32,000 nucleotides of DNA from Delftia acidovorans NBRC 14950. GTDB taxonomy: Bacteria > Pseudomonadota > Gammaproteobacteria > Burkholderiales > Burkholderiaceae_C. This document shows, piece by piece, positions 1 to 32,000 of this stretch. The position numbers were made by a program, and so were the translations under genes. The stretch lies in the NCBI RefSeq assembly GCF_001598795.1, contig NZ_BCZP01000012.1, positions 90,001 to 122,000 on the forward strand, written 5' to 3'. Under the pieces are notes generated by a model. That model did no database searches, was not told the origin of the DNA, and worked only from the letters and a program-made list of their open reading frames with translations. Position 1 is the first letter of the stretch; each line of letters begins with the position of its first letter.

Positions 1-2194
1 CGTTGGTCTGGAAGCTGGCCAACATGCTGGCCAGCTCGGGCGTCTGCATGGCCTTGGCCATGAGGGCGCCCTGGGCCTGCACCAGCGCCTCCAGGCCCAG
101 GCCCGCGCGGTCTTCGATCTGCATCTTGAAACCGCCCATGCTGCCCAGGCCCGGCACGGGCGGCGGCGGAAACATGCCCAGAAAACCGTCGGGGATCTGG
201 CTGAACCGGCCCATCAGTTTCCCCGCGATGGCATTGGCGGACAGCGATGGGTCCTTGCGCTCGGCAAAGGGCTTGAGCATGGCGAACATGACGGCCGAGT
301 TGGGCACGTTCACGAAGCCGTTGATGGACAGGCCCGGGAAGGCCACCACGCTCTCCACCCCGGGCTCGGCCAGCGCGATCTCGGACATCTGCTTGACCAC
401 GGCCTCGGTCCGGTCCAGCGAGGCCCCGGTGGGCAACTGGGCGATGCCGACCAGGAAGTACTTGTCCTGGGCCGGAACGAAGCCACCGGGCACCTGCTGG
501 AAGCCCAGCCAGGCCAGGGCCACGAAGCCGCCATACAGCAGCAGCACGATGGCGCTGCCGCGCACTGCGCGGCGTACCGTGCCCACGTAGGCATTGGAGG
601 CGCCGTCGAAGAAGCGGTTGAACAGGCGGAAGAACCCGCCGAACACGGCGTCCATGGCGCGCGTGAGTCGGTCGGGCCTTGCCCCGCCGTGGTGGGGCTT
701 GAGCAGGATGGCCGACAGCGCGGGCGACAGTGTCAGCGAGTTGATGGCCGACAGGATGGTCGATATGGCGATGGTCAGCGCGAACTGGCGGTAGAACTCG
801 CCCTGCAGGCCCGACAGAAAGGCCGATGGGATGAAGACCGCCGCCAGCACCGAGGTGATGGCCAGGATGGGACCGGTGACCTCGTCCATGGCCTTGCGCG
901 CCGCGTCGCGCGGCGATTCGCCCAGGGCGATGTGGCGTTCCACGTTCTCGACCACCACGATGGCATCGTCCACCACGATGCCGATGGACAGCACCAGCCC
1001 GAACAGCGACAGCGTGTTCAGCGAAAAGCCGAAGATCTGCATCAGCGCGAAGGTGCCCACCAGTGACACCGGTACGGCCACCAGCGGGATGATGGAGGCG
1101 CGCCAGGTCTGCAGGAACAGCACCACCACGATGACCACCAGCACGATGGCCTCCAGCAGCGTGACGGCCACCGATTGCAGCGAGGCGCGCACGAAGACCG
1201 TGGGGTCGTAGGCGATGCGGTACTCGATGTCCTGCGGGAAGCCCTTTTGCAGCTCTTGCATCCTGGCGCGCACGGCATTGGAGACGTCGATGGCATTGGC
1301 GCCGGGGCTCTGGATGATCTGCATGGCCAGTGCCGGCTCGCCATCGAGCAGGCTGCGCAGGGTGTAGGCGTCGGCGCCCAGCGAGATGCGGGCTACGTCG
1401 CGCAGGCGCGTGACCTGGCCGTCGGCGCCGGATTGGACGATGATGTCGCCGAACTGTTCCTCGCTGGCCAGGCGGCCCATGGTATTGACCGTCACCTGGA
1501 AGGCCGACGAGGTGTCGGGCTGCTGGCCCACCGAGCCGGCCGCGACCTGCACGTTCTGCTCACGGATGGCGGCGACCACATCGCTGGCACTGAGCCCGCG
1601 CGTGGCCACCTTGGCCGGATCCAGCCACACGCGCATGGAGTATTCGCCCGCGCCCCAGACCTGCACATCGCCGATGCCGGGCAGGCGCGCCAGTTCGTCG
1701 CGCACCTGGCGCAGGGCGAAGTTGGACAGGTACAGCGGGTCGTAGCGCTTGCCGGGCGAGACCAGGTGCACCACCATCAGCACGTCGGGCGAGGTCTTTT
1801 GCGTGACCACGCCGATGCGCTGCACCTCCTGCGGCAGGCGGGGCAGGGCGCGCGAGACCCGGTTTTGCACCTGGATCTGCGCCATGTCCGGGTCGGTGCC
1901 CTGCTTGAAGGCGATGCTGATCGCCATCCGGCCGTCGGTGGTCATCTGGGAGCTCATGTAGAGCATGTTCTCCACGCCGTTGATGACCTGCTCCAGCGGC
2001 GCGGCCACGGTGTCGGCGATGACCTCGGGATTGGCGCCAGGGTAGCTGGCCGTGACCTGCACCGTGGGCGGCGTGACGGCCGGATACTCGCTCAGCGGCA
2101 ATTGCCAGAAAGCGATGGCGCCGGCCAGCAGCATCAGCAGCGACAGCACGATGGCGAAGATCGGCCGCGCGATGAAAAAGCGGGGAAAGTTCAT
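1..2194 (-). CDS. RND (HAE1-type, AcrB/MexB-like) inner-membrane efflux permease. Partial: the N-terminal ~731 codons are present and the 3' end runs off the left window edge.
   Basis: Absent from the supplied ORF track because no stop lies inside the window. Reverse-complement reading from the ATG at 2194..2192 gives MNFPRFFIARPIFAIVLSLLMLLAGAIAFWQLPLSEYPAVTPPTVQVTASYPGANPEV... The frame stays open to position 2 (...ELASMLASFQTN). It contains the canonical LSIGIVVDDAIVVVENVERH segment. The start overlaps the adaptor stop (ATGA at 2191..2194). Confidence 0.9.
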   Translation of the reverse strand, partial: MNFPRFFIARPIFAIVLSLLMLLAGAIAFWQLPLSEYPAVTPPTVQVTASYPGANPEVIADTVAAPLEQVINGVENMLYMSSQMTTDGRMAISIAFKQGTDPDMAQIQVQNRVSRALPRLPQEVQRIGVVTQKTSPDVLMVVHLVSPGKRYDPLYLSNFALRQVRDELARLPGIGDVQVWGAGEYSMRVWLDPAKVATRGLSASDVVAAIREQNVQVAAGSVGQQPDTSSAFQVTVNTMGRLASEEQFGDIIVQSGADGQVTRLRDVARISLGADAYTLRSLLDGEPALAMQIIQSPGANAIDVSNAVRARMQELQKGFPQDIEYRIAYDPTVFVRASLQSVAVTLLEAIVLVVIVVVLFLQTWRASIIPLVAVPVSLVGTFALMQIFGFSLNTLSLFGLVLSIGIVVDDAIVVVENVERHIALGESPRDAARKAMDEVTGPILAITSVLAAVFIPSAFLSGLQGEFYRQFALTIAISTILSAINSLTLSPALSAILLKPHHGGARPDRLTRAMDAVFGGFFRLFNRFFDGASNAYVGTVRRAVRGSAIVLLLYGGFVALAWLGFQQVPGGFVPAQDKYFLVGIAQLPTGASLDRTEAVVKQMSEIALAEPGVESVVAFPGLSINGFVNVPNSAVMFAMLKPFAERKDPSLSANAIAGKLMGRFSQIPDGFLGMFPPPPVPGLGSMGGFKMQIEDRAGLGLEALVQAQGALMAKAMQTPELASMLASFQTN

Positions 2195-3417
2195 TGGCGT
2201 GCCTCCACCCGGTCATTGGCGGCGCCAGCCGCTGCGGGTGAGGCGGCAGCGGAGGCCGTCTGCTGCATGGGGGTCGGGCGGGGCGTGACCTGCATGCCGG
2301 GACGCACCAGCCCCTTGAGGATGATTTTCTCGCCGCTTTTCAGTCCCTCGTCGATCACGCGCAGGCCATCCACCAGCGGCCCCAGCCGCACCGGGCGGTA
2401 CTGGGCCTGGTTGTCCTCTGCCACGACCAGCACATAGTTCTTGCCCTGGTCGGTGCCCACGGCCTGGTCATCGATCAGGATGGCCTCGCGCGCAGCACTC
2501 GTGGCCAGCCTGGCCCGTACGAACAGGCCCGGGGCCAGTACACCCTTGGGGTTGGGCACCACGGCGCGCGCGCGGATGGTGCCGGTGGCGCGGTCCATCC
2601 TGTTGCCCACGAAGTCGAGCACGCCTTCATGGGGAAAGCCCTGGTCCGTGACCAGCCCCAGCGCCACGCGCGGCGCCGCCTTGCCGCCACGCGCCTCGGG
2701 CCGGGCCTGGCGCACGGCCGTGAGATAGGTGGCTTCGTCGATGTCGAAATAGGCGTGCATGGGATCGACCGAGACGATGGTGGTCAGCAGCGTGGCCGCG
2801 CCCGCCGAACCTCCCGAGCTGCCGCCGACCAGGTTGCCCTCGGTCACCAGCACCCGGTCCACGCGGCCCGAGATAGGCGCCGTGATGCGCGCGTAGGACA
2901 GGTCCAGCCGCGCCGCTGCCACGGCGGCCTGGGCCGCCTGCACCTGCGCCTGGCGGGCGTTGTGCGCGGAGACGGCATCGTCATGGGTCTTGCGCGAGAC
3001 GGCGCCCGTGGGCGCCAGCCGTTCGGCGCGCTCGACATCGGCCTGGGCCTGGCTGGCCAGCACCTGGGCCTGGCGCAACTGTGCGGCCGCATTGTCCAGC
3101 GCAACATGGAAGGGGCGCGGGTCGATCTGGAACAGCAACTGGCCCTTGCGCACCAGACTGCCCTCGGGAACGCTCACGGCCTCGACCGCACCGCCCACGC
3201 GCGAGCGCAGCTCCACCGTCTTGGGCGCGGCGAGAAAGCCCGTGAACTCGGCCGATGGCGTGACCGTGCGCGTAATGACTTCGGCCACCGGCACCTGCGG
3301 CCCGGCGGGTGCGGCCGCCTTTGGCTGGTCGCCCGAGGCCTCGCGGGTGGCGAGGGCTATGCCCAGTACCCCCGCCATGGCGCCGGCAAGCGCGGCGATT
3401 CTGATTTTTTCACGCAT
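2191..3417 (-). CDS. RND efflux periplasmic adaptor (membrane fusion protein, MexA/AcrA/HlyD_D23-like)
   Basis: Track ORF 2191..3549, trimmed to the internal ATG at 3417 (MREKIRIAALAGAMAGVLGIALA...), which has an N-terminal membrane anchor. Coiled-coil hairpin and lipoyl-like motifs are present (LLFQIDPRPF, LDLSYARITAPISGRV). It is translationally coupled to the downstream permease. Confidence 0.9.
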   Translation of the reverse strand: MREKIRIAALAGAMAGVLGIALATREASGDQPKAAAPAGPQVPVAEVITRTVTPSAEFTGFLAAPKTVELRSRVGGAVEAVSVPEGSLVRKGQLLFQIDPRPFHVALDNAAAQLRQAQVLASQAQADVERAERLAPTGAVSRKTHDDAVSAHNARQAQVQAAQAAVAAARLDLSYARITAPISGRVDRVLVTEGNLVGGSSGGSAGAATLLTTIVSVDPMHAYFDIDEATYLTAVRQARPEARGGKAAPRVALGLVTDQGFPHEGVLDFVGNRMDRATGTIRARAVVPNPKGVLAPGLFVRARLATSAAREAILIDDQAVGTDQGKNYVLVVAEDNQAQYRPVRLGPLVDGLRVIDEGLKSGEKIILKGLVRPGMQVTPRPTPMQQTASAAASPAAAGAANDRVEARQ

Positions 3418-3548
3418 GGAAGTGCCCCTTTCTCGGCTGCAGGGCCCCGGACCATCCGGCGCGTCGCTGCATCGACATGCGCAAAGGCTGGGGCTTACAA
3501 CGGCGGCAAGGTCAAGCTTTGCCAAAAGAACTCCGGGCCGCGAGGGCA

Positions 3549-3580
3549 CTTGACCTTGACGTTGTGTGAAGGATCAAGCT
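3549..3580 (+). promoter_or_regulatory. Candidate MerR/CueR-type promoter-operator: -35 TTGACC, 19-nt spacer, imperfect dyad
   Basis: The sequence is CTTGACCTTGACGTTGTGTGAAGGATCAAGCT. TTGACC lies at 3550..3555, followed by a 19-nt spacer and a weak -10 (CAAGCT). A 21-bp imperfect dyad, ACCTTGA-N7-TGAAGGA, has the same geometry as the E. coli copA CueR box ACCTTCC-N7-GGAAGGT. It sits about 70 nt upstream of the cueR-like ATG. Called by eye only. Confidence 0.35.
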
Positions 3581-3647
3581 GTGCACGCCGTGAGGCTGGT
3601 CCTGCGGGGCAGGCCACGCCACGGCACTTTGAAACAGGAGATAGACC

Positions 3648-4148
3648 ATGAACATCGGAGAAGCCTCCAAGGCATCTCGTATCTCGGCCAAGATGATTCG
3701 TTATTACGAGCAGATCGGGCTGATACCCCCGGCGAATCGCTGCGAAGCGGGCTACCGCGTCTATGGCGGTCCCGACATCCTGCGGCTGCACTTCATCCGC
3801 GGCGCGCGCGACTTCGGCTTTTCGGCGTACGAGATAAAGGACCTGCTGGACCTGTGGACCGATCCATCGCGGCGCAGCGCGGACGTCAAGCGCGTGGCCG
3901 AGCAGCACATCGCGGCGTTGGAGCAGCGCATCGATGACATGCGGCAGGTGGCCTCGTCCCTGAAGGCGCTGACCAGATCCTGCGCAGGCGATCAGTCGCC
4001 GGCCTGCCCTATCCTGCAGGGACTGCAGCAGCCCGATAGCGGCAAGAGGGAACCCTCGCGGCGCACAGGCGCCGTACCGCGCAAGAACCACCCGCATGCG
4101 TGCGGCAAGACGAACGAAGTTGCGGGCCGCTGCGCCTGCCCGCACTGA
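3648..4148 (+). CDS. cueR: MerR-family Cu(I)-responsive transcriptional regulator (CueR/HmrR-like) with an extra Cys/His-rich C-terminal tail
   Basis: The N-terminal HTH is MNIGEASKASRISAKMIRYYEQIGLIPP. The CueR-type metal loop is CAGDQSPACPIL (C-x7-C-P). A CAGGAG Shine-Dalgarno sequence lies 7 nt upstream of the ATG at 3648. The tail ends in HPHACGKTNEVAGRCACPH. Confidence 0.85.
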   Translation: MNIGEASKASRISAKMIRYYEQIGLIPPANRCEAGYRVYGGPDILRLHFIRGARDFGFSAYEIKDLLDLWTDPSRRSADVKRVAEQHIAALEQRIDDMRQVASSLKALTRSCAGDQSPACPILQGLQQPDSGKREPSRRTGAVPRKNHPHACGKTNEVAGRCACPH

Positions 4149-4164
4149 AGGGAGGGCCGCCACC

Positions 4165-4503
4165 ATGCCACAACTGACCGTGATCGCGCACGCCGAACTG
4201 GCCCCGGAGGGGGCGGTGTTGCAGGTGCCTGCGGGCACGTCGATCTGCGAAGCCCTGCTGGACCACGGCATTGCCATCGAGCACGCCTGCGAGCAGGTCG
4301 GCGCCTGCACGACCTGCCACTGCATCGTGCGCCAGGGATTCGGCTCCTTGAACGACGTCGAGGAGCAGGAGGAAGACATGCTGGACCGGGCCTGGGGGCT
4401 GCAGGCGCAATCGCGCCTGAGCTGCCAGGCCATCGTGGGGCGGGAGGATCTGACCGTGGAGCTTCCCCGCTACACGATCAATCACGCCAAGGAGGGCCGG
4501 TGA
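4165..4503 (+). CDS. fdx: ISC-type [2Fe-2S] ferredoxin (Fdx-like), 112 aa
   Basis: Track ORF 4096..4503, trimmed to the ATG at 4165, which is preceded by GAAGGGAGG. The sequence MPQLTVIAHAELAPEGAVL...IEHACEQVGACTTCHCIVRQGF...EDMLDRAWGL...SRLSCQA...PRYTINHA closely tracks E. coli Fdx. The cysteine spacing is C-x5-C-x2-C-x35-C. Confidence 0.85.
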   Translation: MPQLTVIAHAELAPEGAVLQVPAGTSICEALLDHGIAIEHACEQVGACTTCHCIVRQGFGSLNDVEEQEEDMLDRAWGLQAQSRLSCQAIVGREDLTVELPRYTINHAKEGR

Positions 4504-4585
4504 CCCTCCGAGGAGGCTGGCGCGGGGCTCGCGTCCGTGGGAGGGCCGCAATCCATCGGCCTTGCCGACGGATTGCGGCGGCGTG

Positions 4586-4780
4586 TCATCCCTTGCCTGG
4601 CGGGTAGCCCGCCTGGCGCAGTGCGGTGGCGATCTGCTCCTCGGTGGCGCTGGTCTGCACCTCCACCCCACGGGTCAGCGGGTCCGTGGCCACCCTGGCA
4701 TCCGGATCGACGGTCTTGATGGCCTTGGTCACGGAACGGGCGCAGCCGCCACAGGTCATGTCTTCAAGAAAAAACTGCAT
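4586..4780 (-). CDS. copZ: Heavy-metal-associated (HMA) domain copper chaperone, CopZ-like, 64 aa
   Basis: Track ORF 4586..4822, trimmed to the ATG at 4780 with an AAGGAG Shine-Dalgarno sequence upstream. It contains the MTCGGCA metal-binding motif (M-x-C-x-x-C). Confidence 0.8.
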   Translation of the reverse strand: MQFFLEDMTCGGCARSVTKAIKTVDPDARVATDPLTRGVEVQTSATEEQIATALRQAGYPPGKG

Positions 4781-5091
4781 GGAAAACTCCTTGGGAGTTG
4801 AAGGTCCATGCAGTCTGGGCATTGCTACGGTGGGAAGGTCAAGTCCTCAAGCTGGATTTCCCTGTCGGTACAAACACTGGCGCCTTGGCGCTTGCATGAC
4901 TTTGCGAGACCGCCTCCCCGTAAGCTGGCGCGGGCGCGGACCCCGGCGAGACCCGCTGGACGCTGCAGCGCAGCAAAACTTGTCCCGACCGGGACAGCTT
5001 GCACCGCCAACGGCATGGCGCTGCCGGTCAAGCCTTCCTAGAATGGAAAAAGCACGTCCGTACTATTTGCTTAAACCTCAGGAGACATTGC

Positions 5092-7191
5092 ATGACGGCT
5101 GAATACAAGGTCGACGGCTCGGTTGCCGTGATCACGCTCAACAATCCCCCCGTCAACGGCCTGGGCCTTTCCACGCGCCGCGGCATCGTCGAGGGGCTGG
5201 ACAAGGCTTACGCCGACCCGGCCATCAAGGCCATCGTCATCACGGGTGCCGGCAAGGCCTTCTCGGGCGGTGCCGATATCAACGAGTTCGGCAAGGAAGA
5301 GGCGTATCGCGAGCCGCACCTGGTCTCGCTGATCAACTCGCTGGACCAGGGCAGCAAGCCCGTGGTGGCCGCCATCCATACCGTCTGCATGGGCGGCGGG
5401 TTGGAGCTGGCGCTGGGCTGCAACTACCGCGTGGCCGCTCCCGGCACCCTGGTGGCCCTGCCGGAAGTCAAGCTGGGCCTGCTGCCCGGTGCAGGCGGCA
5501 CGCAGCGCCTGCCGCGCGTGCTGGGCGTGGAGACCGCGCTGAACATGATCGTCAGCGGCGAACCCGTCAAGAGCGAGCTGCTGGCCTCCATCCCCGGCCA
5601 GAAGCTGTTCGACAAGATGGCCGCTTCGCCCGAGTCCCTGCTGGACGAGGCCAAGGCGTTTGCGCTGGAAGTGGCCGACAAGCGTCCGCTGCCGCGCGTG
5701 CGCGACCTGCCCTGCAAGCATCCCCAGGGCGACGCCTACTTCCAGTTCGCGCGCAACATGGTCAAGGGCATGGCCAAGAACTACCCGGCCCCGGCCCGCT
5801 GCGTGGACACGGTGGAGAACGCCGCGCGCAAGAAGTTCGACGAGGGCATGGTCCTGGAGCGCGATGCCTTCATGCAACTGATGTGGTCGCCCGAGTCGCG
5901 CGCGCTGCGCCACCTGTTCATGGCCGAGCGCGCGGCCTCCAAGATCGCCGACGTGCCCTCGGACACGGCTGTGCGCGACATCAAGACCGTGGGCGTCATC
6001 GGTGCCGGCACCATGGGCGGCGGCATCTCCATGAACTTCCTGAACGCGGGCATTCCCGTGACCATTCTGGAGACCAAGCAGGAAGCGCTGGACCGTGGCG
6101 TGGCCACCATCCGCAAGAACTACGAAGCCCAGGTCAAGAAGGGCAAGCTCACCCAGGAAAAGTACGACCAGCGCATGGCGCTGCTGAGCACCACGCTGTC
6201 GTATGACGCGCTCAAGAGCGCCGACCTCATCATCGAGGCGGTGTTCGAGGAGCTGGGCGTCAAGGAAACCGTGTTCAAGCAACTGGACGAGGTTGCCAAG
6301 CCCGGCGCCATCCTGGCCTCCAACACCTCCACGCTGGACGTGGACAAGATCGCCGCCTTCACCAAGCGCCCGCAGGACGTGGTGGGCATGCACTTCTTCA
6401 GCCCCGCCAACGTGATGAAGCTGCTGGAAGTGGTGCGCGGCAAGCACACCGCCAAGGACGTGCTGGCCACCGTGATGAAGCTGGCCAAGAAGATCAAGAA
6501 GACCGCCGTGGTCTCGGGCGTTTGCGATGGCTTCATCGGCAACCGCATGATCGAGCAGTACTCGCGCCAGGCCGGCTTCCTGCTGGACGAAGGCGCCACG
6601 CCCGCCCAGGTGGACAAGGCCATCGAGAAGTTCGGCTTCGCCATGGGACCGTTCCGCATGGGCGATCTGGCCGGCAACGACATCGGCTGGGCCATCCGCA
6701 AGCGCCGCGCCGTCGAGCGCGCCGACATGAAGTACAGCCGCACGGCCGACAAGCTGTGCGAGCTGGGCCGCTTCGGCCAGAAGACCGGCGCGGGTTGGTA
6801 CGACTACCAGGCGGGCAAGCGCGACGCCATCCCGTCCGAGCTGGTTAACCAGATGATCGAGTCTCACCGCAAGGAGCTGGGCATCACCCCGCGCAAGATC
6901 TCCGATGAGGAAATCGTCCAGCGCCTGGTCTTCGCCCTGGTCAACGAAGGCGCCCACATCCTGGAAGACGGCATCGCCGGCAAGTCGGGCGATATCGACA
7001 TGGTCTACCTGACCGGCTACGGCTTCCCCATCTGGCGCGGCGGCCCCATGCACTACGCGGGTGAGGTTGGGCTGTTCAACGTGGTCCAGGCCATGAACCG
7101 CTTCGCCAAGAACCCCAACGACGACGCCGATTTCTGGCAGCCGGCCCCGCTGCTGGCGAAGCTGGCGGCCGAAGGCAAGCAATTCAGCTGA
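5092..7191 (+). CDS. Bifunctional enoyl-CoA hydratase / 3-hydroxyacyl-CoA dehydrogenase (FadB/FadJ-like), 699 aa
   Basis: Track ORF 4999..7191, trimmed to the ATG at 5092 (CAGGAGA Shine-Dalgarno). A crotonase-fold segment ([24 protein letters not shown]) is followed by a Rossmann motif ([17 protein letters not shown]) and 3-hydroxyacyl-CoA dehydrogenase C-terminal repeats. Confidence 0.9.
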
Positions 7192-7250
7192 GACGTGCGG
7201 CGCACGAACTTTTTGCGAACCACCGCAAACCCGCCATACAAGGAATATCC

Positions 7251-8426
7251 ATGACATCCGCCGTGATCGTTTCCACCGCCCGCACGCCCCTGGCCAAAAG
7301 CTGGAAGGGCTCCTTCAACATGACCCATGGCGCCACGCTGGGCGGCCATGCCGTGCAGCACGCCGTGCAGCGCGCAGGCGTCGACCCTGCCGCCGTCGAT
7401 GACGTGATCATGGGCTGCGCCAACCCCGAAGGCGCCACCGGCATGAACATTGCGCGCCAGATCGCGCTCAAGGCCGGCCTGCCCATCACCGCATCGGGCA
7501 TGACCATCAACCGCTTCTGCTCCTCGGGCCTGCAGACCATTGCCACCGCATCGCAACGCATCATCGCGGGCGAGGGCGATGTCTATGTGGCCGGCGGCGT
7601 GGAGTCCATCTCCTGTGTGCAGCAGGAAATGAACCTGCACATGATCCAGGACCTGGCCCTGGCCAAGCAAAAGCCCGAGATCTACTGGAGCATGCTGCAG
7701 ACCGCCGAACAGGTCGCCAAGCGCTACGGCATCGGCCGTGACGCCATGGACGAATACGGCGCCGCCAGCCAGCAAAAGGCCTGCGCGGCCCAGGCCGCCG
7801 GCCTGCTGGACGCCGAGATCGCGCCCATTACCGTGACCATGGGCGTGGCCGACAAGGTGCGCGGCCTGATCACCAAGGAAGTGACCTGCAGCAAGGACGA
7901 GGGCGTGCGCGAAGGCACGACCAAGGAAGGCATCTCGGGCATCCGCCCCGCGCTGCCCGGCGGCGTGATCTCGGCCGGCAATGCCAGCCAGTTCTCCGAT
8001 GGCGCAGGCGCCTGCGTGGTGGTCAGCGAGGACTATGCATCGCGCAACAACCTCAAGCCTCTTGGCCGCTTCCTGGGCTTTGCCGTGGCCGGCTGCGAGC
8101 CCGACGAAATGGGCATCGGCCCCGTCTTCGCCGTGCCCAAGGTGCTCAAGAAGCTGGGCCTGACGGTGCAGGACATCGACCTGTGGGAGCTCAATGAAGC
8201 CTTTGCCGTGCAGGTGCTGTACTGCCGCGACAAGCTGGGCATCCCCAACGATCGCCTCAATGTCAACGGCGGCGCCATCGCCCTGGGCCATCCCTATGGC
8301 GTGTCGGGCCAGCGCCTGACGGGCCACGCCCTGATCGAAGGCAAGCGCCGCGGTGCCAAGCGTGTCTGCGTGACCATGTGCATCGGCGGCGGCATGGGTG
8401 CCGCCGGCGTGTTCGAAGTGCTGTAA
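7251..8426 (+). CDS. Acetyl-CoA C-acyltransferase (3-ketoacyl-CoA thiolase)
   Basis: The active-site cysteine region is [11 protein letters not shown]-terminal thiolase signatures are [15 protein letters not shown] and [14 protein letters not shown]. An AAGGAA Shine-Dalgarno sequence lies upstream. Confidence 0.92.
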
Positions 8427-8431
8427 GTGCA

Positions 8432-8453
8432 GGTGGCGGCTGCGGCCGCCACC
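8432..8453 (+). other. GC-rich intercistronic stem-loop (9-bp stem, 4-nt loop) just after the thiolase stop
   Basis: GGTGGCGGC-TGCG-GCCGCCACC is read directly from the sequence. No adjacent T-tract, so it is not a canonical terminator. It may be an mRNA processing or stability element. Confidence 0.3.
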
Positions 8454-8534
8454 GCCTGTTCCCGTTACTCCTGTTGGCCGCACGCGCTCCCTCTGGCGGC
8501 GCCTGCGGCTTCTTTTTTGATTCCGGACATCACC

Positions 8535-10379
8535 ATGCGCCTGCGTTCCACCATCGATTTCCTGCTCTATGAATGGCTGCGCGCCGATGCGCTGGGCGAG
8601 CGCGAGCGCTTTGCCGACCATTCGCGCGACACCTTCGATGCCGTGCTCGACACCTGCGAGCGCATCGCCCGCGAGAAATACGCCCCCTTCAACCGCACCG
8701 TGGACACGCAGGAGCCGCAGTTCGACGGCGAGAAAGTCATCCTGCCCCAGTGCACCCACGATGCGCGCCAGGCCTATGCCGACTCGGGCATGCTCAGCGC
8801 CGCCCAGGACTACGACATCGGCGGCATGCAGCTGCCCTATACCGTGGAGGCGGCAGCCAACAGCTTCTTCGCGGCGGCCTCCATCAGCATCGGCTCCAAC
8901 ATGCTGACCTCGGGCAATGCCAATGCCATCATGGCCCACGGCACGGACATGCAAAAACAGGTCTTCGCCACCAATGAATTCAATGGCCGCTGGGCCGGCA
9001 CCATGTGCCTGTCCGAACCCCAGGCCGGCTCCTCGCTGAGCGACATTGCCACCCGTGCCGAGCCCGATGGCGCCGACTTCGAGAGCGATGCGCTGGGTCC
9101 GCGCTACCGCCTCAAGGGCAACAAGATGTGGATCAGCGCGGGCGACCATGAGCTGACCGAGAACATCGTCCATCTGGTGCTGGCCAAGATCCCCGGGCCC
9201 GATGGCAAGCCCGTGCCCGGCGTGCGGGGCATCTCGCTGTTCATCGTGCCCAAGAAGCTCGTGGACACCGAAGGCCAACTCACCGGCGAGCGCAACGACG
9301 TGGCCCTGGCCGGCCTCAACCACAAGCTGGGCTGGCGCGGCACCACCAACACGCTGCTGAACTTCGGGGAAGGCCGCTTTCCCGTGCGCGGCGGTGCCGG
9401 GGCCGTGGGCTACCTGGTCGGCAAGCCCGGCGAGGGCCTCAAATGCATGTTCCACATGATGAACGAGGCCCGCATCTCCATCGGCATGGCCGCCACCATG
9501 CTGGGCCTGGCCGGCTACCACGCCAGCCTGGACTATGCGCAGAATCGCCCGCAGGGCCGGCCGATCAAGGGGGCGCCGGGTGCAGCCGGCAAGGATGCCA
9601 CGCGCCCCCAGTCGCGCATCATCGAGCACGCCGACGTCAAGCGCATGCTGCTGGCGCAAAAGTCCTATTGCGAAGGCGCGCTGGCGCTGAACCTGTTCTG
9701 CGCGCGCCTGGTCGATGAGCAGCACACCGGCACGCCCGAATCCGTGGCCGAGGCAAGGCTGCTGCTGGAAGTGCTCACCCCCATCTCCAAAAGCTGGCCC
9801 AGCGAGTTCTGCCTGGAGGCCAACTCCCTGGCCATCCAGATCCATGGCGGCTACGGCTACACGCGCGACTTCCCCGTGGAGCAATACTGGCGCGACAACC
9901 GCCTGAACATGATCCATGAAGGCACGCACGGCATACAGGCCATGGACCTGCTGGGCCGCAAGGTGCTCATGGAAGGCGGCAAGGGCCTGCAGCTGCTGGC
10001 CACGCGCATCAACGACACCATCCAGCGCGCCATGGCCCGGCCCGAACTGGCCGGCTATGCCAATGAACTGGCCAAGGCCCTGCAGGAAGTCGGCGCCACC
10101 ACCAAGGCCGCATGGGCCACCGACGACCCGCAACAGGCCCTGGCCAATGCCGTGCCCTACATGCAGGCCTTCGGCCACACGGTACTGGCCTGGACCTGGC
10201 TGGACGTGTCCCTGGCCGTGCTGGACAAAGACCCGGGCCTGACCGCTCCCGCCAACGCTGGCCGCATGGCCGCCATGCGCTACTTCTTCGGTTACGAACT
10301 GCCGAAGATCGGCGCCTGGCTCAAGGTCGTGCGTGAGCGCGACATGACCTGTGCGCAGATGAGTGAAGAGGCGTTCTGA
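8535..10379 (+). CDS. Long-form acyl-CoA dehydrogenase (about 614 aa, with a C-terminal extension domain)
   Basis: Track ORF 8427..10379, trimmed to the ATG at 8535 (MRLRSTIDFLLYEWL...). ACAD motifs are WISAGDHELTENIVHLVLAK and IHGGYGYTRDFPVEQYWRDNRLNMIHEGTHGIQ. Confidence 0.88.
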   Translation: MRLRSTIDFLLYEWLRADALGERERFADHSRDTFDAVLDTCERIAREKYAPFNRTVDTQEPQFDGEKVILPQCTHDARQAYADSGMLSAAQDYDIGGMQLPYTVEAAANSFFAAASISIGSNMLTSGNANAIMAHGTDMQKQVFATNEFNGRWAGTMCLSEPQAGSSLSDIATRAEPDGADFESDALGPRYRLKGNKMWISAGDHELTENIVHLVLAKIPGPDGKPVPGVRGISLFIVPKKLVDTEGQLTGERNDVALAGLNHKLGWRGTTNTLLNFGEGRFPVRGGAGAVGYLVGKPGEGLKCMFHMMNEARISIGMAATMLGLAGYHASLDYAQNRPQGRPIKGAPGAAGKDATRPQSRIIEHADVKRMLLAQKSYCEGALALNLFCARLVDEQHTGTPESVAEARLLLEVLTPISKSWPSEFCLEANSLAIQIHGGYGYTRDFPVEQYWRDNRLNMIHEGTHGIQAMDLLGRKVLMEGGKGLQLLATRINDTIQRAMARPELAGYANELAKALQEVGATTKAAWATDDPQQALANAVPYMQAFGHTVLAWTWLDVSLAVLDKDPGLTAPANAGRMAAMRYFFGYELPKIGAWLKVVRERDMTCAQMSEEAF

Positions 10380-10410
10380 GGGAGTTGGCAGCACGGCTGC
10401 CGGAGGATGC

Positions 10411-10447
10411 AAAAAAGCGCGGACCATGTGGTCTGCGCTTTTTTTAT
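10411..10447. terminator. Bidirectional rho-independent terminator between the fad operon and the convergent AT-rich islet
   Basis: AAAAAAGCGCGGACCA-TG-TGGTCTGCGCTTTTTTT: an 11-bp stem flanked by an A-run on one side and a T-run on the other. Confidence 0.8.
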
Positions 10448-10448
10448 T

Positions 10449-10952
10449 TCAGGGATTTTCAAGGTTGCCGGAGAGCCTGGCCTGCTCTTTGACCCATTCC
10501 CTGGTTTTTCCGCGAATGCACCAGTCTGGGTTTTTGACCCAGTCTGTGAAATATATGGTTGGGTGATCCCTTAGGATGCTGCAATTGGTATATCCAAGCT
10601 TTGGCAATGCATAGTACTGCAATGGAATTAATATAATAAATGAAATGGCTATGCTTGCAAAATTAATGGAAAGCATAATTATCAAAATGCGCTCCATAAT
10701 TTTTAGCACTCTTTCTTTGCAAGGAATTGTATTTGCGATCATCGTTAGTAAGAGAATCACTGGTGTTGGAAGTGAAGAGATTAATAGTGGTGTGATTGGG
10801 ACTATTTTTACAATTGCTTCATTGTTGTGAAGGTCCCTAATATTAGGAAGCGTATCATTAATACAAATGAGAACATTGACAATGAATATGAGAATTAGGA
10901 ATGGAATTCCCCATATGGAGTTTCTTCTGTTTGTGATTGTGCGATTTTTCAT
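10449..10952 (-). CDS. 167-aa three-TM membrane protein, putative immunity protein (paralog 1, paired with the orphan toxin fragment)
   Basis: Track ORF with an ATG start. It has a basic N-terminus (MKNRTITNRRNS), three hydrophobic helices and a conserved C-terminal domain: PLQYYALPKLGYTNCSILRDHPTIYFTDWVKNPDWCIRGKTREWVKEQ. It is a same-length paralog of 11458..11961. The region is AT-rich; one 60-nt line (10621..10680) counts 14/60 G+C. The immunity function is inferred from context only. Confidence 0.75.
   Translation of the reverse strand: MKNRTITNRRNSIWGIPFLILIFIVNVLICINDTLPNIRDLHNNEAIVKIVPITPLLISSLPTPVILLLTMIANTIPCKERVLKIMERILIIMLSINFASIAISFIILIPLQYYALPKLGYTNCSILRDHPTIYFTDWVKNPDWCIRGKTREWVKEQARLSGNLENP
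10489..10625. repeat. Copy A of the conserved 3' block of the membrane-protein paralogs
   Basis: Aligns with 11501..11637 at an offset of 1012 nt, including the identical run TTTTTGACCCAGTCTGTGAAATATATGGT. Roughly 80% identity by eye. Confidence 0.75.
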
Positions 10953-10967
10953 CTTCTTTAATTGTTT

Positions 10968-11396
10968 TTATTTTTTTCTGAATTTGACTCGCCAATATTT
11001 ATCGGCTTGATTGAGCGCAAAGCCGGTGATGAGTACGGCTACAGCCATGGCAAAGAGCGGCATCACTGCCACGGTCGTCATTCCAGCGGTTATGGTGGCC
11101 GCCACTATCCCAGCAAGTGTTCCCGGTCCTGCTTTCACGGCCTCTACCCCAATCCCGGCCACAAGATCATGAATGGTCTTCTCGTCATTGAAGATGAAGT
11201 CCCGTGTCTCTATGCCGGTGCCCACCACCAGGCTCAGAAGAAACCCGCCCTTGGCCACATTCTGCAGACCGCGAATGCCCAGGTCCATCTGGACCATACG
11301 TGGATTGGCGGCAAGAAATCGCGTGCCTTGCAGCAGCTGGCGGCGAAGTCCCGCGTGGCTCGTGATAGCGAGGAGGCATTCTGCGCAAGCAGGCAA
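10968..11396 (-). CDS. Orphan, 5'-truncated copy of the C-terminal part of the 325-codon toxin-like gene. It has only a TTG start, so independent expression is doubtful.
   Basis: Residues AGLRRQLLQGTRFLAANPRMVQM.LGIRGLQNVAKGGFLLSLVVGTGIET.DFIFNDEKT.HDLV.GIGVEAVKAG match 11970..12947 at 72 of 76 positions by my count. The sequence then diverges through a Gly/Ala/Thr-rich region and a TM segment, ending in KFRKK. Upstream of the homology there is no ATG, only a TTG. The stop lies 15 nt before the paralog-1 membrane protein ATG. Confidence 0.6.
   Translation of the reverse strand: MPACAECLLAITSHAGLRRQLLQGTRFLAANPRMVQMDLGIRGLQNVAKGGFLLSLVVGTGIETRDFIFNDEKTIHDLVAGIGVEAVKAGPGTLAGIVAATITAGMTTVAVMPLFAMAVAVLITGFALNQADKYWRVKFRKK
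11130..11366. repeat. Copy A of the toxin switch-region repeat (inside the orphan fragment)
   Basis: Aligns by eye with 12303..12539 at an offset of 1173 nt. The core 11161..11366 shows about a dozen mismatches in about 206 nt. Roughly half are synonymous third-position changes in the minus-strand frame. Confidence 0.85.
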
Positions 11397-11457
11397 AGCA
11401 CCTGTCTGACAAGAGACATATCAAAAGCGAAGGCCAAGCGGTCCCCACTTTTCTATT

Positions 11458-11961
11458 TCATGGATTTATTTCTGAATTGCCGGTCAGAAGGGCTTGATCC
11501 TTGACCCATTCTCTGGATTTTCCGCGAACGCACCATTCGGGGTTTTTGACCCAGTCTGTGAAATATATGGTGGGATGCCCTTCCAGGATATTGCAGCGTG
11601 TATAACCAAGTTTGGGCATTGCATAGTATTGCAAAGGAGTTATGAGTGCAAGGCAAGAAGCCATGATTATTAATCCTGCCAGCATGGTTGCGTTAAAGGT
11701 GCGTTCGGTTACCTTTAAAATTGATGTTTTGCATGGTATTGCCTTAGATAATGAGGAAATTAGACCGACTGCCAATATTACGGGAAAATATGCTACGACT
11801 GGTGCACCGGGTGTTATTCTTATTGACGCTGATAGTTCAATGAGATCTTTAATATCATTAAATATTGCATGCTTAATGTACCAAATGCAAAGAACAAAAA
11901 TGAAAACATTTAATGGAATGCCCCATATCAAGGTTTTCCTTATTTTTTCTGCGTCCAACAT
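11458..11961 (-). CDS. 167-aa three-TM membrane protein, putative immunity protein (paralog 2, paired with the full-length toxin-like gene)
   Basis: Track ORF. The ATG at 11961 lies 8 nt after the TAA of the upstream 325-codon gene (TAA TCAAGAAA ATG). The C-terminal domain is PLQYYAMPKLGYTRCNILEGHPTIYFTDWVKNPEWCVRGKSREWVKDQ. The TM region has diverged from paralog 1, but the IWGIP and IPCK landmarks are kept. Confidence 0.75.
   Translation of the reverse strand: MLDAEKIRKTLIWGIPLNVFIFVLCIWYIKHAIFNDIKDLIELSASIRITPGAPVVAYFPVILAVGLISSLSKAIPCKTSILKVTERTFNATMLAGLIIMASCLALITPLQYYAMPKLGYTRCNILEGHPTIYFTDWVKNPEWCVRGKSREWVKDQALLTGNSEINP
11501..11637. repeat. Copy B of the conserved 3' block of the membrane-protein paralogs
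   Basis: See copy A. Confidence 0.75.
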
Positions 11962-11969
11962 TTTCTTGA

Positions 11970-12947
11970 TTAGTTTTTACGATTTGTGCGGCACATAAAT
12001 TCATTTTTGAAAATTTCTGTGGAACAATTGTTAAATTTATACTCTATCTGCTGATAAGGTTTCTGATTATCAAAATTGAGTTTGTCGATATTTATCCGAT
12101 ATATGCCTTGAGGTATGCTACTGGTGGAAATGCGCAGCATATTGATCACACGTTGTTTGATTTTTAAATCATCGTCTATTTGATTCAAGATGATTCCTGT
12201 GACAAGTACGGCCACTGCCACAGCAGCCAAAGGAAGAATTGCAAGGGACGTTGCCGTTGCAAGCTTTATTCCCAAGCCAAGGCCTACCATCGTCGCCAAT
12301 CCCGCCTTGACTGCCTCCACCCCAATCCCTCCCACAAGATCATGCATGGTCTTCTCGTCATTGAAGATGAAGTCCACTGTCTCTATCCCGGTGCCCACCA
12401 CTAGGCTCAGAAGAAACCCGCCCTTGGCCACATTCTGCAGACCGCGAATACCCAGGCCCATCTGGACCATGCGTGGATTGGCGGCAAGGAATCGCGTGCC
12501 TTGCAGCAGCTGGCGGCGAAGTCCCGCGTAGCCCGTGATGATGATATAGGTGCCTGTGGCGGTTGTCTTGATATAGGAGCGGGCACCGGCCAGGCCCAAT
12601 GCAATCAGCGTTTTGGTGATCAGGTACGCGTCGCTGACCATCAGAGAGGCGGGAGCGACCCAGGGTTTGCCTGCATTCGGGCTGGCGGTGTGTGTCCAGT
12701 ATCGCCCAAGCGCACTGTGGGCCAGCATGGCATGCAGCGTGGCCGCCAGGCGAGGATTGTTACGCGCCTTGTCGCTCAGTATGTCTGCATATTCCTGTGG
12801 CTTGAGCACAATGGCATCTATCTGTTTTTGCTCCATTTGGCGAGCAAGCATGTCGGCATAGCCGATCTGATAGAAGGTGGCGGCAATGGAGGCTGGCATG
12901 GTGTATGGAGACGCTGGATCAGAAGCGGAATAGAGGATTCCAGCCAA
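11970..12947 (-). CDS. Hypothetical 325-codon protein, putative membrane-targeting polymorphic toxin. It has no signal peptide and no recognisable domain.
   Basis: Track ORF. The annotated start at 12947 is a TTG with a weak AAGG upstream; the first ATG is at 12899. The C-terminal third contains glycine-zipper-like stretches (GGIGVEAVKAGLATMVGLGLGIKLATATS), a hydrophobic helix (LAILPLAAVAVAVLVTGIIL) and an AT-rich tail of about 65 aa. The toxin call is inferred from architecture, not from homology. Confidence 0.7.
   Translation of the reverse strand: MAGILYSASDPASPYTMPASIAATFYQIGYADMLARQMEQKQIDAIVLKPQEYADILSDKARNNPRLAATLHAMLAHSALGRYWTHTASPNAGKPWVAPASLMVSDAYLITKTLIALGLAGARSYIKTTATGTYIIITGYAGLRRQLLQGTRFLAANPRMVQMGLGIRGLQNVAKGGFLLSLVVGTGIETVDFIFNDEKTMHDLVGGIGVEAVKAGLATMVGLGLGIKLATATSLAILPLAAVAVAVLVTGIILNQIDDDLKIKQRVINMLRISTSSIPQGIYRINIDKLNFDNQKPYQQIEYKFNNCSTEIFKNEFMCRTNRKN
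12303..12539. repeat. Copy B of the toxin switch-region repeat (inside the full-length gene)
   Basis: See copy A. GC-rich conserved block, bounded on its 3' side (minus strand) by diverged AT-rich sequence. Confidence 0.85.
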
Positions 12948-13059
12948 TGCGCCTTGATCAATAAAGGCAATCTGACGGAAATGAGTGGTTGCAAGCAGGA
13001 AAATAATCCGCTGTCAGTGTCCAAGCGGGTTTCTGATGTTTGCTTTGCGAAGAGTCCTC

Positions 13060-13088
13060 ATTTGATTTCATGGCCTGCACGAGGTCAA
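13060..13088 (-). promoter_or_regulatory. Candidate sigma70 promoter for the toxin-like operon
   Basis: On the minus strand: TTGACC (13088..13083), a 17-nt spacer, then TCAAAT (13065..13060). It lies in the AT-rich non-coding stretch upstream of 12947. Pattern match only. Confidence 0.25.
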
Positions 13089-13454
13089 TCAAAGAAGTCG
13101 CCCACAGATCATTTTCAGAATTATCCTTAGGACAATTCCTAAAATCAGGTTTGAAATGTCAGGTGAATAGAGGTGCTGCCAATGAGCGTTTGGTCCCAGG
13201 CAGCGCCATTCGCCATGGGCGGTATTCACGGGGCACAAGCGCAGGCTGCCCGGCTCGGCCACGGGCATTTGCGGATGAAGGATGCGGGGAGAGGTGGTCC
13301 GTACCGCCGCTGCGCTTGCGGGCAGGCTGTTGGACCGGGGTATGGGCTACGGTCTCACCGTGCTGAATGCTTGCAGACGAGGACTCAGGGACCGGGTTTC
13401 AGCGCATCGGAAGCCGTGCAGGCGCTGAAGGCCGCCTGCCGGAGGGTGCATGCC

Positions 13455-13919
13455 TCAAAGATCCAGTCCGAGATAACGCGTGCCCGGCACGGGATTGAAG
13501 CTCACCGGCTCTGCATCCGCAAAACCCAGGGACTCATACAGCCGCTGCGCGGCCTGGAACTCGGGCAGCACGTCCAGGCAGATGCGGGTGTAGCCCGCAT
13601 GCCGCGCGGTGTCCAGGATGCCTTCCACCAGACGGCGACCCAGGTTTTCGCCGCGTACCGTGGGGCGCACGTAGACACGCTTCATTTCGCCTGTCTGCGC
13701 ATCCACCTGGCGCAGGGCGGCGCAGCCCACGGGCTGGCCGTCTTTCCAGGCCAGCAGCACGCAGCCCTCGGGTGCGGCGTACTTGCCGGGCAGGGCGGCG
13801 AACTCGGTCTCGAAGTCCTGGAAGTCCAGGCTCACGGTGGGGCTGGCCACGTATTCCCGGAAGATGCGGACCACGGCGTCGAGGTCTTCGGGAAAGTGGG
13901 CGGGACGGATATCGGTCAT
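13455..13919 (-). CDS. GNAT-family N-acetyltransferase
   Basis: Track ORF 13455..13928 (TTG start), trimmed to the ATG at 13919 (MTDIRPAHFPE...). The acetyl-CoA-binding motif A is VRGENLGRRLV. Confidence 0.85.
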   Translation of the reverse strand: MTDIRPAHFPEDLDAVVRIFREYVASPTVSLDFQDFETEFAALPGKYAAPEGCVLLAWKDGQPVGCAALRQVDAQTGEMKRVYVRPTVRGENLGRRLVEGILDTARHAGYTRICLDVLPEFQAAQRLYESLGFADAEPVSFNPVPGTRYLGLDL

Positions 13920-14088
13920 GGGTGGCAAGGGGTCAAGCCCTGTTCAAGGGCGCTACTCAGTTGGAATGAAAGCGCACAAGGATAGGGCAAGACGCCCGGG
14001 CCGCCGCCGATCCGCTACAGCATGGGCACCACGCCCAAGCACAGGGCATCGTCTTAGGCCGGGCGGGCAACGCGGGATAGCCCGCAAG

Positions 14089-14322
14089 TCACTCCTTCAG
14101 GGGCGCCTGTTCAGTGCGTTCGCACCTGCCGGTTTGCCTGGAGATCTGTGCTCCAGCTTTCAGGCATTTGTCTTTCTCCACATGGTTCAGGATCAACGGC
14201 GCCAGCCACGCTGCCAGCACGGCAAGCGCCAAGGGCAGCACGCCAAGCACCCACAGCATCCACTTCGCCTCACGCCGGAAATGCCCGGAGATTCCTGCGT
14301 TGGGCGATGCGGGATCTTTCAT
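14089..14322 (-). CDS. Small single-TM membrane protein, hypothetical
   Basis: Track ORF 14089..14346 (GTG start); the ATG at 14322 gives MKDPASPN.... A hydrophobic helix (WMLWVLGVLPLALAVLAAWLAPLIL) is present. It lies immediately downstream of 14337..15035. Confidence 0.5.
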   Translation of the reverse strand: MKDPASPNAGISGHFRREAKWMLWVLGVLPLALAVLAAWLAPLILNHVEKDKCLKAGAQISRQTGRCERTEQAPLKE

Positions 14323-14336
14323 GGCGATGGCTCCGC

Positions 14337-15035
14337 TCAACTGCACAAGCGCAGATTGGTGCGCGCAGCCTTGAGCATGGGCAGCACCACATCGGCATCG
14401 GTGGGCGGATAGGCCTCGCGCAGTTCCTGATCCGTCTTGCCGGCTTCCTCGGCCAGCGGGGCCAGGGTCTGGCGGCAGGCGGCTGCGTCGCCCGAGCGAA
14501 GCTGCGCCAGCGCCAGGTCGTTGCGCAGCCAGCCTTTGGCGACGCCGGTCAGCACCTCATCGCAGTCCTGCAGCACCGGCGCCAGCGTGGTCAGCGCCAG
14601 GCGGTAGTCCTTGGCGTCGTACGCGCGCTTGAAGTTTCTGCGCGATGCGGCAATGGCCTTGTCCGTGCAGCCGGGCGTGGGCCGAAGGTAATCGCCACCG
14701 AACCAGGCCCGCATGCCGCAGAAGTCCCTGCATGCATCAGCGGTGGCCGTGTCGCCCCCGACGCGCTGACCGGCAGGCGTGAAGTCCACGGCGCAGGCCG
14801 AATTCGCCATCCTGGCCCGGCCGTTGGTGATGGTGCCTTCCAATTCGCAGGTATGGCCATTGGCGCCCACGGTCTGGATGTGGAACTTGCCGCCAGCCTG
14901 CACCACCAGATCACCGCCCCCGCCTTTGCGGACATAGGTGCCTGGCGCTGGTGTGGTTTGCTGTGCACTGGCTACGCCGATGTGGCAGGCGAGGATTGCG
15001 GCAAGCAGGGCCGGCAGGTGAGTGGCAGGCTTCAT
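14337..15035 (-). CDS. Secreted Cys-containing hypothetical protein (signal peptide plus a helical C-terminal half)
   Basis: The signal peptide is MKPATHLPALLAAILACHIGVASA/QQ. The composition is coding-like and there are several cysteines. I do not recognise a family. Confidence 0.7.
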   Translation of the reverse strand: MKPATHLPALLAAILACHIGVASAQQTTPAPGTYVRKGGGGDLVVQAGGKFHIQTVGANGHTCELEGTITNGRARMANSACAVDFTPAGQRVGGDTATADACRDFCGMRAWFGGDYLRPTPGCTDKAIAASRRNFKRAYDAKDYRLALTTLAPVLQDCDEVLTGVAKGWLRNDLALAQLRSGDAAACRQTLAPLAEEAGKTDQELREAYPPTDADVVLPMLKAARTNLRLCS

Positions 15036-15092
15036 GGGGCGAGGGTGAGAGCGGCGATGGCGTCGAGTGTATCTACGCCAGGCGGCCGTCCC

Positions 15093-17168
15093 TCACAACG
15101 CCAGATGCAAAGCCTCCCCCGTCCCCTGCGCAGGCACCGCACAGCAGATCAGGGCCTCGCCCGCCGGCACGGCGAAGGAGGGCGGGGATGCATAGGTCAC
15201 GCCGCCTTCCAGCACGCGAGCACGGCAGTCGCCGCAGCTGCCGCCCCGGCAGCCGAAGGCGGGTTCCAGCCCCCTGGCCTCGGCCACTTCGAGGAGGCTG
15301 CCGTCGCCGGGCTTCCAGCGCGCTTCCTTGGCCGAGTCGGCAAAGATGATGCGGACAGGCTGCGTGGCGGGTGCAGGCAGTTCGGCGGCGGGGGCTGCAC
15401 CGGCCATGGAGCGCTTCAGGGCCGAGGGACCGAAGGCTTCTGCGTGGATGCGCTCGTCGGGCACATTGCGTTCGCGCAGGCCGTCATAGGTGGCCTGCAT
15501 GAAGGCGTCCGGGCCGCAGAGGTAGAAGTCGTAGTCGTCCCAGGGCAGGGTGGCTTTCAACAGGGCCATGTCGATGTGGCCCTCATGGTCGTAGTCGCGG
15601 CCGGCCTTTGCCGTGCCGGGCTGGCTGAGCGTTCGCACCCAATGCACCTCGGCATTGCCGGCCTTCACCAGTTCGGCAATCTCCGTGTCAAAGGCCCGTT
15701 CGCTGCGCGTGCGAGCCGCCTGGAACAGCCAGGTGGGCCGCAGGCTGCGGGTGCGCCGGCCTTCGTGGACGATGTGGCGCAGCATGGCCAGCAAGGGCGT
15801 GATGCCTATGCCCGCGGCCAGCAGCACGGCGGGGCGGCGCAGGGCCGCATCGGCGGTGAAGCTGCCAGCGGGCGGGCGGGCCTCGACCAGATCGCCTGGC
15901 TTCAGGCCATGCAGATGGCTGGACGCACGGCCTTGCTTCTTGACGCTGATGCGCAAGCGCCCGTCCGAAGGCGCCAGCGACAGCGTATAGGTGCGCTGCA
16001 GATGGCTGCCGTCCGCCAGCGTGAGGCGCAGCGGCAGATGCTGGCCGGCCAGGGGGGCCACCGTGGCCATGCCATCGGCCGGCTCCAGGTAGAGCGAGCG
16101 GATGGTGGAACTCTCATCCACGGCCTGCGCCACCCGGAACGGCCGCCACTGTCGCCCCAGCCGGGCGGCGGCCAGGCGCTGGCTGGCATCGGCCCAGCTT
16201 CCGGTCATCTGCAGGTGGGGCGACCAGCCGTCGGCTGCCATGCTCCAGCGCAGCGGCAGGGCGTCGGGCCGGCGCACGATGCGGCGGGGCTTGAAGGTCC
16301 ACAGGCGCTCGGCGCCCTCGAAGGCCGCGATTTCCGGGGAGTCGAGGATGACGCTGGCCTCGCCCGTCATCTGCAGCATCTCCCCGGTTTCGGAGTCGAT
16401 GAACAGCAGGCCCGCCTTGGGATTGACCAGGAAGTTGCCCAACGTCATGAAGAACAGGTTGCCCGAGAAGTCGGGGATGGTCAGCGTTCCATCGGCGTCG
16501 ATCCGCACAAAGCCCGGCTTGCCGCCACGGTGGGAGACATCGACCTGCCGCAGGCCATCCTCCCCATCAACGTAGGACGCCACGTAGAACGTATCCGCCT
16601 GCGCAATCAGTGCCTGTGCGCGCTGGTCCAGCGATGCCAGTTCGACCGCCGGCACCTGCGTGGGCTCGTCCGCAGGCCGGACAAACCGGACGCTGCGGTT
16701 CTGGATATAGCGCGGGCAGTTGCCGAAGCTCTGGACCACGCCGATGTCGAAGGCGCCCGCCCCATCAACGCCTGTCTTGCGCCGCACCGTACCGTTGAGC
16801 CGGTTGCGCCGGCGCGTCATGGGGTCCATGCCCAGCAGGCCCACGGCATGGCCATCAGCCAGGCCCGGCTCGGCCGGGTCGGCCGCATCGCGGCCCGCTG
16901 CCACATGCAGGGTCGATGGATCGGGAGAGTGCAGGAAGCCCGGCTCGCCGGCCCGTACCGTGGCCCAGGCGTCGCCTTGCGCATCCACGCTGCCCAGCAC
17001 CACGAAATGCAGCAGCGGATAGAACTCGCGGTGCTGGTCCAGCAGGAAGGGGCGCAGGAACTTGCGGCCCGGCATGTCCATGCGGCCCACGACGCCAACG
17101 CTTTGCTGGATCGCCAGTTCGCCCGCATGCCAGGGCGAGGCAGGGTTTTGCAGGGGTTGCGGTTGCAT
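15093..17168 (-). CDS. Three-domain fusion oxidoreductase: pyridoxamine-5'-phosphate-oxidase-like FMN-binding domain, ferredoxin-NADP reductase-type FAD/NAD domain and plant-type [2Fe-2S] ferredoxin
   Basis: Track ORF 15093..17369, trimmed to the ATG at 17168 (AAGGAG Shine-Dalgarno). RTYTLS is the R-x-Y-S/T FAD motif, LLAAGIGITPLLAML is the NAD(P) motif, and the C-terminal CRGGSCGDC...ICC is the 2Fe-2S motif. Confidence 0.85.
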   Translation of the reverse strand: MQPQPLQNPASPWHAGELAIQQSVGVVGRMDMPGRKFLRPFLLDQHREFYPLLHFVVLGSVDAQGDAWATVRAGEPGFLHSPDPSTLHVAAGRDAADPAEPGLADGHAVGLLGMDPMTRRRNRLNGTVRRKTGVDGAGAFDIGVVQSFGNCPRYIQNRSVRFVRPADEPTQVPAVELASLDQRAQALIAQADTFYVASYVDGEDGLRQVDVSHRGGKPGFVRIDADGTLTIPDFSGNLFFMTLGNFLVNPKAGLLFIDSETGEMLQMTGEASVILDSPEIAAFEGAERLWTFKPRRIVRRPDALPLRWSMAADGWSPHLQMTGSWADASQRLAAARLGRQWRPFRVAQAVDESSTIRSLYLEPADGMATVAPLAGQHLPLRLTLADGSHLQRTYTLSLAPSDGRLRISVKKQGRASSHLHGLKPGDLVEARPPAGSFTADAALRRPAVLLAAGIGITPLLAMLRHIVHEGRRTRSLRPTWLFQAARTRSERAFDTEIAELVKAGNAEVHWVRTLSQPGTAKAGRDYDHEGHIDMALLKATLPWDDYDFYLCGPDAFMQATYDGLRERNVPDERIHAEAFGPSALKRSMAGAAPAAELPAPATQPVRIIFADSAKEARWKPGDGSLLEVAEARGLEPAFGCRGGSCGDCRARVLEGGVTYASPPSFAVPAGEALICCAVPAQGTGEALHLAL

Positions 17169-17214
17169 GGTGCGCTCCTTTGCCGGGGGTTCAGGGGAGG
17201 TGTGGCTCAGGCAC

Positions 17215-17826
17215 TCAGGCCCGCAGGCCGGCCGGTGTCTGGGCGAATGCCACGAAGCCCGGCAGCGCCTCGATGCGGCCCAGCCAGGCGCGCACTTCGC
17301 GGTAGGGCTGCAGGTCCACATTGCCCTCGGGCGCGCTGGCGATGTAGCTGTACAGGGCCACGTCGGCAATCGTGGGCGTAGCGCCGGTGAGGAAGGGGCG
17401 GGTGGTCAATTGCGCCTCGATCTTGCCGAGGATGGCGTGGGCGCGGGCTATCACTTCCTCGGCCTGGAAGGGGGCCTTGAACACCGTGACCAGCCGGGCC
17501 GCCGCCGGGCCGAAGGCGATAGGGCCGGCGGCGATGCTCAGCCATTTCTGGATCTCGGCCTCGGCCTGTGCGCCCAGGGGCATCCAGTCCTGGCGGTCCA
17601 GCTTGCGCGCCAGGTAGACCAGGATGGCGTTGGAGTCGGCAATCACCGTGCCGTTGTCGTCCAGCACCGGCACCTGGCCCAGTGGGTTCAGCGCCAGGAA
17701 TTCGGGCTTCTTCTGCGCGCCGTTGGCCAGGTCCACATGGACCAGCTCATGCTCCACGCCCAGCAGGCCGAGGAAAAGGCGGGCGCGATGGGCGTGGCCG
17801 GACAGGGGAAAGTGGTAGAGCTTCAT
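17215..17826 (-). CDS. Glutathione S-transferase, 203 aa
   Basis: Track ORF 17215..18363, trimmed to the ATG at 17826 (AAGGAA Shine-Dalgarno). The sequence begins [24 protein letters not shown]...[10 protein letters not shown]. Confidence 0.88.
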
Positions 17827-18027
17827 TGCGGTTCCTTGGGGTTGGTGAAGGCGCCGGTTGTCGGCGCCACGGGACGTATCCTCCTTCTCCGCCCGCATCT
17901 TTAGAATCCCTGGCGGCGGCAAGTCACTCTTGCGGGAACGCGAACAAAGCGCCGGCGAAAACCTGGGCAGTCCTGCGCGGGCCGCTCGCAGCCGGGCAGA
18001 AATACGACACAGACAAGGCAGGCACAG

Positions 18028-18927
18028 ATGGATCGCTTCCAGTCCATGACGGCATTTCTCGCGGTGGTGGACATGGGCGGCTTCGCCTCGGCCGCACGGC
18101 GGCTCAAGGTCTCGCCCTCGGTGGTGACGCGGGCCGTCTCCGACCTGGAGGAGCGCCTGGGCGTGCGCCTGCTCACGCGCACCACGCGCTTCGTGCGCGT
18201 GACCGAGGCCGGCACCGCTTATGCGGACAGCTGCCGCCGCATCCTGGCCGAGCTGGAAGAGGCCGACGAGCATGCCGCCAGCGCCCATGCCGCACTGCGC
18301 GGCCGGCTCACGCTCACGGCGCCGGTCAACTTCGGGCGCATGCACGTGCTGCCCGTGGTGCACGACTACCTGGGCCGGTTTCCCGAGGTGGACGTCAACT
18401 GCTGGTTTGTGGACCGCGTGGTCAGCCTGGTGGACGAGGGCGTGGACGTGGCCGTGCGCATCGGCGATCTGCCCGACTCCTCGCTGCAGGCCATCCGCGT
18501 GGGCAGCGTGCGACAGGTGCTATGCGCCTCGCCCGCATACCTGGCCAGCCACGGCGTGCCCCAGCGGCCCGAGGAGCTAGCGCAGCACACCACCATCACC
18601 GCATCCGGCCTCACCTCCACACCCGAATGGCGGTTTCTCGAAGGCGACAAGGCCCTGGCCGTGCGCCTGCAGCCGCGCCTCATGTCCATGACCAACGAGG
18701 CTGCGGCAGACTGCGCCCTGGCCGGGCAGGGCATCACGCGCCTGCCGCTCTACCAGATCGCCAAGCCCGTGCAGGACGGCGCACTGCGCCTGGTGCTGGA
18801 GCCCTTCGAGCGGCCACCGCTGCCGATTCATGTGGTGCACAGGGAAGGGCGGCACGCCGCGCATCGCGTGCGGGCGTTCATCGACATGGCGGTGGATGCG
18901 CTGAGGGTGGCGGCGTTGAGGTGGTAG
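18028..18927 (+). CDS. LysR-family transcriptional regulator, divergent from the GST gene
   Basis: N-terminal HTH: [54 protein letters not shown]. Confidence 0.92.
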
Positions 18928-19093
18928 CGGCCAGTGCCTGGAAGCCATCTCCCGCGCATTGCAAACCATGTGCACCAGCGCCGAATCGCTGGATTGCGGC
19001 TTTGTCGATCAGGCCGAGGTCAGGCGCAGGGAGGCTGCGCAGGTGGCTCGGGAAATGACTTTGGGATTGGGCGCGTAGGCGGGCATGGCGTTT

Positions 19094-19900
19094 CTATTGG
19101 GAGAATCGGGTTGTTTCTCCTTGAAATAGATAGGCAAATGCCATTTCGTCGGAAGGCGGATTCTTCAAATTGAAGCGAGTGACATTCAGAACACCGTGCC
19201 AGCCCGCTGGATGTGAATAGCCATCAATCGCCGTCAATCCGACGGTCTGCCATTTTCCATGGTTGTGGAATTCGCCTTTCCCGTTGCGAACATGCCAGTT
19301 GACCTCTCTAACGCGCAGGCACTCGCTGCCCTTGGCTGTGCTGTCCTTGCATGGCACATGTTGCGCTTCGACTTCCAGAAGAATCGGCTGGCCCTCACTT
19401 CCGTACTTCGTTTTTGGTGTGGGTTCGCCTTTCAGTTCCCAGCGGCTACCATCGGCAAAGCGTAGTTGCAGATGGGGCGGTGCGTCGGCGATTGCCGTTG
19501 TCAATGTGTAGTGAAATTTCCTTGACAGCAAGTCACTTGCCCATTTTTGGAGCTCCATCAATGGCTCGGGACACCCGGCCATCGTGTAGATTCCGGGCTT
19601 GATCTGGAGGCTTGCATCGGCATCCATCTCATATTTCCAGGTCATGAAATTGCATATCTGTGTGCCGAAATCTCCATCTTTGGAGAACCAGAGCTTTATT
19701 GAGGGGCTGTCTGGTGTTTTCCAATTCTTTTTCTCTTTGCCTACGGCATCGAAAGCCTGCTGCAGGTTCCACTCGTAGGCAGATAAATACTCCGCGTCCT
19801 TGTTTTGATGCGGTAGCGCACTTTGGCTGGCAATGTGTTCCATGCCGTGGCTTGCAGTGGACAAAAGTATGGCTGCCATGAATTGAAGAAAAGCTTTCAA
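19094..19900 (-). CDS. Secreted protein with a META (HslJ-like) domain and a DUF4377-like C-terminal domain
   Basis: TTG start at 19900 with a GAGGG Shine-Dalgarno 6 nt upstream. The signal peptide is MKAFLQFMAAILLSTASHG. The META-like pattern is ICNFMTWKYEM...YTMAGCPEPLMELQKW. The C-terminal pattern is C..GSECLRVREVNW...IDGYSHPAGWHGVLNV. Domain names come from memory of family patterns. GC is lower than in the flanks. Confidence 0.6.
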   Translation of the reverse strand: MKAFLQFMAAILLSTASHGMEHIASQSALPHQNKDAEYLSAYEWNLQQAFDAVGKEKKNWKTPDSPSIKLWFSKDGDFGTQICNFMTWKYEMDADASLQIKPGIYTMAGCPEPLMELQKWASDLLSRKFHYTLTTAIADAPPHLQLRFADGSRWELKGEPTPKTKYGSEGQPILLEVEAQHVPCKDSTAKGSECLRVREVNWHVRNGKGEFHNHGKWQTVGLTAIDGYSHPAGWHGVLNVTRFNLKNPPSDEMAFAYLFQGETTRFSQ

Positions 19901-19933
19901 TTGAAGCCCTCAAGGTGGTGACCAGAGAACCCG

Positions 19934-20185
19934 CTATCGCAGGGAAGATGCCTCGACCCAGATCGTCTGCCCCGGATGGTGTTCCTCAATGGTGGACACG
20001 GCATCGTCGATCAAAACGCGGTCCTCCAGCGAGTAGGCAAAGCGGCTGAGGTTGGGCCATTGTCGGGCGGCGTAGTCGGCCTCGGAAATCGCGTCGCTGC
20101 CGCACCAGGTGGCGTCGTTTTCGGTGGCGGCGCGAAGTGCCTGTGCCAAGCCGGTAGATGTGATCGCCAGGAAGATCATGGGCAT
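19934..20185 (-). CDS. Small hypothetical protein (83 aa)
   Basis: Track ORF with an ATG start and protein-like composition. It lies 33 nt upstream of, and co-oriented with, the META-domain gene. No clear Shine-Dalgarno sequence. Confidence 0.45.
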   Translation of the reverse strand: MPMIFLAITSTGLAQALRAATENDATWCGSDAISEADYAARQWPNLSRFAYSLEDRVLIDDAVSTIEEHHPGQTIWVEASSLR

Positions 20186-20259
20186 GTGGTCCGGATGTTG
20201 ATAGGGGACAGTTTGCCTTCGATGGCCCGGCGGCCGGGCCGGCCTGGATCAAACAAAAC

Positions 20260-20278
20260 TAGAATGATAGTCATTCTC
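20260..20278. promoter_or_regulatory. Fur box
   Basis: TAGAATGATAGTCATTCTC matches the 19-bp Fur consensus GATAATGATAATCATTATC at 15 of 19 positions; the core AATGATAGTCATT matches at 12 of 13. It overlaps a TAGAAT -10-like hexamer and lies 29 nt upstream of the sigma/FecR hybrid ATG. Confidence 0.7.
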
Positions 20279-20306
20279 GTTGTCGATTCCTCACCTCCCC
20301 CCGGCC

Positions 20307-21641
20307 ATGCCCACCCCTTCCGCCTCCTGGACCGCTGCGCGCTGGCACCAGCTTTTCTGTGCCTGCCAGCAGCAACTGGTGTCCTATCTGGCCGGCAAGA
20401 CCGGCAGCCGTGATGAGGCGCAGGAACTGGCCCAGGAAACCTGGCTGCGCCTGGCCGATGCGCCGCCGCAACTGCCCGATGGCAGCTCGCCCACGCTCGA
20501 AGCCGCGCGGGCCTACCTGTTTGCAACGGCCAAGCATCTGGCGATAGACAGGCTGCGCCAGCGCGGTGCGCAGCAGCGCTGCATGGACGACTGGGCGCAA
20601 TTGCAGCCCGGGGCCGAAGGCGATGTGGCCGACCGCGCCATGTACCGCCAAGCGCTGGCCGTGGTGGAGCGCACGATTGCCGGCCTGCCCGAGCGCATGC
20701 AGGCCGCCTTGCTGGCACACCGCCTGCATGGCGAGCGGCAGGCCGACATCGCCCGGCGTCTGCAGGTCTCCCTGAACACCGTGGAGCGCGACCTGATGCA
20801 GGCCGATGCCTGCCTGGAAGCCGCCTTGCTGCGCTGGCGCGGCGGGGTGGAGGCGGGCTTGCAGGCCTCTTCCAGAAAGCGGCGGCGGCGTGCCCTGGGT
20901 GCGCTGCTGGGCGTGGCCGGCATGGCCTGCACGGCCTGGCCCGCCTGGCAGATGTGGAGCCGCCGCGTGCTGTGGCAAGGTGAACTGGCCAGCGCCACGG
21001 GCGTGCAGCGCAGCCTGGAATTGCCCGATGGCAGCGTACTGCGCGTGGACGCCGCCAGCCGCGTGGCGCTGACCTACCGTGCCCACCTGCGACAGGCACG
21101 GCTGCTGGAAGGCGCCGCCTTCTTTGCCGTGGCCCGCGATGCGGCACGGCCCTTTGTGGTGGAGGCCGGCCCCCTGCGCGTGACCGTGCTGGGCACGCGC
21201 TTTGGTGTGGAACTGGAGCCCGATGCGGTGCGGGTGCAGGTGGAGTCGGGCCAGGTGCGGGTGGAGCATGCGGCCACCGGACGCAGCCAGTTGCTGCAGG
21301 ACAGCCAGTCGCTGCGCATTCCCCTGGACGGCGGCGAAGGAGATGCCGATGGCGCTGCATGGCAACCGCAGCTCCAGCAACGGCCTGCGGCCTGGCGCGA
21401 GGGCGAACTGGTCTTCGAACAGGAACCGCTGGGCCGCGTCGTCCACCGGCTGGGCCGCTACACGCGGCGCCGCCTGGTGATGGAGGAGGGCGCGGCGCAA
21501 CTGGCCATCAGCGGCCATGTGCGCATTGCCCAGACCGAGCGATGGTTGCGCGGGCTGCCGCAGTTCGCCCCGGTGCAGGTCAGCGTGCTGGACGACGGCG
21601 GCCTGCGGATTGCGCGGCGCGGCGGGCGCGCGGAGCCGTGA
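20307..21641 (+). CDS. Single-polypeptide ECF sigma factor (FecI-type) fused to a FecR-type transmembrane sensor (IutY-like sigma/anti-sigma hybrid)
   Basis: Track ORF 20280..21641 (TTG), trimmed to the ATG at 20307. Sigma region 2 is EAQELAQETWLRL and the region 4 HTH is QADIARRLQVSLNTVERDL. An Arg-rich stop-transfer (SSRKRRRRA), a TM segment (LGALLGVAGMACTAWPAW) and a FecR domain follow (LELPDGSVLRVDAASRV...LLEGAAFFAVARDAARPFVVEAG.LRVTVLGTRFGV). All lie in one uninterrupted frame. Confidence 0.8.
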   Translation: MPTPSASWTAARWHQLFCACQQQLVSYLAGKTGSRDEAQELAQETWLRLADAPPQLPDGSSPTLEAARAYLFATAKHLAIDRLRQRGAQQRCMDDWAQLQPGAEGDVADRAMYRQALAVVERTIAGLPERMQAALLAHRLHGERQADIARRLQVSLNTVERDLMQADACLEAALLRWRGGVEAGLQASSRKRRRRALGALLGVAGMACTAWPAWQMWSRRVLWQGELASATGVQRSLELPDGSVLRVDAASRVALTYRAHLRQARLLEGAAFFAVARDAARPFVVEAGPLRVTVLGTRFGVELEPDAVRVQVESGQVRVEHAATGRSQLLQDSQSLRIPLDGGEGDADGAAWQPQLQQRPAAWREGELVFEQEPLGRVVHRLGRYTRRRLVMEEGAAQLAISGHVRIAQTERWLRGLPQFAPVQVSVLDDGGLRIARRGGRAEP

Positions 21642-21746
21642 AGTTTTTTTCAGGGTTTTTGGGAGTGACTCGTATTTGCATATGAAAGGCCGGGCGCCCT
21701 GCCTGTGCCGGCGATTCGCAATGAGCCTGTCTTCCAGAAAGTCCTT

Positions 21747-24167
21747 ATGTCCGCTCCCAAGTCCTCCCGATTCCGCCTCCGTCTCCGCCGCACAGCGGTT
21801 TTTCATGCATGTGCAGGCCTGGTGCTGGGCCTGCAACTGCAGTTGGCCGCCGCGCAATCGGTGTCCTTCGACGTGCCGGCCCAGCCGCTGGCCCAGGCGC
21901 TGAGCCAGTTTGCGCGCCAGGCGGGGCTGCAGCTCACCTACTCCTCCGAACTGGTGCAGGGCCGGCAGGCCCCGGCGCTCAACGGCAGCCACGATGTGCG
22001 CCAGGGCCTGGCGGCATTGCTGCAGGGCAGCGGCCTGCAGGGGCGCATCGAGGGCGGCACGCTGACCCTGCTTCCCGCTGCGGCCCATGCGCCCGACAAC
22101 CTGCCGGAGAACGCGCACCGCCTGTCCGAGATCACCGTGACGGCCGGCGACCAGTATGTGAGCCTGCTGCCCGCACCCTACGCCGGCGGGCAGGTGGCCA
22201 AGGGCGTGCGCCTGGGCGTGCTGGGCAATACCGGCAACATGCAGGCGCCGTTCAGCACCACCAGCTACACGTCCGAGGCCGTGCGCAACCAGCAGGCCGG
22301 CACCATTGCCGAGGCGGTGAACCGCGACCCTTCCGTGCGCTACACCGTGCTGCCGGGCGGCAACGTGGACAACCTCTATATCCGGGGCTTTCCGATCTGG
22401 GAAGGCAACTCGGGCGAGATCGCCTTTGACGGCATCTACGGCATTGCCCCCAACTACCGCGTGCGCACCGAGTACGTGGACCGCATCGAGGTGGTCAAGG
22501 GGCCGGGCGCGCTGCTGTTCGGCATGTCGCCCAACGGCTCGGTGGGCGGGGTGATCAACATCGCGCCCAAGCGCGCCAATGAAGATGTGGCGCGGCTGAC
22601 CACGGGCTGGACTTCGGACAGCCTCTGGCGTGCCCACGCCGACGTGGGCCGGCGCTTTGGCGACGAGGCCCAGTACGGCATCCGCGTGAATGCCAGCAAG
22701 TACGGCGGCGATACGTCCATGGACCATCAAAGCACCGATGGCCATGTGCTGGCCGTGGCGCTGGACTACGAGGTGGAGCGCTTCCGTGCCACGCTGGACC
22801 TGCTCTCGCAGGACGAGCGCATCGACGGCGTGGGCCGGCCCATCATGCCCACGGGGCTCACCTCCATGCCCGCCGCGCCGGATGGCCGGCGCAACGTGAC
22901 CCAGCCCTGGGAATGGTCCAAGAATCGCGAGCGCGCCGTGCTGCTGCGCACCGAACTGGACCTCACGCAGCAGCTCACGCTGTTCGCCAACATCGGCCAG
23001 TCGCGCGCCGATGTGGACCGCATCTACGACTCGGCCCCGCGCCTGACCAGTGCGGCAGGCGCCACCAGCATCACGCCCACCTACGCGGTGTTCGACGTGG
23101 ACCGCAGCACCATCGACGCGGGCCTGCGCTCGCGCTTTGCGCTGGCCGGTGTCAAGCATTCGGTCACGCTGCAGCTGGCCAGCTACCGCGAGGATTTTCA
23201 CCGCGCGCTGCAGGCGGGCTCCACCGTGGTGTCCAACATCTATGCGCCCATTGCCCACGCGCCGCAGAGCATTGCGCGGCCTTCGGCCATTCCGCGCATC
23301 CACGACAACCGCAACACCAGCCTGGCGCTGGTGGACACGCTCTCGCTGCTGCAGGACAGGCTGCAACTGTCGCTGGGCCTGCGCCACCAGGCCATCAAGT
23401 CCACCAACTACAACGTGCTCACGGGCGGCGCCGCCAATGTCTACGACGAGCGCGTGACCACGCCGGCCGTGGGCGTGGTCTGGCGCCAGGCGCCGAACTG
23501 GAGCCTCTACGCCAACTACATCGAAGGCCTGAGCAAGGGCGACATCGCGCCGCCTGCGGCCAGCAACTACGGCGAGGTGCTGCGCCCCTACAAGAGCCGC
23601 CAGTACGAAGTGGGCAGCAAGTACGACTTCGGCAGCTTCATGGCCACGGCCGCCCTGTTCAGCATTGAAAAACCCAGCGGCGGCCTGGACCAGGGCGTCT
23701 ACAAGACCAATGGCGAGCAGCGCAACCTGGGCATGGAGCTGTATGCCTACGGCGAGGCCGCGCGCGGCCTGCGCCTGCTCGGTGGCGTGACCTGGCTCAA
23801 GCCCGAGATCACGCGCTCGGCCACGCCTGCGCTGGTGGGCAACCGGCCCATCGGCACCTCGCGCCTGCTGGCCAACCTGGGCGTGGAATGGGATGTGCCC
23901 GCTCTTGAGGGCCTGACCCTGGTCGGCGACCTGGCCTACACCGGCGCCCAGTTTGTGGACCAGGCCAACCGCCTGCGCATCCCGGGCTGGACACGCACCG
24001 ACCTGGGCCTGCGCTATGCCACCCGCATCGCAGGCCGCAAGACCACGCTGCGCGCCACGGTGCAGAACGTGGCCGACCGCAAGGCCTGGGCCGGTGTCAC
24101 GTCCTGGGGCGCGGTCTCGCCGATGATTCCGCGCACCTTCGTGGTGTCGGCTTCGGTGGATTTCTGA
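21747..24167 (+). CDS. TonB-dependent siderophore receptor/transducer with an N-terminal signalling (STN) domain
   Basis: Track ORF 21705..24167 (GTG), trimmed to the ATG at 21747. The signal peptide ends in AAAQS. The STN-like segment is FDVPAQPLAQALSQFARQAGLQLTYSSELVQGRQAPALNG. Plug and barrel motifs are present, and the protein ends in the aromatic terminus SASVDF. Confidence 0.9.
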   Translation: MSAPKSSRFRLRLRRTAVFHACAGLVLGLQLQLAAAQSVSFDVPAQPLAQALSQFARQAGLQLTYSSELVQGRQAPALNGSHDVRQGLAALLQGSGLQGRIEGGTLTLLPAAAHAPDNLPENAHRLSEITVTAGDQYVSLLPAPYAGGQVAKGVRLGVLGNTGNMQAPFSTTSYTSEAVRNQQAGTIAEAVNRDPSVRYTVLPGGNVDNLYIRGFPIWEGNSGEIAFDGIYGIAPNYRVRTEYVDRIEVVKGPGALLFGMSPNGSVGGVINIAPKRANEDVARLTTGWTSDSLWRAHADVGRRFGDEAQYGIRVNASKYGGDTSMDHQSTDGHVLAVALDYEVERFRATLDLLSQDERIDGVGRPIMPTGLTSMPAAPDGRRNVTQPWEWSKNRERAVLLRTELDLTQQLTLFANIGQSRADVDRIYDSAPRLTSAAGATSITPTYAVFDVDRSTIDAGLRSRFALAGVKHSVTLQLASYREDFHRALQAGSTVVSNIYAPIAHAPQSIARPSAIPRIHDNRNTSLALVDTLSLLQDRLQLSLGLRHQAIKSTNYNVLTGGAANVYDERVTTPAVGVVWRQAPNWSLYANYIEGLSKGDIAPPAASNYGEVLRPYKSRQYEVGSKYDFGSFMATAALFSIEKPSGGLDQGVYKTNGEQRNLGMELYAYGEAARGLRLLGGVTWLKPEITRSATPALVGNRPIGTSRLLANLGVEWDVPALEGLTLVGDLAYTGAQFVDQANRLRIPGWTRTDLGLRYATRIAGRKTTLRATVQNVADRKAWAGVTSWGAVSPMIPRTFVVSASVDF

Positions 24168-24210
24168 GGTCGGCGCGGTGGCTGGGCGGGCCGCGCTCTA
24201 TGCTTGAGGC

Positions 24211-24714
24211 ATGAACGCAAGCAAGACCCTGCTGATCGTCTACCACTCCATGACCGGCGGCACCCGCCAGATGGCCGAGGCCGCGCGCGACGGCGCAGCG
24301 GCCGAAGGCCAGGGCGTGCAGGTGCGCCTGCTGCACGCCTGCGAGGCCGGCCCGGACGATGTGCTGTCCGCCGACGGCTACCTCTTCGCCACCCCGGAAA
24401 ACCTGGCCGCCATCAGCGGCCAGCTCAAGGACTTCTTCGACCGCAGCTACTACGCGGCGCTGGACCGCATCAACGGCCGGCCCTATGCCAGCCTCATCTG
24501 CGCCGGCAGCGACGGCCAGAATGCGGCCCGCCAGATCGCCCGCATCGCCACCGGCTGGCGCCTCAAGCCCGTGGCCGAGCCCCTGATCATCTGCACCCAC
24601 GCCCAGACCACCGAAGCCATCCTGGCGCCCAAGCAGATTGCCGCAGCTGAGCTGGAGCAGTGCCGGGCGTTGGGGGAGGCGATGGGGGCCGGGCTGGCGC
24701 TGGGGGTCTTTTGA
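24211..24714 (+). CDS. Flavodoxin-like fold protein (NAD(P)H-dependent FMN reductase/flavodoxin family)
   Basis: The phosphate-binding loop pattern is LLIVYHSMTGGTRQMAE. It lies directly downstream of the TonB-dependent receptor. Confidence 0.75.
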   Translation: MNASKTLLIVYHSMTGGTRQMAEAARDGAAAEGQGVQVRLLHACEAGPDDVLSADGYLFATPENLAAISGQLKDFFDRSYYAALDRINGRPYASLICAGSDGQNAARQIARIATGWRLKPVAEPLIICTHAQTTEAILAPKQIAAAELEQCRALGEAMGAGLALGVF

Positions 24715-24772
24715 GGGTTGCCAGCATCTTGGGTGCCCTACATTTCTTGGTGGCCCGGTCGCCCGGTGTGGC

Positions 24773-26077
24773 TCAGCCGAACAGGCGCGACCAGAATCCG
24801 CCTTTTCCACCCACCTGCTGCCGGGCTCCCTGCATGTGGGCGCGTATGCCGAGCAATTGGGCATCGCCCGGATCGTGGCGCAGGGCGATCTCGACCAGTT
24901 CAGGCTGAAGGTGCGAGGCCTTGAGCTGGCCCAGGGCCCTGAGGGCGGTGACCTTGTGCGCATGAACGAAGCTCATGCTGCGAACTTCCCATTGCGCCTG
25001 CTGTTGCTGCGGCGAAAGCTGCGCATAGCGGCGCTCGGCTTCGGCCACGATGTCGAGGACGTCCTGGTGGTGGCCGGTCTCGTTGAGATAGGCGCATGCG
25101 GTCTGCGCGCAGTCCAGATGCAGGCCGGTGTCAAGCGCGTAGTCCTCCATCAGCAGCAGTGACAGGTCGGTGGCTTGCTTGCGGTTCCCCAGTTGCCGAT
25201 AGGCATGGCGCAGGTTTTCCAGCAGGGCCTGGAAACAGGTCTGCTGCAGCCCGGCTTCGAGGACGGCTGCCGCCTGCTCGTACTGTTCATGTGCGTTGTA
25301 CAGCACGCCCAGGTTGTTGCAGCACATGGCATAGGTGTGGATGTCCAGCGCGGCGGGCGCGGCCTCCTGGCCGTTTGCCGGCGTGCCGGCGCTGGCGAAG
25401 CGCTCCAGACAGCGTTCGTAGAGTGTGGTCTGCAGGCGCTCGATTTCCTGCAGGGCCGCTGCATCCGTGTCGGGGCGCTTCCACTTGCCCACGGTCACGC
25501 CGGCCGTGTAGTAGTCGGGTGCCGCCGGGCTATCAGCCAACTCGGGATAGGAAAAGATGCTGCGCCAGGGCACGGCATGCTCCATCTCGAAAATGCGGGC
25601 TTGCAAGTCCACCTGGGGCTGCAAGGCATGAGACTTGCGGTAGGCGGCCAGCGCGGGCTCGGGTTCGTCCAGCCAATAGTGGGCACTGCCCAAATAGCGG
25701 TGTCCATAGGCATTGCCTGGTGACATTGCCAGTGCGCGCTGCGCCCATTCGCCGACTTGGCGCAATGCCGCACTGCGGTCCTCGGTGAATTGGTCACTGG
25801 AATCGAGATACACCAGGCACAGCATCAGCCATGACCATTCGCTACCCTGGCCTGATTCGGCAGTGGCCTGAATGCTGGTCAAGAGGCTGGCAATCGCTTC
25901 GTTGTCCAGATGGCTGAAAACCGTGGTGCCGGCCCATAGCGCATGCATGCGCGCGTGGTCGCCCTGGCTGAAGGAATGCATTCCTTGGGAAATCAGTCGG
26001 TCCATGGTCTGTTGGGAATATTGTGGGAGGCGCCATCGTATCCGCTGTGTTTGACAGGAGGATGGGGCATCACTCAA
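24773..26077 (-). CDS. Hypothetical helical-repeat (TPR-like) protein. The start is uncertain: TTG at 26077 or ATG at 26005.
   Basis: Track ORF. Tyr/Leu/Ala-rich helical-repeat composition (e.g. NLGVLYNAHEQYEQAAAVLEAGL, AYGHRYLGSAHYWLDEPEPALAAYRKS). No signal peptide, and no convincing Shine-Dalgarno sequence at either start. Confidence 0.6.
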   Translation of the reverse strand: MSDAPSSCQTQRIRWRLPQYSQQTMDRLISQGMHSFSQGDHARMHALWAGTTVFSHLDNEAIASLLTSIQATAESGQGSEWSWLMLCLVYLDSSDQFTEDRSAALRQVGEWAQRALAMSPGNAYGHRYLGSAHYWLDEPEPALAAYRKSHALQPQVDLQARIFEMEHAVPWRSIFSYPELADSPAAPDYYTAGVTVGKWKRPDTDAAALQEIERLQTTLYERCLERFASAGTPANGQEAAPAALDIHTYAMCCNNLGVLYNAHEQYEQAAAVLEAGLQQTCFQALLENLRHAYRQLGNRKQATDLSLLLMEDYALDTGLHLDCAQTACAYLNETGHHQDVLDIVAEAERRYAQLSPQQQQAQWEVRSMSFVHAHKVTALRALGQLKASHLQPELVEIALRHDPGDAQLLGIRAHMQGARQQVGGKGGFWSRLFG

Positions 26078-26121
26078 TCGGAGTGATTAGACGCCTTTGT
26101 AGAAAATGTCTGAACAACAGG

Positions 26122-26583
26122 TCAAAGCCCCGTCAACTGCGGCAATGCCTTCTCGCAGGCCTTGCGGCACAGGTAGCGCAGGTCCTGTTCACCATCTTCA
26201 CTGCGCAGGTAGCCGGCACCGGCGGCGTTGATGTTCCATTCATAGACCTTGCCCGAGCGCAGCAGCCGTCCGCTGAAACTGCAGGGCAGGATGATGGATT
26301 CCTCGTGGAAGCTGCCAGCCGAAACTTGCTTTGCCGTCGCGAAATAGCGGGCCACGTCGGCGGCGTCCAGGCTGACTTTCTCGCATCCCATGGTCTCGCC
26401 CGTGCCCACGGAACGGGTGACCGGGCCGATGACGGAAATGGGTACCGCCTTGGCAGCGTGTTTGGGCGTGGATGTGGAAGTAGATGAGGCCTGCAGCGGC
26501 GCATGCAGGCACAGCATCACGGCAGCCCAGGCGGCAATGCGCAGGCTGCGAGAGGGATTGTTGAAAAGCTGGCTGGATGGCAT
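26122..26583 (-). CDS. Signal-peptide-bearing 153-aa protein, candidate periplasmic immunity protein for the adjacent amidase
   Basis: The signal peptide is LRIAAWAAVMLCLHAPLQA/SS and the mature part has four cysteines. The ATG at 26583 lies 3 nt after the amidase TGA (TGA GCC ATG). The function is inferred from gene context only. Confidence 0.65.
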   Translation of the reverse strand: MPSSQLFNNPSRSLRIAAWAAVMLCLHAPLQASSTSTSTPKHAAKAVPISVIGPVTRSVGTGETMGCEKVSLDAADVARYFATAKQVSAGSFHEESIILPCSFSGRLLRSGKVYEWNINAAGAGYLRSEDGEQDLRYLCRKACEKALPQLTGL

Positions 26584-26586
26584 GGC

Positions 26587-27219
26587 TCAGGCTCCCGTGA
26601 AGATGTAGCGCAGCAATTGGGCGCCTTCGGTCGCTTCCTTGCGGGCAATGGCGCCGTGGGAGTAGACATCGGACAGAAGCTTGAGCTTGTAGTGGTCCAC
26701 CAATTGCTGGGTCAGCCATTTGGTCTGGAACAGCTGCGATTGGGTGGGCGCCTCGTAATCCTTGGTCGATGGCAGGAAACGGCCCACCACCTCGATGCCC
26801 ACGGAGTCGCTGTTGGCCGGATAACGCAACGGATAGGCCTTTGTGTTCTCGTGCGATGACACATTCTTGGCTCGCTTGCTGAAGCTCAGGCCCTTTTGGT
26901 GCAGCAGGGCATTGATGTTCTTGAGTTCCGTGGGATCGCAGGTGCTCTCGTTGACGCAGCGTGGCTGAAGAATTCCCACATGCCAGCAGATCTTTTCCAG
27001 ACTGGCGGTTTGTTAGATCTTCCCGTCCTTCTCGATCAGAAAGTGCGCCCCCGTCTTCTGGCCGCTCTTGTAGGCATTGAGCACGCTGGCTGCCGTGGAC
27101 GAGTCAGTGCGGTGTAGCACGATGGATGTGACGGACAGCAAGGCGCCGTGCTCTATGGATGGATAGGTCTTGACTTCGACGCTTTTGTCTACCATCAATC
27201 CTTTTTCGATAGTGGCCAA
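26587..27219 (-). pseudogene. Amidase_2 (AmpD/PGRP/T7-lysozyme fold) N-acetylmuramoyl-L-alanine amidase, no signal peptide, interrupted by one in-frame TAA at 27015..27013
   Basis: Track ORFs 27013..27219 and 26587..26979 are in the same frame. The read-through is ...SIVLHRTDS...GAHFLIEKDGKI*QTASLEKICWHVGILQ...SVGIEVVGRF...VYSHGAIARKEATEG. The IVLH.T, AHFLI..DG, WH.G, S.GIE..G and H-x-x-I-A-x-K-x-x-x-E-G landmarks match the Amidase_2 family. The second track ORF starts at a GTG inside the WHVG motif, so that is not a real start. A GGGAG Shine-Dalgarno sequence precedes the ATG at 27219. Confidence 0.75.
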
Positions 27220-27440
27220 TTATTTCTCCCTCTGTATTCCGGCTGAATGAATGCGAATGGCGGAAAGCCGGGAGAGCATACGTGGCAGAGGGATATGAAT
27301 GATTCAAAATGTACAATTCATGCCTGATTGGAAATATCTTGAAACAATTAAGGGGATTTATGAAGTCTTGATGAATGGTGAGCGCATGTGTTCATGTCTT
27401 TGCATCGGCCATGAAGTACCTCATGGCCTTGTACACCTGT

Positions 27441-27908
27441 CTAATGGGTTTTGATTTCGATGATCATTCCGAAGATAAACGCAATCCCCAACCCAAAAAT
27501 AGTGCCAAGAGAATTCAGGAAAATATATTCAAGATCCGTAGAAAACGGACCATTCATGGAAAAAATCAGAGAAATGCCAAGATATGGAATGGAGCCTGCG
27601 ATGGCTCCATAAATCGAAAGATTCAATAGTGTCAAAAGGTTGTGTTTATTCAGCATGAATATGCCAGGCAGACCCAGAATGACGAAGCCTGTATAGCTGC
27701 AGGCCCAAATCGGGAAGATCAGCAAGCCGATCCAGCTGTCCCCGCTGATTCTTGCTGTGGCAAGAATTGCCAATATCACCGCGGGGAAAAATGGCGCAGC
27801 CAAGCATGCGGCAAGCATTCTGGGCGTAATGCAGATAAATGATTGAGTCTGCAACTCATGGGCGTCTGGCCTGACGGAATTCATCCGTTGCGGAATCATT
27901 TTTTCCAT
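27441..27908 (-). CDS. 155-aa four-TM membrane protein, hypothetical (AT-rich)
   Basis: Track ORF with four clear hydrophobic helices (e.g. WIGLLIFPIWACSYTGFVILGLPGIFML and FLNSLGTIFGLGIAFIFGMII). Not similar to the 167-aa paralogs. The true start among several Met codons is uncertain. Confidence 0.55.
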   Translation of the reverse strand: MEKMIPQRMNSVRPDAHELQTQSFICITPRMLAACLAAPFFPAVILAILATARISGDSWIGLLIFPIWACSYTGFVILGLPGIFMLNKHNLLTLLNLSIYGAIAGSIPYLGISLIFSMNGPFSTDLEYIFLNSLGTIFGLGIAFIFGMIIEIKTH

Positions 27909-28004
27909 GATGGAGTGGTGGATTCACAGTTGGAAATGGCTGAAAGGAGTGGCCATCGTATTTGCCCTCTGTGAAGTCAGTGAGAAGTGGCTTGGACCGG
28001 CAAT

Positions 28005-28943
28005 TCAGGACTGGCCAGATAGCCGGTGCCCCAGCACCGCCACCACAATGCAGCCCATCCCCGCCCACTGCGCCGCCGACGGCACAGCGCCAAACCAGAC
28101 CAGGTCCACCAGCAAGGCCATGGCGGGGTAGACGAAAGACAGTGCCGCAATGGCGGGCGCCGGCAGCCGCTGGAATGCGGCATACATCACCGTGTACATG
28201 AAGGCCGTATGGACCAGTCCCAGGGTCAGCACCATGGAGGCGGCCCGCGTTGACAGCAACTGCGGGCTGGCTGCGGCGATATGGGTGAGCAGGGGCAGGG
28301 CCCACAGGCTCAGTACCAGTCCGCCCGCCAGCATCTGCAGCATGGCGATCTGGGCCGAGGGCATGTGGCCCAGGCGGCGCGTGGCCACCGTGGTGCCTGC
28401 GTAGAGAGCGGCGGCCAGCAGGGCCAGGGCGACGCCGACCCACGCGCCTGTTCCAGCATGCGATGCATCCATGCCGTCCAGCCCGACCAGGCCGCTGCTC
28501 AGCGCCACCCCCAGCAGGGCCAGCAGCAGCCAGGGCAGCTTGCGGCGTTCGACGGGCTCGCCCTGCAGCGCCGAAAGAGCCAGCAGCATGAAGGGCTGCA
28601 CGTGGTAGACCACGGTGGCCACGGCGATGGAGCTGTAGTGGTAGGCGCTGAAGAGGGCGACCCAGTTCAATACCAGGGCGATGCCGCCCCCGGCCAGCCA
28701 CAGCCATTCCCGGCCTTGGGGTTTGACCCATTCGCGCCGCCAGGCCAGCCACAGGCCCAGGCCCAGTGCGCCCAGCACGCAGCGGGCGAATACGACCAGC
28801 AGCGGCGGCAGCGCGCTTTCCACGACGAGCAGGCCGATGGTGCCCGACAGCGCCATGGCCAGCAGCATGCGCCAGGTGCCGCCCTGGCTGGTTCGGGGCC
28901 GTGTGGGTGAGGTTGCAGAGGTGAGGCTGGGGCTGTGGGACAT
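28005..28943 (-). CDS. EamA/DMT-family transporter
   Basis: Track ORF 28005..29009, trimmed to the ATG at 28943 (MSHSPSLTS...). About ten hydrophobic helices form two EamA-like halves. Confidence 0.85.
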   Translation of the reverse strand: MSHSPSLTSATSPTRPRTSQGGTWRMLLAMALSGTIGLLVVESALPPLLVVFARCVLGALGLGLWLAWRREWVKPQGREWLWLAGGGIALVLNWVALFSAYHYSSIAVATVVYHVQPFMLLALSALQGEPVERRKLPWLLLALLGVALSSGLVGLDGMDASHAGTGAWVGVALALLAAALYAGTTVATRRLGHMPSAQIAMLQMLAGGLVLSLWALPLLTHIAAASPQLLSTRAASMVLTLGLVHTAFMYTVMYAAFQRLPAPAIAALSFVYPAMALLVDLVWFGAVPSAAQWAGMGCIVVAVLGHRLSGQS

Positions 28944-29088
28944 GGTGTCGATTCCTGGGCGCGCTTCGGTATGGAGCGCATGGCCGTATCTTGCGGACCC
29001 TTCAATCAATCAACAATCCACCAGTCATTCAAATTAATATTGCCTGCCATGCAACAAATACCGGAGTAGCGCCTTGCTCGATACCGCC

Positions 29089-30021
29089 ATGCCCCTGGAT
29101 GAAATGCTGGTCTTCGCCCGTGTGGTGGAGCACCAGAGCTTTGCGGGAGCGGCCCGGCAGCTGGGGCTGACGACCTCGGCCGTGAGCCGCAGCGTGGGGC
29201 GGCTGGAGGCGCATTTCGGGCTGCGGCTGCTGCAGCGCACCACGCGCTCGCTGTCGCTGACCGAGGCGGGGGCCGAGATCCACCAGGCCTGCCTTCGGCT
29301 GGTGGCGGATGCCCAGGCCGTGCAGGCGCTGGCCGGCCAACTGCGCCAGCAGCCGCGCGGGCTGCTGAAGATCAGCGCGCCGGCCGTGCTGGGCGATCTC
29401 TGGCTGTCGCCACTGCTGCCGGGCTTTTGCGCGCGCTGGCCTGAGGTACAGGTGCAGGTGGACATGACGGACCGCATGGTGGACCTGGTGGCCGAGGGGC
29501 TGGACCTGGGCCTGCGCATCAGCGTGCGCGGCCAGATCGCGCCGGGGCTGGTGGCGCGGCCGCTCAAGACCATCCGCTATGTGCTGGTGGCCACGCCCGG
29601 CTATCTGGCGCGGCATGCGCAGATCACGGAGCCCGGACAACTGCTGGCGCATCCCTTCATCAGCCTGGGCTACGGGCAGTTCCAGAACGAGGTGGAATTG
29701 CGCCCGCTCCACCCTGCGGCCGCGCCCGCCACGCGTCTGCTGGTGAATACGCCCATCACCATTGCCAGCAGCCTGGGCATCATCCAGGCGCTGCAGCAGG
29801 GGCCGGGCATTGGCGTGGTGGCCGACTTTGCCGCGCAGGCGGCGCTGCAGGCCGGGCAGCTGGCGCCCGTGCTGCCGGGCTGGGCGCTGTGCGGCAAGTA
29901 CGCGCCGCGCGTGGTGCATGCGGTCTATGCGCCCACGCGCCATGTGCCGCTGAAGCTGCGGGCGCTGATCGACTACCTGGTCGAGGTGGAGGGTGAGGGC
30001 GCCGCGGCCCCCACCACCTAA
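29089..30021 (+). CDS. LysR-family transcriptional regulator, divergent from the EamA transporter
   Basis: Track ORF 29074..30021 (TTG); the ATG at 29089 gives MPLDEMLVFARVVEHQSFAGAARQLGLTTSAVSRSVGRLEAHFGLRLLQRTTR. Confidence 0.9.
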   Translation: MPLDEMLVFARVVEHQSFAGAARQLGLTTSAVSRSVGRLEAHFGLRLLQRTTRSLSLTEAGAEIHQACLRLVADAQAVQALAGQLRQQPRGLLKISAPAVLGDLWLSPLLPGFCARWPEVQVQVDMTDRMVDLVAEGLDLGLRISVRGQIAPGLVARPLKTIRYVLVATPGYLARHAQITEPGQLLAHPFISLGYGQFQNEVELRPLHPAAAPATRLLVNTPITIASSLGIIQALQQGPGIGVVADFAAQAALQAGQLAPVLPGWALCGKYAPRVVHAVYAPTRHVPLKLRALIDYLVEVEGEGAAAPTT

Positions 30022-31583
30022 CCCATGCGCCTTCGCAGCGCCGCGCTGGCCCAGTCCACGGCCACGGACAGTGCCAGCATGGCGATGATGACGGTGCTGG
30101 CCTGGGCGTAGTGGAACAGCGACAGCTCGAAGTACAGCAGCTGCCCCAGCCCGCCCGCGCCCACGAAGCCCAGGATGGCGGCCATGCGGATGTTCATCTC
30201 CCAGCGGTACAGCGTATAGGCCAGCAACTGCGGCGCGGCGCCGGGCAGCGTCGCGTAGAGGAAGGCCATGGCGCGGCCGCTGCCGGACAGGCGCAACGCT
30301 TGGGTGGGGGCGGCGGGCTGGTTCTGCAGGGCCTCGGCATAGAGGCGCCCCAGCACGCCGGCCGTGTGCAGCGCCAGCGCCAGCGCGCCTGCGAACGGGC
30401 CCAGGCCCACGGCCAGGGCGGTGATGGTGGCCCAGACCAGCTCGGGCACGGAGCGCAGCACGTTGAGCACCAGGCTCCAGGGAGCGCGCCAGCGCGGCAA
30501 CGCCAGCAGCAGGCCCAGCACGGCCGCCAGCAAGGTGCCGACCACGGAGATGGCCAGCGTCTCCCACACGCCCACGGCCACCTTGCGCAGCCATTCGGCG
30601 CTGGTGTCGGGCGGGAAGAAGCTGATGACGAATTCCAGCATGGACCGGCCCGCCGCGCCGGTGAACAGCGAGGGCAGGTCCATCTCCAGCATGGCAAAGC
30701 TGGCGACCACGCCCAGCGCCAGGGCGGCGCAGGTGAGGGCGCTGCGCCAGCCCCAGGCGCTGGCACGCGCGGCGGGTGGCGTGTCCAGCGCGCGGCGCAG
30801 GCCGCGCGAGAGCAGGTCTGCACCCCAGACCAGCAGCATGAAGGTCAGCAAGATGGTGCTGGCCTCGCCGCCGTTGAGCATCTTCATGGCCTGGTCCATG
30901 AGCTGGCCCAGGCCGCCCGCACCCACAAAGCCCATGACCACCGAGGCGCGTATGGCGCACTCCCAGCGGTAGACGGTGTACGAGGTCAGCTCGCGCGCTG
31001 CCTGGGGCAGCAGGCCGTAGAGCATGGCCAGCGGCCGGCGCGCGCCCGCCTGCGCCAGGGCACGCGCGGGCGCGGGGTCGGCCGATTCCAGGATTTCCGC
31101 ATAGACCTTGGCCAGCATGCCGCCATAGGTCAGGCCCAGGGCCAGCACGCCGGCCGCCGGCCCCAGGCCGAAGACGCGCACGAAGACCAGGGCCCAGACC
31201 AGCTCGGGCACGCCGCGCAGGATGGTGAGCAGGCCGCGCGTGACGGGATTGAGCGCCCGCCGCTCGCGCGCGGCGCCCGTGACCAGGTAGGCCAGCGGCA
31301 CGGCCAGCACAAAGGCCAGGGCCATGCCGGCCGTGGCAATGGCCAGGGTCTCCAGCGTGGCGCGGCCCAGGTAGCCCAGGAAGTCGCGCCCGGTTTCGGG
31401 CGGAAGAAACGTGGCCAGAAAGCGGCCTATGACCTGCAGGTTGCCGGGATCGAACAGCGCGCCCAGGCTGAAGCCCGCACCCTGGAACAGCGGCCACAGT
31501 ACGACGGCGGCCAGTACCAGGGCGCCGAGGCGGCGGGGCGCGGCGGGGTCACGCAGCGCGTGCAGATCGGAACTCAACGGCAT
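30018..31583 (-). CDS. phnE: Phosphonate ABC transporter permease PhnE, a tandem-duplicated (two-domain) form
   Basis: Track ORF 30018..31631 (GTG); the ATG at 31583 overlaps the upstream phnC stop by 10 nt. Two PhnE-type EAA-loop segments are present: [40 protein letters not shown] and [40 protein letters not shown]. Confidence 0.85.
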
Positions 31584-32000
31584 GCGGATGCGGACAGCGG
31601 TGCGGCAAAGGCGGCGGGCGCGGGTGTCCACGCAGGGCGGGAGGGATCATCGCCAGGATGCTCGGACCCATACAGCGCACACAGATGTTCCTGCGTGACT
31701 TCAGCCGCCGGCAGGTCGAAGGCGATGGCGCCATCGCGGATGCCCACGATGCGCGCAAAGCAGGCCAGCGCCAGGTCCACGGCATGCAGGCTGGCGACCA
31801 GGGTGGCGCCGCGCGCGGCCGCTTCGTGCACCAGCAGTTGCACGGTGGACAGGGCCAGGGCCGGGTCCAGCGCGGCCACGGGCTCGTCGGCCAGGATGAG
31901 CTCGGCCTGCTGGTAGAGCACGCGGGCGATGCCCACGCGCTGCAGCTGCCCGCCAGAGAGCTGGTCGCAGCGCGCGAACAGCTTGTCTGCCAGCTGCACG
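31574..32000 (-). CDS. phnC: Phosphonate/ABC transporter ATP-binding protein (PhnC-like), C-terminal part only; the 5' end lies beyond the right window edge
   Basis: The ABC signature [15 protein letters not shown] and the Walker B motif LILADEP are present. The frame is open to the window edge. Confidence 0.85.

Follow-up and report, generated by a model that had tools for sequence, protein, structure and literature searches.

An AT-rich islet with two probable toxin/immunity cassettes

We found an AT-rich islet of about 2.7 kb (10449-13170) in Delftia acidovorans NBRC 14950, lodged between the terminator of the fad operon and a GNAT gene, whose GC content ranges from 0.32 to 0.59 against a mean of 0.648 for the window (the whole 32,000-nucleotide stretch of DNA analysed here). 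In 300-nt windows the GC content falls to 0.32-0.35 within the islet and stays at 0.64-0.70 in the flanks; the counts that an earlier note on this DNA had given for this sharp drop, 14/60 G+C at 10621..10680 and 39/60 at 10261..10320, are exact. The islet encodes four minus-strand ORFs (11970..12947, 11458..11961, 10968..11396 and 10449..10952) in two homologous cassettes, with the coordinates and spacings first read from the letters alone: the toxin stop lies 8 nt before the ATG of the first immunity gene (imm1) and the stop of the orphan toxin fragment 15 nt before that of the second (imm2). A 240-nt segment of cassette 2 (11366..11127) is 92.5% identical to 12539..12300 in cassette 1, and the 3′ ends of imm1 and imm2 are 79% identical. 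The same chromosomal neighbours flank the locus in many Delftia strains, all islet proteins carry the database name 'hypothetical protein', and PADLOC returned no matches. The features are:

10405..10440, both strands: intrinsic terminator that works in both directions and also serves the convergent fad operon (dG -19.7 and -24.7 kcal/mol, z -5.1 and -5.3)
10449..10952, minus strand: tmi-B (imm2), intact orphan gene for a predicted 167-aa immunity protein (95% nucleotide identity to the allele-B locus)
10968..11366, minus strand: orphan C-terminal piece of an allele-B tme, corresponding to residues 121-248 (allele alignment)
11367..11457, minus strand: junction with a diverged terminator copy and the last ~20 nt of an acyl-CoA dehydrogenase gene (alignment)
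11458..11961, minus strand: tmi-A (imm1), predicted 167-aa, three-TM, DUF1240-like immunity protein (BLAST, hydropathy, AF2, hhalign)
11970..12899, minus strand: tme allele A, predicted 309-aa Tme-family effector (gene calls, BLASTP, hhalign)
11970..12290, minus strand: variable toxin module, residues 204-309 plus stop codon, GC 0.38 (allele identity 27-44%, hydropathy, AF2)
12291..12647, minus strand: conserved Tme core, residues 85-203 (family alignment; alleles A-D are 98-99.5% identical in residues 1-203)
12900..13454, minus strand: upstream intergenic region, presumed promoter site, GC 0.56 (97% conserved in other Delftia strains)

The toxin and its relationship to the Tme family

The toxin had been read as a protein of 325 codons, which is indeed the maximal ORF (from TTG 12947), but the gene calls for an identical protein (P0001) and the N-termini conserved in the family place its start at ATG 12899. 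The resulting 309-aa protein lacks a signal peptide and recovers 647 cluster representatives at E<=1e-3. With BLASTP it matches E. coli SE11 WP_000908051.1 (24% identity over 174 aa, E 1e-11), which is given as a Tme among the entries of Supplementary Data 5 of Fridman et al. 2020 (PMC7046647), and hhalign of the Delftia/Acidovorax toxin family against the E. coli Tme family returns 98.9% (E 3e-17, 222 columns). [quoted passage not shown] This arrangement is kept in the Delftia toxin, with Glu as a conservative departure from Asp at the acidic position: E195-A-V-K198, the hydrophobic residues 199-238 and D242 align to D209xxK212…D260 of WP_000908051.1. E195 and K198 form the acidic-xx-K motif within the invariant block DFIFNDEKTMHDLVGGIGVEAVKAGL of the Tme core (residues 85-203). 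Across 131 superfamily members, D/E is found at position 195 in 129, K198 in 123, P223 in 127 and D242 in 123; Glu at position 195 is invariant in the Delftia/Comamonadaceae clade and present in 38/131 superfamily sequences. The Tme domain (core at about residues 85-265) lies at the C-terminus, with an immunity gene directly downstream, both here and in 37 further and four other Comamonadaceae loci.

The variable module carries a predicted hydrophobic helical hairpin (~199-238) with the conserved P223 and D242, followed by a tail; the AF2 model has helices at 185-216 and 221-245 with pLDDT above 90. Of the glycine-zipper-like segments proposed earlier, a single strict GxxxG motif is present. 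Neither a Foldseek search of the toxin model against PDB (E<=1e-3) nor a profile search of PDB sequences with the toxin yielded a match, and the N-terminal ~84 residues have no known T6SS loading domain in Pfam or NCBIfam (MIX and RIX profiles lay outside this test). VENN, haemagglutinin and Rhs/YD repeats likewise have no Pfam or NCBIfam matches in the islet proteins.

From these comparisons, we place the toxin in the published Tme family as a divergent member, a link that runs via the listed E. coli protein and not directly via Tme1 or Tme2. The earlier note had seen no recognisable family, since the Tme domain has no model in the Pfam and NCBIfam copies that we searched; its proposal that the toxin targets membranes is supported by the homology, and the searches point to Tme in place of any housekeeping family. 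A portion of the family table of Fridman et al. 2020 (PMC7046647) holds no entries for Delftia or Acidovorax. As the toxin belongs to a known weapon family, the islet would be a new, unannotated member of Tme/Tmi and not a new kind of system.

The immunity proteins

A Tmi is described as a small inner-membrane protein of 3-6 TM helices, lacking a signal peptide, whose gene follows tme by no more than 50 bp. In the Delftia islet a small three-TM protein is encoded after each toxin sequence, and both gaps, 8 nt and 15 nt, fall inside that limit. The two 167-aa products, previously recognised as paralogs that matched no family, are indeed a homologous pair (46% identical, E 5e-51), each with a basic N-tail and three stretches of hydrophobic residues, but they do have a family affinity. 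The Pfam model PF06836.17 (DUF1240) reaches imm2 at E 0.12 and 13.4 bits (cut-off 24.3), finds nothing in imm1 and matches 0/100 immunity family members at E<=0.01. Precomputed PF06836.19 matches are present on most immunity homologs, and hhalign of the immunity proteins against DUF1240-flagged proteins gives 99.9% and 96.6%. By profile comparison, the immunity partners resemble DUF1240 proteins, as Tmi proteins are described to do. The AF2 model (pLDDT 87.6) consists of three long helices. Tmi-A combines a variable N-terminal membrane part with a conserved C-terminal domain of 59 aa, predicted to be periplasmic, that carries two invariant Cys.

Alleles, cassette exchange and the orphan

At least four alleles (A-D) occur at this chromosomal site among Delftia strains. 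Toxin residues 1-203 are 98-99.5% identical among them, residues 204 to the end 27-44%, and immunity residues 1-108 25-32%. All of the surveyed Comamonadaceae loci (37 further and four other) have 1-7 immunity paralogs after the toxin, and up to six copies of the locus occur in some genomes. The breakpoint in allele identity upholds the earlier reading of the layout as that of a polymorphic toxin (full effector with immunity, then orphan C-terminus with immunity), and the C-terminal polymorphism and linked membrane partner that the homologs were proposed to display are both found. Recombination between cassettes occurs, as seen in two contigs (L001 and L002). We posit that homologous recombination swaps a variable cassette made up of toxin residues 204 to the end and immunity residues 1-108. 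Its likely homology arms are the toxin core on the 5′ side and the end of the immunity gene on the 3′ side, both of which are conserved.

In Delftia acidovorans NBRC 14950, an incoming allele-A cassette appears to have ousted a resident allele B. The junction at 11367..11457, whose hairpin is degenerate (dG -13.7 kcal/mol, z -0.9), is, as judged from the alignment, the footprint of the homologous locus that donated cassette A. The tmi-B protein shares ~93% identity with the immunity protein encoded at the allele-B locus in Delftia sp. 60. The orphan toxin has lost codons 1-120, has an in-frame stop upstream and no start codon at the homology boundary, and is open from 11396 to 10968. Its missing 5′ part and ATG had been noticed before; it has, in addition, lost ~182 nt for the C-terminal tail relative to allele B and acquired G148D, G190A and L201P at family-invariant positions, while 240 nt of conserved core remain at 92.5% identity. 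The allele-B toxin C-terminus has probably decayed since its displacement, whereas tmi-B stays intact as an orphan and presumably guards against kin still firing allele B.

The alleles at a single fixed site give a sharp border to the specificity module, which comprises the hairpin and tail of the toxin plus the TM region of the immunity protein. This border makes the site a convenient natural experiment on how Tmi recognises Tme within the membrane. To our knowledge, no structure of a Tme or Tmi has been solved.

Delivery and proposed mechanism

No T6SS genes (Hcp, VgrG, PAAR, TssA/B/C/K, Rhs) lie within 10 kb of the toxin in 37/37 Comamonadaceae loci, and tblastn finds none of these markers among the other genes of the window, in agreement with the earlier note, or near L005, L007, L008, L010 and L014. 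The vgrG, hcp and PAAR neighbours for which a survey had been suggested are found at distant relatives: one (P0126, E 4e-57) lies inside a TssL/K/J/A/B/C/Hcp cluster, another (P0127, E 5e-54) after vgrG-PAAR and before Tae4/Tai4, and a third (P0270) adjoins vgrG-DcrB-PAAR-Rhs. N-terminal PAAR domains are fused to two further distant relatives (P0217 and P0224, E 5e-18 and 9e-17). With relatives embedded in T6SS clusters or PAAR-fused, the "unknown route" of delivery is not supported for this family. The association of a Tme with the T6SS can be genetic, by adjacent hcp, vgrG or PAAR, or architectural, by fusion to PAAR, MIX, VgrG or ImpA. In the published family, Tme genes are adjacent to T6SS genes in ~70% of cases and unlinked in ~30% (PMC7046647). 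Delftia and Paracidovorax are T6SS-positive genera, and Delftia genomes carry a single T6SS cluster (PMC4572682, PMC9045143). We infer T6SS delivery of Tme in Delftia, the T6SS of the strain being presumed from the genus-level literature.

Judging from sequence comparisons, we give a probability of about 0.8 to the reading of the islet as a stand-alone Tme/Tmi effector/immunity module in the Delftia chromosome. Points that weigh against this reading are the absence of T6SS genes around the Comamonadaceae loci, the unassigned toxin N-terminus, Glu in place of the canonical Asp, the failure of the PF06836.17 model to recover the immunity family and the lack of detectable similarity to the E. coli Tmi protein YkfM. 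The 309-aa Tme would be loaded on the cell's single T6SS, as we infer for the clade, and injected by it into Gram-negative neighbours. Its hydrophobic hairpin (~199-238), with the conserved E195-x-x-K198 and D242 gripping one of its faces, would then insert into the inner membrane from the periplasmic side, dissipate the membrane potential and render the membrane permeable, as predicted from the homology to Vibrio Tme1 and Tme2, which are reported to be toxic in the periplasm, to cause a loss of membrane potential and PI uptake, and to be countered by the cognate Tmi only (PMC7046647). The co-transcribed three-TM Tmi-A in the inner membrane of the producer would neutralise only the cognate toxin. 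Tmi-A probably recognises this toxin through helices that pack against one another in the membrane, because the toxin hairpin and tail co-vary with the immunity TM region.

Alternative explanations

The same gene pair could act apart from the T6SS in Comamonadaceae, being released by vesicles, lysis or another contact route or serving as an abortive-infection/addiction module. This is consistent with the lack of T6SS markers within 10 kb in all 37 Comamonadaceae loci and in the window, with defence-type neighbours (AbiJ/Abi_C in L005; Mrr_cat and a NACHT NTPase in L008) and with a toxin N-terminal region that has no Pfam or NCBIfam match. We consider it quite unlikely, since relatives at E 1e-54 to 1e-57 reside in T6SS loci and two are PAAR fusions, unlinked loci make up ~30% of the published family (PMC7046647), and Delftia and Paracidovorax are T6SS-positive. 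There are also no PADLOC matches, arrays of up to seven immunity paralogs suit guarding against incoming toxins and not addiction, and published Tme proteins are much more toxic when in the periplasm than when in the cytoplasm (PMC7046647). A stronger form, in which an entire Comamonadaceae Tme-like clade has become uncoupled from the T6SS and uses an as yet undescribed route or forms a self-directed membrane-depolarising defence module, with AT-rich cassettes swapped via two built-in homology arms, strikes us as very unlikely. Features that set this clade apart are the invariant Glu, an N-terminal region of its own and loci that, as surveyed, have no hcp, vgrG or PAAR nearby.

The orphan invites a reading of its own, as a silent reserve cassette for switching toxin type, as has been proposed for CDI and Rhs orphans, or as the source of a short membrane peptide from an internal Met. 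Its 240 nt at 92.5% identity are usable as a homology arm, its open frame has internal ATG codons, and L001 and L002 show that the cassettes do recombine; the deleted tail, the three substitutions at family-invariant positions, the upstream stop and the absent start codon nevertheless make it unlikely. At most one of the 37 further loci (L055, a possible case) has a toxin fragment, so toxin remnants are not usually kept. That these are ordinary housekeeping membrane proteins with an incidental duplication would fit the 'hypothetical protein' names and the fixed position between the same neighbours in many Delftia strains, yet is scarcely credible given the break in identity from 98-99.5% to 27-44% with co-varying partners, the foreign composition, the arrays of immunity paralogs and the homology to a validated toxin family. 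The Tme/Tmi module remains our preferred reading.

Comparison with known systems

VasX, Tse4, Ssp6, Ssp4 and Tke5 have no sequence or fold relationship to the Delftia toxin that was detected by Foldseek against PDB or by the profile search of PDB sequences; they share with the Delftia pair, as we predict it to act, a periplasmic attack on the inner membrane and a membrane immunity protein. With CDI (cdiA-CT/cdiI) and Rhs systems, the locus has in common a full-length toxin and immunity gene followed by a 5′-truncated C-terminus, which retains part of the conserved region, and its own immunity gene, as well as evidence of cassette recombination. It differs from them in belonging to another protein family, in the absence of VENN, Rhs/YD and haemagglutinin repeats, in the degraded state of the orphan toxin and in having a second homology arm where the immunity gene is conserved, at its 3′ end.

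The E. coli Tme WP_000908051.1 (304 aa, against 309 aa in Delftia) is homologous over 222 profile columns and lies 9 nt from ykfM, encoding a three-TM partner of 159 aa, where the Delftia pair has a gap of 8 nt and a partner of 167 aa. Similarity between YkfM, the E. coli Tmi, and the Delftia immunity proteins is undetectable. The E. coli tme is directly downstream of hcp in a T6SS-1 locus (tssM, VasL-domain gene, hcp, tme, ykfM), unlike the Delftia locus, which has no such neighbours.

The closest known counterparts are Tme1/Tmi1 and Tme2/Tmi2 of Vibrio parahaemolyticus (Fridman et al. 2020, Nat Commun 11:1085, PMC7046647), which resemble the Delftia pair in the C-terminal domain of acidic-xx-K, TM and Asp, in a toxin of ~300 aa without a signal peptide, and in downstream 3-TM DUF1240-like immunity proteins of highly diverse sequence. 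The Delftia toxin differs in having Glu for the canonical Asp, an N-terminus to which no RIX, MIX, PAAR or VgrG identity is assigned and no T6SS link at the surveyed Comamonadaceae loci. The assignment opens no new category of system; it offers a name and a testable function for 'hypothetical proteins' of Delftia, Paracidovorax/Acidovorax and Comamonas, genera with this block that include plant pathogens and opportunistic human pathogens, and, in the allele set at a fixed site, a way to ask how Tmi recognises Tme in the membrane.

Gene content and boundaries of the islet

We predict, from sequence comparisons, that the AT-rich islet of Delftia acidovorans NBRC 14950 is a previously unannotated, divergent member of the Tme/Tmi family of type VI membrane-disrupting effectors and their immunity proteins. 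An ORF scan recovered the four minus-strand ORFs claimed in the earlier note, and folding revealed a strong terminator at the boundary with the convergent fad operon:

11970..12947, minus strand, maximal ORF of the toxin
11458..11961, minus strand, imm1 (tmi-A)
10968..11396, minus strand, ORF with the orphan remnant of a toxin C-terminus
10449..10952, minus strand, imm2 (tmi-B)
10405..10440, bidirectional terminator between islet and fad operon (dG -19.7 and -24.7 kcal/mol, z about -5)

The earlier counts of 14/60 and 39/60 G+C for two 60-nt stretches are reproduced exactly, as are the intergenic gaps of 8 nt (toxin to imm1) and 15 nt (orphan to imm2); in 300-nt windows, the GC content of the islet falls to a minimum of 0.32-0.35 versus 0.64-0.70 in both flanks. 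A consensus scan for promoters and terminators was uninformative; a single mismatch in the stem caused it to overlook the terminator at 10405..10440. No tRNA genes were found in the window. The 325 codons first given for the toxin correspond to the maximal ORF from TTG 12947; however, we reject this start, as the conserved N-termini of the family all align from ATG 12899 and the identical database protein (P0001) has 309 aa. The products of imm1 and imm2 (both 167 aa), described as diverged three-TM paralogs, are indeed 46% identical, each displaying three hydrophobic spans and a basic N-terminal tail.

Two further lower-GC patches were observed in the window. One, at 26122..27908 (GC 0.48 at 27001-28000), contains four minus-strand ORFs:

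27441..27908, minus strand, 155-aa multi-TM protein
within 26122..27908, minus strand, 68-aa ORF
26587..26979, minus strand, 130-aa protein that partly matches Amidase_2 (E 2.5e-9, over positions 67-123 of the 131 in the profile)
26122..26583, minus strand, 153-aa protein with a signal-peptide-like N-terminus

This four-gene block, which is also found between EamA transporter and TPR protein genes in two other contigs (L059, L060), could specify a small effector of the peptidoglycan-amidase type and a matching immunity protein, or simply a cell-wall amidase of the ordinary kind. The other patch (19001..20000, GC 0.50-0.56) features a 268-aa META + DUF4377 protein (19094..19900, minus strand), encoded between a LysR-type regulator and sigma70/FecR genes, which looks like the product of an ordinary secreted or lipoprotein gene.

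Relationship to the Tme/Tmi family

None of the four islet proteins scored above threshold when scanned directly with Pfam, NCBIfam and PADLOC, the sole weak hit being that of imm2 to DUF1240 (Pfam, E 0.12). The nearest homologs are from Delftia (99% down to about 57% identity) and more distant ones from Paracidovorax and Acidovorax (46-53%), all annotated as 'hypothetical'. Tme proteins are T6SS effectors; in their C-terminal domain, a DxxK motif that is almost invariant is followed by a TM helix with another Asp flanking it (PMC7046647). Among the entries covered in the family table of Fridman et al. 2020 (PMC7046647) is a 304-aa E. coli Tme, whose gene follows hcp and ends 9 nt before that of a 159-aa three-TM protein. 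The Delftia toxin aligns pairwise with this E. coli protein (24% identity over 174 residues, E 1e-11), and a profile-profile comparison of the Delftia/Acidovorax and E. coli families gives a probability of 98.9% (E 3e-17, 222 columns). The suggestion of an undescribed system is unsupported. A search for homologs of the E. coli protein returned only enterobacterial relatives, the portion of the Tme paper's supplements that was searched has no Delftia or Acidovorax entry, and we found no literature specifically on Tme in either genus. The E. coli SE11 locus (L006) has the gene order tssM, VasL-domain gene, hcp, tme and ykfM, the last of these (4237..4716) being predicted to encode the Tmi that pairs with the hcp-linked protein listed by Fridman et al.

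The profile of the Delftia/Acidovorax family retrieved 647 cluster representatives at E<=1e-3 from 1.84 billion proteins; most of the representatives cover roughly positions 85-265 of the profile. Of 131 that were aligned, 91 have D and 38 have E at position 195, with K198 conserved in 123, P223 in 127 and D242 in 123; the published Tme motif is therefore present, with Glu replacing Asp in this clade.

Tmi proteins are immunity proteins of the DUF1240 or DUF1240-like type with 3-6 TM helices (PMC7046647), the one study in which we found substantial information on DUF1240. In Paracidovorax avenae, the toxin homolog Acav_1439 is followed by three proteins with precomputed DUF1240 hits. The Pfam model PF06836.17 shows no match, even at E<=10, on proteins with precomputed hits to PF06836.19, and the two model versions thus behave very differently; the putative assignment of imm1 and imm2 to DUF1240 rests on the precomputed hits and on profile comparisons, and is not reproduced with PF06836.17. 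No similarity to E. coli YkfM was detected with either imm1 or the immunity-family profile. Across the surveyed loci, 1-7 immunity paralogs follow every toxin; some Acidovorax/Paracidovorax loci (L030, L035, L029) display 5-7 tandem paralogs per toxin, and Acidovorax sp. SUPP3334 has six toxin loci in one genome.

Allelic variation and probable cassette exchange at a single chromosomal site

Delftia strains carry at least four alleles at the same site, between the GNAT and acyl-CoA dehydrogenase genes.

Alleles in Delftia and the basis of their placement
Allele A: window and P0001; context confirmed directly
Allele B: P0005, Delftia sp. 60; context confirmed directly
Allele C: P0006, 275 aa, by far the most often sampled; context confirmed directly
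Allele D: P0003; probable site, assigned solely from residues 1-203 (98.5% identical to allele A)

Identity between alleles
Toxin residues 1-203: 98-99.5%
Toxin residues 204-end: 27-44%
Immunity residues 1-108 (three TM helices): 25-32%
Immunity residues 109-end: 76-86%

This pattern identifies the exchangeable unit as the toxin hairpin and tail together with the immunity membrane domain, bracketed by two conserved arms. The same unit is the AT-rich part in every Delftia allele (GC 0.32-0.45 in the window, L010, L014 and L007; sampled flanks 0.61-0.65), and the P. avenae cassettes (L005) have a GC of 0.56-0.65, close to the genome composition. In two contigs (L001, L002), allele A is accompanied by a chimeric immunity gene, which is imm1-type up to a point close to its 3′ end and imm2-type from there on, indicating that recombination in the immunity 3′ arm does occur.

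The orphan corresponds to allele B, with 94.3% identity to its toxin gene over window 11366..10983 and 95% identity to its immunity gene and flank over 10974..10307. The reading of the locus as a full-length toxin/immunity pair followed by an orphan module was right, and the 5′ end is missing as claimed; however, the truncation affects both ends, with about 182 nt of the tail, coding for toxin residues ~249-309, also gone relative to allele B. The orphan has no start codon, an in-frame stop upstream and the substitutions G148D, G190A and L201P, all at family-invariant positions, which we read as probable signs of decay; retained toxin fragments are rare across the surveyed loci. The junction of 91 nt that separates imm1 from the orphan is itself a diverged copy of the terminator together with the final ~20 nt of the dehydrogenase gene, indicating that cassette A came from a homologous locus of another lineage and displaced the resident allele. 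On folding, the copied hairpin is degenerate (z -0.9), making read-through past the junction into imm2 plausible.

Additional variability was seen around and beyond the site. L001, L002 and L014 have an AAA_33 kinase-like gene upstream of GNAT (cf. window 15093..17369), which is split in L015 and which L010 and L016 lack, pointing to further small-scale variability around the islet. A second Delftia tme locus (L007/L008 10001..12892) codes for a 325-aa toxin (P0046) and three immunity paralogs, beside Mrr_cat and NACHT-NTPase genes in L008 and L009 and beside an integrase gene in L007.

Linkage to type VI secretion

Outside Comamonadaceae, relatives show a clear tie to T6SS. One (P0126, E 4e-57) lies inside a TssL/K/J/A/B/C/Hcp cluster with a DUF1240-like gene downstream; another (P0127, E 5e-54) is encoded after vgrG and PAAR and ahead of a Tae4/Tai4 pair; a Pseudomonas alliivorans member adjoins vgrG-DcrB-PAAR-Rhs; and two (P0217, P0224) have N-terminal PAAR domains. 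In contrast, tblastn for Hcp, VgrG, PAAR, TssA/B/C/K and Rhs found none within 10 kb of 37 Comamonadaceae reference-genome loci (0/37); the window and loci L005, L007, L008, L010 and L014 gave none either. We reject a phage or lysis-cassette context, as such genes are absent from every neighborhood examined. Published surveys report that each Delftia acidovorans and D. tsuruhatensis genome they examined has a single T6SS cluster (PMC4572682, PMC9045143). T6SS delivery of the toxin in the Comamonadaceae clade is therefore strongly inferred rather than demonstrated.

Predicted structure and mechanism

AF2 models the toxin (mean pLDDT 76.7, >90 over about residues 160-260) with long helices at 151-179, 185-216, 221-245 and 247-260. 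An antiparallel hairpin of helices 185-216 and 221-245, as suggested by the predicted secondary structure, would place E195 and K198 opposite D242 at one surface of the membrane, and its two 18-residue hydrophobic arms would span the bilayer. The immunity model (pLDDT 87.6) has three long helices and a small C-terminal domain with two invariant Cys, which, given the basic N-tail and three spans, is predicted to be periplasmic. Foldseek of both models against PDB gave no match at E<=1e-3, and a profile search of PDB sequences none either; as modeled, both proteins appear unlike any solved structure. Experiments on Vibrio Tme1 and Tme2 have shown periplasmic toxicity, loss of membrane potential and PI uptake without lysis, and protection by the cognate Tmi only (PMC7046647).

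Comparison with known systems

In its arrangement, the islet resembles the displaced orphan modules found at CDI and Rhs loci. Relative to the published Tme family, the Delftia clade has Glu in place of the motif Asp, the N-terminal ~84 residues of its toxin are without an assigned domain, and the whole Comamonadaceae clade is consistently unlinked from T6SS genes.

Follow-up and report, generated by a model that had tools for sequence, protein, structure and literature searches.

A likely orphan effector/immunity gene pair in Delftia acidovorans with a premature stop codon in its Amidase_2 gene

A gene for a signal-less cell-wall amidase, interrupted by a single in-frame stop codon and followed at once by a gene for a small exported protein, raises the question of what such a pair is for, whether the stop codon is real and, if it is, what purpose the surviving gene may still serve. 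The pair lies on the minus strand (27219..26122) of a 32,000-nt stretch of contig NZ_BCZP01000012.1 of Delftia acidovorans NBRC 14950; the whole of this stretch is called the window here. Quite probably, the two genes form an orphan antibacterial effector/immunity module in which the toxin was inactivated by a C-to-A change and the immunity gene has stayed intact.

The amidase gene is one frame, interrupted solely by a TAA (Table 1). The ORF ahead of the stop (27219..27013) is 68 aa long and starts with TTG, about 7 nt downstream of a GGGAG Shine-Dalgarno sequence. This start agrees with the N-terminus of the family, M-A-T-I/V-E-x-G. The second ORF (26979..26587) is in frame with the first and ends with TGA (26589..26587), from which the ATG of the 153-aa ORF is separated by the three nucleotides GCC. 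The partner's own GGGAG is located within the 3′-end of the amidase gene. The GC content is 0.55-0.62 across the pair vs. 0.68-0.72 in the backbone. The first-pass annotation had described much of this: two ORFs sharing one frame and parted by the TAA, a 3-nt gap to the partner, a GC content below that of the backbone, and a series of Amidase_2 landmarks on both sides of the stop. Reading of the sequence bears out the layout, the spacing and the GC difference, and all of the landmarks were found (IVLHRTDS, AHFLIEKDGKI, the stop, QTASLEKICWHVG, SVGIEVVG and SHGAIARKEATEG). The claim that the amidase has no signal peptide also stands, the N-terminus being hydrophilic and forming beta strands from residue 3 on in the model.

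Table 1. The amidase-partner pair and its signals, in window coordinates.
Feature	Coordinates	Strand	Remarks
Amidase_2 gene, predicted antibacterial effector	26587..27219	-	210 codons, broken at codon 69
Premature TAA, codon 69	27013..27015	-	Tyr (TAC) in all relatives
Ribosome-binding region, GGGAG before the TTG start	27220..27240	-	Sequence reading
Partner gene, 153 aa, predicted periplasmic immunity protein, intact	26122..26583	-	Signal peptide, core of ~100 residues, four conserved Cys
Amidase/partner junction	26584..26600	-	TGA, 3 nt, partner ATG; sequence reading

When Tyr is put in place of the stop, the repaired protein matches Pfam Amidase_2 (PF01510) with 77.8 bits (cut-off 26; E 1.2e-21). 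The match covers residues 29-192 and hence spans the stop, so that reading through does restore the domain, as had been proposed. Amidase_2 is the sole significant Pfam domain of the protein; neither an XVIPCD nor a domain of the NlpC/P60/CHAP type was found by Pfam. A sequence search of the PDB returned AmpD alone, at a marginal E of 0.059, and a fold search was needed. The AF2 model of an intact allele, 99% identical to the window protein (pLDDT 97.1), was matched by Foldseek to AmpD, PlyL, AmpDh2/3, AmiD, PGRPs and T7 lysozyme with probability 1.0 at 13-20% identity, and every fold match is of the Amidase_2/PGRP kind. The TM-scores, normalised to the target, are 0.6-0.7 for AmpD, AmiD, PlyL, T7 lysozyme and the PGRPs.

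Five residues (H36, E143, H188, K194, and E198) do not vary among 48 family members, and the window gene has kept them all. H36, the Glu of GIE and H188 align with their counterparts in AmpD, and Glu would take the third metal-ligand position, in place of Asp or Cys. The metal ligands are likely to be H36, H188 and E198, with E143 and K194 the likely catalytic residues. The MurNAc-L-Ala bond is the probable site of cleavage, in a zinc-dependent reaction. Since the 68-residue truncated product keeps just one of the three likely metal ligands (H36), no activity is possible. Between WHVG and GIE, the protein is longer than AmpD by ~40-45 residues, and the model folds this insertion into a helical subdomain (helices 87-90, 96-106, and 113-125). 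An insertion of about 40 residues had been noticed at this place before and thought unusual: its presence is confirmed, but it is no oddity of the gene, as it is found throughout the family.

The partner begins with a basic n-region, followed by a hydrophobic stretch (IAAWAAVMLCL) and then LQA/SS. In its AF2 model the leader is disordered (residues 1-45, low pLDDT) and the core, residues ~50-150, has a pLDDT above 90. These features, together with the signal peptides and lipoboxes of its relatives, agree with the Sec signal peptide recognized in the first-pass annotation. Four cysteines, C67, C101, C139, and C143, are conserved family-wide. The partner is probably a Sec-exported, disulfide-bonded periplasmic protein. 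It has no match in Pfam, NCBIfam or PHROG and no C-terminal membrane segment. The fold search that had been recommended for it, run with Foldseek against the PDB, matched nothing (best E 0.49) and hence no known immunity fold; judged from the model, the fold of the immunity protein may be new.

The codon lost to the stop can be read from relatives. Codon 69 is TAC (Tyr) in all six related sequences: a JGI metagenome contig (L009), an ENA contig (L010), Delftia tsuruhatensis NBRC 16741 (L012) and three Delftia-like contigs (L095, L096, and L097). The translations of L095-L097 are identical to the repaired window protein, with Y at codon 69, and in L010 the bases flanking the codon on both sides are the same as in the window. 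The six TAC alleles and the flanks shared with L010 point to a single coding-strand substitution, C to A, which is a G-to-T change at position 27013 of the plus strand. A change of TAT or TAC to TAA had been guessed, and TAC proves to be the codon. Provided that the TAA is real, the gene is a pseudogene of the kind envisaged: a single nonsense codon in an otherwise intact, family-typical Amidase_2 gene. The gene order in L095-L097 is that of the window (LysR, EamA, amidase, partner, TPR protein, flavodoxin, TonB-dependent receptor) and the DNA is ~97% identical, which places the pair at an inherited position of a Delftia chromosome. The 89-aa call that gives D. acidovorans CP058970 a seemingly truncated partner is a mere difference in gene calling; the DNA is the same as in strains where the full length was called, save for one silent base.

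The same alleles bear on the first alternative, namely that the TAA arose by mistake in sequencing or assembly and that the strain has an intact and working effector/immunity pair. Compared with L012, the window amidase has a dN/dS of 0.04 and the window partner one of 0.09, values that speak for strong purifying selection on both genes up to the present. The allele comparison revealed neither a frameshift nor a private amino-acid change in the window amidase besides the stop. As no further defects followed the stop, the lesion is either very recent or a sequencing error, and the error explanation draws on just these features: one base substituted, the rest of the gene intact and under strong selection, and TAC in all six relatives. 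The substitution pattern, however, makes the stop look less exceptional. Seven positions of the amidase gene differ between the window and the five full-length alleles, and two of the seven are common to L010. The five that are private to the window are all at the third codon position and all to A; one of them makes the stop, and the remaining four are synonymous. Beside four such private changes, a fifth G/C-to-A is unremarkable. Nor is the assembly error-ridden: the TPR, TonB receptor, EamA, and LysR genes align with those of relatives at 97% without disruptions. Moreover, the amidase has decayed independently in other genomes, where the partner is again intact (L040, by a frameshift; L061 and L085, by a stop). 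We infer that the TAA is a genuine mutation and regard an error as unlikely, if well short of negligible.

The case for the function of the pair comes mainly from its relatives. A search restricted to one genome per species found 351 amidase relatives, for which 80 loci were fetched. In 77 of the 80 loci, the Rhs- and XVIPCD-fused forms included, the ORF that directly follows on the same strand belongs to the partner family, and one of the three exceptions ends at a contig edge. Nearly all of the partners have a signal peptide or a lipobox, as judged by eye, and three loci (L050, L066, and L082) have extra partner copies. Most amidase relatives stand alone and are 200-215 residues long. Others are attached to delivery systems in different ways. 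One (P0101) is fused to PAAR (79.6 bits), and in Corallococcus (L042) the amidase is the C-terminus of an Rhs/FG-GAP protein of 1,873 residues. Lysobacterales relatives (40-45% identity) have an N-terminal XVIPCD (30-32 bits; cut-off 24.9). hcp is directly upstream of the amidase in 11/80 loci, from Variovorax, Erwinia, Rosenbergiella, Rouxiella, Cupriavidus, and Caballeronia. A Thiotrichaceae genome has an amidase of 60% identity and its partner inside a core T6SS cluster, in the order tssA-tssB-tssC-[amidase-partner]-tssC-tssE-tssF-tssG. Possible VgrG genes upstream of the pair in Burkholderia, Rouxiella, and Pseudomonas loci were dismissed, the large ORFs there coding for an amidohydrolase, an M3 peptidase and a permease. 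The family is distributed patchily over Beta- and Gammaproteobacteria, Acidobacteria, and Myxococcota.

The first-pass annotation had likened the pair to secreted antibacterial amidases and their immunity proteins, immunity being retained after the effector decays. The ties of the relatives to delivery systems support this reading: the constant pairing, the PAAR, Rhs, and XVIPCD fusions, the hcp genes and the relative within a T6SS cluster all point to it.

How would the module have worked? The intact amidase, ~23 kDa and signal-less, would most likely be exported by a T6SS, probably as cargo in the lumen of Hcp, a route proposed because a protein of this size suits the Hcp tube. Once delivered, it would strip stem peptides off the glycan strands in the cell wall of a neighbor. 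The Sec-exported partner would bind and block the amidase in the periplasm, shielding the producer and its kin. With Tyr69 (TAC) changed to TAA, only the 68-residue fragment would be made and the toxin would be dead. The immunity gene, intact and with a ribosome-binding site of its own, would still protect the strain against the intact toxin of relatives, and its expression may have dropped by polarity, as ~430 nt of untranslated message would now precede it. We infer the enzymatic specificity, the route of delivery in Delftia and the inhibition by the partner from sequence comparisons.

The second alternative is that the pair is a housekeeping or stress cell-wall enzyme with a periplasmic regulator, serving in recycling or autolysis in the manner of AmpD, AmpDh2/3 or AmiD. 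The fold is indeed the same as that of AmpD and AmpDh2/3, homologs go by names such as 'AmpD' in databases, and the pairs of close relatives (Rhodanobacter, Delftia, Paracidovorax) are mostly orphans amid housekeeping genes. A recycling amidase of the AmpD type had been recognized from the start as the competing possibility. The NCBIfam model of AmpD (NF008758), however, gives the window protein 34.7 bits against a cut-off of 143 and matches residues 54-83 only; this score and the context rule out AmpD itself. A housekeeping role in general also sits poorly with the patchy distribution, the low GC and the variable locus, with extra orphan copies of the partner, and with a module that is found fused to PAAR, Rhs, or XVIPCD, after hcp and within a T6SS core cluster. 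Although AmpD, AmiD, PlyL, T7 lysozyme, and PGRPs have the fold in common with the window amidase, which probably also has their zinc-dependent MurNAc-L-Ala amidase chemistry, the window amidase stands apart from AmpD, AmiD, endolysins, and PGRPs in its identity of 13-20%, its extra helical subdomain of ~45 residues, Glu as the third ligand, an obligate exported partner and its score below the AmpD cut-off. We hold this alternative to be very improbable.

The nearest precedent cuts both ways. AmpDh3 of P. aeruginosa, like the window amidase, is a signal-less Amidase_2 enzyme whose gene shares an operon with a small gene downstream, PA0808, and its structures (4bxd and 4bxj) are among the fold matches. 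Wang et al. (2020, as cited in PMC9998450) put AmpDh3-PA0808 forward as a T6SS effector/immunity pair, the single claim of an Amidase_2 T6SS effector in print, and the claim was disputed, to judge from a further reference in the same paper (Colautti, Bullen and Whitney, 2022, in PMC9998450). As a comparable pair whose T6SS role is disputed in that reference, it lends something to the housekeeping alternative. The two enzymes differ, nevertheless: identity is 19-20% over the aligned fold, and AmpDh3 (254-255 residues in the solved chains) has no helical insertion at the corresponding position.

If the module is an effector/immunity pair, as we favor, its closest analogs in organization are Tae1-4/Tai1-4 (e.g., Tse1-Tsi1, Ssp1-Rap1a). 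There too, the gene of an exported periplasmic immunity protein comes after that of a small cell-wall amidase without a signal peptide; many of the pairs are orphans or linked to hcp, the enzymes are of a size suited to Hcp cargo and the immunity genes outlive the effectors. In chemistry the likeness ends: Tae1-4 belong to the cysteine peptidases with an NlpC/P60/CHAP-type fold, cutting within or between stem peptides, whereas the window protein has the fold of a zinc amidase of the Amidase_2 type, from which a cut at MurNAc-L-Ala is expected. Also, the window partner has no detectable similarity, in sequence or fold, to solved immunity proteins.

The effectors (X-Tfes) of the X-T4SS, the killing T4SS of Xanthomonadales, offer a second comparison, by way of the Lysobacterales amidase relatives, which carry an XVIPCD and have the same partner family downstream. 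The XVIPCD is usually described as C-terminal; in these relatives it is N-terminal, and the window protein has none. Amidase PF01510 figures among the X-Tfe domains in a 2019 review (PMC6536674), and our literature search found no experimental work on amidase X-Tfes.

The surroundings of the pair in this strain fit the orphan state. A search for T6SS or other export loci had been recommended, and within the 32-kb window it turned up no T6SS or T4SS genes, neither hcp nor tssC among them. The genes of the window are metabolic, transport and regulatory only. With no secretion gene in the window, the pair is an orphan here. This counts against the effector reading, as do the orphan pairs of most close relatives, the disputed AmpDh3 claim and a partner model that resembles no known immunity fold. 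Another study reported T6SS loci in each of the 15 D. tsuruhatensis genomes that it analysed (PMC9045143). Direct and inverted repeats, promoter signals and terminator signals that might bound the island gave nothing above chance. The TPR gene was considered as a further part of the module and rejected, as only the closest Delftia-like loci have it after the pair and it was not found in the others.

Just upstream of the amidase is a 155-aa ORF (27908..27441), low in GC and with the look of a multi-pass membrane protein by sequence. It would be the holin if the locus were the remnant of a phage lysis cassette, with the amidase as endolysin and the partner as a spanin-like lipoprotein, a scheme to which the weak PHROG endolysin/amidase matches of the amidase (best E 1.9e-12) and the lipoboxes of many partners lend some color, but which is hardly credible, and which we ruled out, because neither the 155-aa ORF nor the partner has a PHROG match, the ORF is missing in L012, L095, L096, and L097 despite the same amidase-partner pair, phage genes were not found in the window, the partner does not end in a membrane segment and the relatives are linked to secretion systems.

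At the level of the strain, the event is small and ordinary: a weapon of competition would have been lost and the shield kept, a pattern to be expected in the evolution of effectors and immunity proteins. More of interest than the pseudogene is the uncharacterised family of gene pairs to which it belongs. We give even chances to the wider proposal that the amidase and the four-cysteine partner constitute a widespread, experimentally uncharacterised effector/immunity superfamily that uses the T6SS, Rhs, and X-T4SS routes. The module is attached to three or more different delivery systems among relatives. Our literature search found no experimental work on the family, no member shown to be secreted or toxic and no named Amidase_2 T6SS effector belonging to it, which does not prove that none exists. 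If the proposal is true, and with the AmpDh3 claim disputed in the reference given above, this could be the first well-supported family of T6SS effectors with the Amidase_2 fold. The family also lends itself to a clean test of whether enzymes with the Amidase_2 fold act as true T6SS effectors, a question that the AmpDh3 dispute has left open. The partner would represent a new inhibitor scaffold for cell-wall amidases of the Amidase_2 type. Annotation would also gain, since 'AmpD' or 'peptidoglycan recognition family protein' is the present label of many of the genes.

The antidote family itself is unnamed and is without a Pfam model or a structural match. Word-indexed searches gave merely 19-29 relatives of the partner, and a full HMMER scan was needed to show its extent: the partner profile recovered 1,180 cluster representatives (clustered at 50% identity) at E ≤ 0.001, 412 of them at E ≤ 1e-10. 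Most members of the family are 120-145 residues long, and some have two or three copies of the domain in tandem.

The window's predicted effector-immunity pair is an Amidase_2 gene followed directly by the gene for a 153-aa exported partner; a related pair sits in a Thiotrichaceae genome between two tssC paralogs of a T6SS cluster (see the table of features). In Erwinia, Variovorax and Cupriavidus, the pair has further partner gene copies in its vicinity, and some proteins hold the partner domain in tandem, with two or three per protein. Both the extra copies and the tandem-domain proteins fit a picture of orphan immunity genes arranged in arrays.

Location of features in the window and at loci of amidase relatives (L, loci; P, proteins)
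Feature	Location	Strand	Remark
T6SS cluster, two tssC paralogs	L017:7919-16100		Thiotrichaceae
Further partner gene copies near amidase pair	L050:8909-9749		Erwinia
Further partner gene copies near amidase pair	L066:11077-11514		Variovorax
Further partner gene copies near amidase pair	L082:11409-11831		Cupriavidus
434-aa TPR-like protein	window 24773..26077	minus	weak TPR matches
Low-GC segment; 155-aa ORF	window 27349..28048; ORF 27908..27441	minus	very low GC
Private amidase substitutions	window 27013..27160; amidase ORF nt 60, 129, 207, 258, 348		n=5
XVIPCD-amidase set	L048, L058, L060, L062, L064, L072-L074, L077; P0110-P0114		Lysobacterales
ECF sigma + FecR ORF, then TonB-dependent receptor	window 20280..24167		

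Upstream of the amidase gene, GC falls to 0.42-0.50 across about 700 bp flanked by that gene and an EamA gene. The 155-aa ORF in this segment encodes what, judged from sequence, looks like a multi-pass membrane protein; its product has no matches in Pfam, NCBIfam or PHROG. Metagenome contig L010 encodes a counterpart with 94% protein identity. The ORF is missing from D. tsuruhatensis NBRC 16741 (L012) and from three Delftia-like contigs (L095-L097), in which its site holds about 80-110 bp and the C-terminus of EamA differs. The ORF may represent an orphan immunity gene, or else another small insertion.

Downstream, 45 bp separate the partner from the start of the TPR-like gene, in which GC is slightly reduced (0.60-0.65). 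The versions in L095-L097 are 97% identical to the window's protein; tblastn (E <= 1e-5) found no such gene in D. tsuruhatensis NBRC 16741, nor one adjoining the amidase-partner pair in any other genome.

Within the amidase gene itself, five substitutions occur in the window alone. Each of them replaces G or C by A and falls on a third codon position, a pattern suggestive of AT-biased mutation in this lineage.

XVIPCD, the secretion domain of X-T4SS effectors, is usually described as C-terminal, whereas in the scanned Lysobacterales amidase fusions it is N-terminal (profile positions 1-98 matched inside residues 10-150). The profile scan covered P0110, P0112, P0114, L060, L064 and L074; at the Lysobacterales loci listed beyond these six, the fusion was assigned from ORF length.

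Elsewhere in the window, ORF 20280..21641 joins ECF sigma factor domains (Sigma70_r2/r4) to a FecR domain; after it comes a TonB-dependent receptor carrying an STN domain. L095 has, flanked by the flavodoxin and receptor genes, a LysR-MFS gene pair that the window lacks.
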